In this document: piece by piece, positions 1 to 64,000 of the stretch
Layout: each line of letters opens with the position of its first letter
How positions within the stretch are numbered: position 1 is the first letter of the stretch
Origin: Candidatus Heimdallarchaeota archaeon
GTDB lineage: Archaea > Asgardarchaeota > Heimdallarchaeia > Hodarchaeales > Hodarchaeaceae
Reading direction: 5' to 3'
DNA: 64,000 nucleotides
Assembly: GCA_020353515.1 (NCBI GenBank)
Contig: CP070695.1
Span: 756,957-820,956, forward strand
Made by a program: the position numbers and the translations under genes
The notes under the pieces: generated by a model
The model's database searches: none
What the model was told of the DNA's origin: nothing
The model's input: only the letters and a program-made list of their open reading frames with translations

Positions 1-1
1 T

Positions 2-841
2 CGCCAATCTCTTATAGAGAATATTCAACGTAGCTTTGCCATAAAGGGGGATGTCTGGATCCATCATGGGTATAATGTTCCTGAAGAAGATCCCCTTGTC
101 ATCGATGATGAAATAAAAAACATTCAATACCAAGATAAAATTATAGTTCCTGCAATTTTACATACTCTCGTCGATAAGGTCGGAGGAATGAGAACAACGA
201 GTATTGCAGCGATTTGCGGAATGAAAACACCAGAGCTATTATTGCTTCAAGACCCAGCCACTATGAATTTAGCAGTGATCTATAAAGAAAAGTTATGGAT
301 TACTGAAATCCTCTTAAAAGAAATTGATTTTCTCTATCCCTTACCCACTGAACGAACACAGGCTCTCACAGATACAGATCGAACAATGGTTGAGGTAACT
401 CAAGAAGACATCTCATTAGAGATAAATGGGCACCGAGCAAAAGGTGGCATTATTCAAGAGAAAATCTTCATCCCACTAGATTCATATTATCATCCTATCC
501 TAGGAGGAAGGGATCCCGCAGGACGGTTTAAATCCTCACTTCCAAGGCTCCCTGATTCTGGAGAACTCATCCTGATGATTTCTGACGCAATAACGAGCTC
601 AGCAAAGATGTATCTAGGTACAGTGAATGTACGGCTTGACGAGGGACGATTTGCACTAGAATATCCGCAAGAGGTTAACGTGGCAGGCTTAAAAATATAT
701 AGAAGATATTTAGATGTTATTGAAATTCGATCACCATCAAATCCACCACACACAGAGCTTCAACGGGTTAGTTTTCGGGTTTACCGAACTGAAATATCTC
801 GTCATTTAAAGAGTCTCATCAAAATACTCCATGTTGATTGA
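2..841 (+). CDS. Hypothetical protein, 5'-truncated by the window edge
   Basis: The frame of ORF 188..841 stays open back to position 2 (RQSLIENIQRSFAIKGDVWIHHG...), so the true start lies upstream; no family motif recognised. Confidence 0.7.
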   Translation, partial: RQSLIENIQRSFAIKGDVWIHHGYNVPEEDPLVIDDEIKNIQYQDKIIVPAILHTLVDKVGGMRTTSIAAICGMKTPELLLLQDPATMNLAVIYKEKLWITEILLKEIDFLYPLPTERTQALTDTDRTMVEVTQEDISLEINGHRAKGGIIQEKIFIPLDSYYHPILGGRDPAGRFKSSLPRLPDSGELILMISDAITSSAKMYLGTVNVRLDEGRFALEYPQEVNVAGLKIYRRYLDVIEIRSPSNPPHTELQRVSFRVYRTEISRHLKSLIKILHVD

Positions 842-1336
842 TTATTCTTTCCCTTCTTGATATTCGGTTACTAGTTTCTTTGCCTCTTCAATCCAGATAC
901 GTGTAAGCTGAAGCGTTTCTAAATCTCTTTGTTTTTTCGCTAAAGACTGTTTCCTTGTATCATATTCTGCCCGATTAATTCTTTCTAATAGGAAATCACG
1001 CTCAAGTTGTTCAATTTCAGCAGCAACTATTCCATCCATAGATTGAAAAAATTCTATCATTGCTATATTAATGGCATTAATCAACTCTAAACCAGGATCC
1101 GAGGCGAAATAAACGTAATGAGGTGTTGGAAAGGGGTCAACACTTCGTTCACAAAAATAATTTGTCAACAATAGTTTCAAGTGTTTTTCTACTGCTGGTC
1201 GTGAAATATTTAATTTGGAGGCTAGCTCTTGTGGGTTCAAAGGGGTTTCACTGATCAAATCAAGTATTTTCCGTCTCGTGGGATCAGCTAGAATCTTATG
1301 AAGAGATTCTATACGTTTTTCAAGCTCCTCACTCAC
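842..1336 (-). CDS. ArsR-family wHTH transcriptional regulator with C-terminal SHOCT-like helical motif
   Basis: LADPTRRKILDLI...QELASKLNISRPAVEKHLKLL is an ArsR HTH; C-terminal LERDFLLERINRAEYDTRKQSL. Confidence 0.85.
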   Translation of the reverse strand: MSEELEKRIESLHKILADPTRRKILDLISETPLNPQELASKLNISRPAVEKHLKLLLTNYFCERSVDPFPTPHYVYFASDPGLELINAINIAMIEFFQSMDGIVAAEIEQLERDFLLERINRAEYDTRKQSLAKKQRDLETLQLTRIWIEEAKKLVTEYQEGKE

Positions 1337-1588
1337 TTATTGGGCCTCACGAAGAATTCACACATGATCACTGTCTTTTACTGAGAAATCTGAGTATGAT
1401 TTTTAAAATACTCTGGATTAAAGTGAATTTACTAATGTTGGATTAGCTTTTAACTATGATTTAACTCATGGGTTTAATCAAATAACTTTATGGTTTTTTC
1501 TTTAAACCTGATTTTTTAGAACACTATTTAACTAGTTATTAATCTGTATTATCCAGAACTTTATTATTGTTATAAACCTTGTGAAAAG

Positions 1589-2434
1589 GTGAGTATGATG
1601 TCAAATAAAGAAATTGAAGACCTTAAAACCTTGATAAAAGCGTTAGATATACGTTTTAGAAATGAGGAGCTTTCACAAGAAGAATATGATGATTTAAAAG
1701 CAAAATACGAAGCTAAATTGAATGAAGAGATTAGTCTTGTTAAGGAAAAGAGTTTTTTGAAGAATATGTCTTATATTAGTATTTCTGGATCTGGAAAGGT
1801 TACCGACTCATATATAAAAATTTCTGGGGCAGGTAGGGTCGATGGTTGGAAGGGTGGATCTATTGCAATTTCAGGGTCAGGAAAAATATCTGATGAAGAA
1901 ATTAAAGTTAGTGGTTCTGCTTCCCTTCCTGGAAATTTACAGACCCATACTTTAAAGGCTTCTGGTTCAGTTAAGGCTGATGGTCCGATTGAAACTACAA
2001 TTTTCAAATGTTCAGGATCATGCAATATCAAAGGGGATTTAATTGCACACGAAACGTTTGTCATCTCTGGTTCAGGTAAAATTACTGCTGATGTTAAAGC
2101 AGGGGATATTTCATCAAGTGGGGTCTTAGGAGTCTCTGGTGAAATTCAATGTGTTAATGCTGAGCTGAATGGAGGGTACAAAATTGGTGGAAACGTGAAT
2201 TGTCAAGAATCATTTATTTCTGAAATAAATGCGAAGTGTAGTATTAACGGAGATTTAATTTGTGGTGGAGATGTCCATATTGAGCAATCAACTCATCGTG
2301 GTCAGCTCCAAGTAGACCAAATTCTTGCGGAAGGAGATATCTACCTTGAAGGGGTTTCAGCTCGTTATGTTCGTGGTAAGACAGTCAAACTTGGTCCTGA
2401 TTGCCAAGTTGAGAATGTCGAGGAAAAAGGCTAA
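1589..2434 (+). CDS. Bactofilin-like (polymer-forming) beta-helical protein with N-terminal SHOCT-like motif
   Basis: Repeated (I/V)SGSG(K/S)(I/V) units typical of right-handed beta-helices; ends ...RGKTVKLGPDCQVENVE as in YhbE/YhbF-type proteins; N-terminal LDIRFRNEELSQEEYDDLKAKY. Confidence 0.7.
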   Translation: MSMMSNKEIEDLKTLIKALDIRFRNEELSQEEYDDLKAKYEAKLNEEISLVKEKSFLKNMSYISISGSGKVTDSYIKISGAGRVDGWKGGSIAISGSGKISDEEIKVSGSASLPGNLQTHTLKASGSVKADGPIETTIFKCSGSCNIKGDLIAHETFVISGSGKITADVKAGDISSSGVLGVSGEIQCVNAELNGGYKIGGNVNCQESFISEINAKCSINGDLICGGDVHIEQSTHRGQLQVDQILAEGDIYLEGVSARYVRGKTVKLGPDCQVENVEEKG

Positions 2435-2449
2435 TCTACTATCAAATAT

Positions 2450-3280
2450 TTGGGGTGGTTGGGAAAAAAATTGAGCTTGATTCCCCCATTTTCTTCCTTT
2501 TTATCTGATCAAACTACTCCTTCCGTCCTATGGTGTTATACGGGTGGTGGCCATTTTTATAAGGAAATCTTTGACCAGCTTAGAAAAGCAAATCGTGAAT
2601 CTATACCTATATGTATTATTTTCTCAAATGCTGGGGCTCTTGTAGCGAATAGGTATGGTTTTTTCTGGAAAATAATACAATCTGATTGTAGAAAGAAATA
2701 CATCCACTTCATGTTTGAGGATCTTGTTGCTCAATATAATATCAAGGATATGCTTCAGGAAACCGATTTTTCCTATTCAATTCTTTCAAAAGATCCTACA
2801 TTTTCTGTGGCAATGTCTCTTGCCAATAGTGAGATTAGATGCATTATAGCATGTCCTTTAACTGCTAATTCAGCTTCAAAGTTAGTCTTGGGTATTACTG
2901 ATTCTATGATCTCCAATCTATTATCCACTGGGTTGAAATCTGGAAAAAGAATAGGAATTTTACCAACTGATGCTACGCAACAGCGAATAAAGACAAAATT
3001 ACCAATAAAACAGATTAATTTCGCTTCATCTAATCAAATTGACATTGCTGTCTGTAAATTCAATGCGCTGAAAGAAACCCCTGGAAATAAAGTCCAATTC
3101 ATCCCTCAGTATTGCGTAGGCTGTCAGGCTTGCGTTAAAAAATACCCAAATATTTTTTCATATGGGGATGAGATTGATGTACAAATTAGGGACGTCGATT
3201 TCCAAAATATTCAGAAATTAAGTACAGAATTAACTGTATTTCAGTCACCTGATGAAATACTTCCCTTCATAAAGCACTAA
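2450..3280 (+). CDS. Archaeal flavoprotein (AfpA/DmrX-like, HFCD family) with degenerate ferredoxin insert
   Basis: WCYTGGGHF and CPLTANSASKLVLGITDSMISN match Flavoprotein-family motifs (GxTGxG; PxTANTxAKxxxGIxD); insert carries CVGCQAC. Confidence 0.75.
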   Translation: MGWLGKKLSLIPPFSSFLSDQTTPSVLWCYTGGGHFYKEIFDQLRKANRESIPICIIFSNAGALVANRYGFFWKIIQSDCRKKYIHFMFEDLVAQYNIKDMLQETDFSYSILSKDPTFSVAMSLANSEIRCIIACPLTANSASKLVLGITDSMISNLLSTGLKSGKRIGILPTDATQQRIKTKLPIKQINFASSNQIDIAVCKFNALKETPGNKVQFIPQYCVGCQACVKKYPNIFSYGDEIDVQIRDVDFQNIQKLSTELTVFQSPDEILPFIKH

Positions 3281-3310
3281 CGTCAATATAACTGAATTAC
3301 TTTCTTTTAG

Positions 3311-3868
3311 TTATCTTGCTGTTTGGGCTGCTTTATATGCTTCAATATATTGTTTAATTGACCGTCCTAATTCTGAGAAAGCTTCTGTGACGTTAAGTCC
3401 AGATTTAGCTGAAGTGTTAAGATAAGAAATTTTGAATGGAACCCCAGATACCTCTCTTTGAGAGGTTTCTACAAATTTTGTTAATTCTTCTTGGTCTATA
3501 GCATTGGGCAAATCAGACTTATTTCCTAGGATTATATACGGAATTTGCCGTCCTACATTCGTAAAAAGCTCCCGTTTCCAATTTCCAAGGGTATATAAGC
3601 TCTCTGGCCGAGTTCGATCAAAGACTAAGATGGCTCCGTGTGATCCTTTGTAATAAAGAGCTCTTACTGCTTCAAATCTTTGTTGCCCTGCTAGATCCCA
3701 GATTTGAAACTTGTATTGCATTCCATCAATTTCAAGATTCTGAACTGCGAAATCTGCACCGATAGTCAGTATATATCCACTTTGAAACCCCTTTCCTAGA
3801 AATCTCTCTCGTAAAGAGGTTTTCCCCACTCCACCATCTCCTAACAAGCAAATTTTGTACAATGGCAC
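3311..3868 (-). CDS. Rab/Ras-like small GTPase
   Basis: G1 GDGGVGKT, TIGADF, G3 WDLAGQ, G4 NKSD, G5 SAK; no C-terminal Cys prenylation motif. Confidence 0.95.
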   Translation of the reverse strand: MPLYKICLLGDGGVGKTSLRERFLGKGFQSGYILTIGADFAVQNLEIDGMQYKFQIWDLAGQQRFEAVRALYYKGSHGAILVFDRTRPESLYTLGNWKRELFTNVGRQIPYIILGNKSDLPNAIDQEELTKFVETSQREVSGVPFKISYLNTSAKSGLNVTEAFSELGRSIKQYIEAYKAAQTAR

Positions 3869-4195
3869 CGTGAAATCCTCAGATTCTGTTATACTTCGTG
3901 ATCTCTTCTTTGATTACTCGTATTAAAGATCCTCTTTTAATCATATTGGGAAGTACTTTCATTTATCCTTTAAAATCTGATCAAACTAGAAGCCACAATT
4001 GTTTAATCACTTTAAAACTTATTATGAAGTCTAAACTTTGTACGTAAAATAATCTGGTTCTACTATATATTTTATATTCAAAACAATATAGCCTCTTATT
4101 TATTTTTATGATTGTCTAAGAAAATCTTCCGGAAGTAGTTAAGGAGAACAGTAATGAAAACGATCTTCGGTGTGGCACTTCAAAGAAAAAGTAAA

Positions 4196-5671
4196 CTATG
4201 GGGAGAATTTTTTTATCATATGATTTTTCAACTGGAAGAGTTTTTCTGTTAAACTAACCTTATAAATATGGGGATTTAGTAATCGTTTGAATGTTGGATC
4301 TAAACCAAGTAATTGTTCCTTACAATATTTTTGAGCAGTTTTCCAATCACCAAAGTTTTCTTCTATCACGATTTTATTGGTTTTCATAAGTAAATGATGT
4401 GAATGTTTAACTTTTATATCATCTGGGAGACGAAATTTCTTTTGATGTTCAATAGGATGGTGGATCCAGTCACCTGTCGTAGGTATTTCTTCATCATGTA
4501 GTCCTATGATATCTGCAAGAAATTTCCTATTACTATCATGGATTCTCCAGACCTTCTTGATACCTGGATTTATAGTTTTTGTTATATTTTCACTTACTTT
4601 GATTCTAGGCTCTCTATCTAAAGCAACTAGCTTGTACACTCCTCCCAAAGCACTTTGTTGGCCACCTGTTATTAATTTTGTACCAACACCATAAGTTAAT
4701 CGAGAAATAGTTTCTTTATGAAGATTTTCTTCTTTATTGTTACCTCCTCTTTCTAAAATTTGATAGACAATAGAATTAATCGTGAATTCGTCTAATTCAT
4801 TGGAAAGTACAATACTGATGTTGGGAAACCCTGCTTTCTTAAACTCGCGATAAACCTCAACTGATAAGTATGCTAGATCTCCAGAGTCAATTCTTACTCC
4901 TACTATTTCTTTTCCTTTCTCTCGTAGTAATTTTGCCACTTCGATAGCATGAGGGAGGCCTGATTTTAACACATCATATGTGTCAATTAAGAGTAAGCAT
5001 TTATCAGGAAATACTTCAGCATATGCCTTGAAAGATTCTAATTCTGAATCAAACGTTTGAACCCATGAATGAGCTTGGGTACCGATTATTGGACAATTCC
5101 AAATTTTCCCCCCCTGAACAAATGATGTTCCTATACAACCCCCAACAAGAGCTGCACGTACTCCAATATAAGCGCTGTCTCCTTGTGCTCTTCTCAATCC
5201 AAATTCTACAATCTTTCCTCCTTTTGCAACATTGACTATTCGTGCAGCTTTAGTCGCTATTAAGGTTGAATAATTGATAATATTAAGGAGACCTGTCTCA
5301 ACTAATTGTGTTTCGATGATAGGACCTGTTACAGAGATTATTGGTGTGTAAGGGAATATTACTGAACCTTCTTTCACCCCCTCAACTTTGCCCGTAAATT
5401 TAAGGTTCAATAAGTACTCTAAAAAATCTTCTGAAAACAAGTCTTGCTCTCTTAGGTAACTAATGTCATTTTCAGTAAATTTGAAGTTCATAAGATATTC
5501 TAGCGCAAGTTGAATCCCACATGCAATCGTATAACCCCCATTAAAAGGATTCGATCTAAAAAAGAGATCAAAAGTTGCTACGTGGTTTTTCATATTCATA
5601 TCGAAATACCCTTGACTCATAGTCAGCTGGTACAAATCTGTAAAGAGAGCACGATCCTTTTTATAGAGCAT
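4196..5671 (-). CDS. pncB: Nicotinate phosphoribosyltransferase
   Basis: TDLYQLTM, EFGLRRAQG, GTQAHSW, LIDTYD, RIDSGDL, GGVYKLV motifs. Confidence 0.95.
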   Translation of the reverse strand: MLYKKDRALFTDLYQLTMSQGYFDMNMKNHVATFDLFFRSNPFNGGYTIACGIQLALEYLMNFKFTENDISYLREQDLFSEDFLEYLLNLKFTGKVEGVKEGSVIFPYTPIISVTGPIIETQLVETGLLNIINYSTLIATKAARIVNVAKGGKIVEFGLRRAQGDSAYIGVRAALVGGCIGTSFVQGGKIWNCPIIGTQAHSWVQTFDSELESFKAYAEVFPDKCLLLIDTYDVLKSGLPHAIEVAKLLREKGKEIVGVRIDSGDLAYLSVEVYREFKKAGFPNISIVLSNELDEFTINSIVYQILERGGNNKEENLHKETISRLTYGVGTKLITGGQQSALGGVYKLVALDREPRIKVSENITKTINPGIKKVWRIHDSNRKFLADIIGLHDEEIPTTGDWIHHPIEHQKKFRLPDDIKVKHSHHLLMKTNKIVIEENFGDWKTAQKYCKEQLLGLDPTFKRLLNPHIYKVSLTEKLFQLKNHMIKKFSP

Positions 5672-5849
5672 TTATCGTCAACGCCTTGGAAAATAGGAAA
5701 TGAACTTTTTTGATATGTATTTTCTAATTTTCCTCAATCTTTAGATATTTGTCTAATTTTCCAAAACTCCTGTTGTTAATGAAAAATTTTTTTTCGGATA
5801 GAAATAAGTTCTTAAGACAACTAAATTAATAAGATTAGACTTACAACCC

Positions 5850-6542
5850 ATGAAGTGGCGAATTAGAATGCAAATTGAAGAAGTTCCCCTAGCAGGATTT
5901 GTGAAAATTACCAATAAAGACGCTCTTCTCGTATTAGATATGCAAAACGACTTTTTACCAGGTGGAGCTTTACCTGTTATTGATGGTGATAAGATAATTG
6001 ATGGAATTAACAATCTTGCGGATAAGTTTCATCAAAATGAGTATCCCATTATATTTACACAAGATTGGCATCCTAAAGATCATCAGTCTTTTGCTAGTGC
6101 TCATGGTAAGAATCCTTATGATCTATTCGAAGCTCCAGGAATAGGGCCAATTTTATGGCCAGATCATTGTGTCCAAGGGACTCATGGTGCAAATTTTGCT
6201 CCTAGGATACAAACTGTAAAAGCCACTTTGATTCTGAGAAAAGGGTTCCATAAAACTATTGATTCTTATTCCGCGTTTTTGGAGAATGACAAAAATACAG
6301 AAACGGGCCTTAGAACATATCTAGAAGCGATTGGCATTGAAAGAGTGTTCGTATGTGGATTAGCTATGGATTATTGTGTCTATTACTCCGCAATTGATGC
6401 CAAAAATTATGGATTCGATGTTGTTTACGTATTAGATCTGACAAAACCTGTCAATTCTCCTGAAAATAGTGTGTCAAACGCTTTACAAAGAATGGTAGAC
6501 CAAAAAATAATATTTGTTACTTCAGATCAGGTTTTAGAGTAA
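5850..6542 (+). CDS. pncA: Nicotinamidase/pyrazinamidase
   Basis: DMQNDFLPGGAL, DWHP, WPDHCVQGT, RKG...DSYSAF, GLAMDYCV; divergent from pncB. Confidence 0.95.
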   Translation: MKWRIRMQIEEVPLAGFVKITNKDALLVLDMQNDFLPGGALPVIDGDKIIDGINNLADKFHQNEYPIIFTQDWHPKDHQSFASAHGKNPYDLFEAPGIGPILWPDHCVQGTHGANFAPRIQTVKATLILRKGFHKTIDSYSAFLENDKNTETGLRTYLEAIGIERVFVCGLAMDYCVYYSAIDAKNYGFDVVYVLDLTKPVNSPENSVSNALQRMVDQKIIFVTSDQVLE

Positions 6543-6561
6543 ATTTGAACTATTGTTGTTT

Positions 6562-7188
6562 TTATTCCATAGGATGGGTAGGTTGTGAACCGAAATGATC
6601 ACGAACTAGTCTGATTAACAGTATAATTGCAATCGAGATTGAAATTCCCAATGTGCCAAACTCTCCAGTCCCCAGTTCAATGTAAAAGTAATTTGCTAAT
6701 AGTAAAATTCCCCATGAGATTGATAAGACAATCCATACTAAGAGTATAAAAGAATTAAACTGGATTTGAAATGTTTTCATAAGTTTTTGAATTTCAATAC
6801 TGTTTGATAGATATGTTGAGTATTCTTGATCCAATTGATTATATTTATAGGCGATATACCATATTTCATAGAATGACCACGTTAATATAACACCAAGAGC
6901 TAGTAGGTACGGATTTTGGAGATAAAAGAGAAGTCCACATGAGAAAAGAGCAGTTATCAAGAGGCGTAATTCTATTTTAAATTTTACAATCCCATAAACT
7001 GCTATTAATCCAAGAAGAATTATTAGAATAACAGAGAACATGTAAATTCCAAGGTAACGTGCAAAATAAGAAGATAGATAAGAGAAGAAAAGAAGAGAGA
7101 TAGCTAGAAGAAGAGGGATTAATGAAAAAACAACAAAACAAAATATCATAAAAAGACGAATACTCCATAATATATATCGTATTTTCAT
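6562..7188 (-). CDS. Multi-pass membrane protein, last gene of the MoxR operon
   Basis: About 6 hydrophobic segments; 4-bp overlap with the DUF58 gene. Confidence 0.7.
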   Translation of the reverse strand: MKIRYILWSIRLFMIFCFVVFSLIPLLLAISLLFFSYLSSYFARYLGIYMFSVILIILLGLIAVYGIVKFKIELRLLITALFSCGLLFYLQNPYLLALGVILTWSFYEIWYIAYKYNQLDQEYSTYLSNSIEIQKLMKTFQIQFNSFILLVWIVLSISWGILLLANYFYIELGTGEFGTLGISISIAIILLIRLVRDHFGSQPTHPME

Positions 7189-8456
7189 TTTGTAATTCTC
7201 ATTTTAATTGCTTCATATTTGGGCCCATGTGGAAACCAGTGGATCTGTTTCAATCCTAATTTGGCTATTTTATTTAACATATAACCTCGATCAAGAGATA
7301 CGAGAGCGTCTGCTATTCGAGAAGCTTCTGAAGATTCAGATTCTACCTCAAAATCAGTTTCTAGGCGAGGAATAATTAACGTAATCTCGTGCCCCCTCTG
7401 GACTAATTCGTGGAGAAAATCCATGATGATACGATTATAAAGTGGACTGATAAAAAAAATCTGAGAGAAAGAATTCAAAGATGGTAAGAGTCTTTTAGTT
7501 AAGCGGGGGTATAATGTGTCTTTAAATAGAGGATTAGAACACTCAACATCGATAAGGAATTCATTTATCCTGAGAAGCTGCCGTTTTCCTGGTGCTGCAG
7601 GGATTTCTTTAATAAATTCACCAATACCGAAAAATGCTATTTTATTTCGTTGAGAGATAAGATACTCTGAAGTGGATAGTGCACTCATCACTCCTTCCTC
7701 AAGTACACGTATTGTAGAGTCAGTGTGGTCAAAAAGTACAAACACCTGTGCTGATTGATCTAATGCGAACTCATTTGTTGCTAGCTTGTTAAACTTCGCT
7801 GTGACTCGCCAGTTGATTGTTCGAAATTCATCAGCTTCTTGATGGTCTCGAACTCCTTGAAAATCAAAGTCACGGCCTTTATAGATGAGGCTAGGGATAT
7901 GTCCTGTTTCTGGTAATAGTCTTTGTCGTGACATTGGTAAGAATTTCAATTTGATCAACGGTGGAACAACATCAAATGAGCTGAAAACTGGATATTCAAT
8001 TGTGTGAGAATGAAAATTAAAGAAATCGGCTCCACGGACAAGGACTGGTCCTATTTTATAACGTCCCCGTTTATGACCTTGAATTGCATATGAAAATGTG
8101 ATACTTTCTTCTTCATTAAGCTCTGAAATCCAGTGATTAGATCCTTCATTCACTGTACATTCATTAGGTATTAAATCAACTATTTCTAGGACAGGAATCC
8201 GTTTTCCTTTATTTTCAATTCTTATATTAACATAGATAAGCTCTCCCTTTGTCTCTATCTTATTCCGAGAGATACTACGTTCTATTATGAGATGATGAAC
8301 GTCAATTTCTTCTGAAGTGAGACAAAAGAAGAAAACAATAAGAATAGGAAGAATTGCTCCTACTAATGTCCAAACTTGTAAGATAATAGCTAAAACTAGG
8401 AGAGATAAAGCCAAATTGAGTAGATTTAACAGCTTATAACTTCTTTTCAGATACAA
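7185..8456 (-). CDS. DUF58 domain protein (MoxR-associated)
   Basis: N-terminal TM, RGRYKIGP, DFQGVRDH...FRTINWRVTAK, VFVLFD. Confidence 0.9.
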   Translation of the reverse strand: MYLKRSYKLLNLLNLALSLLVLAIILQVWTLVGAILPILIVFFFCLTSEEIDVHHLIIERSISRNKIETKGELIYVNIRIENKGKRIPVLEIVDLIPNECTVNEGSNHWISELNEEESITFSYAIQGHKRGRYKIGPVLVRGADFFNFHSHTIEYPVFSSFDVVPPLIKLKFLPMSRQRLLPETGHIPSLIYKGRDFDFQGVRDHQEADEFRTINWRVTAKFNKLATNEFALDQSAQVFVLFDHTDSTIRVLEEGVMSALSTSEYLISQRNKIAFFGIGEFIKEIPAAPGKRQLLRINEFLIDVECSNPLFKDTLYPRLTKRLLPSLNSFSQIFFISPLYNRIIMDFLHELVQRGHEITLIIPRLETDFEVESESSEASRIADALVSLDRGYMLNKIAKLGLKQIHWFPHGPKYEAIKMRITK

Positions 8457-8491
8457 CCCACCATACTCTACATTTCATTGTTGGATCAATT

Positions 8492-9460
8492 TTATTCACG
8501 CCTGGGTGCTTTGACTTCTTCTAGAATCTTTTCAACAATCACTTCAGATGAAGTCCCTGATAACCAAGAACTGATCTCGAGTATTATTCTATGAGCTAAT
8601 GTAATAGATGCAAGCTCTTTAACATCTTGTGGGATGACATAATCCCGACCATTTAATGCCGCGTTGGCTCGTGATATAGCCATTAGGTCTAACGATCCTC
8701 GAGGCGATGATCCAACCTTAACTGACTCTAATTCACGGGTTCGTGTGACAATCTCGACAATATATTCTTTAATTTCCTCGGAAACATGAACTTCCTCAAT
8801 TGAACGCTGCATCTCATAAAAAGTAGGTCGGTCAGTTATCTTGGAAACATCAAAACTTTTTTTCTTCCGATTAATTCGATTTGATAATATTACTTTTTCC
8901 GCTTCTTTTGAAGGATAACCAATTCGGATCATTGCGAGAAATCGGTCAATTTGAGCTTCAGGTAATGCAAATGTTCCTTCGAGTTCCAACGGATTTTGTG
9001 TTGCAACAACTAAAAATGGTTTATTTTTAGATAAAGGATATGTAATCCCTCCAACAGTTACTTGATACTCACCCATTGCCTCTAGTAAGGCACTTTGAGT
9101 TTTAGGTGTGGCTCGATTAATTTCATCAGTAAGAATGATGTCCGAAAAAATGGGTCCTGGTTTAAACTCAAAATCATTCGTTTTCTGATTGTAAATCTCT
9201 GAACCAGTTAGATCCTGAGGTAATAAATCAGGAGTAAATTGGATCCGATTAAAATCACAACCTAGTGCTGTTGCAAATGATCTGCAAATCATAGTTTTCG
9301 CTAAACCAGGGTAATCTTCAAAGAGAATATGTCCATCAGCTAGAAATGCTAGGATTACTTTCCGAAGAACATCATTTTTACCAATAATGTGTCGAGAAAC
9401 TTCAGTTAAGATTTCATTACATATTTTTGAGGTTTCATCTATCTGCATAGCTGGAATCAC
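8492..9460 (-). CDS. moxR: MoxR-family AAA+ ATPase
   Basis: GHILFEDYPGLAKT, RIQFTPDLLPQD, DEINRATPKTQSALLEAM, ATQNP, LPEAQIDRF, GSSPRG. Confidence 0.95.
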   Translation of the reverse strand: MIPAMQIDETSKICNEILTEVSRHIIGKNDVLRKVILAFLADGHILFEDYPGLAKTMICRSFATALGCDFNRIQFTPDLLPQDLTGSEIYNQKTNDFEFKPGPIFSDIILTDEINRATPKTQSALLEAMGEYQVTVGGITYPLSKNKPFLVVATQNPLELEGTFALPEAQIDRFLAMIRIGYPSKEAEKVILSNRINRKKKSFDVSKITDRPTFYEMQRSIEEVHVSEEIKEYIVEIVTRTRELESVKVGSSPRGSLDLMAISRANAALNGRDYVIPQDVKELASITLAHRIILEISSWLSGTSSEVIVEKILEEVKAPRRE

Positions 9461-9936
9461 TCCATTTCAGAAATCAATGTGATGCCTAGTAGTTGTTGGA
9501 CTTCATCTATGGTTTGGAAATAGCGTTTAGAAAGTCCTTTTCTTTGGGATCGTTCAGAAAGACCAATAAGATTCAATTGAAGATCGAACCATTCGTCAGG
9601 ATCGGATAGGAGGAGTTCTAGGTTTTCACTAAGATTTTTACTATCACTACTTTCTGTCGTATTATCACTGAGTTCCATATAGTCTTTAATCAATTGAGAT
9701 AATAAAAAAGCAATTTTTTTCTGTTGTCTTGGATAGAAACTTGACGTAAGTCGAAAAAAATCATTAAAAGATTCACTGTGAGGTCGTGGGGGATTTTTAT
9801 ATTCTATTCTCGATTTCTCGAAGTTATAAGTCTTTTGTTTCATTCGTTTTAGTCTGTACGAGTTTATCGCCCAAATTGTAAGAAAAATTACTAAAATAAG
9901 CAAAATAATATACATAAAAAGATATAGTCCATCCAT
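9457..9936 (-). CDS. Single-TM hypothetical protein in the MoxR operon
   Basis: N-terminal hydrophobic helix; 4-bp overlap with moxR. Confidence 0.7.
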   Translation of the reverse strand: MDGLYLFMYIILLILVIFLTIWAINSYRLKRMKQKTYNFEKSRIEYKNPPRPHSESFNDFFRLTSSFYPRQQKKIAFLLSQLIKDYMELSDNTTESSDSKNLSENLELLLSDPDEWFDLQLNLIGLSERSQRKGLSKRYFQTIDEVQQLLGITLISEME

Positions 9937-9937
9937 C

Positions 9938-10921
9938 TTAATCCTCTATTTCTTCATCTACTTTATTTTCATGAGTCGAATCGGAAGAAAAAATGATTTT
10001 CATAGTCAACGACTTGGCTAAATCGACTTGTTGATCCGAAATAGCATGATCTGAGAATTTAACCTCTTCAAACACATTCGTTAAGTTTTCTATCAAAGGA
10101 GGAGAGGTCAAAGTCTTTTTGACCACATCTTGACTAAATTCTGTAGGAGTAAAATTAAGTGAACTATCTGCTCCACGTTCTTCAAGAGCTGTAGATGCTT
10201 GGTAATAGCACTCTAAGACAGTTCTCATCTTAAATTGGTTTTCTTGTTCATCTTCTAGAATGGTTTCAGTCTCCTCGAAGTCAATCCCCACATCTTTAGA
10301 CCTTCGTTTAATTATTAACATGAACAATAGGGGTGCAAAAAACAAAAAAATAAGAAAAAAGATACTCAAAGATTGGAAAAAATCACTGAAATCTACTAGA
10401 TTAACTGGTGGAGAAATTGGCTGGGTTGATTCTGTTTTTTGTTGAGTCTCAAGTGTTTCAGTATAAGGAGTGGTATCGGTGGGAATGGTGGTTGCATTAT
10501 AACTTGGTATAATAGGTTCTTCTTCTCCTTCTTCTTCCTGAATGGTTGCTCCAATTATAGCAGCAATAATCAAAAAACCTATTACAAGCACTCCGATTGA
10601 CTGAATGAGGAAAAACCAAGGATGATTATGCTTTTTACGGTAATTTAAATAGATATAAATTCCAGAGAATACAGGAAGAATAACCCCTAAAACCTCAAAT
10701 AAAATGAAATTTAATGTCAAAAAGGGTGGATTCTTAATGATTCCTGACATTTGCCCCAATGACACTTGAGTGAAAGTCACAGTCAGTAAAAGAAGACAAA
10801 GAATAAGAAATTCTTTACGAAGTACGAAGTCGAAATCCTTAGTATTCACTTTGAATCCTACTGCTGTGTGTTTGATTGTGATAATTGATTTTTTACTTAT
10901 TACCTTTTTCTCTTGATGCAA
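9938..10921 (-). CDS. Membrane protein with C-terminal DUF4129-like domain
   Basis: About 4 TM helices, Thr/Pro-rich loop, C-terminal CYYQA...TPTEF...LTNVFEEVKFSDH; usual MoxR/DUF58 neighbour. Confidence 0.75.
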   Translation of the reverse strand: MHQEKKVISKKSIITIKHTAVGFKVNTKDFDFVLRKEFLILCLLLLTVTFTQVSLGQMSGIIKNPPFLTLNFILFEVLGVILPVFSGIYIYLNYRKKHNHPWFFLIQSIGVLVIGFLIIAAIIGATIQEEEGEEEPIIPSYNATTIPTDTTPYTETLETQQKTESTQPISPPVNLVDFSDFFQSLSIFFLIFLFFAPLLFMLIIKRRSKDVGIDFEETETILEDEQENQFKMRTVLECYYQASTALEERGADSSLNFTPTEFSQDVVKKTLTSPPLIENLTNVFEEVKFSDHAISDQQVDLAKSLTMKIIFSSDSTHENKVDEEIED

Positions 10922-11173
10922 ATTCTCACGATTTTAATGGATTTCCTATTTGTAGTTTTATCCAAATTTTTTTAAATAGAGTATTCGTTATTATTAGAGG
11001 GAAGAAATTCTAAAACACGATTTTGTGAACCTCTGTACAAATAGAACATAGATGAATATTAATTGCTGTTTTCGAATCGAACTTAGCTTTAATCTGTTCT
11101 CTCTTGATGAGTAGAAGAATAGACTTATAAATTTGGAGAAAGGTGAATTAGGAAAGGAAAAGAGGCAGGATAA

Positions 11174-11602
11174 ATGTTCATTTACTGGATTGATAAACAA
11201 CGTTTAGCTGGATCTAGTGAACCTAATTTAGAAGATTTTCCTTTTCTTAAAACCCTTGAATGGGGGGGGATGGTTAATCTTCAAGAAAAATCATCAACAG
11301 AGGAGTTAGCATCCCTTTTAGCGATACCATATTTGCATTTGCCGATCGAGGATTTCTCAACACCTACTGAAACTGATTTGGAAACAATACTTGAATTCTT
11401 CCTTGAATGTCAGAATGAAAATCCCAATTTACCAGTATTAATTCACTGTACAGCAGGACATGGAAGAACTGGTACAGTAATTGCTGCACTCTTAGTTGTT
11501 ATTGACCGTATTATGCCTGAAGAAGCCATCAAATTTGTGAGAGGAGTGAACCCTCTTGCAATTGAAACCAAGGATCAAGAAGAATTTATCAAAAGCCTCT
11601 AA
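11174..11602 (+). CDS. Dual-specificity (Cdc14/PTP-like) protein phosphatase
   Basis: Catalytic HCTAGHGRTG (CX5R), PIEDF acid loop, IETKDQ Q-loop. Confidence 0.9.
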   Translation: MFIYWIDKQRLAGSSEPNLEDFPFLKTLEWGGMVNLQEKSSTEELASLLAIPYLHLPIEDFSTPTETDLETILEFFLECQNENPNLPVLIHCTAGHGRTGTVIAALLVVIDRIMPEEAIKFVRGVNPLAIETKDQEEFIKSL

Positions 11603-11758
11603 ATACCTTTTCTAGCTCTTTACGAAAGCTACTTTCTTCTAAAGGATGATTTCTTCGCTACATTATAAGAAAGATAAATATCCTATGTCGGATCCACAGT
11701 CTATAGAAAAATAGAAAATAAAACAGTAACGAAATAAGACCATAAGGAATAACGGATT

Positions 11759-12337
11759 ATGACTCGCTCCTCAAGTATCCTTGGTACAGTATTAGCAATT
11801 ATAGGATTTCTATTACCATCATTTATTCTTATATGGACTGGTAATGAATCAGTTGTGATGATCTTAGCAGCAGGGTATTTTTTTCTATGGGGTTATTATG
11901 ACATAGATTTAGGGTGGTTTGGATCTGCTAGTGATTCTGGGCTCCATTTATTTAACTTGAATTGGTATCTCGATCCTTCGAACATTTCTCAAGGATCGGA
12001 GCTCATTGATGCATATTTAAATAGTCTTAGTACGGCTATTTACCCTGGAAATTTTGGAGATAAAGGATTGGATATCTCTGGGATAACTTTTGGGTTATCA
12101 CTCCTTATTATTGTAATAGCTATTTTCTTAGGTTTAGTTAGGAAGGAACATCCTAAAATATCTGGATTATTATATGTCATTGGAGCAGCGGTTGGTCTTT
12201 CATCGTTATTATTAATATGGAATAATGCTACTAATCTAACGTTTATTGGTGGTGGGGTTGAAGATAATTTTCTCCCAGTACCTCTAGGAAGTCTTCTTGT
12301 TTTAATAGCTGGGATATGGAATCTTGTGAAATCATAA
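11759..12337 (+). CDS. Hypothetical membrane protein
   Basis: 4-5 hydrophobic segments. Confidence 0.7.
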   Translation: MTRSSSILGTVLAIIGFLLPSFILIWTGNESVVMILAAGYFFLWGYYDIDLGWFGSASDSGLHLFNLNWYLDPSNISQGSELIDAYLNSLSTAIYPGNFGDKGLDISGITFGLSLLIIVIAIFLGLVRKEHPKISGLLYVIGAAVGLSSLLLIWNNATNLTFIGGGVEDNFLPVPLGSLLVLIAGIWNLVKS

Positions 12338-12372
12338 ATTCATTGTCAAATTAAATCACCGAGAGTGAGAAA

Positions 12373-13452
12373 ATGAAAATACAAACGTCTGATGCAGATG
12401 AAGTATTTAATAAATGGTTGACGAAAGTTGATTCAAAAAAATTGAAAAAATCATTCGGAATTGAAAAAGAAGCAATTACAGCAGCTGAAAGCGTAAAAAA
12501 TGTTGAGAAATCAGCTTTTCTTTTTTTCTATTCAGAGATTCAAAAGAAAAAGAGTCTTGGAGCAAAAGAACAAAAGCCTGAAAAAATTAATGCGTCAAAA
12601 TTAGCAGACATCACCTTCTATTCATTTTCATCTGAAGGTGTTAAAACAGACACTTGGAAGGAAAAAAAGGATTTTGTACCACTGATTAAAAATCTCAAAG
12701 AATTAAGATGTAAGAGATGTGACGGAAAAGGAACAGAAAAATGTGGACATTGTAATAATTCTCGACTAATCACTTGTGATGAGTGCAAAGGAAAAGAAAT
12801 TAAGTGTGATAAATGTAAAGGGTCAGGGAATCACACAATTACTTTGGAAGTTAAAGAAATAAACAAAAAGGGGGAAGAAAAAACAAGCAAAATCGAGAAA
12901 GCAACCAGATGTCCTTCCTGCTTTGGATCGGGAAAATTTAATTGTCATAAATGTGGAGGAACTGGAAAAATTGTGTGTTACGAATGTAAGGGTAATCCAA
13001 AAACTTGTCGTGAATGTAATGGACATGGACTATTCTATGAATTCTATAAAAGTCCAGTACCACTAATCATTACTCCTAGTAAGCAATTTTATTCATTTAT
13101 GGTGAAAAAAGACGAATGGATGTTGAAAGACAAGTATTATAATCAGAAATTGGAATCTGCTGAGTCTTATCCCTTTCAAGACCCAAGAGACTTGAATGAG
13201 AAGGAATTAAAAGAGTTATTCGGGGTAATTTCTCTAGATAAGGAGCTGAGAAAATGTATCGAGGATACAAAAAAGGCCTTTGAGGAGATGGAAAAAGAAT
13301 ATAAGAAGGGAAAATCCTTTGAACGACCTTTAAGGCCAATTTTATTAGTATTTCTTCTTCGAATGTATATCGAGACTCCAAAAAGGAAAAAATTTGATAT
13401 TTATGCTTTAGGGACAAAAAATAAGTATATAATTATGACAAATCAATTTTAA
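12373..13452 (+). CDS. DnaJ-type CxxCxGxG zinc-finger protein without J domain (SSUH2-like)
   Basis: Eight CxxC motifs, most followed by xGxG; no HPD J-domain. Confidence 0.75.
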   Translation: MKIQTSDADEVFNKWLTKVDSKKLKKSFGIEKEAITAAESVKNVEKSAFLFFYSEIQKKKSLGAKEQKPEKINASKLADITFYSFSSEGVKTDTWKEKKDFVPLIKNLKELRCKRCDGKGTEKCGHCNNSRLITCDECKGKEIKCDKCKGSGNHTITLEVKEINKKGEEKTSKIEKATRCPSCFGSGKFNCHKCGGTGKIVCYECKGNPKTCRECNGHGLFYEFYKSPVPLIITPSKQFYSFMVKKDEWMLKDKYYNQKLESAESYPFQDPRDLNEKELKELFGVISLDKELRKCIEDTKKAFEEMEKEYKKGKSFERPLRPILLVFLLRMYIETPKRKKFDIYALGTKNKYIIMTNQF

Positions 13453-13465
13453 GTAATTGGGGATA

Positions 13466-14614
13466 CTAATCTGAACCATTGGATGGAGTGACGACCCCTT
13501 TTAAAAATTTCGTTATCACTGATTCAACCTCTAGTACCTCTGCAATCGGAACTCGTTCATTGGCACAATGAATAGCTTTTGGATCACCAGGTCCATATAT
13601 AACAAAAGGGATAGGATGAGGAGCTTGAGTAACCAGGACTGCTGCGTCAGTTCCGTAATTTAATCCGATTGGATTTTTATTCTCACTCTCTTCCATAAAT
13701 AGCCTAACAAATTCATTTTCCGGAGAATTAGACACAGGTTGCATAATCTGACTTATTTCTGTAGTAAAACTCGCAAGACTTGTTTTACTATAATACTGGA
13801 TAATTTCAGAGATCTTATTCGCATAAATTTCTGGATCTATAGGAGGAACAAGGCGGTAATCACAGTGAACTTTCGCATTCTCTGGTACTACATTTGCAGA
13901 TTTTCCTCCTTTGAATTTTCCTATATTTAGTGTACTTTGGCCAAGTATAGGGTCGATGTCTTTTGGTAAATGCTTATGTAGAAGAGGAAATAATTGTGTG
14001 AGTTCCTCTATTGCGTTTATTCCTTTTTCAGGTGTTGAACCGTGTGCAGCTTTACCAAACGATTCTATTTTGAACCAGAGGACTCCTTTTTCTGCGATTC
14101 CTACATTCATTGCTGTTGGTTCAGTCACAATGAGAAAATCAGCTTTATCCAGAATTCCTAATTTCATCACTGCTTTTGCTCCACCAAGTCCTACCTCTTC
14201 ATCAGAAGTCCCGATAAATGTTATCTTGTAATCTAAATTATCCAAGTTATCTGTTGATTCATTTAGGGATTTCAAAGCCCCGAGGCAAGCTGACACGCCA
14301 CCTTTCATATCAGCTGAACCCCGACCGTAAATATAACCCTGATATTCTTCCGCTCCGAGGGGATCATACTCCCAGTTTTTTAAATCGCCAACAGGCACGG
14401 TATCTAGGTGTCCACACATTACTATTGACTTAGGTGCATTTCCAAGTGTTAGGATAATATTGGCTTGATTTTTTTTATACCATTGAGTTTCAAATGGGAT
14501 TCTATTGGTTTTTGCCCAATTTTGAATCCAATTAATAATAAGACGTGTATTCCCGGGAGGATTTTCAGAATTCAATCCAATTAATGATCTTAAAATTGCC
14601 AAACAGTTCGACAA
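13466..14614 (-). CDS. M20 family metallo-amidohydrolase (ArgE/DapE-like)
   Basis: CGHLDTVP, GRGSADMKGG, DEEVG, TEPT, GKAAHGS, GTDA, H-x-x-NE. Confidence 0.92.
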   Translation of the reverse strand: MSNCLAILRSLIGLNSENPPGNTRLIINWIQNWAKTNRIPFETQWYKKNQANIILTLGNAPKSIVMCGHLDTVPVGDLKNWEYDPLGAEEYQGYIYGRGSADMKGGVSACLGALKSLNESTDNLDNLDYKITFIGTSDEEVGLGGAKAVMKLGILDKADFLIVTEPTAMNVGIAEKGVLWFKIESFGKAAHGSTPEKGINAIEELTQLFPLLHKHLPKDIDPILGQSTLNIGKFKGGKSANVVPENAKVHCDYRLVPPIDPEIYANKISEIIQYYSKTSLASFTTEISQIMQPVSNSPENEFVRLFMEESENKNPIGLNYGTDAAVLVTQAPHPIPFVIYGPGDPKAIHCANERVPIAEVLEVESVITKFLKGVVTPSNGSD

Positions 14615-14617
14615 TAG

Positions 14618-14890
14618 TTATCTTCCCAAATAGGAGTTGCCTTCGGTTGTTGATTTGAGATTTTCATACTGGTTTCGTTCAATTTCAGCAAAAATTGCTC
14701 CTTTGTAACCACAAATATGACAATTGTAATAAGGTGGAGACAAAAACCCGAGAAAACTGTTAAGGTGAACTTCAAGATTATCCCCTAAACAGATCGGACA
14801 CACTTTGATAACATCTTTAGCTGATCCTCGACGAATATATCTTCGGATATCTCTGAGATTTTTTAAGAATTGGCGCATTCTAATCATCAA
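14618..14890 (-). CDS. Small zinc-ribbon protein
   Basis: CPIC...YNCHICGYKG; co-oriented and 3 bp from the M20 gene. Confidence 0.7.
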   Translation of the reverse strand: MMIRMRQFLKNLRDIRRYIRRGSAKDVIKVCPICLGDNLEVHLNSFLGFLSPPYYNCHICGYKGAIFAEIERNQYENLKSTTEGNSYLGR

Positions 14891-15052
14891 ATGTAAAGAG
14901 GAGTATTTTTATCTACTTTTTGTGTACGATTTTTAAAACATGTTTCTTAAAAACGTTAAAATTGGTAACTTTTTTATTTCCCTTTCTAAACATAGTATGT
15001 AACAAAAAAGTATTTAGATTAATGTTTCCTCTAAAAATTAGGTAATTACCTG

Positions 15053-15625
15053 TTGATCGGAATGTCAAGGCCTCTTACATACAACTTTTTAGCGAAGATT
15101 TTACTATTAGGTGAATTTCGTGTTGGCAAGTCGTCAATGGTTCTTCGTTATGTTGAGGATAGATTTCCAGGAGATTATATGGCAACAATAGGTGCCAATT
15201 TTCTAGTCAAAACAGTGAATCTTCCCTTCGAAGGCATGGAATTTAAAGTTGGGCTTCAAATTTGGGATATCGGAGGGCATGCTCGATCATCTCAAGTTGG
15301 ACGAGTATTTTTTCAAGGGGTTTCTGGAGCCCTTTTGGTTTATGATATGACCCGAAAAGAGACTCTAGGAAAATTACCCTTATGGATTGATCAATTGAAG
15401 AAATTTTCACCTGACGTAAGTATGTATCTAGTAGGCAATAAAAATGACTTAGTCGACGAAAGACAAGTCACACCGGATGAGGGGAAAGAAGCTAAAAATA
15501 GCATGCAAATGGTCAATTTTTTTGAGACAAGCGCAAAAACTGGAGATTATATACAAGAAACCTTTGAAGATTTAGCGAGACTTCTTGTAGAGACGAATCG
15601 TGATAAAATCACTCCTCCCGAGTAG
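15053..15625 (+). CDS. Rab-like small GTPase with atypical G1 and G3
   Basis: G1 GEFRVGKS, TIGANF, G3 WDIGGH, G4 NKND, G5 ETSAK. Confidence 0.92.
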   Translation: MIGMSRPLTYNFLAKILLLGEFRVGKSSMVLRYVEDRFPGDYMATIGANFLVKTVNLPFEGMEFKVGLQIWDIGGHARSSQVGRVFFQGVSGALLVYDMTRKETLGKLPLWIDQLKKFSPDVSMYLVGNKNDLVDERQVTPDEGKEAKNSMQMVNFFETSAKTGDYIQETFEDLARLLVETNRDKITPPE

Positions 15626-15640
15626 ATTAGATAACATACT

Positions 15641-15997
15641 TCATGCTATCATCATCAGGTCTTCAAGAGACCCGACATTTTTCAGTTGAGCCCTATACAT
15701 ATTCACCTCTTCAGAAGAGATTTCTTTATTGCTCATTAAAAAGTCTAGAATATCAAAAAAAATGTCTTTAGCATAGGGGAAATTTGTAGTTACTTCTGGA
15801 AGGGAGGTGAATGCAAAAGTCAATTTATCGGATATTGTTGCATCATCGACCTTTAAGGCATTTCTAATTGTATGAACATAGATTTGATCGTCAGAAATGC
15901 TTTGAGCGATTTTCCTTCTTTTCTTTGCTTCTTGTGAGGCGTCATGGGAAAGCACTGGAACGAAAAGTTTCTTAAAAAAACGAATAAAACGGTTCAT
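15641..15997 (-). CDS. Hypothetical protein
   Basis: 118-aa ORF filling the gap between genes; no motif. Confidence 0.6.
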   Translation of the reverse strand: MNRFIRFFKKLFVPVLSHDASQEAKKRRKIAQSISDDQIYVHTIRNALKVDDATISDKLTFAFTSLPEVTTNFPYAKDIFFDILDFLMSNKEISSEEVNMYRAQLKNVGSLEDLMMIA

Positions 15998-16211
15998 TGT
16001 ACTTTGCTCTGTAAATTTCTATACTAGAACTTAAGCTCAAAATATGTAGTCTGGGTATTCTTAACCAGTGTAGATAGAGCTTTTTATCAAATCCTTTTTA
16101 AATTATTTTTGCTTGTCTAATTATACTAGTTTATATGAATTTAAATTTATTATTATACGGATAACTCATGCCAATAATACCTTTGGTAATTTCACGATAG
16201 AGGTCTAAAAC

Positions 16212-17261
16212 TTGACAGAATCACATCAGAGCCATTCTGAAGCGATCGCTGGCGTTCGAATTAAAAGATTTTTAACTATGGCCGTGATGAAACTATCCCA
16301 GGAACTACTAGATCGCTCTCGATCTAATTCAGATGAGACAAAAAAATTAATAGAAAATATGATTGATGATTTAGTTAAATCAAATTTCACTCTATCATCT
16401 TCCGATAATACACTAACTCAAGCAAAACTGTTTTTGGCCTCCTTAGGTTTTTCCCCTTGTGAAATTGAGTGGGCAGAAGACGTTCGATTAGGAAAAGTAC
16501 TTTTAGGAAAGGGACGTATTTGGAGAGCTTCGACAGATGAAGATATGGAGTTAATTAAACTACTCTTATCAGCTGTTGTAAAAGGACTCGGCTTTTCATT
16601 TATTAATTCTAATGTACAGGTCTCTTTCATAGAAGATGAACTTCTCCCTCCCCGTTTTGCTTATGAAATTCAATTTCGAGCTGTTGAGGATGTTTTCGCT
16701 GAATCAATTCAACCAACAAAGGAAAAAACGGAGGTTCTTCTGTCTGCTGGATCTCTACTAAGTCCTATTCTTGGTAGAGGGGTTTCTATTCAAGATGCAA
16801 CACGATTTTTATTGGAAGGAACACAATCAGTAGTAGAAGAATATCAACCTGATCTATTAGAACGTAAAGATATAGAAGATTATCCCCTAAAGTTGGTCGA
16901 AGTTTTTTTCCTTAAACTTCAAGAAAATGACCAATTTGAAGATCAGGCTCATCAAATAGGAGTTTTGATGGTAAAAGGTATTAAACAAGCCTTTCCACAT
17001 CTAAAAAGACACGAAATAATCAAAGGAATTGGTTTACTGCCTCCAGATGAGATTGATGAGCTCCTCTTTTACGGAGACGTGGAAATTTGCGGTAAAGACC
17101 ATCGTGGTAAGAATATTGGCTTCTGTAGCTTTTTAGGACATATTTGGGGTGGGTTTACCTCCGAGGTTCTCGGTAAGAAATTCCGAATGACAGAGGAGCC
17201 TCTTTGTGCTACTGGAACAGGAACTAAATGCATTTTTACTCTAGAAGAAGTTAGGTCATAA
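16212..17261 (+). CDS. V4R (HNOX/Bet3-like fold) domain protein, probably tandem domains
   Basis: C-terminal C...FCSFLGHIWGGFTSEVLG...EEPLCATGTGTKCIFTL V4R signature; N-half has a similar LGF...KGLG...YEIQF pattern. Confidence 0.7.
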   Translation: MTESHQSHSEAIAGVRIKRFLTMAVMKLSQELLDRSRSNSDETKKLIENMIDDLVKSNFTLSSSDNTLTQAKLFLASLGFSPCEIEWAEDVRLGKVLLGKGRIWRASTDEDMELIKLLLSAVVKGLGFSFINSNVQVSFIEDELLPPRFAYEIQFRAVEDVFAESIQPTKEKTEVLLSAGSLLSPILGRGVSIQDATRFLLEGTQSVVEEYQPDLLERKDIEDYPLKLVEVFFLKLQENDQFEDQAHQIGVLMVKGIKQAFPHLKRHEIIKGIGLLPPDEIDELLFYGDVEICGKDHRGKNIGFCSFLGHIWGGFTSEVLGKKFRMTEEPLCATGTGTKCIFTLEEVRS

Positions 17262-17451
17262 TCACAAATTTTTAATTCATAGACTTGAAAATTAAATGGC
17301 CATATTGAAAGCTTTTAAAGGAGGTAGAGATACACATTTTTAGCAAATGTGAAACTCGCTTTTCCATTATATTCTCATCCTAAAAACGACCAAACGTTTG
17401 TTAAAATGAGTAAAAAAAATTAATAAATTTCTAAGTAAAGGTGAGTCTTAT

Positions 17452-17790
17452 ATGGTCAGTTTTTGTGAGAAATGTGGGTCACTCCTAATTCCTAAACGTC
17501 ATGAAGACAACAGTGTTACTTTAGTTTGTCGTGTATGTAAAATAGAGGCTAAAAATAAGTTCAAGGATTCTTCTTATTCCATTTCAAGCAAAATTAGGCA
17601 TGATGAAAAAGATCTGGTAACAATTGTTGAGGAAGATTTTGATATCCGACCAATAACAAAAATTAATTGTCCCAAATGCAATAATCACGAAGCTCGTTAT
17701 TGGGAAGCAGAAAATAGGCGAAAAACAGAGGAATGGGAGACTACAATGTACTTCAAATGTACCAAATGTAGATGGGTCTGGTCAGAATAA
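17452..17790 (+). CDS. Transcription factor S / RpoM-like double zinc ribbon
   Basis: FCEKCGSLL...CRVC and CPKC...FKCTKCRWVW; GGTGA RBS upstream. Confidence 0.85.
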   Translation: MVSFCEKCGSLLIPKRHEDNSVTLVCRVCKIEAKNKFKDSSYSISSKIRHDEKDLVTIVEEDFDIRPITKINCPKCNNHEARYWEAENRRKTEEWETTMYFKCTKCRWVWSE

Positions 17791-17835
17791 CCAATTTTGT
17801 AAGGAAATCTGTTTTAGATTAGAATACTTGATATA

Positions 17836-18360
17836 TTAATTTTGAACTGTAAATTCCCAGCCACAATGAAAGTCACGTTCCATTGGGTCAGGAGGACACG
17901 CAATAACATTGGTTTTGATATTTGGATCTATTGTTTCAGCAAAACCGCTATATTCCACGATTCCTACCTCCTTGCATGGAAATAGGGGTAATTTTTTTCT
18001 TTCTCGGGCTGATTGAACACGGCAGGTTTTCATTTTAAGAATTAATTTGTTGGAAGATACTCGTTTTATCTCTTGTACGTTGATAGATGCATAGAGACGT
18101 AATCTCAGTGCCTTCTCAAGACCATCAAGTCCTGAATTTGGAGCAATATTAAATTCATTCATTATTCGCCTTGCTTCGACTACAGTGAAACGCTTCCATC
18201 CTTCTTTATCTATTTGAATTGCTTCTTCAAGCCCATGACGTTCTTCAGCAGCCAAGAACCAGCATCCGTCATGAGCTAACCAGTTCTTAGCATACATTTT
18301 GATGATTTTGATTAAATCTTGCTTTTCTAGGTCTTCAAGGTTCAATTTGAGTCTCTCCAT
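17836..18360 (-). CDS. DUF6125-like protein (ATC-hydrolase/V4R-related fold)
   Basis: KNWLAHDGCWF, CRVQSAR, PCKEVG, CPPD, CGWEF. Confidence 0.75.
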   Translation of the reverse strand: MERLKLNLEDLEKQDLIKIIKMYAKNWLAHDGCWFLAAEERHGLEEAIQIDKEGWKRFTVVEARRIMNEFNIAPNSGLDGLEKALRLRLYASINVQEIKRVSSNKLILKMKTCRVQSARERKKLPLFPCKEVGIVEYSGFAETIDPNIKTNVIACPPDPMERDFHCGWEFTVQN

Positions 18361-19033
18361 GTGTTTGGGTTGATTTTGTATTAAGAAATTCTGTAGTTAT
18401 TTCTTTGAGTTCATCTAAGGTAAACCCTTCGTTCCGTAGTACTAGATCAAATTTCTTTTTATCTCGGAAAGAAATCCCATAAATTTGTTCTAAGCGTTCT
18501 CCATCCGTCCTGTCCCGTGATGTAATCCTTTGGATCAGTTCTTCTTCATTCATACCATATTCTGATCTATTTATATCATGAGAAATGCGATTAGCTATCA
18601 CTCTTGCTGCAACTTCTAACCAAATGGTGATACCATGAGTTCCAATTGCATAAGGAGCCATCCGTCCAATGAAAATCCCTCCTTCCAATAATGCAGTTTT
18701 TAATGCGTGTTTTTCAATTTCTATGTCTACTTTTTTAGCAAAATCTTCGTTTTGTGTTTTTTGTATATGTTTCATAAATTCATCTAGGTTTTTTTCTTCC
18801 CATCCTGATTCTACAGCAATTTTACGGACAAAATCACCAGAACCAATGATTTTCAAGGAAATATTGTGATATTTTTCAAAATAGAGCTGAACAAAAATTG
18901 CAACAGTGTCTTTTCCTGTTCCTGAGAATCCTCCAATAGCTATAATTGGTGTTGTTCGTTTTTTTATTTTAGTTGAGAATTTATTTAAAAGCATCTCCTC
19001 GTAATCACGAAGGTGGGGAATTAATGTGCCCAT
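18335..19033 (-). CDS. Archaeal-type cytidylate kinase family protein
   Basis: IAIGGFSGTGKDT P-loop, SGDFVRKIA, DIEIE, GRMA, RDRTDGERLEQIYGI. Confidence 0.75.
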   Translation of the reverse strand: MGTLIPHLRDYEEMLLNKFSTKIKKRTTPIIAIGGFSGTGKDTVAIFVQLYFEKYHNISLKIIGSGDFVRKIAVESGWEEKNLDEFMKHIQKTQNEDFAKKVDIEIEKHALKTALLEGGIFIGRMAPYAIGTHGITIWLEVAARVIANRISHDINRSEYGMNEEELIQRITSRDRTDGERLEQIYGISFRDKKKFDLVLRNEGFTLDELKEITTEFLNTKSTQTHGETQIEP

Positions 19034-19222
19034 TTTTTCAATCAGCTTTCACACAAATCGTTTGTTGTGACCCAGAGTCTTGATCTGGATATTTTCACAT
19101 TTTATTTTCAAACCTTGTGAAATATAGATAGAGGGAAGATGTGTTTGAATTAATACGTTTAAATGGGAAGAAGGATAGTAAAGAATTGACATGTTATATT
19201 CCGCTGCTTAACAATTTTTAGG

Positions 19223-21427
19223 ATGCCTAAGGCTTTGAATGAGGTTTCTCGAAGCATAAAATCAAATGAAAAAAGGATAAACACCTATAGATCAATCAAT
19301 ACTAAGTTAGGTACAACTTTAATTGATATTTTGGCTTCTATTTCAGTGAGTACAAGTTTTGATTCTGTATTTGAGTTAATTGCGAGTCTAATTTTTGAAG
19401 AGATCTCTTTTATTTCAAAGGTAAACTTTTATCTAGTAGATCATGAAATTGAGATCATACAATGTCTAGGGGAGGTAGATACTAGTTTAAAATTCAAACC
19501 TGGTAATGAGGCTAGTTATGGTTCAGAAATCATTCAAGATTTTCACCGTGGTATACTAGGAATCGCTGTACAAACAGGAAAGCCCACTTGTTCATATTCA
19601 ATTACCTCTAGCAAATCTCAAGTCGATATACTTGACAACCATGAAATCAGTATTCCTATAAAATTTGAAAATGAGATTATTGGAATATTACATGTAGAAA
19701 GGATGAATGTACAAAGATTCACTAATGAAGATCAAGATAAATTAGTCTTCATTGCTAAAGCACTAGGAGGTTTTATCAAATCAAAGCTCCTTACGAGTCA
19801 GCTTCAGCGGTCTAAGACAAGTCTTTTGGAGGCAAATATTGCTTTAAAGGAATCAAATGAATTTCAGGAAGAGATTTTTAGATCAATAGATGAAGGATTG
19901 ATCCTTGAGGATGAAAAATTTAAAATCCTTTATTTAAATCCAAAAGCTGAAGAAATATTAGGATATACCACTGAAGAACTGAGAAATAAGAGTTATGCAA
20001 CAATAGTAAGTGATGATTCCATCTTTAAAGTTCATACAGAAACAAAGAAACAAAGAGATGGAATCCGAAGTTCGTATCGTGCAGAATTACTAAAAAAAGA
20101 TGAGACAAAACTTCCTGTATTAATTCAAGCAGCACCGTTTTACCAGGAGGGAACATTTAAAGGAATCATGCTTGCATTTACGAATTTGAGTCCAATAATA
20201 AAAATCGAAGAGGAGATTCTAGAGCTAAAAGAGTATCATCAAACAATGTTGGATAATTTGCCCGTGGGTATAATCGGTATCAATACAGATAAACGAATTG
20301 ATTATATTAACAAGTATCTTCACCAATTATTCGGTGATTTGATAATAGGAAAACATATGAATCACATATTTTCAAAATATTTCAAAGGCCCTGGTTCAAC
20401 ATCAATACTACAACTCATGGAGGAGAGTTTCGATGAGAAAAGTGGTTTTCGATCAAATGAGATACCGTTAACACTGAAGAACAAAAAGATCATTGCTAAT
20501 ATTTCATTCACACCTTTATTTGGATATAATGAAGAATTCCTAGGAGCAGCTTTAGTAATTGAAGATGATACAACTATTTATACTCTCATTGATAGATTAA
20601 AAGAGACATATAGAGCATTAGAGGACAGACAAGCAAATCTTTTGCGGGAAACTCAACAGAAGGTTGAATTTCAACATGAACTCATTAAGAGAACCAAGGC
20701 ATTACGGCAAAAAAACACAGAAATGGAAAGCTTTGTTTATTCTATTAGTCATGATTTGAAAACTCCAATTGTATCCATCCAAGGCTATATTAATGCTATG
20801 CTAGAAGATCTAGGAAATTCATTTAGTTCAGAAATTGATTTCTATATCAATAGGATTAAAAAGAATACAGAATATGCGAAAAGATTAATTTTGGATATAT
20901 TAGAATATAGTAAGCTAGGACAGGATAAAATTGCTATTCAAGAAGTATTTTCCTTAGAAATCCTACAAAGTGCAATTTATGCGATAGAATCACAAGCCAA
21001 GTTCAAGAACTTTGAAATTTATATTCGTCCAGCCCCTTACCCCAAAATCAGGTGTCAACCAGAAAGGATTCATCAAGTTTTTGTTAATCTGGCTGATAAT
21101 GCGTTGAAGTATAAAGATAAATCGAAAGATCGGGCCTTTCTTGATATCTTCCTTGAAGAAGAAGATAAATTTTGGGTTTTTGTGTTTCAAGACAACGGAG
21201 TAGGAATTTCTGACAATCAACGGGAAAAAATTTTCACAATGTTTGAAAGAGGTCATGAATATTCCTCTGATATTATCGAGGGCAGTGGTATTGGACTTGC
21301 TTTTTCGAAAAAAATTGTTGAAATCCATAATGGACGAATTACGGTGGATAGTCAGGTGGGAATAGGATCCACTTTTCGAGTCTGGCTTCCAAAAAGACCT
21401 AGTTTCCAAAATGACAGATTATTTTAA
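19223..21427 (+). CDS. GAF-PAS-PAS sensor histidine kinase
   Basis: GAF (EISIPIK...IIGILHVE), two PAS, H-box SHDLKTP, N-box NLADNALKY, DNGVG, GSGIGL. Confidence 0.93.
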   Translation: MPKALNEVSRSIKSNEKRINTYRSINTKLGTTLIDILASISVSTSFDSVFELIASLIFEEISFISKVNFYLVDHEIEIIQCLGEVDTSLKFKPGNEASYGSEIIQDFHRGILGIAVQTGKPTCSYSITSSKSQVDILDNHEISIPIKFENEIIGILHVERMNVQRFTNEDQDKLVFIAKALGGFIKSKLLTSQLQRSKTSLLEANIALKESNEFQEEIFRSIDEGLILEDEKFKILYLNPKAEEILGYTTEELRNKSYATIVSDDSIFKVHTETKKQRDGIRSSYRAELLKKDETKLPVLIQAAPFYQEGTFKGIMLAFTNLSPIIKIEEEILELKEYHQTMLDNLPVGIIGINTDKRIDYINKYLHQLFGDLIIGKHMNHIFSKYFKGPGSTSILQLMEESFDEKSGFRSNEIPLTLKNKKIIANISFTPLFGYNEEFLGAALVIEDDTTIYTLIDRLKETYRALEDRQANLLRETQQKVEFQHELIKRTKALRQKNTEMESFVYSISHDLKTPIVSIQGYINAMLEDLGNSFSSEIDFYINRIKKNTEYAKRLILDILEYSKLGQDKIAIQEVFSLEILQSAIYAIESQAKFKNFEIYIRPAPYPKIRCQPERIHQVFVNLADNALKYKDKSKDRAFLDIFLEEEDKFWVFVFQDNGVGISDNQREKIFTMFERGHEYSSDIIEGSGIGLAFSKKIVEIHNGRITVDSQVGIGSTFRVWLPKRPSFQNDRLF

Positions 21428-21565
21428 AAAGTTAAATTGACCATTCGATTTACGAATTGAAAATAGTTTTTTTCAGTATTTTACTTTAAACAGCTCCGAA
21501 ATGATAAAGTATATAAGAAAATTATAAGCAATTAGGAATGTTTTATTGGAATTGAGGGTAATATT

Positions 21566-22987
21566 TTGGAAAATAGTATAAATTTTTCAACTTTTGTTGA
21601 GGAGCACCTAAAAGATAAATCAACAACTGAACAGGAAGCTCTAGCATTAGCCATAGGGTTCAATCCTCAATTAGATATGAAATTCAGACTAAAACATTTA
21701 AAACAAGCAGCAAAAAACCAAGATCTAATAATAAAAAGAGCTGCATTAACTGGATTAGGATTTTCAAGTCTTTTAGAGCCCAAAAAAGGAGAGGAACAGA
21801 AAAAAGAATTGAAAAATCACTTAAACGATCCTTTAACAACAACAAAGATAACTACAGCAATTGCTTTGGGAATAAGCAGTTATTTTTCTAATAATAAAAA
21901 ATTCCAAAAGAAATCTTACGATGAATTCAGAAAAAAAATACAAAAAGCTGATTTTATAATAAAACAAGGATATGCAATTGGTTTAGGATTACTTGCTAAA
22001 TATCCTGAAACACAAAAAGAGAGTCTAAAAGTTATTCTCGAAGCTTACAACCAAATAGAAATGGGGATGGGGAACCCAGACTATTATCTCATTGGACTTA
22101 CATTAACAGCTATTAATACCAAAAGAGCTGAAGAAGGATTTGACTTTATTTTTGAAACAATCATTCCACATCTGTCAAACAAGGAAAGTCGAAGAATAGC
22201 AATGATGTGTACTGCATTTCTCCTACCATTAATTCCTGATCCAGGAACTAGAGTTAAAAAACTGGAAAAGATAATACAGAAAGGAATTGAATTCCATTCG
22301 AAATTTGGAACAGATTCAGCCTTGATTTTAACCTATATATCACTTCAGGATAAAAAACTACAGGAAAACTTTCTCATTCGATTATTAGGTTTTAAAGATC
22401 TAGATCCTGATTATGAGCAGATTTTTGCTATTCTCAAAGAGAATAAAAACACGATAGATATAATCCAAGCTCTTTTGAAGTGCAATACATTAGACATTAA
22501 AGCTGCGGGAATAACAGCCAGCTTCTTCCTTGAATCAGAAGATCAGTTTGATATGGAATCGTTCATTCAAGAAGGACTTCAACAACGGGGTTCAGGATAT
22601 TTTGATCGGTTTCTTGTCCTGTTAAGGACGTTCTCTTTTATTCTCAGGAATAAGGAATATGATCGGGGAAAAGAATTTGAACCATTTTTCCACTCAAACG
22701 ACCATCGAGTGAAAAAATTCTCTGCTCTTTCCTATGCCTGTCTTAAAGCGATGAACCCTGAAGAACGTAAGAAAGGACTGCATGAAATTTATTCTCGATT
22801 AAAAACTGAATTAAATGAGCATGTTCGCTGGGGATTTCTTGTAGGTATTTCCATGTATGAAAGTGTTGGGAGAAATATCCTTGATGATGAATTGATTCTT
22901 GGGCTCCTATTATTAAGCCTTGGTTTTATTGATGTGGGCACTCTTTTATTACTTTCTCAAGCAATGATTTCACAGTTCTATCAATAA
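21566..22987 (+). CDS. Alpha-helical repeat protein (HEAT / proteasome-cyclosome-like repeats)
   Basis: Recurrent ALALAIG, RAALTGLG, TAIALGI, KQGYAIGLGLL, HVRWGFLVGIS motifs. Confidence 0.65.
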   Translation: MENSINFSTFVEEHLKDKSTTEQEALALAIGFNPQLDMKFRLKHLKQAAKNQDLIIKRAALTGLGFSSLLEPKKGEEQKKELKNHLNDPLTTTKITTAIALGISSYFSNNKKFQKKSYDEFRKKIQKADFIIKQGYAIGLGLLAKYPETQKESLKVILEAYNQIEMGMGNPDYYLIGLTLTAINTKRAEEGFDFIFETIIPHLSNKESRRIAMMCTAFLLPLIPDPGTRVKKLEKIIQKGIEFHSKFGTDSALILTYISLQDKKLQENFLIRLLGFKDLDPDYEQIFAILKENKNTIDIIQALLKCNTLDIKAAGITASFFLESEDQFDMESFIQEGLQQRGSGYFDRFLVLLRTFSFILRNKEYDRGKEFEPFFHSNDHRVKKFSALSYACLKAMNPEERKKGLHEIYSRLKTELNEHVRWGFLVGISMYESVGRNILDDELILGLLLLSLGFIDVGTLLLLSQAMISQFYQ

Positions 22988-22991
22988 GAAA

Positions 22992-24455
22992 CTAGATACG
23001 TTGGCGCCATCTATAGAAATTCACCATATATCTGAAAGCATGAACCATTCTAGCTGGAGTAGGGAAAATAGGATAATCTTGAGATTCAAGGAACTTTATA
23101 GAGGGTGAATTTTGTGCTGTTAATAGCGTAGTAATCAGAATTGGCTTATTGTAACTTTCCGATAATTCAAGTATATCTTCAAACAGTTTAACTTCAATAT
23201 TACTAATAAAATCAAGTTGATCCATTTGTTCCTCTTGAATAAAGGGCGATTTTTTCGCAAGATTTGCTAAATAAGCAATTCCTCCGACACCCAAAAGAAA
23301 TATTGCTTCAACCAAGGGCATTTCATCGAAAACTATCTTAATAATCTCTTTAACGTCGTTCAAGTTTAAGGAAGCGACTGTGTCAATAGGATTTCCTTTC
23401 GACCAGTACTCTGGAAGAAGCTTATCAATACGTTCATAAGCATTATTACTTAATGGCTCTAAATTTATTCCCTGTCTTGAACATGCGTCAGCTGCCATTA
23501 CCCCCCACCCCCCACCTCTTGTTACAATAACAATCCTTCCTCGAGGGAATTTCATCTTAGCCCAACGGCTGAAAACAAGAACAAGATCGAACATTTCATC
23601 AAGAGAATCTACTATAATTGCTCCCGCATGTTCTAAGATATCACGAAAGACGTGATCATCGCCAGTTATAGCTCCAGTATGAGAAAGTGCAGCTCGACTC
23701 CCAGCACTTGTACCCCCAGCTTTTAGAATAATAACTGGTTTTTCTTTTGATATCTCCTTTACTAATTTTACAAAGCGCCTTGGATCTTGAATTCCTTCTA
23801 TATAAAGACCAATAACCTTGGTCTTAGAATCTTGCTTTCCAAAATATTCTAAATAATCTGACATTGTTAAATCGGCCATATTACCAGCAGAGACGTATAC
23901 GTTGAGTCCAATACCTCGTCTTGAAGCAACAGTTAATCCGATCGTGCCAATATTCCCTGATTGGGATACAAAGGCCATACCACCACTTTTCAAGCTTGTT
24001 ACAGGCCACATAACAGCTGTTAAATTCACTCGGGTTGAAACAACTCCCATTCCATTCGGTCCAATCAATCGAATTCCATTTTCTCGAGCAAAAGCGGTAA
24101 TTTTCTCTTCTAATATGCGTCCTTCTTCTCCAGATTCTTTAAAACCAGCTGTGATAATAACCACATGATGGACACCTCTTTGCTTCGCTTGTTCAAGGAT
24201 TGATAAGACATATCTTGCAGGAATGATAATAATCACTAGATCAAGTTGTACATCTTTGGGGATTTCAAGAATGGAAGTATAAGCTTTATATCCTAGAATT
24301 TCCTCCTTCTTAGGATGGACAGGAAAAAATTCTCCTGTAAAATCATTTTGAACAATATTATGGGCAACAATGAATCCCCAACTAGAAAGCTTGTCACTCG
24401 CACCAACCAAAGCAACTGCTCTTGGATTAAAAAAACGGTCCAGATTAAGAGACAT
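22992..24455 (-). CDS. acdA: ADP-forming acyl-CoA synthetase alpha subunit
   Basis: VALVGAS, ITAGFKE, GPNGMG, SQSG, GNMADL, YIEG, phospho-His motif SHTGA, NPID. Confidence 0.9.
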   Translation of the reverse strand: MSLNLDRFFNPRAVALVGASDKLSSWGFIVAHNIVQNDFTGEFFPVHPKKEEILGYKAYTSILEIPKDVQLDLVIIIIPARYVLSILEQAKQRGVHHVVIITAGFKESGEEGRILEEKITAFARENGIRLIGPNGMGVVSTRVNLTAVMWPVTSLKSGGMAFVSQSGNIGTIGLTVASRRGIGLNVYVSAGNMADLTMSDYLEYFGKQDSKTKVIGLYIEGIQDPRRFVKLVKEISKEKPVIILKAGGTSAGSRAALSHTGAITGDDHVFRDILEHAGAIIVDSLDEMFDLVLVFSRWAKMKFPRGRIVIVTRGGGWGVMAADACSRQGINLEPLSNNAYERIDKLLPEYWSKGNPIDTVASLNLNDVKEIIKIVFDEMPLVEAIFLLGVGGIAYLANLAKKSPFIQEEQMDQLDFISNIEVKLFEDILELSESYNKPILITTLLTAQNSPSIKFLESQDYPIFPTPARMVHAFRYMVNFYRWRQRI

Positions 24456-24577
24456 TGAACATCATCCACGTAATTATTGAGCGATATATGCCCGAGTCTG
24501 TTACTGATTCTTGCAGGAAACCATCCTGAAGGACAAGGTTACAGCATAATAAAGATTCTTTAAAGAAAAAGGTTTTT

Positions 24578-25072
24578 ATGGTTATGAAATACTTACTTTT
24601 CAATGAGTGGAAGGTAATGCGAATTTTAAAATCTAAAGAGTTAGAAGAAAGTTGGATAAACCTAATCTATCCTCCTAAGCAATTGGAAGGTGCTATTCTT
24701 GATCTTACTGTAAAACGGATTTATTTATTCAAAAAGCAAGGTGCATTAGATTTTGGAGGAAGTGAATATCAATCTGTTGACCTAGAACCTTTATCACCAA
24801 AATTTGAAGATGATCCCAAGTATGGATGGTGGTCACTTTCAACAGGGACATATATTGTAGAGTATAATGAAAGTCTTCCTAGAAATGAATGCCTAGCTAT
24901 TGTTTCTCCTCACAAGCGTCTTCTTTCCACAGGATGTTTCCATCCTTCTTTTGTTATTAATCCATCAGGGAAATCTCAGCCAATCCAAGGATTATTAAGC
25001 GTTAATAGTCAAGGTGTACGTATTAAAGAGAATGCTCGAATTTCTACAGTACTCACTCTTAAAATAGATTAG
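24578..25072 (+). CDS. dCTP deaminase/dUTPase-family protein (archaeal type)
   Basis: LDLTV...LDFGGSEY...DPKYGWWSLSTGTYIVEYNE; KENARIS. Confidence 0.7.
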   Translation: MVMKYLLFNEWKVMRILKSKELEESWINLIYPPKQLEGAILDLTVKRIYLFKKQGALDFGGSEYQSVDLEPLSPKFEDDPKYGWWSLSTGTYIVEYNESLPRNECLAIVSPHKRLLSTGCFHPSFVINPSGKSQPIQGLLSVNSQGVRIKENARISTVLTLKID

Positions 25073-25129
25073 ATAGTCTCCATAGTATGATGGTGATTCC
25101 AAGAAAAGTACCCAATTGCATGATCATGT

Positions 25130-25738
25130 TTATAGGTCATCCAATTCATCAATTTCTGGAATTTTAGCCCGTGCAATTCTGTCAAAAAATTCTAACTCAT
25201 TGAAATAACGGGATACATTAATGGTACTACCTTCAAGCTTGAAATAGATTTTTTGATCTTGAAAGAATTCATCATTGAGAATGACTAGATTAGAATCACC
25301 CAAGCACAAATCTTTCTGATTTTTGGGCTCAATTTTCCCTTGAGACCAGGTTAAAGGTTCCGAATCAAGAATCTCGAATTGTTCGTTTGGAATAACTTCA
25401 AATCCTAAGAGAAGATCCTTTATAATCCACAATGGAATAGCATAATGTCTTTTTTCCCAATAGCCAAGAAGGGCTAATTCGATTTGGTCAAACTTGGAAT
25501 CAACTAGATTAGGTTTTCGAAGTATGAAGCTAATTTCGCACCTTTGCAAAAATGAATTCAAAAATGCCAAGAAAAAGGTTTTTTTTCGTGTTTCATATAT
25601 TTCCTGTGGAAGTTCTAGAAGATTGGTGATTGATGCCCCAAAATCACCAACCTCGAACTCCAGAAACCATACTTTAGCTTGATACCCCAATCCTAGATAA
25701 TCATGAATTGAGAGTTGTTTCATCTTTTTCGGTTTCAT
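25130..25738 (-). CDS. Hypothetical protein
   Basis: 202-aa ORF; no motif recognised. Confidence 0.6.
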   Translation of the reverse strand: MKPKKMKQLSIHDYLGLGYQAKVWFLEFEVGDFGASITNLLELPQEIYETRKKTFFLAFLNSFLQRCEISFILRKPNLVDSKFDQIELALLGYWEKRHYAIPLWIIKDLLLGFEVIPNEQFEILDSEPLTWSQGKIEPKNQKDLCLGDSNLVILNDEFFQDQKIYFKLEGSTINVSRYFNELEFFDRIARAKIPEIDELDDL

Positions 25739-25838
25739 CTTGGTTCACTTTCATACTTCACTCTCAGAGTCCTCTTTTAAGAACCCTAAAATTTGAATGG
25801 TGAGAAGTGGAATTAACAGACTAAACAGAGGAATAATA

Positions 25839-26627
25839 ATGGATTTAAGGCTTAATGGTAAAGTTGCACTTGTAGGGGCTTCGAGTACAGGATTAGGAAA
25901 GGCAGTTGCCTTAGCATTAGCAGAAGAGGGTACTGATGTTATTATTTGTTCAAGAGACTCTGATAAACTAAGATTAGTATCAGAAGAGATTCAAAAGAAA
26001 GGAACAAAATGTCTTGCCATTCCAACAGACCTCACCAAATATTCACAAGTACAGAACTTAGTAACAAGGAGTATCGAGTATTTCGGAAAGATAGATATTT
26101 TAGTCACTAATTGTGGTGGGCCTCCTTCTGGGGAATTCTTAGATTTTTCAGTAGATGATTGGAAACAAGCGATTAACCTGAATCTTATGAGTACGATTTA
26201 TTTATGCAAAGAGATCCTTCCTTACATGGTAAAACAAAATGATGGCCGAGTCATCATGATTACAAGTGTATCAGTTAAGCAGCCTATTAAGGGGCTTATT
26301 TTATCAAATGTTACTCGGGCAGGGGTTGCAGGTCTAGCAAAGAGTCTGAGTAACGAATATGGGAAAAATAACATACTAGTGAATATTGTTTGTCCAGGAT
26401 ATACACGCACAGAGCGGGTTGAGCAGCTTGCAGTATCTCTGTCAGCTAAACAAGGATTAAAACCAGTAGAAATGATCCAAAATTGGGCACAATTAAATTC
26501 TCTTGGTCGGTTAGCAACGCCTGAAGAGTTCGCAAATGTGGTTGTATTCCTAGCATCTGAAAAAGCCAGTCATTTAACAGGAACAGCCATTCAGATCGAT
26601 GGAGGTCTTGTTAAATCCCTTTTATAA
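25839..26627 (+). CDS. SDR oxidoreductase (BKR-like atypical subgroup)
   Basis: GASSTGLG, NCGGP, SNVTRAG in place of YxxxK, PGYTRT, DGG; likely start MDLRL after GAGGA. Confidence 0.9.
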   Translation: MDLRLNGKVALVGASSTGLGKAVALALAEEGTDVIICSRDSDKLRLVSEEIQKKGTKCLAIPTDLTKYSQVQNLVTRSIEYFGKIDILVTNCGGPPSGEFLDFSVDDWKQAINLNLMSTIYLCKEILPYMVKQNDGRVIMITSVSVKQPIKGLILSNVTRAGVAGLAKSLSNEYGKNNILVNIVCPGYTRTERVEQLAVSLSAKQGLKPVEMIQNWAQLNSLGRLATPEEFANVVVFLASEKASHLTGTAIQIDGGLVKSLL

Positions 26628-26647
26628 AAGAAAAGAGAAAAATGGGA

Positions 26648-27415
26648 TTATTTGAATTGGGCTTTTCTTTTTTCTAGAAAAGCAGATACTCCTTCATTCA
26701 TATCTTCATGAGAGAAACAGAGTGAAAAAATATTCGATTCCATTTGGATGGCATCTAGCCAGCTCATCTCTGAGCCTCGATCGATTGCTTCCTTTGCTTG
26801 GGCTAAGGCAAAACCTGGTCCTTTTGCTAGCCTCTTAGCTAGTTCACTTACAGCGGAATCAAGTTCTTCTGGCTTAACAACTTTGTTTACAAGGCCGATG
26901 GATAAAGCTCTCTCAGGGCTGATATTATCTCCTAGAAAAATTATTTCTTTTGCCACAGTTTTTCCCACTAAGCGGGGAAGACGTTGTGTTCCACCTGCAC
27001 CTGGGATTATACCCAACTTTATTTCAGGTTGCCCAAACAGGGCCTTAGTTGAAGCAATTCGTAAATCACACGCCATTGCTAATTCATTACCACCTCCGAG
27101 GCAAAACCCATTGATAGATGCAATTACAGGTATTGGGAGGAGTTCAATTTCGTTCAAGACACGTTGTAAAACTAATGAAAATGCTTTCGTTTCGGCGGTA
27201 GTTCTTCCTTTAAACTCGGTAATGTCAGCACCAGCAATAAAAGCTCTTCCTTTTCCTTTGAAAACTAGTACTCGGACTTTTTCTTCTTTTATCCTTGATA
27301 TTGCCTTTTCTAATTCATTAACAGTCTCATTATTTAGTGCATTAAGGGCTTTTTCACGAATAAAAGTGATTGTAGCAATTCCTTCTGAAACTTCGTATGT
27401 CAGATTTTTGAACAT
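26648..27415 (-). CDS. Enoyl-CoA hydratase (crotonase)
   Basis: AFIAGADI, GGGNELAMACD, GQPEIKLGIIPGAGGTQRLPR. Confidence 0.95.
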   Translation of the reverse strand: MFKNLTYEVSEGIATITFIREKALNALNNETVNELEKAISRIKEEKVRVLVFKGKGRAFIAGADITEFKGRTTAETKAFSLVLQRVLNEIELLPIPVIASINGFCLGGGNELAMACDLRIASTKALFGQPEIKLGIIPGAGGTQRLPRLVGKTVAKEIIFLGDNISPERALSIGLVNKVVKPEELDSAVSELAKRLAKGPGFALAQAKEAIDRGSEMSWLDAIQMESNIFSLCFSHEDMNEGVSAFLEKRKAQFK

Positions 27416-27570
27416 AATTTTTCCCTACAACTGGATTTAAGTAGTGAGAAGCGTTTTAGAACTAATATTCAAATATTTTTGCATTAAGAACTTGATTTCA
27501 TCACAAATTTAATTAATTTCAGAATTTTATCGAAAAACAAACAAAATTTAAGTGGGTCTTGGTAAGAAAG

Positions 27571-28104
27571 ATGGCTATCTATGAATTCGAAGGAAAACAA
27601 CCTGAAATAGCAAAAACTGCATATATATTTCCATCTGCAGACATTATAGGAGATGTAAGTATTGGAGACAATTGTTTCATTGGTCCTAATGCTGTTTTGC
27701 GTGGAGATTGGGGTTATATAAGGATTGGAAGTGGCTCTAATATTCAGGATACTTGTGTAATTCACTCGGTTCCTGATGGAGGGACGATAATCGGTGAAAA
27801 CTGTCATATAGGACATGGAGCAATCGTACACCAGGCAGAATTAGGAAAACACGTGCTTGTAGGAAAAAATGCAGTAATAATGAATTGGGCGAATATTGGA
27901 GATGAGTGTATAATCGGTAGTGGCTGTGTTGTTCCTCAAAATAGAGTGATTGAATCCAATAGTTTGGTTCTTGGTGTTCCAGGAAAAGTCGTTGGTAAAA
28001 TTTCAGAGGATCAAAAAAACTATAGTTTAGGTGCAACCAAACTTTACCAAACCTTACCTAAACGCTATCATGCAAGTCTAAAGCTCCTTAATAATGGTTA
28101 TTAA
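27571..28104 (+). CDS. Gamma-carbonic-anhydrase-like hexapeptide protein (PaaY/CaiE/YrdA family)
   Basis: IIGDVSIG, VLRGD, SNIQD, IGHGAIVH. Confidence 0.9.
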   Translation: MAIYEFEGKQPEIAKTAYIFPSADIIGDVSIGDNCFIGPNAVLRGDWGYIRIGSGSNIQDTCVIHSVPDGGTIIGENCHIGHGAIVHQAELGKHVLVGKNAVIMNWANIGDECIIGSGCVVPQNRVIESNSLVLGVPGKVVGKISEDQKNYSLGATKLYQTLPKRYHASLKLLNNGY

Positions 28105-28255
28105 TATAATGTTTGATAGAGAATAGGAAAGACACTTATTCCTACAATTATCTTCGATAATCGATAATATATAAAAATGGAAAAAGAGATCAGATTTGCA
28201 GTCATTTTTATAAAGAGCAAAAGTTATTTTTAAAAGTCAATTTAAGTGGTTAAAG

Positions 28256-29707
28256 ATGGTGATTACAAAGACCAAAATAGTGTGCACGATTGGACCAGCA
28301 TCAGAGGATCCTTCTGTATTTAAAAAATTAGTTGAAGCAGGGATGGATGTATGTCGCCTCAATTTCAGTCATGGGTCTTATTCAGATCACAAAGAACGAT
28401 ATAAACTTATCAGAGAGGCTAGTGACGATCTTGCTGTCTTAGTTGATTTATGCGGACCAAAAATACGTACTGGAGAGGTAAAAAAAGGAACTGTTATCAA
28501 AACAGGTCAAAAATTTGAGATTTCTGAAGATATCAGTCTGGAAGGGGATTCCAAGGCATGTACAACTAATTATCCACCTCTTATAAAAGATGCAAAAGTC
28601 GGAAATCATCTAGCAATCGATGATGGGTTACTACTGCTAAAAATTACTAAAAAGACAAAATCTGAGCTAGTTTGCAAAGTATTAAATGGTGGTCCACTAA
28701 AATCTAGAAAAGGAATAAATGCACCAGATGTACCCTTATCATTATATTTTCCTCTTGAAAAAGACTTACAAGACGTACGTTACGTCTTAAGAAAATTAGA
28801 CATTGATTTTTTAGCTGCATCTTTTGTTCGTAGAAAAGAAGACATTCTGAGAGTTAGAGAGATATTGGATGAAGTACATTCACCTATCGGAATTATCAGT
28901 AAAATAGAACATCGCGATGCCCTTAAGAATTTTGATGAAATTCTAAAGGTGTCCGATGGTATTATGGTTGCAAGAGGAGATCTAGGGATAGAAATCCCAA
29001 CAGAACAAGTACCCATTGTTCAAAAGGAACTGATATCAAAGTGTAATCATATTGGGAAACCAGTGATTGTAGCCACCCAGATGTTAGAATCAATGATCAA
29101 TAATCCGCGACCGACCCGAGCAGAAGCATCAGATGTGAGTAATGCAATCATAGATGGATCTGATGCAGTTATGTTATCTGGGGAGACTGCAGTTGGAAAA
29201 TTTCCTGTAGAAGCTGTCCAATATCTAGAAAAAATAGCTAAAGCAGCAGAAGATCATGGATTACTGCGCCCAGTTGGTTATGGTATCGAACAACCTTCTA
29301 TAACTGAAGTGTTTGGGAGAGGAGTTTATATGATTAGTCAAGAAGATCATTTGAATGTTAAAGCAATCCTTACAAATACAAGAAGGGGATCTACAGCAAA
29401 GCTTGTCGCAAAATATAGGCCAAAAACACCTATTATAGCTGGTACTCCCTATCCATCAACCAAACGCCAATTAAATTTAGTTTGGGGTGTATGCCCAATA
29501 CAAGTTGAAGTAACCAATTCCTCGAATGAATTAAAATACCTTCTAGCAAAGGAGGCTCATGAAAGAGGTCTACTTCAGCCTGAAGACCAGGTACTTATAA
29601 TTGGTGGCAGTCTCTTAGGTTTTCCTGCTTCAACAAATCTCATTCAAACGATGAAAGTTGATGATATCCTTCTTTTCGGTCAACAACTCAGACAACCAAT
29701 GATGTAG
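28256..29707 (+). CDS. pyk: Pyruvate kinase
   Basis: TKIVCTIGPAS, RLNFSHG, GPKIRTG, SKIE, MVARGDLG, ATQMLESM, PTRAEASD, MLSGETA. Confidence 0.97.
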   Translation: MVITKTKIVCTIGPASEDPSVFKKLVEAGMDVCRLNFSHGSYSDHKERYKLIREASDDLAVLVDLCGPKIRTGEVKKGTVIKTGQKFEISEDISLEGDSKACTTNYPPLIKDAKVGNHLAIDDGLLLLKITKKTKSELVCKVLNGGPLKSRKGINAPDVPLSLYFPLEKDLQDVRYVLRKLDIDFLAASFVRRKEDILRVREILDEVHSPIGIISKIEHRDALKNFDEILKVSDGIMVARGDLGIEIPTEQVPIVQKELISKCNHIGKPVIVATQMLESMINNPRPTRAEASDVSNAIIDGSDAVMLSGETAVGKFPVEAVQYLEKIAKAAEDHGLLRPVGYGIEQPSITEVFGRGVYMISQEDHLNVKAILTNTRRGSTAKLVAKYRPKTPIIAGTPYPSTKRQLNLVWGVCPIQVEVTNSSNELKYLLAKEAHERGLLQPEDQVLIIGGSLLGFPASTNLIQTMKVDDILLFGQQLRQPMM

Positions 29708-29744
29708 TGAGATAGATTTTTCAAAATAACCACCTGAAGGTTAG

Positions 29745-30983
29745 ATGAGGATGACCAAGCGAATTCCACTCCGATCATCAAAAAAATTGAAAGAGATTGC
29801 TACACGCTATTATCGAGACTTGGATAGCGCAGCCAAGGATCCTAATCAGAAAATGGCTTGGTGTTCCAGTGTTGGGCCTGCAGAAATACTACTAGCGATG
29901 GGATTCAAAGTCTACTACCCTGAAAATCATACAGCTATGATCGGCGCTAGTCGTCTGGCAAATGAATATATACCAGTTTCAATAGCGCAGGGGTATTCAC
30001 CGGAAATTTGTAGTTATCTAACCTCAGATATTGGTGCTTTTCTAAAGAAAGAGACTCCTCTAACTAAAGCGTATGGAATAAGTGAAGTTCCTAATCCTGA
30101 TGTTCTTGTTTTTAATACAAATCAATGTAGAGATGTTCAAGATTGGTTTAAATGGTATGCTTTGAAGCTCGATGTTCCAATCGTGGGTATACATTCTCCC
30201 TCATTTATTGACGAACTTTCAAGAAGTCATATTGACTCTGTAGTAGAGCAGATGAAAGATATGATTATTAAATTAGAACAAATTACAAATCAAAGCATGG
30301 ATAAAAGCGAACTGGCAAAACGGGTTAGAATTTCTTTTGAATGTAGTCAAACATGGCAACAAGTCTTAGAAACAGCTGCTACTATACCTTCCCCTCTAAC
30401 TTTCTTTGATGGTTGTATCCATATGCTCCCTGCAGTTGTTTTAAGGGGAGAACAGATTGCTGTAGATTACTATGAATTGTTGAGAGAAGAACTTGATGAA
30501 AGAATTGATGAAGGTATTGCAGCGGTTCCAGATGAGAAATACAGGATTTACTGGGAGGGTATGCCAATTTGGGGCAAATTGCGAGATTTATCAGAACAAT
30601 TTTCAGAACTAAAAACTTGTGTTGTGGCTTCAACTTATTGTAGTTCATGGATATTTACTGACTTTGGGGCTTCCTCTAACGATCCACTAGTGGGAATGGC
30701 TAAGGCTTATACAGAGTTATTTATAAACAGGTCAGAATCTAGCAAGGAGGAATATTTAAAGAAAAAATTAGAAGAATTCAAGATAGATGGAATTATTTTT
30801 CATAATGCACGCACATGTCCAAATAATTCCAACACTAGTTACGGGATGCCCAAGCGTATTGAAGATCAAACCAATATACCAAATTTAGTAATTGATGCTG
30901 ATCTCAATGACCTGAATGTCTATAGCGAAGAACAAACCAAAACTAATATTGAAGCTTTTATAGAACAGTTATCTGGGATATAA
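29745..30983 (+). CDS. 2-hydroxyacyl-CoA dehydratase family subunit (HgdAB/FldBC/Bcr family)
   Basis: YYPENH, CSYL, NQC, WEGMP, HNARTC, IDAD, EAFIEQL. Confidence 0.88.
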   Translation: MRMTKRIPLRSSKKLKEIATRYYRDLDSAAKDPNQKMAWCSSVGPAEILLAMGFKVYYPENHTAMIGASRLANEYIPVSIAQGYSPEICSYLTSDIGAFLKKETPLTKAYGISEVPNPDVLVFNTNQCRDVQDWFKWYALKLDVPIVGIHSPSFIDELSRSHIDSVVEQMKDMIIKLEQITNQSMDKSELAKRVRISFECSQTWQQVLETAATIPSPLTFFDGCIHMLPAVVLRGEQIAVDYYELLREELDERIDEGIAAVPDEKYRIYWEGMPIWGKLRDLSEQFSELKTCVVASTYCSSWIFTDFGASSNDPLVGMAKAYTELFINRSESSKEEYLKKKLEEFKIDGIIFHNARTCPNNSNTSYGMPKRIEDQTNIPNLVIDADLNDLNVYSEEQTKTNIEAFIEQLSGI

Positions 30984-31046
30984 AAAGGTCCACTATCAAA
31001 TTGTTGTCTGGATTTGTTTTAGATCATAAGCAATGGAGAAAAAATT

Positions 31047-31835
31047 TTGTCTATATTTGCTGGAATAGATGTTGGGTCATCATTCACCAAAGTAGTTCTG
31101 ATAGATCAGACAAAGAAAATTTTGGGAACAGATATTCGTTTCTCTGGGACAAGTTTACGATTAGCCGCTGAAAAAGGACTTAAGGCAGCTCTAGAAAATA
31201 ATACTTCATTTTCTGAGATCAAAAGAACTGTCTCAACTGGTTATGGAAGAAAAAACGTTAGTTTAGATAATCTAAAAATTACTACAATTACAGAGATTAG
31301 TTGTAATGCCAAAGCGGCACAATTTTATTATCCTAATAGAGCTCTTTCAATTGTCGATATTGGTGGTCAAGATACTAAAATTATTAAAACACGAGAAGAC
31401 GGGAGGCGTGCAAGTTTCAAAATGAATAGAAAATGTGCAGCTGGAACTGGGACATTTCTGGAAGAATTAGCTTTAAAATTAAGAGTCCAACCAGATGAAT
31501 TGGATAAGTTAGCAAGGCAGTCAACGCATGCAAAATCAATTAGTAGTTATTGTACAGTATTTGCCGCAACTGAGATCCTCAGTCGCATCAGAGAGGGGGC
31601 TTCTATTGAAGATATGGTTCGAGGTGCGTTTAATTCTGTTGTAAAACGAATTCTTGAGATTGATGTGTTAGATAATGAAGTTATATTAACTGGAGGGGTA
31701 GTAGCTCACAATCCTACAATTATTGAAATTTTTGAAGAGGAAGTAGGCAGATCTGTTTCTGTACCACCTTCTCCTCAGTTATTTGTAGCTTTAGGTGCAG
31801 CTTTATACGCCCTAGAAGAGGATACATCTATCTAG
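31047..31835 (+). CDS. CoA-substrate-specific enzyme activase (HgdC/BadFG ASKHA ATPase)
   Basis: GIDVGS, TGYGR, DIGGQD, MNRKCAAGTG, CTVFA, TGGV. Confidence 0.92.
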   Translation: MSIFAGIDVGSSFTKVVLIDQTKKILGTDIRFSGTSLRLAAEKGLKAALENNTSFSEIKRTVSTGYGRKNVSLDNLKITTITEISCNAKAAQFYYPNRALSIVDIGGQDTKIIKTREDGRRASFKMNRKCAAGTGTFLEELALKLRVQPDELDKLARQSTHAKSISSYCTVFAATEILSRIREGASIEDMVRGAFNSVVKRILEIDVLDNEVILTGGVVAHNPTIIEIFEEEVGRSVSVPPSPQLFVALGAALYALEEDTSI

Positions 31836-31975
31836 AGATTCTATTATTTACGATTGGAATAATTTCTATTGTGTACAATGTTCCGCGAAAGGTAGACATA
31901 TAAAAACGAACATCATCCTGTGTTTTAGATACATTCTATAATGTTAAAAAGCTCAGAGATAGGTGAAAAATAAAA

Positions 31976-32353
31976 ATGACATATAAACCAGATAGTGGGC
32001 AACGAATTGATGACCCTATGCGAGTAATGGTATCTACTACTGATGAGATTCCTGGATTTGAAGTTGAACAGTATTTAGGAATTACTTTTGGTATTACCGT
32101 GAGGTCACGAGGCCTTGGTGGCAGATGTGTCGGGGGCTGCGAGGCTTGTTTTGGAGGAGAAGTGACCGCATACACGCAGAGTGCTGTTGAAGCTAGGAAT
32201 GACGCGATATATCGGCTATGTGCCGAAGTTGCAGAGCGAGGTGGTAATGGAGTAGTTGGTGTAAAATTTGATTCATCTCGTTCTGGACAAGATTCCTCGA
32301 TGACCGATATAGTAGCCTATGGAACAGCTGTTCGTGTACGACCAAAGGTGTAA
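31976..32353 (+). CDS. YbjQ/UPF0145 family protein
   Basis: VSTTDEIPG, GGEVTAYT, ARNDA, GGNGVVGV, AYGTAV. Confidence 0.9.
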   Translation: MTYKPDSGQRIDDPMRVMVSTTDEIPGFEVEQYLGITFGITVRSRGLGGRCVGGCEACFGGEVTAYTQSAVEARNDAIYRLCAEVAERGGNGVVGVKFDSSRSGQDSSMTDIVAYGTAVRVRPKV

Positions 32354-32434
32354 AGGATTATCTGGAAGTGAGAACCTATCCTTTCAAATAATGTATTTCT
32401 GAAATCATTACCTAGAAATCATCGGATACATTTT

Positions 32435-33052
32435 TTGAAACGATTTCTTCAACTTATGCTACCATTTAACTTCTCTCACCATCCATTATGTAATAATTAT
32501 CGACAAGAAGTATTTAAGATTGGCTCCTGGTTTCTCTGTAGAGGATGTTTTTGCGTTTACAGCTCAATGCTTATCTCACTTCTCATTACTGTATTTGTTA
32601 ATCCTTTTAGTACTTTTTCAATTATTGAGGTCTTTCTCATTGTTCTGATTGTTAGTAGTCCCACTTGGATAGGATTTTTATTTAATTTTAGAAACCGTCT
32701 GATGAAAGATCTTCTTAGAATTTCATTAGGTATCGGGTGGGGGATCGCTCTAGGTGAACTCTTGTTACAGACTTCTTGGAGTGACAAAATTGCGATATTT
32801 TTACTTATGATTACTTTTTGGTTTATTTTTAGAAAAATACGTAGAATTAAAACAAGTAGAAAAACTCTAACATTGTGTAAGAATTGTGTTGAACTGAATA
32901 ATAGTGCATGTCCAGGTTATAAAATGCAATTTGAAGCAGAGCGGCAATATAGTCGTGAAGTGAGCGATTTCTTACAACAAAAGCTTAACTGGAACGATAT
33001 TCGGAAAGGATTACAAAAATCTCACATTTCTGAAATTGAGGGGTCAGTATAA
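32435..33052 (+). CDS. Cys/His-containing membrane protein (DUF2085-like)
   Basis: SHHPLC...LCRGCFCVY, 4 TM, C-terminal CxxC...CPG. Confidence 0.6.
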   Translation: MKRFLQLMLPFNFSHHPLCNNYRQEVFKIGSWFLCRGCFCVYSSMLISLLITVFVNPFSTFSIIEVFLIVLIVSSPTWIGFLFNFRNRLMKDLLRISLGIGWGIALGELLLQTSWSDKIAIFLLMITFWFIFRKIRRIKTSRKTLTLCKNCVELNNSACPGYKMQFEAERQYSREVSDFLQQKLNWNDIRKGLQKSHISEIEGSV

Positions 33053-33236
33053 AGAGAATTAATCGAATTTGATGATTCCTTTTTAAAGAACAAATCCTGT
33101 TTCAGTGTTCTATCAGAAAGTAGTACAAAAAAACATTAATAATTGATCCTCTTTTAGTGTAAAATCAATTGGATTTTAATTTTCATTCTTTGATATTGGA
33201 TCCAATGGAATGGATAACTGAGTTGAGGATTGAAAT

Positions 33237-34178
33237 TTGACAAACAATGATTATAAAGTAGCTATAATAGGGGCAGGCCCATCAGGTGGTATTTTAGGTT
33301 CCTTTCTTGTTAAGAAGAATGTAGAAGTGATTTTAGTAGATATTTGGAAAGCTCACATGGAAGCAATCCAAAATTATGGCTTACAAGTAATTGGAGCCGC
33401 AACAATCACTACTCAATTTGATCCAGAACACTTGAAATTGTCTATTTCCGATTTAAAAGACACCGATGTGAATCTAATAATTATTTCAGTTAAGACTCCA
33501 TATTTAGAACGAGTAGTCCAAGATCTTAAACCAGTCATTTCAGATGATACTTTAGTAATAAGCCATCAAAATGGATTTGGGACTGAAATCGTGCTTGCAA
33601 AGGCATTTGGAGAAGAGAGAGCTTTTCGCAACGTGATAAATTACGCTGGAAATGTCCTAAGACCTGGGATTATTGATATGACCTTTTTTAATCCTCCTAA
33701 CTATGTTGGTTCTTATTCACCCAAGAGGCAAGACAAAGCGCGTGAAATCGCTGACTTAATCTCTTCACCAGATTTTGCTGCAAAATTTGTGGAGGATATT
33801 CAGCCTGAAGTATGGAAAAAAGTAATCTTAAATGCAGCTCTCGCACCAGTGTGTGCAATCACTGGTCAAACGATGAGAGAGGCCATGGATTTCGCAGATA
33901 CAAATAAAATAGCTAGTGAAATTATTAAAGAGGGGATTACTGTTACTAAAGCTCTAGGAATCTCTTTTGGAGATAATTTTCATGATATTTGTATGGGATA
34001 TTTATCCAAGGGAGGCCATCATAAACCGAGTATGCTAATAGATATTGAGAATCGAAGTCCAACAGAAATCGCATTTATTAATGGGAAAATTGTGGAAGTT
34101 GGTAAACAATACGATATCCCTACTCCATATAATGAAGCAACAGTCACTTATGTGCGGGGATTAGAATCAAAATATTGA
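33237..34178 (+). CDS. panE: 2-dehydropantoate 2-reductase
   Basis: GAGPSG, VK, QNGFG, WKKVILN, KPSMLID, TEIAFING, TPYN. Confidence 0.9.
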   Translation: MTNNDYKVAIIGAGPSGGILGSFLVKKNVEVILVDIWKAHMEAIQNYGLQVIGAATITTQFDPEHLKLSISDLKDTDVNLIIISVKTPYLERVVQDLKPVISDDTLVISHQNGFGTEIVLAKAFGEERAFRNVINYAGNVLRPGIIDMTFFNPPNYVGSYSPKRQDKAREIADLISSPDFAAKFVEDIQPEVWKKVILNAALAPVCAITGQTMREAMDFADTNKIASEIIKEGITVTKALGISFGDNFHDICMGYLSKGGHHKPSMLIDIENRSPTEIAFINGKIVEVGKQYDIPTPYNEATVTYVRGLESKY

Positions 34179-34208
34179 TTGAAGTCAAACATAAAGAAAC
34201 GGTTTTCA

Positions 34209-34685
34209 ATGATTGATCCAATATATTTGAAAGCCCTGAAATCCCTGATTTACCGTTTAGAATCTTCAAATATTATATGGGGGGTTACAGGAAGTTTAAG
34301 CATGGCATTACAAGGGGTTCCTGTTGTACCTAATGATATTGATATTCAAACAGATGAAAAAGGAGCATATGAAATTCAGAAACTCTTCAAAGACCATATA
34401 ATAAAACCAATAAATTTTTCTGGTAATTCAATGATAAAATCTCATTTTGGAAGCATTAGGGTCTGTGACATACTGATAGAGATCATGGGAGGAGTCCAAA
34501 AGTTACTTCCAAATGGGTCTTGGGAACCAGCAGTTGATATACAGCCTCACCGTCAATTTATCAAGTTGAAAGGTATGCACATACCAGTATTATCTTTGAA
34601 ATATGAAGAATCCGCCTATAGGAAATTGGGGCGAATTGAAAGAGCAGATCTTCTGAAAAAATATTTAGAAAATAAGAAAGGTTAA
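34209..34685 (+). CDS. Minimal Pol-beta-type nucleotidyltransferase
   Basis: WGVTGS...QG...PNDIDI (GS + DxD); likely start MIDP. Confidence 0.75.
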   Translation: MIDPIYLKALKSLIYRLESSNIIWGVTGSLSMALQGVPVVPNDIDIQTDEKGAYEIQKLFKDHIIKPINFSGNSMIKSHFGSIRVCDILIEIMGGVQKLLPNGSWEPAVDIQPHRQFIKLKGMHIPVLSLKYEESAYRKLGRIERADLLKKYLENKKG

Positions 34686-34852
34686 TCAAATTACATATAT
34701 TCGAATATTGGGGTTTTATTCTTGATCCTACAGAGAAAAGTGGTGTGTCTATCCTTTTCTAAGGATCCTTATTGACTCTCTAGCATATCTCGTCCAATTG
34801 GAATTAGAGCTGATCTTTAATGATTTTACTTAAGTTGTAAAATTTAATTTCA

Positions 34853-35071
34853 TCAGGCAATTAATCTTCGAGGAATATAACCGCTAAGCTTCCTATTACG
34901 AGGAATACGAGAAGCAAAAGCATCCATTCCACATTCAGAACACTTTAAGCGAAGCATAAGATGATTAACAATTGCAGAAAGGCTATGAATGTGACACCAG
35001 GGGCAAACTAACTCCATTTCTGCTCGTGATTGAACCTCTGAATCCTCTACCATTTCAATAGTCATAGGCAT
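34853..35071 (-). CDS. Small zinc-finger protein
   Basis: CPWC...CSEC; strong AGGAGG RBS upstream. Confidence 0.7.
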   Translation of the reverse strand: MPMTIEMVEDSEVQSRAEMELVCPWCHIHSLSAIVNHLMLRLKCSECGMDAFASRIPRNRKLSGYIPRRLIA

Positions 35072-35159
35072 AACCTCCTTTCTTTTTTTAATTGGTTAAT
35101 ATCAACGAAAAATTTTTCTAGTTCTGGAATATTCAAGATATTGAAATTCAACAGATTAA

Positions 35160-35615
35160 CTATGAGATATATTCGTAAATTCGTTCCTCTTTAAGTAATT
35201 TGGAGACTTCTGAAACACCTTGGAATTTTTTTAAATGTAAAATGAAATTATTTAAGTCTTGTAAGTTCTTAGAAAGAACCTCAAGCATAAACAAATTTTG
35301 GTCACTGGCTCGATAGAGAGAGAGAAGTCTACTGTTACTTGTCCCTGCTTTTGACGGTAAATCCTCTATTTGGATATAATTATCATAACTAGGTTCTAGT
35401 CGAAATGTAATAATCGCTTGAATTTCATATCCAAGATTTTCGGGGAATGTAACAACTCTGAAACCATTGATTATCCCTTTCTTCTGCAGTCGTTTAATAC
35501 GATTCCTAACTGTACCTTCAGTTTTTTGAATAGACTTAGCAATATCAGTAAATTTAGTTCTACCGTTTTGATCCAGAATTTCTAGAATTTTCCTATCAAT
35601 TTCATCATGATACAT
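35160..35615 (-). CDS. Lrp/AsnC family regulator
   Basis: DEIDRKILEIL...GRTKFTDIA...EGTVRNRIKRL...GII. Confidence 0.9.
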   Translation of the reverse strand: MYHDEIDRKILEILDQNGRTKFTDIAKSIQKTEGTVRNRIKRLQKKGIINGFRVVTFPENLGYEIQAIITFRLEPSYDNYIQIEDLPSKAGTSNSRLLSLYRASDQNLFMLEVLSKNLQDLNNFILHLKKFQGVSEVSKLLKEERIYEYIS

Positions 35616-35733
35616 AGAGTTTCCTCCACATTTCTTTCACGATTTTGTCTCTATGGTTAACAGTAAAATTAGATTGAACTTTCTTAAGTTATTATGTTAA
35701 TTACGATTAACGAAATATTGTATTCAAGAAGAA

Positions 35734-35750
35734 CAACTCAAATTGAGTTG
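35734..35750. promoter_or_regulatory. Perfect 7-3-7 inverted repeat CAACTCA-AAT-TGAGTTG; candidate operator
   Basis: Lies in the divergent intergenic region between the Lrp gene and the response regulator. Confidence 0.4.
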
Positions 35751-35908
35751 AGATAAAATAATTCAAATCACGTAAGAATATAATATTCAGATCAACACTT
35801 CAAATGATATTATATAGAAATTTGATATTAATAGTGTTGGTTCATTCTAACTATCAGATCGAATAAGATGATGAAGCTGAATTACTTTTACAATAGGAAA
35901 ACATTACT

Positions 35909-37054
35909 ATGAGGATATTAATTGTTGACGATAATACAACTTTCTTGGAGACAATGAGTAGGATTTTACTTTTAGATCAACACGAAATTTCTACTGCAAC
36001 TTCAGCGGAGGAAGCTTTAAAGTTGATTGTGAAAGAAAATTTCGATCTACTTTTAACGGATTTAAAGATGGGAGAATTATCAGGTATTGATTTAATTAAA
36101 GAGATCAGAGGAAAAGGTATCAATTTAATAAGTATAGTAATAACTGGATATGGAAGTATTGATTCAGCTGTAGAGGCTATGAAAACTGGTGCTTATGATT
36201 ATATCTTGAAACCATTTGAATTTTCACCTTTAAGAGAAAAAATAGAAGAAGTACAGGAAGAAGTGAGACTAAGGAACAGATTTTCCTTTTCTCCATTTGT
36301 GAATCAGCAAAGCTTACCCGATTTTACAATAGAGAGTACCATCGATGAGTATGAACATCCTTTCTTAGTCATTTCTAATGAAGATCCCCAAAAGATTACT
36401 AATGAATATAAAATTGAAAATGCGTTAAAAATATTTCTAGGTTTCATTAAAGGAGACAATATAATTCCTCCAACAAAGCTACACCTTTTGAAACATCAAA
36501 TTGAAGAATTTATCATAACAAGAGGGAAAGGAACCATTATTTTTAAGGGGATAGAAGAACTTTACCGAGTTCACAATTGGAGTCACTTTAAAGGATTCAT
36601 AGATGAATTAAATCAGCAAATAATGGCATCAAATTTCTCTCTTATTTTCTTGATTGATGAAAATGATCATGCAGTATATCATCCATTGATTCATGATACT
36701 CTCTCATTACTTTCAAGTCACACATTTAATAGTATAATTAATCTAATTTCACATCCTTTAAGGAAAGATATCATAAATCTATTGAAACCTCATTCTAAGT
36801 TAAATTTTAATAAAATAATCGAAGAATTACAAATCAAAAGTTCCTCCTCCTTTGCCTTTCACATGAAGAAATTGGTTGAGGAGAATATTTTAGAAAAAGA
36901 AGATAATCTATATTGTCTAACACAACGAGGGAATTACTTGGCTGAAATCATATTCATCTTAGAAAAAATTGGATTTGTCGATCCAGGATCGAAAATAAGA
37001 ATTTTTAATCATATTAGAAAAACAACAAAGGTCGAAACCTCTAAAGAATCATAA
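35909..37054 (+). CDS. Response regulator: REC + DUF835-like + ArsR-type wHTH
   Basis: ILIVDD, TDLKM, ITGYG, YILKP; middle IIFKGIEEL...NWSHF; C-terminal SHPLRKDII...SSSFAFHMKKL. Confidence 0.85.
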   Translation: MRILIVDDNTTFLETMSRILLLDQHEISTATSAEEALKLIVKENFDLLLTDLKMGELSGIDLIKEIRGKGINLISIVITGYGSIDSAVEAMKTGAYDYILKPFEFSPLREKIEEVQEEVRLRNRFSFSPFVNQQSLPDFTIESTIDEYEHPFLVISNEDPQKITNEYKIENALKIFLGFIKGDNIIPPTKLHLLKHQIEEFIITRGKGTIIFKGIEELYRVHNWSHFKGFIDELNQQIMASNFSLIFLIDENDHAVYHPLIHDTLSLLSSHTFNSIINLISHPLRKDIINLLKPHSKLNFNKIIEELQIKSSSSFAFHMKKLVEENILEKEDNLYCLTQRGNYLAEIIFILEKIGFVDPGSKIRIFNHIRKTTKVETSKES

Positions 37055-37193
37055 TTTAAACCTAGACCTCTTCTTTTAGATAAAATCATTATTGTTTGTC
37101 CATATTATATTATTGAGTTGGACAGATGTAATTTTTATTAGACTCATAAAATTGCAAATTTAATGAATCTGAGTTGACTGATTATAGAAAAAA

Positions 37194-39065
37194 TTGGAGG
37201 AGTATAACCTGATAAGAGATTATCAGCATACAAAATTGATAGATTCTCTTGATTATCCTTTTTATATCATTGATGTTTCTGACTACACCCTTAAACTATG
37301 TAACTCGACAGCTAAAACGATTTTTGGTGATTATAAATCCACAGACACATGTTATTCTCTCACCCATGGGAGAAAAACACCATGTACAGGCGAAGAACAC
37401 CCTTGTCCTCTAAAATTAGTGAAAAAAAAGAAAAAACCAGTTACAATTGAACATGTACACCTGGATACTGAGGGAAAAATGAGAGTTTATGAAATTCATT
37501 GTCATCCAATATTTGACGAAAATGGAACAATTAAACAAGCAATTGAATATACACTGGACATTACTGAACGAAAAAAAGTTGAAAGGTCTTTACAGAGATC
37601 AAAGGAAAATTTAAATCAAACAAATCAGTTACTTGAACAAATTTTAAACACCACAGATATATTGATCGCCTTTATGGATCCACAGTTCAACTTTGTTAAG
37701 GTAAATCGTGCATATGCTCGAGCTGATGATCAAGAACCTGAATTTTTCCCTGGTCGAAATCATTTCGATTTGTACCCTAATAAAGAAAATGAAAAGATCT
37801 TCAATCGGGTAGTTAAGCAAAAGGAACCATATTTTACCATTGCAAAAGCTTTTAGCTATGAAGAACATCCTGAAAGAGGAGTTTCTTATTGGGACTGGAG
37901 TTTGATCCCAATCTTTGATCTTAATAATATAGTAATGGGATTAGTTTTGACCTTACAAGATGTTACTGATCGTGTAAGAATGGAAAAAGCATTAAAACAG
38001 TCAGAAAAGAAATTCAAGAGTATAACAGAACTAGCACACGAAATTATTATGAGGATTAAACCTGATGGAAAATGTACTTATATTAATAGATCAGGAGTAG
38101 AATTCTTTGGAAAACTCAAGAAAGAGATATTACAAGATAATATTTTAAATTTTGTACACGCTAATGACCTAAGGAAGATGAAATTATTTTTAAAACGAGT
38201 TACGAGGGATATAGACCACATTGAGGAAACAATAATCAACTTTATAGTGCCTATAGGAGTAAGAGTAATTGAATGGAACGCTTCTCCGATTATTGATGAT
38301 TCTAGGAATGTGGTTGAAGTTCAGCTGAGTGGTAGAGACATTACAGAACTTCAAGAAGAATTAATTGAAATTAATAAGCTAGCAGCAGTAGGACAGCTCG
38401 CTGCAGGAGTTGCTCATGAAATAAATTCACCTTTAGCAAACATTACACTCAAAGCTGAATATTTATTGAATGTTATTAACCAAGAAGCTTCAACTCTCGA
38501 AAAAAGCTTATTAGACAGGGAACTTGTAAGTATAAAGAATGAAGTAAAAATGTGCTCTAAGATTGTAACAGAACTTCTACAATTTTCAAGGAAAATATAC
38601 CTTACTCCAACTAATTTTAAAGTTAAACCTCTCATATCAAAGCTTCTTAGTTCTCCATCCATAAACTTTAGAATAATCGAAAAGAAAATAAGTGTTAATC
38701 TACAAATCAAAGAAGATCTTGAAGCTATTGGTGATAAAGCTTTACTATCTCAAGTATTTCAAAATATAATCAACAATTCAATAGATGCAATGGAGAATAT
38801 CAAGGTCAAACCTCGAATTACTATCGCAGTTGTCAAGAAAGGGAATATACTTGAAATTAAAATGACAGATAATGGGATTGGTATTAAAAAAATAAATTTA
38901 ACCAGAGTATTTGAACCCTTCTTTTCAACCAAACCGTTAGGAAAAGGTACAGGCCTGGGATTATCCATCTGTAGGGGGATAATAGAAAAACATAAAGGAA
39001 AAATCAAAATTAAGAGTACCTATGGACATGGAACCGAAATTCTAATAACAATACCAAATTGTTGA
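37194..39065 (+). CDS. Multi-PAS sensor histidine kinase (NtrB-like)
   Basis: Three PAS (first with CY...PC...CP), AAGVAHEINSPL, NIINNSIDA, DNGIG, FEPFFSTK, GTGLGL. Confidence 0.93.
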   Translation: MEEYNLIRDYQHTKLIDSLDYPFYIIDVSDYTLKLCNSTAKTIFGDYKSTDTCYSLTHGRKTPCTGEEHPCPLKLVKKKKKPVTIEHVHLDTEGKMRVYEIHCHPIFDENGTIKQAIEYTLDITERKKVERSLQRSKENLNQTNQLLEQILNTTDILIAFMDPQFNFVKVNRAYARADDQEPEFFPGRNHFDLYPNKENEKIFNRVVKQKEPYFTIAKAFSYEEHPERGVSYWDWSLIPIFDLNNIVMGLVLTLQDVTDRVRMEKALKQSEKKFKSITELAHEIIMRIKPDGKCTYINRSGVEFFGKLKKEILQDNILNFVHANDLRKMKLFLKRVTRDIDHIEETIINFIVPIGVRVIEWNASPIIDDSRNVVEVQLSGRDITELQEELIEINKLAAVGQLAAGVAHEINSPLANITLKAEYLLNVINQEASTLEKSLLDRELVSIKNEVKMCSKIVTELLQFSRKIYLTPTNFKVKPLISKLLSSPSINFRIIEKKISVNLQIKEDLEAIGDKALLSQVFQNIINNSIDAMENIKVKPRITIAVVKKGNILEIKMTDNGIGIKKINLTRVFEPFFSTKPLGKGTGLGLSICRGIIEKHKGKIKIKSTYGHGTEILITIPNC

Positions 39066-39149
39066 TCCTCGGCAGGCTACACCACTCAGACATTAGAATA
39101 ATGTCCGTATAGTAGTATCTTATACATACGTCATTGATAAATAATCCAA

Positions 39150-39389
39150 TTATCCATTATTGACATATTTTGAGCGTGTATAAATTATTCGATAATTGTC
39201 ACAGTCCGCTTTAAAACATTCAGCACATCCTTCCATTTCCCCTGGGACTACAGGTTCAACACGTACTTCTTGATCTAATGATTCATACAATTCAACATAT
39301 TCGTTTACACGATTTTCTTCAATGGTAAACTTTTTCTCCCATCCTTCTTCCTCCAATCGCGATTTTTTCATTTTTTTCTGGTTTTTCAA
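39150..39389 (-). CDS. Small conserved hypothetical protein (CxxC), last gene of the bzd operon
   Basis: GWEKKF...EYVELYESL...EVRVEP...CAECF...IYTR; co-oriented with the bzdV-like gene. Confidence 0.7.
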   Translation of the reverse strand: MKNQKKMKKSRLEEEGWEKKFTIEENRVNEYVELYESLDQEVRVEPVVPGEMEGCAECFKADCDNYRIIYTRSKYVNNG

Positions 39390-39421
39390 GATTACATTAA
39401 TCTTCCTACACAGTTGGTTGA

Positions 39422-41947
39422 TTAAAAGAGATCATCATCCAAATCTTCATTACTTTCTGGCATTTTCCCAAATTTCTGCATGAATTGTTGAAGTAACTCA
39501 CTCTCTTTCTTTGTGTACATAGGATCTTCTTCAAAACCAAAGAATTGGGCTTTTTCATTAGTGTTCAGCTGCTCTGTCAATGCTTGACAAAGATGGGGAG
39601 TTCCTTGAATGAAAATTATGTGCTTATCTTCATCAAGAAGCTGAAAAGCACCTTCAATATCTGGAACTTTCTGAATATTTTCAAGTGTAAATTCTTGCCA
39701 TTTTTCTGGTGGTAGATGTATTGGTGAAAAGTGCAAACGACTATCACATCTGAGACATCGTTTCGCTTCCTCCATCGCTAAACTTTCATTCAGGCCTAGT
39801 TCTATTTCGTTAAAACTAGTAGTACGGTCATTGAGGGGTAAACATGGCATCTGAACCCTGGAATTGTCAAAGAAATCCTCATCTTGACCTAACCAAGGAT
39901 TTGAAGTATCTTGCTCAGTTAATTCTTCTTCAATATTACCGTTGCCTCCCAAATATTTATCGATGGATATTGCGGCGTTACGTCCCATTTCAATAGCTTC
40001 TACAACTGATAAGGGCCCCTTTATCACTTCTCCCCCTGCAAAAATTCCTGCAACATTTGTAGAAAGATCTCCATCATTCACATTGATTAATCCTGATGGC
40101 GTTATTTGAACTGATATTTCTTCTCCTAAAATAAATAAATCAGGACTTTGACCTATTGCCATAATTACCATGTCAGTTTCAACAGTCTTTAGTTTTGAAT
40201 CATCAAAAGTTGGATTGAATCTCCCTTTCTCATCAAAAACATTTGTACACTGAACTAGTTCCGCTTTTTCTACTTTATCCGTACCAATAATTTTATTGGG
40301 GCCCCATGAACAATGAATAGTAATATTTTCATCTAATACTTCTTGAATCTCCCATTCATGAGCAGGCATCTCTTCTCGTGATTCAAGACACGCTACTTGG
40401 ACTTCACTAGCACCTAACCTGAGTGCAATTAATGCAACATCCATTGCAACCCCACCACCTCCAATAACTAGAACTTTTTCTTCAACTTGTACTTCCTTTC
40501 CTTTTGTTACATCCTTTAAGAATTCTAATCCCCAAAGAACTCCTTTAAGTTCTACTCCTTCGATTTTAATTTTCTTAGCTTGTTGTGCTCCAATAGATAT
40601 AAAAATTGCTTCATATTCTCTTTGTAGATCATTAATAGTTAATTCAAGTCCCACTGAAACATTAGTTTTGAATTTAACTCCCGCATCACTTATATGTTTA
40701 AGATCCTTGTCAAATATTTCTCGTGGTAATCGATATTCTGGAATCCCTTGCCTTAGCATTCCTCCTAATTCTGAGCTTTCATCAAAAACAACAGTAGAGT
40801 GGCCATTTCTAGCTAAATAATAGGCTGTTGTGAGTCCTGTAGGGCCTGAACCAATTATAGCTACTTTTTTTCCAGTAGCTGGGGCTATCGTAACCTTTGA
40901 TTGCCATATTCCTGTATCATGCTCTAAAGCAAAACGCTTTAGTGCACAAATTGCAATTGGGTCATTCAACTGACCCCGACGGCATTCTGTTTCACAAACA
41001 TGAAAACAAACCCTTCCAAGGACAGAGGGAAGAGGAGTTTTCTCTCGAATCACTGCAGCAGCTTCTCCAAACTTACCTTCTGCAATCAATCTAATATAGC
41101 GGGGAACATCAGTTCCTAATGGACAGGTGTTACGGCAAGGAACAAGTGCATTTTCACGTTCAGCCCATAAAATATCTTTGTCAGAAAGAGCTCCTGTAGG
41201 ACATACTTCAACACATGCTCCACAAAATTTACATCCTGATTCTTTAAGTGTTTGTTTGATACTGCCTACGATCGTTTCACCATTTGAAAAAACAAATCCA
41301 AGGGCATTAACACCCCGAATATCCTGACAAACTCTGGCACAACGAGTACATCCTATACACAATTCAAAATTTCGTGTGAATAGGGGTTCGTTATCAAGAA
41401 TTTGAATTCCTTGAGGTTTATAGCGTGGAGTATCGTCTCTTATCCCCACATATTCTGCTACTCTTTGTAATTCACACCTCCCAAACTCTGGACAACATCG
41501 TTCCTCCACAGGAACATTTGTGGAGCATGGTTCACGACTGCACCCTTCCTTTTGAGCACAAGTTAAGCAAGCATGTGGGTGGTTGGCAAGTATTTTCATC
41601 ATTCTTTCTTGTCTAAAATCGTGAATTTCTGGTAAATCAGTCTTAATAGTCATATTCTCTTGAATCATTGTGTTACATGATGTTACGAGTTCTTCAATAC
41701 CTTCTATTTTGACTACACACAGTTGACATCCTTCATGTGTTTGCGATGCCAATGAATTATCATTATTATATTGAGTATCGCCCTGATATATTGATTCTAC
41801 TGATTTTAAGTCTTGAGATGGTGGCAAATCAGGATGAGAACAAAGCCTAGGAATATAGATATCAGCTGCCTGTGCAGCCTCTAGGATTGTTATTCCTTTC
41901 TTCGTTTCAATTTTTGTATCATTGATAGTAATTGATGTTATTTCCAT
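39422..41947 (-). CDS. bzdV: BzdV-like NAD(P)H:ferredoxin oxidoreductase (2Fe-2S + 4Fe-4S + GltD-type FAD module + extra C-terminal domain)
   Basis: IPRLC...CQLCVV, HPHACLTC, two CxxCxxCxxxC, PCRNTCP, GSGPTGL, GGGGVAMD, RCLRC; operon context. Confidence 0.8.
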   Translation of the reverse strand: MEITSITINDTKIETKKGITILEAAQAADIYIPRLCSHPDLPPSQDLKSVESIYQGDTQYNNDNSLASQTHEGCQLCVVKIEGIEELVTSCNTMIQENMTIKTDLPEIHDFRQERMMKILANHPHACLTCAQKEGCSREPCSTNVPVEERCCPEFGRCELQRVAEYVGIRDDTPRYKPQGIQILDNEPLFTRNFELCIGCTRCARVCQDIRGVNALGFVFSNGETIVGSIKQTLKESGCKFCGACVEVCPTGALSDKDILWAERENALVPCRNTCPLGTDVPRYIRLIAEGKFGEAAAVIREKTPLPSVLGRVCFHVCETECRRGQLNDPIAICALKRFALEHDTGIWQSKVTIAPATGKKVAIIGSGPTGLTTAYYLARNGHSTVVFDESSELGGMLRQGIPEYRLPREIFDKDLKHISDAGVKFKTNVSVGLELTINDLQREYEAIFISIGAQQAKKIKIEGVELKGVLWGLEFLKDVTKGKEVQVEEKVLVIGGGGVAMDVALIALRLGASEVQVACLESREEMPAHEWEIQEVLDENITIHCSWGPNKIIGTDKVEKAELVQCTNVFDEKGRFNPTFDDSKLKTVETDMVIMAIGQSPDLFILGEEISVQITPSGLINVNDGDLSTNVAGIFAGGEVIKGPLSVVEAIEMGRNAAISIDKYLGGNGNIEEELTEQDTSNPWLGQDEDFFDNSRVQMPCLPLNDRTTSFNEIELGLNESLAMEEAKRCLRCDSRLHFSPIHLPPEKWQEFTLENIQKVPDIEGAFQLLDEDKHIIFIQGTPHLCQALTEQLNTNEKAQFFGFEEDPMYTKKESELLQQFMQKFGKMPESNEDLDDDLF

Positions 41948-42026
41948 CTTTAGATTCTCCCAAGAGATGATATATCCACGGGATTAAATTTAAATCAAAT
42001 TTTCCTAATTTACGAGGAATTTTGAC

Positions 42027-42314
42027 TTACCAAGAGTGGGTTAAGGCCCCTGGTTCACAGGTTTGAACACAAGGTAGTGCTATTGGTTCACCAGTTGGTT
42101 TACATGGAGCACAAGAATATTTGATCTTCTTACGATGTTCCTCAGTAACCTTGGCAACAAGTTCTTCTGCTAAAGGATCCAGTTCATTTTCTACAACTTC
42201 GAGAACACCCTCGGGGCAAACCTCAACGCATTTACTACAACCATCACACAGATCTGTGTCTACAGTGATGTAGTATTCTCCTGAACCATCTTTATATCCG
42301 TAATTAGCTTTCAT
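42027..42314 (-). CDS. bzdM: Benzoyl-CoA reductase-associated ferredoxin
   Basis: ANYGYKDGSGEYYITVDTDLCDGCSKCVEVCP...CAPCKP...PCVQTC. Confidence 0.85.
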   Translation of the reverse strand: MKANYGYKDGSGEYYITVDTDLCDGCSKCVEVCPEGVLEVVENELDPLAEELVAKVTEEHRKKIKYSCAPCKPTGEPIALPCVQTCEPGALTHSW

Positions 42315-42357
42315 TTCTCGATCTTTCCATAATTTAGCTTGAATAAAAACAAAAACA

Positions 42358-43242
42358 TTAACCAGCTTTCTTACGAGCTTTTTCTACTAATGCTTTCCCG
42401 AACAACGCACCCCCAATCGCACCCGCGAGTTGTGGATCAACCTTTGGTTCAGGAGCAGTAATCTTTAATTCTTTTTCAATACGAGAAACAACACCAATAT
42501 TTTTAGCAATACCCCCAGTTATTGCAAAATCATTTTCTACTCCAAGGCGTTCTAAAAGAGTTACAACTCTATGAGCCATTGCGCCACAATAGGCAGCTAA
42601 CACTCTCTCTTTGGTCCATCCTTTTCGAAGTAACGCTACTGCTTCAGATTTGGCAAAAACAACACATGTACTGCTTACTGGCTCTGGTTCATCATCTACT
42701 ATAGACATTTTTCCAACATCATTGATATGTACTTGCAATAAATCGGCAAAAACTTCCATTCCTCTTCCTGTTCCTGCTGCACATTTATCATTCATGAGGA
42801 ATGCAGTAACTTTACCACGATGATCACAGCGAATTGCTTTGCAATCTTGCCCACCCATATCGAGAACTGTTCTGATTGAGGGTCCATACATGAAATTAGC
42901 TCCTCTTGCATGACAAGCGATTTCAGTAATGGCTCGCTTTGCAAACGGAACATTTACACGTCCATAACCAGTTCCCACAGCGTACTCTATTTTATCTAAA
43001 TCAAGTCCAGTTTCTTCAAGTGCCCAATTCATAGATCTATTGGCACTATCTGGACTATCACTTCCAGTTCTCATGTTTGCATAGCAATAGAGCTTTCCGT
43101 CAACCATGACCACTGATTGCGTACTGACTGATCCAACATCAACCCCAGCTGATATAATATCACCATCTCTCCAATCTAAATCTGGGTTTGTCCAGCGTGA
43201 TTCAGTCCATCTCCAATATTCAGTACTTTCTGAGTTTGACAT
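42358..43242 (-). CDS. bzdQ: Benzoyl-CoA reductase, bzd-type, subunit Q (ATP-binding)
   Basis: EYWRWTE N-terminal extension, GVDVGSVS, TGYGRV, DMGGQD, MNDKCAAGTG. Confidence 0.92.
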   Translation of the reverse strand: MSNSESTEYWRWTESRWTNPDLDWRDGDIISAGVDVGSVSTQSVVMVDGKLYCYANMRTGSDSPDSANRSMNWALEETGLDLDKIEYAVGTGYGRVNVPFAKRAITEIACHARGANFMYGPSIRTVLDMGGQDCKAIRCDHRGKVTAFLMNDKCAAGTGRGMEVFADLLQVHINDVGKMSIVDDEPEPVSSTCVVFAKSEAVALLRKGWTKERVLAAYCGAMAHRVVTLLERLGVENDFAITGGIAKNIGVVSRIEKELKITAPEPKVDPQLAGAIGGALFGKALVEKARKKAG

Positions 43243-43246
43243 TGTC

Positions 43247-44032
43247 TTATCCTCCTAATCTATCCTGTGCAGTAAGCGCTGCACCATAAGCACTCACGAA
43301 TTCAGGTGCAATGGGATCTTTTGGTACAAAGATCTCACAATCAAGGTTTCGTTTCATTGAATCGACAAAACCAATATTATTCGCGACACCCCCAACAAGA
43401 GCCACATCCTGTTCAATACCAACTCTACGAGCCATACTTGTAATTCTATCTGCTATTGCATCATGTACAGCACGTACAATGTCTTCCTTCGGGGTTTTTT
43501 GATGTATCAATGATACTACCTCTGACTCAGCAAAAATAGTGCATTGTGCATTCATTGGGACTGGTTTTGTGGACTTTAATGAAAGATCTCCCATTTCTTC
43601 GATATCTAGTTCCAAAGCTCTTGCCATCGCTTCAGTAAATGCCCCAGCTCCAGCTGCACATTTCTCATTGATACCGAAATCAACAACTTTTCCTTCTTCA
43701 TTAAGCCGGATAGCTCTACCCTCTTCTGCACCAACATCGATCACAGTTCGAACAGATGGGAAGATTGTTGATATCCCCTTTGCATTTGCACTAATTTCAG
43801 TTACGGTATCATTTGCGTGGGTAGCTGCATCCATTCCTGCACCTGTAGCTGTTAAATGTTCAATATCATCTTTTGTGATTCCAGCTTCTGTTAATGCTTT
43901 ATTTAATGCTTGCTCCTCGGACGCTTTCTGATCAAATCCACTCGGGGCTGAAGAAATTGCTAAAATTTCTCCATTTTTTAAAATAATCGCTTTTGTGTTT
44001 TTGGCTCCAAAATCCATACCTATTGCTACCAT
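43247..44032 (-). CDS. bzdP: Benzoyl-CoA reductase, bzd-type, subunit P (ATP-binding)
   Basis: GMDFGA, ATGAG, DVGAEEGR, NEKCAAGAG, NAQCTIFAESE. Confidence 0.9.
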   Translation of the reverse strand: MVAIGMDFGAKNTKAIILKNGEILAISSAPSGFDQKASEEQALNKALTEAGITKDDIEHLTATGAGMDAATHANDTVTEISANAKGISTIFPSVRTVIDVGAEEGRAIRLNEEGKVVDFGINEKCAAGAGAFTEAMARALELDIEEMGDLSLKSTKPVPMNAQCTIFAESEVVSLIHQKTPKEDIVRAVHDAIADRITSMARRVGIEQDVALVGGVANNIGFVDSMKRNLDCEIFVPKDPIAPEFVSAYGAALTAQDRLGG

Positions 44033-44052
44033 ATGATTTCACCTTGGTTTTA

Positions 44053-45366
44053 TTACTCCGCTACTAACTCTATTCCAAGAGACTCCATAAAAGCGTCAAT
44101 TCGTGTCATTGTCTTAGTTAAATCAAATTCTCTTTCGTCTCCCATGTTACCCTCAAATGGCATTACAGGAAACCCAGCTTTTTGAATTGCTAAACGATTT
44201 TCTGCAATTCCAAGGCTTAATCCTTCACATCCTCTATTAAAGTGTAGAAGAACTCCATTTAGCTTCCATTCACGAGCGATTCTAATCATCATTTCTGATT
44301 TTAATTGCGGATGATAGAAATGCTGCCACTCTGGCTTACTCAGGTTCCATTCAGCAAGAGCCCTAAGAGCTTCGTCTCGATTAGTAATCTCAATTTCAGG
44401 AATAGCCCTTGGTCCCCATGTCCCATCTTCTTGATCTTCCCAAAGTCCAATTAGAGAAAATGTGTAAAGACTACCAACTGAAACAACACCATATTTCTCA
44501 AGATAGCGAAAAACCTTTAAAAACGCCCAAGGAGGTTGTGTATCAGTCATAATACGACATTGTTCATTACCAACAGCAGCTACTCCTCGTTCCACACGAT
44601 CTTTCACTTCTGGATAAAGATCTTTCTCATAAAAGTCAGCAGTCCATTGGGCTGATTTTCTTAATGTACCAAAAACATAGAGAGAATACATGGTCTTTTC
44701 GTCTAATGGTGCTGGAATTGATTTATTTAGAGCACAAATTGCTGCCCAATAATGACAACTCCGAAACTCATTCTGTACTGCTTTGATGAGGAGTTCATCA
44801 TCATATTCTCGGCCTGTTACGTTTTCAAGCCATTTAATACCGTCGTGCATTTGGCCAACAATATAATTGAGTCTACTATCAGTCAGTTCTTCGTAGGGAC
44901 CTACTGAAACATCAATACTATACATTGGAATCCCTCCTTCTAGATCACTAGCTACTTGATACCATTTTGAATGCGAACAACAAATATGATCCTGCCAGAT
45001 AAAATCTGGCTTCGGGAATTCCTCGGAAAATTGGGGCCATGCATATTTGTTAAGAATGATCGAACCCCAATAATTCCGCATATATGAGCAAAGATCACGG
45101 GCAAATCCCTTCGTTTCAATGGCTTCTTGACATTCTAACGCGAAATCTTTGTTTGCTGCAATGGTTGCTCCATATGGTTCACCAGTCAAAGACCATACAT
45201 CGTCACCCAAACCTGAAGGAATGGCATCAAAAGACCACGCGCCTCCTGCCCATCGTATTCCTCCTTTTTCATGAGCTTCTGCAAAATCTTTGTAATAATT
45301 CTCTCGAAGAGATTTGGCTTTTCCCCAACACTTTAGTCGTTCTGTAGGGTATTTAGTTGAACTCAT
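44053..45366 (-). CDS. bzdO: Benzoyl-CoA reductase, bzd-type, subunit O
   Basis: [44 protein letters not shown]. Confidence 0.92.
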
Positions 45367-45377
45367 TATTATTCCTC

Positions 45378-46541
45378 CTAAAATAAGTCCTCCTCTCTGA
45401 TAATTTCAAGAAAAGCCTCCACCCGCGTCTTAAATTGACCAATTGGTACTGTGACATCTAATTCAAGGAACAAAGTTGAAAGACCATTTTTTTCTAAGGT
45501 CTCTTTTATGATTGGAATGTCCAGCTCATGTGGATCACAAAATTTCTGTTGGATCAAAATAGCTCCTTGAACATCATAATCTTTAGCCATTTTTACAATA
45601 TGATCAAGCCTCGTTCGCTGGGGCCAATCCTTGCTAGGACATGAAACCCTTTTTACATATCGTTCAGCTATTGCCGTTAACGGATCACCTGTTGGATTTA
45701 CTTCTTCTTGAAAGTATCGGGTTCCAGTACAGTGATCATCAGTCACAAATGTCGCTCCTAGATTTTCAACCATTGATATAAATTCAGTATCATCATCTTC
45801 TGAACCTAAGATCATAAGTCGTTCACCTGAATCCCCAATGTTTCTGGAAGGAAGATTTTGTAGAAGTGATTTCAGTGCCTTGTTATGATCACGTTTTTCT
45901 GTAGTCTGACTTGATACAACCATATACATCGCCTCAAGTCCAGTCAATGGTGGATTACTACCCTTTCTTAGTTCATATACTTGGTTCATAAGACGTCTAT
46001 TAGTATTCATGATCTCAATTCCACGTTTGAGATCTTCTTCAGTAATAGTTCGACCTATCCATTCTTCAACAGATGCTTTGAACTTAACAAGCTCTTCTCT
46101 TAAATAGGGGATGGCATGGGGACTTTGAACGTTCATTGGATGAGGTAAATAATAACTGTAATCTGTAGGGATATGAATATCCCAGCTTGTATAAGCCTGT
46201 CTAATATGTAGACAGCTTTGAGCGATCATAATTCCATTTAGATAATCAAAACGTCCTTTTAGTCCCTGTGCTAGGCAATCTCGGCAAAATGGACAAAACA
46301 TTGCAAAAATGTGCGGCTCCGTCACATCTTGTGGTTCATGACTACCTAAAATGCGAACTGGAAGTATGTCAGCGGCGTATAGTATCTCTTCGGGGACATA
46401 GGTACAAAAATAGCCCATCACTTTTCCCCCAGTACGCTCTTTCCATTCTAAAGCATAATCATGTCGATTCTTGTACCAATCCCTGAATTGATCAAATAAT
46501 TCTTTTTCTTCTTTGTGTACGAGTTCCATCAAATTGAACAC
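45378..46541 (-). CDS. bzdN: Benzoyl-CoA reductase, bzd-type, subunit N
   Basis: [53 protein letters not shown]. Confidence 0.92.
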
Positions 46542-46572
46542 CTTTTATTATACCAATAGGTTGCTCTTATTC

Positions 46573-47034
46573 TTATAATTTCTTCATCAGTGTAATAAAA
46601 TTGCTCTTGGTCATTTCCAAGGTTCTAAAAAACTCTAATAGATCACTAGAAGTCCACTTAACAGATGTATAAACAGTTTTGACTTCTTGTGATTTAAATT
46701 CTTCAAGTAACTTTTCTCCGAGTTTTTTCCCTACCCCTTTTGCTGTGTGTGAGGGATCCACGCCCAGAATTTCGATCCATCCTCCATTTTCAATGCCAAA
46801 CAACCAAGGATGCACTGTTCCAATCATAAATCCAACAACTTGGCCTTGGATTTCCGCAACGAGACAAATACTGTTATTTTTCAAATAATGTTCTATTTCT
46901 GATCTCCACATATCGGGTCTATTGAATCCAGATATTTTCTTATCAAGATCAGTGATTTCAGAAATGTCTTCCTCTCTCATATCTCGGATATTGATTATTT
47001 CTTCAAAACTCATCTTGACCATCCTTATTATCAT
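46573..47034 (-). CDS. GNAT N-acetyltransferase
   Basis: IRDM, CLVAE...VVGF, ILGVDP...AKGVGKKL, FFRTLEM. Confidence 0.88.
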   Translation of the reverse strand: MIIRMVKMSFEEIINIRDMREEDISEITDLDKKISGFNRPDMWRSEIEHYLKNNSICLVAEIQGQVVGFMIGTVHPWLFGIENGGWIEILGVDPSHTAKGVGKKLGEKLLEEFKSQEVKTVYTSVKWTSSDLLEFFRTLEMTKSNFITLMKKL

Positions 47035-47040
47035 AGTACG

Positions 47041-47235
47041 TTACTGTTTCTTTTCCAGTCTTGAAACACGAATAATTTTTACTCGTTTCCCTATCCAGCT
47101 CTTCGGTAAATACACACGACCCGTATTTCCACTTTGTTTCACTTCTCGATCAAGCATTTCAAATCCAATGACTTTAAATTCTGAAGGTTGGTCTTCAACT
47201 GCTTCAGTCATAATGTTCACTGTATTTTCTCCCAC
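47041..47235 (-). CDS. DUF2080-family (AbrB-like swapped-hairpin) small protein heading the bzd operon
   Basis: REVKQSGNTGRVYLPKSWIGKRVKIIR. Confidence 0.8.
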   Translation of the reverse strand: MGENTVNIMTEAVEDQPSEFKVIGFEMLDREVKQSGNTGRVYLPKSWIGKRVKIIRVSRLEKKQ

Positions 47236-47293
47236 TTCGAGTTTTTTAACAGGTGTTTCTGGGATTATTGGAGCCTCCTAAATTCGAAATAGT

Positions 47294-47354
47294 TTGTAAG
47301 TGCTAGGGCCCTACATTGTTATAAATATTATAAATGTATTGTAAGTGCTGGGCC
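47294..47354 (-). promoter_or_regulatory. bzd operon promoter region: AT-rich TATA-like core flanked by direct repeats TTGTAAGTGCT(A)GGGCC
   Basis: Repeats at 47294-47310 and 47339-47354 bracket TACATTGTTATAAATATTATAAATGTA. Confidence 0.55.
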
Positions 47355-47486
47355 AAATTTAGTGGAGAGAGGTAGATATAATATGTATTTCAATTAGACT
47401 AGACTTTGTATGAATTCAGAAAAATTTTTTCGCAAAGAATGACTCTCCATTCGTTTCATGTGGCCACGATTCGTCGAATCGATGGC

Positions 47487-47862
47487 CAGATAAGGATTTT
47501 CCTCAATGGGCTATGGATATGGATTTTAAATGGATAGGTGTTGACTGCGGCAGTGCAGACCATCCGATGAATACAATAATACGTGATTGGCATCCCAAAT
47601 TATTCCTCGAAGCTGAAGAGAAATTGAAAGAAAATACACCGTAAAATCATGGGATGACATGTTTCCTCCTGATAAATTTTATCAAATTATGCACATCGTC
47701 TTATTTCCCAAAGGAGTGATTCATGCTGAGAATTTATGGATCCCCGATGACCCCCTACTGAAAAATAAGCGAATATGGATTGGTTGTTTCCCTCTTCGAG
47801 GAATTGAACTAGAGTCATCCATGTGTCGGATTGTTGCTTTTCCTGATGCTCCGTTGGATTAG
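47487..47862 (+). pseudogene. Cyclase (kynurenine formamidase-like) family gene remnant, 5'-truncated and frameshifted
   Basis: One frame gives PDKDFPQWAMDMDFKWIGVDCGSADHPMNTIIRDWHP...KLKENTP*; a shifted frame continues KSWDDMFPP...HIVLFPKGVIHAENL...CFPLRGIELESSMCRIVAF. Confidence 0.75.
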
Positions 47863-48021
47863 ATACCTTTATTTTCCCCTTTTTTTAATTCTAATTAAAT
47901 CATATTGAAATCAGTTCCTCTCCTTTTTATTTTGAGAAATATTTTTATCTTATCTCTCTGGAATCATTGATTAATCTTATTTTACATAGAAAACCATTTT
48001 GGAAAGTAAGACCAGAAATGG

Positions 48022-48528
48022 TTGGCAAATAAGGAACTGGAAGAAAGAATGACAAAATCCAACTTGAATAATGAAGAGAAGAAAACCAAAGAAAAAAGAA
48101 AACAAAAGGGATCGCTTGTAGTATCAAAAGATGAGTTCTTTCGATTACGGCCAGTTATGAGCCCATATGTTACTCAGAGAAAAAAGACAGAAGAGGATTT
48201 GTTACTAGAACTAGATCTTCGGGAGCTAAAAAAACGAAGCTTTCTTAAAAGGTTGTTTCCGACGCCAGATACTAAAAAGGTACAGCTAGATAAATTGGGG
48301 ATGGAAGTTTTCCTTTTATGTGATGGCAAACATAAGGTTAAAGATATCATCAAGATATTTCAAGAAAAATATCGTTTAACACCTACTGAAACTGAAATTT
48401 CCATAAAGAAATACTTAATGAGTCTTACGAAACGCCATCTCGTCGGATTTGTAATACCAGAAAAAATTGCTCAAAGAAATCTGTCCTCTGGAGAGGTTAT
48501 TGAAAATATAATACTAGAATCAGAATGA
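48022..48528 (+). CDS. Stand-alone PqqD-like / RiPP recognition element (RRE)-fold protein
   Basis: KKVQLDKLGMEVFLLCDGKHKVKDII...FQEKY...YLMSLTKRHLV fits the PqqD pattern (L-x-x-x-G-x-x-x-F/W-x-x-x-DG-x-x-x-V-x-x-I). Confidence 0.8.
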   Translation: MANKELEERMTKSNLNNEEKKTKEKRKQKGSLVVSKDEFFRLRPVMSPYVTQRKKTEEDLLLELDLRELKKRSFLKRLFPTPDTKKVQLDKLGMEVFLLCDGKHKVKDIIKIFQEKYRLTPTETEISIKKYLMSLTKRHLVGFVIPEKIAQRNLSSGEVIENIILESE

Positions 48529-48540
48529 TATTTAGAATTT

Positions 48541-49533
48541 TTAATTAGCTTCAATTGCTAATTTTGTCATTTTTTCTATTAGTTCTCGGATTCCTATTTC
48601 AATTTTTCTCTTCGTAAAGAAAATAATGCAATAAATGTCATTTTTCTTCAGATTTAACCATAAATAGGTTTCTAAGTGTGTATTTCTAAGATTAAATGGT
48701 ATTTTCTTCTCTAATGTGTGTTTATTCTTCCAAGTAACTTTTTTTTTCTTATAAATTAATTTCGTGAAATTTTCAGGATTATAATTTGAGGGGATTCCAG
48801 GAAGATGCTTTTTATAATAAGCTTTATACCAGTCAGGGATCTCTTCGATATCTGTAACTTTTTGATCAGCGAGACCAATACGATAAGCTAGAAAATTTAA
48901 TTCATCATTATAAAGATGAATAAAAGTTAAACCAATTAAAAAATCTTTTTTTTTCAGATTCATACTGAGATAGGGGGAATGAATTTGGAGATTAGGTGCT
49001 GTCCATACAGAAAACTGACTTTCAGGATGACAATTAATCTGGGAAATTATATTCATTATGCGAGGTTTTTCAATAGATTTTTCCTTTGTGGCAAATTGAG
49101 ATGGGCAAATAATTAATCTTTGAGTTTGATCACAGATCCATACTACAATATATCCTTGAATTCTTTCGTTTTCCAATTCCCAATAGATGTACTTTGCTTT
49201 ATGATCATTTACTTTTCTTTCGCCTTCAGTCCTTATTTTAATTTCTTTCTTTGATTTTTTTAAGGATTCAAAAAAATTTTTGATAACTTTAATCAAATCT
49301 GGAGGATTTTTGTCATATTTAGCCCAGCTGACCTCTAGTTTTTTCTCCTTAGCATCACGAAATCCAAAATAGCCTGTATTTTTGCTTTGTCTTTTTTTTC
49401 TTTTTTTTTCAAAAATCATTTGCCATCCAATTGGAACACTGATTAAGAAATATTGCCAACCAAATGCTTGAGTTTTCATCTTAATTCCATTGAGAAAATC
49501 AAAGGTATTTATAATAGTTACCTCAAAAATCAT
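48541..49533 (-). CDS. Hypothetical Lys-rich protein, possible PsbP/Mog1-like fold
   Basis: FLISVPIGW...LEVSW...VNDHKA...VWICDQTQRLII; convergent on the PqqD-like gene. Confidence 0.6.
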   Translation of the reverse strand: MIFEVTIINTFDFLNGIKMKTQAFGWQYFLISVPIGWQMIFEKKRKKRQSKNTGYFGFRDAKEKKLEVSWAKYDKNPPDLIKVIKNFFESLKKSKKEIKIRTEGERKVNDHKAKYIYWELENERIQGYIVVWICDQTQRLIICPSQFATKEKSIEKPRIMNIISQINCHPESQFSVWTAPNLQIHSPYLSMNLKKKDFLIGLTFIHLYNDELNFLAYRIGLADQKVTDIEEIPDWYKAYYKKHLPGIPSNYNPENFTKLIYKKKKVTWKNKHTLEKKIPFNLRNTHLETYLWLNLKKNDIYCIIFFTKRKIEIGIRELIEKMTKLAIEAN

Positions 49534-49866
49534 GATAGTGACACATTGATTTACTATTCTAAGTTATCATGCTTTTCATTTCCTTTACTATAATCGAAGT
49601 TGTCATCTCACAAAAAAAACTACACTAAAAGGGAAAAGCAGGATCTATTAACTCTATTGGCTTTTTTTCTCATTATATCTTTGCATTTTATATCATGTTA
49701 TTATAAAAAATAGGAAAAAGAACCTAATATTATCTAGGAAAGAAAGAGAAGTTATAATCATACAGATTCATTTTCAGAGAATAATTATTAAAGAAATTAA
49801 AAAAGCATTAACACTTAAATTAGGAAGTATTCATCTCGGCCACATTCAAATTTGAAGGAAAAATAT

Positions 49867-50238
49867 ATGTCTAAATCGGAAATCCAGTGTCCTTGTGGTC
49901 AATATATAGAAGATTATAGTAAATATTTACTTCTTCACTTAAAAAAGGAGATGGGAGAGATTGATATCTTGTGTCCCAATGAATTCTGTTATTTGAGAGA
50001 ACTTGGATTTTTAAAATTCCACATTGACACTACAGGAAAAATTAAGTTTGATGTTGGTAGATTTTATGCTCCTTATTCAACCTGGAATGCAACAAGGATT
50101 ACCGAAGAGACAACAGTAAAAATACTTAAACAACACCTTGTAGACATAACTGAAAAACTTGTTGATTGGGCTAAGATAAGAAAAGGTGTTTTTAAAACAA
50201 AAGAAGAAATAAAAGAGAAACCAGAGGTTTCAACATGA
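49867..50238 (+). CDS. Small Cys-rich (CPCG...CPNxxC) putative metal-binding protein, first gene of the ABC operon
   Basis: IQCPCGQ and DILCPNEFCYLRELG; ATGA overlap with the permease. Confidence 0.75.
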   Translation: MSKSEIQCPCGQYIEDYSKYLLLHLKKEMGEIDILCPNEFCYLRELGFLKFHIDTTGKIKFDVGRFYAPYSTWNATRITEETTVKILKQHLVDITEKLVDWAKIRKGVFKTKEEIKEKPEVST

Positions 50239-50837
50239 GTCTTGACCTACCTGATCCTCATTTTTCCCTTTATGAAGTTATTCATCTATCATTTGCAAAT
50301 ATTAGACGGAGGTTTTTACGCTCTGTAATTACTGCATTTGGTATTATCTTGGGAATCGCTTTTATGTCAGCACTTTTAACTAATTCTCTGATATTAGGAT
50401 TAATGCAAGCCGAAACTGGGGTGGAAGCTTATCAATTCTGGTTGGTTGGTATATCTCTAATTGTTTGTTTCGGTGGGATAACAAATTCCATGTTGATGGC
50501 TGTGAATGAAAGAGTGAAAGAAATTGGAGTCTACAAGTGTATAGGTGGATTAGATGGTCATATTGTACGATTGTTTATTATAGAAGCTTTATTTTTAGGA
50601 GCACTTGGCGGATCAATAGGAGCTATTGCAGGTTTAGGAATAGGACTAATAATCAATCTAAACCGTTTTTCACTAGATGAATTAACAGCTCAAATAACGG
50701 CCAATTCACTTATTTTTATATTATTATTTGGTGTTTGCTTTTTCATTGCGCTTTTTCTTTCTGCTCTTGCAACATTCATACCAGCGAGAAGAGCAGCGAA
50801 TTTATCTCCAGCAGAAGCTCTAAGATATGAAAATTAA
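50235..50837 (+). CDS. Minimal FtsX/MacB-type ABC permease with almost no extracellular domain
   Basis: NIRRRFLRSVIT...GI...ITNSMLMAVNERVKEIGVYKCIG...IPARRAANLSPAEALRYE. Confidence 0.9.
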   Translation: MSLDLPDPHFSLYEVIHLSFANIRRRFLRSVITAFGIILGIAFMSALLTNSLILGLMQAETGVEAYQFWLVGISLIVCFGGITNSMLMAVNERVKEIGVYKCIGGLDGHIVRLFIIEALFLGALGGSIGAIAGLGIGLIINLNRFSLDELTAQITANSLIFILLFGVCFFIALFLSALATFIPARRAANLSPAEALRYEN

Positions 50838-50851
50838 TTTGTTGATGGTTC

Positions 50852-51574
50852 ATGAGTCTTGAGGAATATGTTGTAGAAATTGCGGATGTTTTCAAGGAAT
50901 ATCAGTTAGGAAAAGTTACCGTATCAGCATTACAAGGCATTTCATTCAAGATTTATCGTGAGGAATACATTTCTATAATGGGTCCTTCAGGAAGTGGAAA
51001 GAGTACATTATTCAATGTGATAGGAGGCCTTGATACCGTCACTAGTGGTGAAATCTACATAGATCAAGTAGATATTGCTGAGCTTGATGCCTACGAGTTG
51101 GCCTGGCTTAGAAACCGTAAAATCGGTTATATATTTCAGACATTCAATTTGTTATTAACCTTCACTGCTCAGGAGAATGTAGAAACCCCAATGATCTTTG
51201 CTGGAGTCCCTAGAGAAGAAAGGAGGAAAAAATCTAAAGAGAAACTTGAAATGGTAGGACTTGGGGATAGACTGAAAAATAAACCTGGACAGTTATCTGG
51301 AGGACAACAACAACGTGTTGCCATTGCTCGAGCATTAGCCAACGATCCTGCCATAGTTCTGGCAGACGAACCAACAGCGAATCTAGATCTAGTTACTGGA
51401 TTGGAAATAATCGAACTGTTAAGGAGATTGAACACTGAGCAGGGTACAACCATAATTACAGCAACTCACGATCTTAAAATGATTAATATAAGTGATCGAA
51501 TTATATGGATTCGTGATGGACGTGTAGATCGGATTGAGGATCATACTGACGTACATGTAGCTACCACATCTTGA
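50852..51574 (+). CDS. ABC ATPase, LolD/MacB type
   Basis: [43 protein letters not shown]. Confidence 0.95.
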   Translation: MSLEEYVVEIADVFKEYQLGKVTVSALQGISFKIYREEYISIMGPSGSGKSTLFNVIGGLDTVTSGEIYIDQVDIAELDAYELAWLRNRKIGYIFQTFNLLLTFTAQENVETPMIFAGVPREERRKKSKEKLEMVGLGDRLKNKPGQLSGGQQQRVAIARALANDPAIVLADEPTANLDLVTGLEIIELLRRLNTEQGTTIITATHDLKMINISDRIIWIRDGRVDRIEDHTDVHVATTS

Positions 51575-51577
51575 TAG

Positions 51578-52315
51578 GTGGAAAAGATGTCAGAGGACAT
51601 TACTGTAAAATTAGATGATGTGTGGAAGACATACATTATGGGAAACGAAGAGGTACAAGCCTTGAGAGGGATTAACCTTGATATTCTTCAAGGTGAGTTT
51701 CATGTTATTATGGGGCCTTCTGGATCAGGAAAGACTACATTTCTTAATATGGTTGGTGCCCTTGACTTTCCGACAATGGGAGAAGTATACTTTGAAGGTG
51801 TTCCTCTTTCTAGTCTTACTAAAAAACAATTGGCTTCCATACGTTCCTACAAGATAGGTTTTATCTTTCAAACCTTTAATCTTGTTCCAGTAATAACTGC
51901 TCGGGAAAACGTTTCATTACCTTTAGTTTTTCAAAGATATCCTCGCGAGGAGAGAAGAAAGAGAGCAGAAGAGATATTAAAAAGAGTTGGATTAGCAGAT
52001 CGAATGGATCACACCCCAGATGAACTTTCAGGGGGTCAACAGCAGCGAGTGGCCATCGCTCGGGCTTTAGCAGGTAAACCAAGTTTAATTCTGGCTGATG
52101 AACCAACAGGTAACTTAGATTTAAAAACTGGGTTTCAAATTGTCGAATTATTACGGGAATTAAGCCAAGAGACTGGTGTGACAGTTATTAACTCAACTCA
52201 TGATCTTAAACTAATCGATATTGCAGATAGAATCTCTTGGTTAAGAGATGGTGAAATAACACGAACCCAACAAAAGCTAGATGTATCAATTACAAGTGTT
52301 GACGTGACAATCTGA
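51578..52315 (+). CDS. Second ABC ATPase, LolD/MacB type
   Basis: [31 protein letters not shown]. Confidence 0.95.
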
Positions 52316-52388
52316 TTTACAAAATAATTTTAAAAACATATTGAACATAAATGAGATTATAAATAAAAGTGGCTTAGGGGCCTGAAAA

Positions 52389-52616
52389 ATGGAAAATAAT
52401 GAGATTATTGCAGTTGTACTAATAACTCTTGCATTAATTATGGCAATATTGAGCACACCAATAAGAACAGCATTCAATGATCTTTTTGAGGGAATAGGCA
52501 TTGGTATGATAATGTATTGGTTACCTGGGGACATATTATTATTATTTATAGAAGTTGGACTCCTCGTTCTAATAATAGCAACAGCAATTTATGGACAGAG
52601 AGTTTCAAAAGTCTGA
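52389..52616 (+). CDS. Small 2-TM membrane protein
   Basis: 75 aa, two hydrophobic helices, co-oriented after the ATPases. Confidence 0.65.
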   Translation: MENNEIIAVVLITLALIMAILSTPIRTAFNDLFEGIGIGMIMYWLPGDILLLFIEVGLLVLIIATAIYGQRVSKV

Positions 52617-52665
52617 TTAACCTCTTTTTCTAAAAATAATGAATTATTCTCTTTTATTTGGCATA

Positions 52666-55137
52666 TCAGGAATCTGACCACGTTGCCTTAATGAGAATAG
52701 CCTCCTCCTTTTCAAAATCAATTGGGATACCTTCTGTTGCTTCGTCCGTTGTTACTTTGAATTTAGCTCTTTTTTCTATTATATCGAGAGATTTAATTTC
52801 AATTGTCCAAAAACCATTTCCTATTCTCATAAATATAACTTTACACGCTAAAAATCTCGGAACTGGATTATAGGCAATGAAATTAAGCTTAAGAGGAGGA
52901 AATATACTTAAAGCTTGAAAATCAAATAGATCTAAATTTAAAAGCATGATTTCTGGTTTATTACATTTTGCCAAGGCTTCAAACATTAAATATAACCAAA
53001 TTACCTCTCCTGAACCATAAATCTCCCTGCCAATTACACCTGTACGAGAACCCTTTGGAGCTATTTCTTGAGATTCTGAAAAATGAGGAGGTGTTTCAAG
53101 CATCTCAAGATCTTCAAAAGGAATGAATTTACAGGGAGTTTCCCAGCGGGCTGGATATATAAATTCTTGATTTAAAACATTTGAGAAGTAGTAGAAGCTA
53201 TTTATTCTAATAAGATTAAAAAATTTCAGCATTCCATGAATGGGGAATTTTATTTTAGTTGAATTTATAATAACCTTGAGGAAAATTAACCATGGATATA
53301 TGGATTCTAAGTTTTCTTTCATTGCTGGGTATCTAATACCAACACATGCCATTACTAAACCTTTAGTGCGACGTTTTCCTTTCCAATTAAACGAATTATC
53401 GTCATACCAGTAGAACATTCGTAGTTCATTAAGAATATTAAAATATGCACTTTCTATATGTAATTCATTGCCAGTAATTCGATATAATTCTGTTAATCCT
53501 GCTATACCATAAGCAATTTCAAGAGGTTCCCAAAACAATTCATCTGGGGAGAATTTCATGAGTTTCTTTGCTGCATTTTTAGCTTCTAGAAGGAATCGAT
53601 CCTCTTTAAATAAATAAAAAGCCTGAATCATAATATACAAATAAATCCCCAAACAAGCAAAGTTTTTGGCTTTCATCTTCCAAAGAATATCTTTTTTGCC
53701 TCTTGCTTTAATTAAGGCATTTTTTCTTTTATGATCTGAATCAAGTTCATCTTTAAGCGGTTTTAATGAAAAGGGGTCATAAAAAGCAGTGATCTCATAA
53801 TTATGTCCTTGTACAAATCTTATCACTTCATTAATCATTTTCTTAAGACTAGAGATATAATTTAAATGAACAGGAACCAATGGAATTAATCGAATAAACC
53901 AAGCAAATCTAGTAATAGGTTCAAAAAAATACCAAGAATCACCAATCGAGTACTTTGTTGGCTTCATTATTCTAATCCCATGAAAATCATCATACTGAAT
54001 ATTATTATACAGGAAATTTGTTTTTGGATCAATAAAACTTTGGAGAGACTTACTAGTACGCTTAACATGATCCATTTGAGAGTCATTTTTGTGAAGTTGC
54101 AAGTAAAGTATCCATGGAGGTAGAAGATCAAAAAATGTCATTGTTTCAAATGTATTTATTTTTCCTATTGTTTCTCGACGATTAAATTCTGATTTATCAG
54201 CTACATAAGCGTGATATTTTGGTGAATTTGGATCCACCCAACAGAGTTCTTCTTTCATAAGATCAGTAATGCAACCTTTACTAAATTTCCACCATGAGAG
54301 GTTATTAGAAGGAAATGGTGTGTAACCTGAAATCAATGTGAAGCATCTAGAGACAAGAGCTGCTACTGCTTCCCATTTACTTGGTTTCTCATAGCGATAA
54401 TTTTGAGATAAAAAAAAATCAAAAATCATTTCAAAATTTGCTGGAATTTCTATACGTTTTGGAAGCTGTATTCTATTAAGTAGTCCAAACGAACCATCAA
54501 CTTTAGTACCACATTCGTATATTGAAAATCTTTCAAAAGTTTCTGGAGACATCCAATTCATTTTAGAAAAATCTAAAAAGAAATAGGTTTCAATTCTTGA
54601 ATCAGGATTCCAAACATAAGCTGCTGGCATATCATTGGATTTCCATTCATCTGTGGGTGGTGTATGTCGAGTTGGTTGATTAATTGTAACAGCTTCAGTA
54701 CTATTATATTTGGGTAAAAGCTTCATTCTAATTTCAGGTGCAGTGTTATCAAACTGAATCTTTTCGTTGAAAACTACTTTTATTCGAATATGAAACCATG
54801 GATACGTTTTTTCATTGACAACAATATCCATGAATACTTCAATATTTTTTATTACAGATTTATTCTCTAAAAATATATGAAAAGAATTATCTGTCCGTAT
54901 TAATTCAGTCATTTTTGATGGATTTACATTAAATTGGTTTTCAAGTGAAATCAAAGGCAACAATAAATTCTGTTTCCATTTAGAAGACTTACATGCTGAT
55001 AAGATTATGTAAATTGTACCTTCCTTGTGTGAGAACGAGATCTTTTGATTATTCATTATAAAATTAATATCTTCTGTGATCTTTTTTTCCTCCGTTTCTT
55101 GGAATTTACAGAGTAGAAAATTTGTTTTTAACTTCAA
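52666..55137 (-). CDS. Large soluble protein: N-terminal beta-rich region plus putative alpha/alpha toroid (six-hairpin glycosidase/LanC-like fold)
   Basis: Helical repeats such as AFYLFKEDRFLLEAKNAA and YGIAGLTELYRITGNELHIESA; GDSWY and REIYGSGE motifs; no signal peptide evident. Confidence 0.55.
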   Translation of the reverse strand: MKLKTNFLLCKFQETEEKKITEDINFIMNNQKISFSHKEGTIYIILSACKSSKWKQNLLLPLISLENQFNVNPSKMTELIRTDNSFHIFLENKSVIKNIEVFMDIVVNEKTYPWFHIRIKVVFNEKIQFDNTAPEIRMKLLPKYNSTEAVTINQPTRHTPPTDEWKSNDMPAAYVWNPDSRIETYFFLDFSKMNWMSPETFERFSIYECGTKVDGSFGLLNRIQLPKRIEIPANFEMIFDFFLSQNYRYEKPSKWEAVAALVSRCFTLISGYTPFPSNNLSWWKFSKGCITDLMKEELCWVDPNSPKYHAYVADKSEFNRRETIGKINTFETMTFFDLLPPWILYLQLHKNDSQMDHVKRTSKSLQSFIDPKTNFLYNNIQYDDFHGIRIMKPTKYSIGDSWYFFEPITRFAWFIRLIPLVPVHLNYISSLKKMINEVIRFVQGHNYEITAFYDPFSLKPLKDELDSDHKRKNALIKARGKKDILWKMKAKNFACLGIYLYIMIQAFYLFKEDRFLLEAKNAAKKLMKFSPDELFWEPLEIAYGIAGLTELYRITGNELHIESAYFNILNELRMFYWYDDNSFNWKGKRRTKGLVMACVGIRYPAMKENLESIYPWLIFLKVIINSTKIKFPIHGMLKFFNLIRINSFYYFSNVLNQEFIYPARWETPCKFIPFEDLEMLETPPHFSESQEIAPKGSRTGVIGREIYGSGEVIWLYLMFEALAKCNKPEIMLLNLDLFDFQALSIFPPLKLNFIAYNPVPRFLACKVIFMRIGNGFWTIEIKSLDIIEKRAKFKVTTDEATEGIPIDFEKEEAILIKATWSDS

Positions 55138-55332
55138 TTCTTTATGTAAGCATATGATAAGGAATAAAATTCATTGATTCTTGCCTATTATTTCATGATA
55201 AAATTACTTTCGTGTTTCTATTCTGAAGTGGGCATTTTATATGGGTTCTCCTATCTACACAAAATTTAAAATATTGTCTAATGCATCTGTTTTATCTGTT
55301 AATCTCCAAAATAATTCGGATAATTCAGGCTT

Positions 55333-57483
55333 GTGATTTATATGAGTGACAAAATTATTGAAAAGGAATCGCAAACAGGACCTAGAACAGGTTTGACTAT
55401 TAGATCTTTAATTATTGCTTTAGTGATTCTATTCTTCTGGGGATTATTAAGTATATTTAGTGGAAATTTTGGTCAGGCTCCCCAAATATTCATAGAAGAA
55501 ATGTCCATTCTCTTTCCGTTCTTTATTTTGGTTTTTGGTCTTCAAGCTCTTGAAAGAATTAGGATAAGGGGAATTAAATTAAGTAGACAAGAGCTTACCT
55601 TTATTTGGGCAATGTTAATTGTTGGTATTCCTATTACAAGTAGTGGTTTTATTGCTGGAAGATTGTTACTTAATGCAATGTATTCTCACCAAAGTGATGA
55701 ACCTTTCGCACCTTTATCTGGATGGGCTCCAGCATTCTGGGCTCCTTCTGAAGAAGAAATCCTCAGAGCCTATGCGGGTGGAGTTCTTCCTGATTTTACG
55801 GAATGGCTAATCCCATTAGCATTCTGGGGAATTACATGCATTGCTTGGGCTTTTATGTGTTTATTTTTGATCCAAATATTTAGAAAACCTTGGGTTGATG
55901 TTGAAAGACTGGCTTTTCCATTAGCTCAACCTGTCCAAGAACTCTTAGAATCTCCTTTAGCCGTACCAGAGGAGAAAAAGAGAAGATATTTTTGGCTTGC
56001 ACTTGGGTCACTACTTGGTATTAGTTATTCTTCACTTGAATTCTTACGTGTTGCTTTCCCTGATTGGGGTGATTTTCTTGCGGATGTAGATATATTTGGA
56101 TGGATACTAGGAAGAGCTTGGTCTATAACAATTGATTTTGGGGAAGTATTCGGTTTAAGTGCGATTTTACCAAATGCACAACTTGTCGCTCGTCCAGAAC
56201 CCGTTATGATTGCTGCATTTCTATTAGTTTCATTGAATGTCTTGCTTTCTGGCATAATTTTTTGGCTTTTTTTCTGGGTTTTATTACCTGTAGGTATGAC
56301 TGAATTGGGAATAATAGATGCCCCTGCTTCAGTTGCAGCCTCTCCTCCTTATATTGACTTAGGATTTGGGCGCGTTGGGGGAATTTCACTCTTTGCTTTT
56401 GGAGAATTTGGAATGCTTTTTGGCGTTGTTATTTGGGCTGTCATTCTACAACGTCGATATCTTTGGAGATCAATAAAAGCGATATGGGATCCCGCTATAA
56501 TAGATGAAAGTGGTGAACCTATATCGTATAGAACTGCTTGGATTGGTTTTCTACTTTGTGGGGTCATTTTTTTCTCAAGCTTACTTTTAAGTGGCTCTCC
56601 CCTTGTGATGGCGATATACACCGTCATATTCTTAGTAATAGGATATATTGCTGGTGCCCGTCTTAGAGCAGAAACCGCTGGAATGGGAATTGGTCACCCA
56701 GGGTATATTCATCTGCATGGGATGCATTCTGTTCGGCTTTTTGTTGGTGAAGAAAACGCTGGAACAGGTGGTTTTTATGTAACCTCAATGTGGATGCAGT
56801 TTTTTCAGAGAGATGCTGCTCCAACCACCCCAGCCATTTCTTCACTTGAGGCGTACAATATCGCTAGAATCACTAATACGCGTACAAGAGACATTTTTGT
56901 TGCCCATAGCATCGGTATCCTAGGAATAATATTGTTGTGTCTTATTTCTTGGCCAATTTTTGCTTATTCGTATGGATTAGCAAACGAATGGTCAGCTGAA
57001 GCAGGACACAATCAAGATTATAGCGAATCAACTATGGAGCTAGCTGCAGGCGGATTTTGGGATCATAGAAGTTATGAAATTGATATCTGGGGTCAAGCCA
57101 TTTTAGGAATGGTTTTTGCTATAGGTCTCAATATACTTCGATTAAGTAGACCTTGGTTACCATTGAATCCGATTGCTGCACCTATCATTTTAAGCCTAAG
57201 AGGGCCTTATTGGTGGTTACCTATGTTGTTTGCTTATCTTATTAAATTCCTCGTTGTCCGGATTGGTGGAACAAAAGCTTATACTACTTATCTCCTTCCA
57301 GCTGCGGTAGGATACCTTATTGGAACTGCAGGTGTTTGGGGTTATGCCCTAATAGTAGTAATGATTCCTCTACTCTTTCCATTTGTAGCAGGAGCCTTTT
57401 TTGATTTAATAGTTCTTGCTATTTGGGTATTATCTATCTTAGCAACAATTCTATATTTAATTCTAAGTTTAATAAAGAGATGA
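55333..57483 (+). CDS. OPT-like polytopic membrane protein (DUF6785/DUF6784-like)
   Basis: GLTIRSLII, LSRQEL, WLIPLAFW, RKPWVDVERLAFPLAQ, RLRAETAG, PWLPLNPI, IKFLVVRIGG, PAAVGYLIG; more than 15 TM. Confidence 0.75.
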   Translation: MIYMSDKIIEKESQTGPRTGLTIRSLIIALVILFFWGLLSIFSGNFGQAPQIFIEEMSILFPFFILVFGLQALERIRIRGIKLSRQELTFIWAMLIVGIPITSSGFIAGRLLLNAMYSHQSDEPFAPLSGWAPAFWAPSEEEILRAYAGGVLPDFTEWLIPLAFWGITCIAWAFMCLFLIQIFRKPWVDVERLAFPLAQPVQELLESPLAVPEEKKRRYFWLALGSLLGISYSSLEFLRVAFPDWGDFLADVDIFGWILGRAWSITIDFGEVFGLSAILPNAQLVARPEPVMIAAFLLVSLNVLLSGIIFWLFFWVLLPVGMTELGIIDAPASVAASPPYIDLGFGRVGGISLFAFGEFGMLFGVVIWAVILQRRYLWRSIKAIWDPAIIDESGEPISYRTAWIGFLLCGVIFFSSLLLSGSPLVMAIYTVIFLVIGYIAGARLRAETAGMGIGHPGYIHLHGMHSVRLFVGEENAGTGGFYVTSMWMQFFQRDAAPTTPAISSLEAYNIARITNTRTRDIFVAHSIGILGIILLCLISWPIFAYSYGLANEWSAEAGHNQDYSESTMELAAGGFWDHRSYEIDIWGQAILGMVFAIGLNILRLSRPWLPLNPIAAPIILSLRGPYWWLPMLFAYLIKFLVVRIGGTKAYTTYLLPAAVGYLIGTAGVWGYALIVVMIPLLFPFVAGAFFDLIVLAIWVLSILATILYLILSLIKR

Positions 57484-60400
57484 TGGTGGCCCTAATGACA
57501 AAGTCGAAACTTGTCATCATCTTTTTTTTTTTCCTTATGTTTAATGTTATAGTTCACGTTTTCACGAATGATTTCTGCAGTAATATTATAAGTTGGGAAG
57601 AAAATAAGACAATTACTAGAGAGAACATTACAGGGAGAATAGATGACCTAATAGATTTCCTAGACTTAAGTAATCAAATAAATGAAACCTATTTTGGGAA
57701 CATTGAAGGCCATATAAAGACACTTTCAGAATTCGGAAGTCGTGTAACTGGCTATCCTGGGTATGAGCAAACGGTTGATTATATTCTTGATTTTTTTCAA
57801 AATCAAAATCTATCGAATGTCGAAACAATGTCATATCCACTATTAGTACCACTTGAAAAGAATACTCACATAGAGATAAAAGGGGAAAATTATACAGCAT
57901 ATGCTCTTACTCCTAATTCTGTTCACTCATGCAAAACACCTCCGCATGGAGTATCTGGAAAACTAATTTATGGTGGATCAGGTAGATATTCTGATCTTGA
58001 TGGAAAGAACATCGATGGATCAATCGTTGTCATGGAATTTAATACGAACGATAATTGGCTTAATATAGCTGGTTTAGGAGCCAGAGGAGTCATTTTCCTA
58101 GCCCCTAATGATACTAATCGTTTTGAAGCTGAATCAAAATCAATAGATATTCCTCTTAATTTTCCCCGTTTTTACATTCGCAACTATACGACTATAGAAG
58201 CTGTTAAAGGATTCGCACAACAGTATAATCAAACTGTAACTCTTTATTCTGATATCGAAATGACTATGATTGAAGCCAAAAATGTGATGGGAATATTATC
58301 TGGTAAAAGTGATGATCAAATCATTATTTCTGCTTATTTTGATTCTTCATCAGTAGTTCCTTCTATATCACCTGGAGCTGATGAAGCATGCGGGATCGCC
58401 ACTCTCTTAGAATTAATACGTGTTATAAATGATAATAAATTTATACCTCAAAAAACAATCATGTTTTTAGCTCTCTCTGGTCATAATCAAGCTGCAGCAG
58501 GAGCAAGAGAATTTGTCTATCAAAATTATGAGTCATTAAATCGGGAATCAGGAATTAAGCTTTTTCTTACATTAGATCTTTCTGCTTCCAATTATAAGAT
58601 TGGTATAAATCCATACGGTTATTTGTATCGATTTAAACTACAATTTACTACAGCGACAAATTTAGAAGGAAGGATAAAGGATGTTGGAGAAAAATATTTG
58701 GTTGAATACGCTTCACATATTCGTGAAGCCTCTACCTACAATTTTGAAGTGAAATCATATGTCAGAAAACAACGATTCGAGGATATTGCTCCGATTACCT
58801 TTGTGGGGGATCAGGAGCCCTTCGTTGCAAGTAATGTCATTGGATTATCTTTTTTTACTAGCGAATCTCATCGATTAAGGTTTAATACTCCCTTTGACCT
58901 TCCTAAATATTTACATATGGATCACCTAAAGTCACAAGTAGTTTATTCTATTTGTGCTGTAGCTCAGCTTATCTTAGAGGCGAACTTAGATCAAGTATTA
59001 GACTTAGAGCATAAAGATTTCTCAATAAGGCATACAACTCACGTTGGATACGGGATTATTCAAGGCCATTGTAAAGAACGTAATGAAACAACCGCTTGGT
59101 TTTCTGACGTTCCAGATGTTGTTATCCGTGTTTCATCTTGGGATCCAAGTCGTGGACTTTATGGGGAATACACCTATCTCACTAAAACTGATAATGATGG
59201 ATTCTTTGAAATTCATGGAATTTCCTCCTCTCAGCCTGATATTAACTTAGAATTCATTGCTGAGGCGTATGAATTTGATTCTGAAGGTAATTTAATCAAA
59301 GCAACCAATTTAGGATCATATGGGCAAACTTTTGAGCGGTCGAATAAGCTCAGAAGTAAAACAATTACAATTAATCCTACTGTGTTTAAGTGTGGCACAA
59401 TTTCATTATTTGAAGTAACACATCCCTATACTCAAGCTCTCTCTGCTGGTTCACTTACCTATCAAGTACTAGATCCAGAAACAAGAAATCTTTACTTTTC
59501 ATTTGGATATATTGGGGCCAAATCAGTTAGTTTAGTTTTTCTTAATCCCAATACACCCTCAGTAATGGTTGGAGAATTACCAGATGCAGTGTTAGGGGTT
59601 TATATTACGAATTCAAGTGATGAAAAACCGAGAGGAGAGGGCTATAAGGTTCAAATGGGCGAACATCAGAATCTAGGGATTTCATCATTTATGACCTCTT
59701 TAGATCTTCAAGCAGCAACGAAAACTTACGTGGATTTATACACAAGCTATAATATTTATGATTCATTGGTTGATGATACTTTTGGAAGAGCAATTAGTCT
59801 TATGGATACTGCTCTTCTTCAGAAAAATGATCTAGAATACTCAAAGGCAATTGTTACTATCAAGGAAGTTCAAACTTGGTCTTTGGACGCTTTCAAACAA
59901 GCTAGACGAGTTATTGAGGATGGAACATCGACCACAATATTTTTTGCCATCCTGCTTCTTCCTTTCTCATTCGCACTTGCTTCCCTACTTTTTACTTTTG
60001 AAAGTGGTATTAAACGAATTATGGTGACTAGTATAATATATGGAACAACCTTAGCATTTTTCTATATCATTCACCCTGGTCTTCATTTATCATCTAATAT
60101 TTTTATGATAATAATAGGAATAATTGCTATTATTTTTGTATTTCCAGCCTTCTACATGATTTATCAAGAAGGGTATGATTATTTAAAGAGTTTAAGAGTC
60201 AAGATAATTGGAGCGCATTTTGCTGATACTAGTCGAACTTCAACTATTTTGATTGCGATGAGTACTGGTATCGCTAGAATGAAAAAACGAAAAGGAAGGA
60301 CAGTAATTGCCCTCTCTGGCATCGTACTCATTACATTTTCCTTAACACTTTTTACATCTGCGAGTACACAGGTTGCTGTGTCCACTAGAGGAGTGGAACT

Positions 60401-61946
60401 AGAAACACCTTATAATGGTGTCTATTTTAGAGTGAAGGATTGGGTAGAGCCGCTATCTGAGGATTTATATGATTTCCTAAACGTGAAATATGGTGAAACA
60501 ATAACTATCTCTTCCCGCTGGTGGTTATACCCTCCATCACAGGAAGCAAATGGATTTTTGAAAGTAACAAACATAAATGGAATAAATAGTTGGGAAGGAG
60601 AGGCAGTATTAGGTTTAACCGCAGATGAACCTTCCTTTCACCCAATTATTTCATCCATGTTAATTGAGGGTGCTTGGTTTAATAGCTCTAACGGTATGGA
60701 GTGTATTCTCTCTGAATTTTCTGCTAATGCTCTAGATGTTCAAGTTAATGACTCTATTATTTGGTCTGGATCTAAATTCAATGTTACTGGTATAATAAAA
60801 GAAGAATCGTTTGATGAGATTCAAGATTTTGATGGAGAAGAAATTACTCCAAAAAATAATCGTGCACCTTCTCCAAGTGTTCATTTACCTACTCGATTGA
60901 TATTTATTCTTCCAGCAGAAACAGCCAAAGACTTTGGTGCATCTTTATACTCAATTTCCATCTTGGCGAATGAGGAAGTAGCTATTGATATCGCTGACTC
61001 TGTTTCCTCGACTTATGGACGTTATCTGGAAGTTAAGGTTGGTAATAATGGTATAGTGTCAACTCATAAAAGAGTTATACAAGATCTTGGAAGAGGATTA
61101 GTTGAAATGGGAATACCTCTTACTATAGCGATTTTATTGATGGTTAACACCAGCATAAGTACTGTGTATGAATCAAAAAAAGAAATTGCGATTTTCACAT
61201 CTTTAGGGTTGGCACCTTTCCATATCGCTGGATTATTCTTGGCTGAATTTCTGGTTTATGCTGTTATAGGTTCTGTGGTTGGTTACTTGGGTGGAATAAC
61301 CATAGCAGTTATACTTTCGGCTATAGGAATGTTTCCTGAATCACTAGCTATTAATTATTCATCTGGATCTGTAATTAATGCTTTAGGTTTTGGAATTGTT
61401 GGGATCCTACTTAGCACAATATATCCCCTTCGAATTTCTGCGAAAATGTCTGTACCTTCAGTTCGAAGAGCTTGGGAACTCGCAACCTCTCCTCAAGAGG
61501 ATGGTGTTCATTGGTCAATCCCATTACCATTTGTTGCTGCAACTGAACATGAAGCAGAAGGTATTATTCAATTTTTACACGAATTTTTTATTATCTATGA
61601 GTCTGAAAGTGTTGGCGGCGCATTTTTTGCTCAGAATATTAGAGTGATTGAGAAAAAAGAACCTAGGCGAGAAAAACACCTCAAGGCTACAGTTAACTTG
61701 GCTCCGTTTGACATGGGTTTGAAACAGAATGTAGATATTTACACTTATTTAGACGAAATCAAATATCGATATATATTTGAGATTGAATTAGAGCGATTAG
61801 AAGGAATATTATCAGCATGGGAAACCTCTGTAAGACGTTTTGTTGACAGTATTAGGAAACAGCTCCTAATCTGGAGAAGTCTTTCAAAAGAAGAGAAAGC
61901 AACTAAATCAAAGGAATTTCAGATTGGAATACAAGAGGAAGAATGA
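57480..61946 (+). CDS. Fusion protein: signal/TM + PA domain + degenerate M28 peptidase + beta-sandwich + TM bundle + MacB/FtsX permease + cytoplasmic C-terminal domain
   Basis: GSRVTGYPG, PA (GKLIYGGSG...GSIVVM), IIISAYFDS...PGADEACG, RMKKRKGRTVIAL, TVYESKKEIAIFTSLGLAP...FLAE; ATG at 57480 overlaps the upstream stop (ATGA). Confidence 0.85.
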   Translation: MMVALMTKSKLVIIFFFFLMFNVIVHVFTNDFCSNIISWEENKTITRENITGRIDDLIDFLDLSNQINETYFGNIEGHIKTLSEFGSRVTGYPGYEQTVDYILDFFQNQNLSNVETMSYPLLVPLEKNTHIEIKGENYTAYALTPNSVHSCKTPPHGVSGKLIYGGSGRYSDLDGKNIDGSIVVMEFNTNDNWLNIAGLGARGVIFLAPNDTNRFEAESKSIDIPLNFPRFYIRNYTTIEAVKGFAQQYNQTVTLYSDIEMTMIEAKNVMGILSGKSDDQIIISAYFDSSSVVPSISPGADEACGIATLLELIRVINDNKFIPQKTIMFLALSGHNQAAAGAREFVYQNYESLNRESGIKLFLTLDLSASNYKIGINPYGYLYRFKLQFTTATNLEGRIKDVGEKYLVEYASHIREASTYNFEVKSYVRKQRFEDIAPITFVGDQEPFVASNVIGLSFFTSESHRLRFNTPFDLPKYLHMDHLKSQVVYSICAVAQLILEANLDQVLDLEHKDFSIRHTTHVGYGIIQGHCKERNETTAWFSDVPDVVIRVSSWDPSRGLYGEYTYLTKTDNDGFFEIHGISSSQPDINLEFIAEAYEFDSEGNLIKATNLGSYGQTFERSNKLRSKTITINPTVFKCGTISLFEVTHPYTQALSAGSLTYQVLDPETRNLYFSFGYIGAKSVSLVFLNPNTPSVMVGELPDAVLGVYITNSSDEKPRGEGYKVQMGEHQNLGISSFMTSLDLQAATKTYVDLYTSYNIYDSLVDDTFGRAISLMDTALLQKNDLEYSKAIVTIKEVQTWSLDAFKQARRVIEDGTSTTIFFAILLLPFSFALASLLFTFESGIKRIMVTSIIYGTTLAFFYIIHPGLHLSSNIFMIIIGIIAIIFVFPAFYMIYQEGYDYLKSLRVKIIGAHFADTSRTSTILIAMSTGIARMKKRKGRTVIALSGIVLITFSLTLFTSASTQVAVSTRGVELETPYNGVYFRVKDWVEPLSEDLYDFLNVKYGETITISSRWWLYPPSQEANGFLKVTNINGINSWEGEAVLGLTADEPSFHPIISSMLIEGAWFNSSNGMECILSEFSANALDVQVNDSIIWSGSKFNVTGIIKEESFDEIQDFDGEEITPKNNRAPSPSVHLPTRLIFILPAETAKDFGASLYSISILANEEVAIDIADSVSSTYGRYLEVKVGNNGIVSTHKRVIQDLGRGLVEMGIPLTIAILLMVNTSISTVYESKKEIAIFTSLGLAPFHIAGLFLAEFLVYAVIGSVVGYLGGITIAVILSAIGMFPESLAINYSSGSVINALGFGIVGILLSTIYPLRISAKMSVPSVRRAWELATSPQEDGVHWSIPLPFVAATEHEAEGIIQFLHEFFIIYESESVGGAFFAQNIRVIEKKEPRREKHLKATVNLAPFDMGLKQNVDIYTYLDEIKYRYIFEIELERLEGILSAWETSVRRFVDSIRKQLLIWRSLSKEEKATKSKEFQIGIQEEE

Positions 61947-61955
61947 GGTTAATGA

Positions 61956-63854
61956 ATGTCTGACGAAAATGAGTCGATTCTTTCAACAGAGCACGATTTA
62001 CCACAAGAATCCTTTCAAAGTGGATTGACTTGGCGTGTTGGTTTAGCTATTGTCTATAGTGCCCTTATAATACAACCATCGGCTATCTATTTATATTTTG
62101 TGACAAATCAATGGTTTATTGGAGCAGTTCTTAATACAACAATCGTTTTATTCGCAGTTCTTGCAAAAATGGCTGATAATCCACTCTCAAAGCAGGAGGT
62201 ATTTATTATGATAAATGTCACAAGTACTGCTTTGGGTATGGAAATGATAGTTGCTTTAGTCTTCAATTATTATCTGAAACATCATCCGTCTACTGTAGCG
62301 ACATTGATTGACGGTGTATCTCTCACAACACTTATTCCTAATTGGTATGCCCCAGACTATTTTGGTCCAATTCAAACACTATTTAATCCTCTTTTTATTC
62401 TACCTCTGGGCTTGCTTATTCTGAATGCATTATTTGGAAAAGCAACTGATATTTCATTAGGGATTGTATTCAATTACCTTTACACTAAGGTAGAAGTACT
62501 ACCGTTTCCTACAGCTGAAGTCGAAGCTGAACGATCTAAATCTTTAACATGGGAGGACAAAAGAAAATTACAGATATTTTCTCTTAGTGCAATTATTGCA
62601 AGTTTTTTTGGAATAATTCTTTATGCTTTTCCTCTTGTGATAGGTATTCCGTTGATTCCCCTACCTTGGTTTGATTTTAATGCATCAATTGAGGGTTTTC
62701 TCCCAGGGGCTTCTTTTGGTATTGCTACAGATGTGATTGCATTTGCTACAGGTTTTATTTTACCTATGAATGTTGTTGTGTGCATCCTAATTGGTTCAAT
62801 TGTTGTAAATATAATAGTCAACCCATTTCTAGTAGCGAATAATATGCTTCCAAGATGGGAAAAGGGCATGACACTCCTTGATACATTTAATACATCTCAA
62901 TTGGACTTTTGGCTAGGGTGGACGGTTGGTTTATTGATTAGCGCATCCCTCATCCCTGTACTTCGTAACCCACGGATTTTTATAAAAACAATCAAGGATT
63001 TGAGGAAGCTAAGTCAAGGGAAAGGAGACGAATTGGAAGGTGGAGCTCCTAAATTGAGTATATTATTGGCTTTTTTCTTGCTTGGGACGTTGGGTTCGGT
63101 TGTGGTAACATTCTTACTTATACCTGACCTCCCTATTAGATTAATAATAGTTTTAATTATTCTAACAGTTGGTTGGAGTTTTATCTCATCTCTAACAATG
63201 GCGTATGCATTTGGCATTACCGCAAATCTTCCATTAATTCCATACATTAAGGAATCAGCTTTTGTTGCTGTAGGAGCTCCTATTGGAGGGGAAATCTGGT
63301 TTGCACCATTAGTTATCTCTCAGGGAGGGGCTGGATGGGTTGCAACTTTTAAAACAGCAGACTTAACTTTTACAAAAAGAGGAAGTTTGATAAGAGCACA
63401 TGTTTTGGCCTCGTTTGTGGCATGGGGAGCAGGGATTTTTTGGGTTTCTGCTTTATTGTCTATTGCTCGTGTTCCCTCGATAATATTCCCAGTACCATTT
63501 TGGGATCTTGACGTTGGTAGGATTATAACATTTGTTTCAGAACCAACTGTGGTTATAAATCCTTTAATATTAGGAATTTCCCTCGTTATCACTTTAATTC
63601 TTTATATTATTGAATGGGGAACACCAATACCTATTTCAGTGATTTCATTAGCTGTTGGTACAACAACAGCTATTCCTTATGCAATTACTACATTTCTGGG
63701 GGCACTTTTCGCAAAAATCCTCAAGAGGAGAATGATAAACTGGGATACTGATCGTGCTATCATTGTTGCAGGTTTAGGAGCTGGACTTGGTATTGTTATT
63801 TCATTATCAACCTTTTTAGCTTTAATTCTGAACACAATAGCTTTGCCATATTAG
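61956..63854 (+). CDS. OPT-superfamily-like polytopic membrane protein
   Basis: SGLTWRVGLAI, PLSKQEV, VEVLPFPTAEV, PLPWFDF, LPGASFGI, IWFAP, AGLGAG; about 15 TM. Confidence 0.75.
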   Translation: MSDENESILSTEHDLPQESFQSGLTWRVGLAIVYSALIIQPSAIYLYFVTNQWFIGAVLNTTIVLFAVLAKMADNPLSKQEVFIMINVTSTALGMEMIVALVFNYYLKHHPSTVATLIDGVSLTTLIPNWYAPDYFGPIQTLFNPLFILPLGLLILNALFGKATDISLGIVFNYLYTKVEVLPFPTAEVEAERSKSLTWEDKRKLQIFSLSAIIASFFGIILYAFPLVIGIPLIPLPWFDFNASIEGFLPGASFGIATDVIAFATGFILPMNVVVCILIGSIVVNIIVNPFLVANNMLPRWEKGMTLLDTFNTSQLDFWLGWTVGLLISASLIPVLRNPRIFIKTIKDLRKLSQGKGDELEGGAPKLSILLAFFLLGTLGSVVVTFLLIPDLPIRLIIVLIILTVGWSFISSLTMAYAFGITANLPLIPYIKESAFVAVGAPIGGEIWFAPLVISQGGAGWVATFKTADLTFTKRGSLIRAHVLASFVAWGAGIFWVSALLSIARVPSIIFPVPFWDLDVGRIITFVSEPTVVINPLILGISLVITLILYIIEWGTPIPISVISLAVGTTTAIPYAITTFLGALFAKILKRRMINWDTDRAIIVAGLGAGLGIVISLSTFLALILNTIALPY

Positions 63855-64000
63855 AAAACAACTTCTTTCTCAATTCTTTTTGTAATTTTTCTAATATGAG
63901 TAGATATTATTTCAAAAGCTTCTATCATGCAATCTAGAATCTGATGATATTTTCCTTTCGAAATAATATGCCCAAGATATTTCTCAAGATTAATATTCCA
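63851..64000 (-). CDS. 3' end of a convergent gene running off the window
   Basis: Open minus frame WNINLEKYLGHIISKGKYHQILDCMIEAFEIISTHIRKITKRIEKEVVF* ends in a short overlap with the OPT-like gene stop. Confidence 0.55.
   Translation of the reverse strand, partial: WNINLEKYLGHIISKGKYHQILDCMIEAFEIISTHIRKITKRIEKEVVF

Follow-up and report, generated by a model that had tools for sequence, protein, structure and literature searches.

A remodelled M28 peptidase fold joined to a MacB/FtsX permease: candidate ligand-capturing subunit of a type VII ABC system found in archaea and bacteria

What is the role of a peptidase fold with a rewritten active site when it is carried on an ABC-type permease? 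The question is raised by a gene in a 64,000-nucleotide stretch of a Candidatus Heimdallarchaeota genome (contig CP070695.1; hereafter the window). At 57480..61946 on the + strand, as a single copy in the genome, it encodes a 1488-residue fusion of an M28 pseudopeptidase with a MacB/FtsX permease, here called P0001. A preliminary description had proposed a substrate-recruiting receptor moved by ABC ATPases and, possibly, a prokaryotic relative of the nicastrin and nicalin ectodomains. The reading that we favour, at about even confidence, is that P0001 is the large subunit, and the one that captures the ligand, in a conserved but undescribed ABC machine of type VII (MacB/LolCDE-like), with the head as binding receptor and uptake as the probable task. 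A literature search found no paper on this system, and what makes it interesting is the machine as such, which is unstudied and spans bacteria and archaea in a large family.

Architecture of the fusion protein

The start codon of P0001 overlaps the stop codon of a DUF6785 gene (ATGA at 57480); an upstream TTG start at 57423 was dropped in favour of this ATG. A segment recognized by hydropathy as a signal peptide or membrane anchor (aa 11-29; 57510..57566, +) precedes the M28-fold head (aa 60-505; 57657..58994, +). Inside the head lie the remodelled site and an inserted PA domain (about aa 124-262; 57849-58265, +), the latter absent from the preliminary description. The AlphaFold model and fold searches place two tandem transthyretin/CnaB-like beta-sandwiches after the head (aa 520-638 and 639-734; 59037..59681, +), followed by a three-helix bundle stalk that runs into the membrane (aa 735-814; 59682..59921, +). 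One carboxypeptidase-regulatory-like sandwich had been expected here; the fold class was right, but there are two sandwiches and a helical bundle, and Pfam CarboxypepD_reg is matched in 3 of 72 family members. Three extra transmembrane (TM) helices, seen by hydropathy, stand outside the MacB module (aa 820-892; 59937..60155, +). The module itself (60237..61421, +) consists of an amphipathic helix, a TM helix, an outer core domain (about aa 960-1200) and the remaining TM helices, and approximately nine TM segments are indicated for the whole protein by hydropathy and Pfam. The conserved C-terminal domain (aa 1315-1488; 61422..61943, +), probably cytoplasmic and of no known family, marks out the P0001 family and is diagnostic of it. 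Neither this domain nor the region after M28 has a significant sequence match in the PDB.

Pfam recognizes Peptidase_M28 (E 6.9e-14) and FtsX (4.7e-11; 43 bits, above cut-off) in P0001, together with MacB_PCD at E 0.0012, a domain that scores 37 bits in one relative. Both defining parts of a type VII ABC system, an FtsX-type transmembrane domain (TMD) and a MacB outer core domain, are found, with matches to LolF, MacB and LolE. The Pfam matches and the residue mapping agree on a degenerate M28 head fused to a MacB/FtsX permease, as had been claimed. P0001 shares its FtsX-type TMD, outer core and LolD/MacB-type ATPases with MacB, LolCDE/LolF, FtsEX, YbbAP-TesA and BceAB, but differs from them in its 800-residue N-terminal head, its three extra TM helices and its C-terminal domain. 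A point against our reading is a paralogue of 1250 residues that is wholly without the MacB outer domain. Five long family members that were scanned showed no LysM insertions.

The rebuilt site of the M28 head

The motifs read earlier from the translation are all present: SAYFDS at aa 284 (58329), PGADEACG at aa 298 (58371), SGHNQ at aa 333 (58476), FNTPFD at aa 468 (58881) and, beyond the head, GIIQGHC at aa 525; TKTDNDG was also located, at aa 568. When mapped on the Aeromonas aminopeptidase (1AMP), H97 corresponds to Y286, E151 to H335, E152 to N336 and H256 to N469, while the D117 loop has a one-residue deletion (D301/E302) and D179 corresponds to D366. The canonical dinuclear site is indeed lost; the preliminary description missed that the D179 ligand is kept and that an acid still stands at the D117 loop. 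The remodelled site comprises Y286, D288, D301/E302, H335, D366, D444/E446, R465 and N469.

These changes extend across the family. In all 207 relatives the EE pair is gone, the last His ligand is kept in 3, and the full five-ligand set (His97, Asp117, Glu152, Asp179, His256) is found in none. The general-base position of Glu151 is never Glu; it is His in 91%, and with D366 (89%) and E446 (91%) this H335 makes up a conserved replacement set. H335 is kept in 100% of bacterial members and of members in this genus. Because a new set of conserved residues appears, the alignments indicate a site that has been remodelled, not decayed.

By sequence and by fold, the head comes closest, among the matches found, to bacterial aminopeptidases and to the transferrin receptor. 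The PA-domain M28 aminopeptidases (Aneurinibacillus AM-1, 2EK8; Bacillus subtilis YwaD/BSAP, 6HC6; Pseudomonas PaAP) are alike in M28 fold, carry the PA insert at the same place and provide both the best profile matches (115 and 82 bits) and the best fold matches; the head retains the N-terminal segment and PA insert of the YwaD/AM-1-type enzymes. Unlike them, P0001 has no EE pair or last His, a His at the general-base position and the D117-loop deletion, and is joined to a multi-pass ABC permease. By contrast, transferrin receptor 1 is a eukaryotic dimer that crosses the membrane once, has a helical dimer domain, lacks an ATPase and shows other replacements, and no kinship with it is claimed. 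It does offer an analogy: the P0001 head would no longer act as an ordinary aminopeptidase but would bind ligand as a receptor on a tether, much as the transferrin receptor reuses the same fold. Judged from sequence, a receptor-like role is plausible. Against it stands the equal possibility that the conserved His/Asp/Glu residues form a rebuilt active site.

The head may, on that view, be an active hydrolase or transferase, using one metal or a metal-free His/Asp/Glu arrangement, with the motor feeding it substrate as YbbAP does TesA and the OPT-like proteins importing the products. The place of H335 and the retention of D366, D444 and E446 favour such an enzyme, as does the E151H variant of the Aeromonas aminopeptidase, called functional in the title of 2ANP. 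In 75 of the 207 relatives, His97 and Asp179 survive along with an acid at the D117 loop, a combination that suffices for one metal, and YbbAP-TesA provides a type VII motor coupled to an outer hydrolase (10.1101/2025.05.16.654284). Yet His97 is replaced by Tyr or Phe in P0001 and in 42 of 42 bacterial members, position 302 is Ser, Gln, Asn or Ala in most bacterial members, and Tyr or Phe takes the H335 position in 8% of members. A binding pocket fits this residue freedom better than one shared catalytic mechanism does, and we regard an active enzyme as unlikely.

A conserved gene set and a candidate importer

The expectation that ABC ATPases act with the fusion is borne out to the extent that cognate ATPase genes are conserved nearby. 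A small FtsX permease of 200 residues without an outer domain, likely the second TMD (50235..50837, +), is followed by two LolD/MacB-type ABC ATPases of 240 and 245 residues (50852..52315, +); in bacteria, and likewise in this genus, orthologues of the ATPases and second TMD adjoin the fusion, the link being one of gene linkage only. Upstream of the fusion is the polytopic DUF6785/DUF6784 membrane protein (55333..57483, +), some relatives of which also match Pfam OPT. Downstream is a 632-residue OPT-like polytopic membrane protein (61956..63854, +) whose relatives match PF03169, and which is the most constant neighbour, present in 22 of 26 long Armatimonadota loci. A PqqD/RRE-like protein (48022..48528, +) and a 330-residue protein of no known family (orf330; 48541..49533, -) are conserved members of the system, and an 823-residue protein with GH127/GH76-like features (52666..55137, -) is conserved in the loci of this genus. 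The same six genes occur together in bacteria and archaea. Also against our reading, some loci have no OPT or ATPase gene next to the fusion. The Armatimonadota scan used one protein as query, and its 77 loci come from one phylum and are kin, not independent.

The family comprises 596 clusters at 50% identity (E up to 1e-30). It occurs in 13 of 21 genomes of this genus, in 1 of 280 other Asgard genomes, and in many Armatimonadota, Latescibacterota and TACK archaea, and is not an Asgard trait. A 2025 preprint still describes type VII ABC systems as unique to bacteria (10.1101/2025.05.16.654284). The present one is found in archaea too, and differs from others of its type in that its second permease has no outer domain and that OPT-like, DUF6785, PqqD-like and orf330 proteins are its fixed partners.

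We suggest that the large and small FtsX permeases form a pair to which the ATPase or ATPases bind, and that ATP-driven movement of the outer domains (mechanotransmission) would load or unload the head. The cargo, most likely a peptide or a glycopeptide/oligosaccharide, would then cross by way of the neighbouring OPT-like and DUF6785 proteins, because MacB-type folds are without a transport channel of their own. That an OPT-type carrier joins an ATP-driven type VII motor in a single importer is a tentative idea that we hold with some doubt. This pairing was found in no paper in our literature search, nor did the literature searched contain any mention of the core partner DUF6785. A complex prediction for the TM parts of the fusion with the OPT-like protein scored 0.01 and is taken neither for nor against the idea. 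DUF6785 and the OPT-like protein, compared as paralogues, gave no significant BLAST match and a weak HMM stretch only. If true, the model would extend the tasks of type VII ABC systems to uptake, and would supply an example from prokaryotes, testable in cultured Armatimonadota, of a peptidase fold that has become a receptor.

Type VII ABC systems usually work on the envelope, and the machine might instead grip exported proteins, lipoproteins or cell-wall glycopeptides and release or mature them, as LolCDE and FtsEX do. Such a part in envelope or protein biogenesis would suit the parvulin PPIase found inside the ectodomain of one family member, the DUF2092/LolA-like gene that recurs in 22 Armatimonadota loci, and the presence of a peptide-binding PqqD/RRE protein in the core set. 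However, the system is common to organisms with very different envelopes, and its neighbours are often sugar-catabolic genes. It is also patchy within one genus and present in several copies per genome, a pattern that fits a niche nutrient function, and we consider envelope work distinctly improbable.

Likeness to nicalin and nicastrin

Several features speak for the likeness that had been noticed between the head and these eukaryotic proteins. Nicalin (BOS complex) and nicastrin (gamma-secretase) also carry an M28-like outer domain without the dinuclear site within a membrane complex; they have a similar LLELAR stretch, and the HxD-to-GA spacer is equal in length, with a Pro at the same column. 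Searched with a profile of the family core, nicalin ranks second: its 54.3 bits are on a par with the 56.7 of YwaD and exceed the 49 of the Aeromonas aminopeptidase and the 42 of the transferrin receptor. Expressed as a share of the control score, nicalin reaches 87%, active enzymes about 35% and the transferrin receptor 55%. The Asgard copies belong to a genus whose closest named homologues are Hodarchaeales, the proposed sister group of eukaryotes, and the beta-sandwiches belong to the same broad fold class as NOMO. One could argue from this that the P0001-family ectodomain is a prokaryotic sister or source of nicalin and nicastrin, inherited through Hodarchaeales. We give that descent little credence; were it true, the lumenal domain of the BOS complex and gamma-secretase would have started out by capturing cargo for an ABC machine.

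The controls lend a special tie no support: active M28 profiles match nicalin and Pfam Nicastrin as well or better. With a profile built from active Asgard M28 enzymes, nicalin reaches a higher score, 62.7 bits. The high relative rank of nicalin with the family core profile is a residual signal, of the kind expected when the same catalytic columns are lost on both sides. Pfam Nicastrin reaches E 0.086 on P0001 (12.8 bits, below the cut-off of 25) and is matched by 14 of 21 M28 controls (best 1.5e-6) as against 38 of 82 family members (best 3.1e-6); the best Nicastrin matches inspected in Asgard genomes have intact M28 motifs. The second half of the M28 core, used as a profile, matched no nicalin and almost no active enzymes either. 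Nicalin and nicastrin align to the core only, no more strongly than active controls do, whereas the bacterial PA-peptidases align from the N-terminus through the PA domain (115 and 82 bits).

The replacing residues also differ: nicalin keeps His97, and has Ser at D117, Gly-Lys at the EE pair and a GA loop without the deletion. Nicalin has one TMD and a TMEM147/APH-1 partner (PMC7505659). P0001 does not share this single-pass topology with one C-terminal TM helix, and no APH-1/TMEM147-type Pfam match occurs among ten neighbouring genes. A special tie to Asgard archaea likewise finds no support: within that group the family was found in one genus and one other genome, yet it is wide in bacteria and TACK archaea. 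Most of the Asgard genomes searched yielded no copy, and the clade from Hodarchaeales lies nested within the other copies from archaea. A literature search found no paper joining nicalin, nicastrin or gamma-secretase to Asgard archaea. The likeness is best explained if members of one superfamily lost catalysis independently, and the eukaryote-origin angle is weak on the tests run.

GPAA1, a subunit of the GPI transamidase, differs as well: no such PA insert is shown for it, it has no ABC module, and its match is far weaker than those of bacterial peptidases. The beta-sandwiches of P0001 fall in the broad fold class of NOMO (9c7u_B), which stands at Foldseek rank 14 (E 7.8e-5, TM 0.21/0.31), among and below Bacteroides fimbrial and pilin domains; judged from the predicted structure, this points to a shared common fold only.

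Architecture of the fusion protein

The gene for P0001, the fusion protein under study, occupies positions 57480-61946 of the plus strand and encodes 1488 residues; its ATG overlaps the stop codon of the DUF6785 gene, and it is present as one copy in the 4.94-Mb genome. Pfam matches to Peptidase_M28 and FtsX, with a weak one to MacB_PCD, fall within this same ORF, in agreement with the preliminary description of an M28-like head fused to a MacB/FtsX permease, and all of the motifs quoted there were found in the ORF. The closest named homologues come from Hodarchaeales/Heimdallarchaeota. The system is real and unstudied, and represents a new variant of the type VII ABC systems with a pseudo-peptidase head.

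The preliminary description had further proposed a possible tie of the head to nicalin and nicastrin. This connection was not supported: the controls run revealed no special sequence link, the Pfam Nicastrin model reached 12.8 bits, under its cut-off of 25, and P0001 lies outside that family by topology. We regard it as highly improbable that the head is a nicalin ancestor.

Elsewhere in the protein, an N-x-S sequon at Asn711 (aa 711-713, window 59610-59618) is invariant in 121 of 121 aligned full-length relatives, bacteria included, and adjoins an invariant G-x-G.

A remodelled metal site

Mapping onto the Aeromonas aminopeptidase places Y286 of P0001 at H97, H335 at E151, N336 at E152 and N469 at H256, while the ligand D179 is retained as D366; the D117 loop is shorter by one residue and carries D301/E302. 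Across 207 representatives of the P0001 family (<70% identity), no relative has Glu at either position of the EE pair and the last His ligand is present in three, which bears out the earlier claim that the M28 metal and catalytic motifs are replaced. As judged from these residues, a canonical two-zinc aminopeptidase is ruled out for the head. Another set of residues is conserved among the same relatives, comprising H335 (91%), D366 (89%), D444 (85%), E446 (91%) and R465 (84%), and the PA-domain residues K220/R230 are conserved at 97-100%; His97 is retained in 41%. Since this new set is conserved and the family forms a single clade separate from the active Asgard M28s (SH-aLRT 99), the alignments and tree indicate a site that was remodelled once and then held.

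These residues also bear on the possibility that the head is a rebuilt hydrolase supplied by the motor, for which YbbAP-TesA, a motor feeding a hydrolase, provides the model. In its favour, the E151H variant of the Aeromonas aminopeptidase is titled functional, and 75 of the 207 relatives combine His97 and Asp179 with an acidic residue at the D117 loop. We consider such an enzyme unlikely, if the least improbable of the alternatives.

Distribution and variant copies

Searches detected the family-specific C-terminal domain in 13 of the 21 genomes from this genus (that of the window genome, within Hodarchaeaceae) versus one of 280 other Asgard genomes, and a census of the P0001-type head in Asgard gives the same picture. 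Named members outside Asgard belong to Thermoproteota, Bathyarchaeia, Nitrososphaerota and Latescibacterota; 77 further loci are mostly from Armatimonadota, and a profile search yielded 596 clusters with E-values no higher than 1e-30. In a full-length FastTree phylogeny, most rows of which carry no taxon, the bacterial-labelled copies form one clade (support 100). The Hodarchaeales copies group tightly and branch from within the rest of the copies, where the few labels present are archaeal. This nesting and the patchy census within Asgard would fit a late acquisition of the family in one Asgard lineage.

A second copy of about 1250 aa is frequent in genomes of this genus (L139:5341-9099, L141:9941-13690, and the protein P0008 and its kin); its M28 head is kept, but the MacB outer domain (aa about 970-1200) has been lost cleanly and in full. 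A third, divergent copy of 1652 aa (L125:1135-6093, from the related genome G211) adjoins a homologue of orf330, and its placement outside the Hodarchaeales clade suggests a separate acquisition. One family member, P0092, has a parvulin-type PPIase domain (aa 246-312) as an insertion within the PA part of its head.

Gene neighbourhood and proposed mechanism

In Armatimonadota the operon begins with the fusion gene, followed by OPT-like, orf330, PqqD-like, small FtsX and ATPase genes. All six, together with DUF6785, lie near P0001 in the window in rearranged order, and this arrangement is kept in relatives. At more distant loci OPT and DUF6785 neighbours appear again, often beside glycoside hydrolases and sugar oxidoreductases.

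MacB-type proteins couple ATP binding to movement of their outer domains, but the substrate does not pass through the membrane in which they sit by way of them (PMC5985334). On this basis, the large and small permeases would pair up and bind the ATPase(s), the rebuilt pocket of the head would capture a ligand, and ATP cycling would either load this ligand or release it towards the OPT-like carriers. The architecture, the loss of the canonical site, the conserved new residues, the gene linkage and the distribution are observations; complex formation, ligand and transport direction are all inferred here, and we give the model as a whole roughly even chances. Work on the envelope or in protein handling is a further, rather improbable role for the system.

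An 823-aa antisense neighbour (52666-55137, minus strand) is conserved in the loci of this genus and has no Pfam match; its language-model neighbours, unnamed bacterial clusters and GH127/GH76-like proteins, offer a lead only. Next to the PqqD-like gene in G211 lies a gene (L139:1659-4748) whose 1029-aa product weakly matches a RING finger at its C-terminus. For one Nitrososphaerota member (L147:10001-14662), the surrounding 10 kb contain no gene for an OPT protein, a DUF6785 protein or an ATPase, and two unannotated genes follow it. A DUF2092/LolA-like gene occurs near the operon at L048:14954-15697 and at 21 other Armatimonadota loci. Just upstream of the system in the window, the minus-strand region 43247-46541 has the appearance of a candidate benzoyl-CoA reductase/2-hydroxyacyl-CoA dehydratase module.
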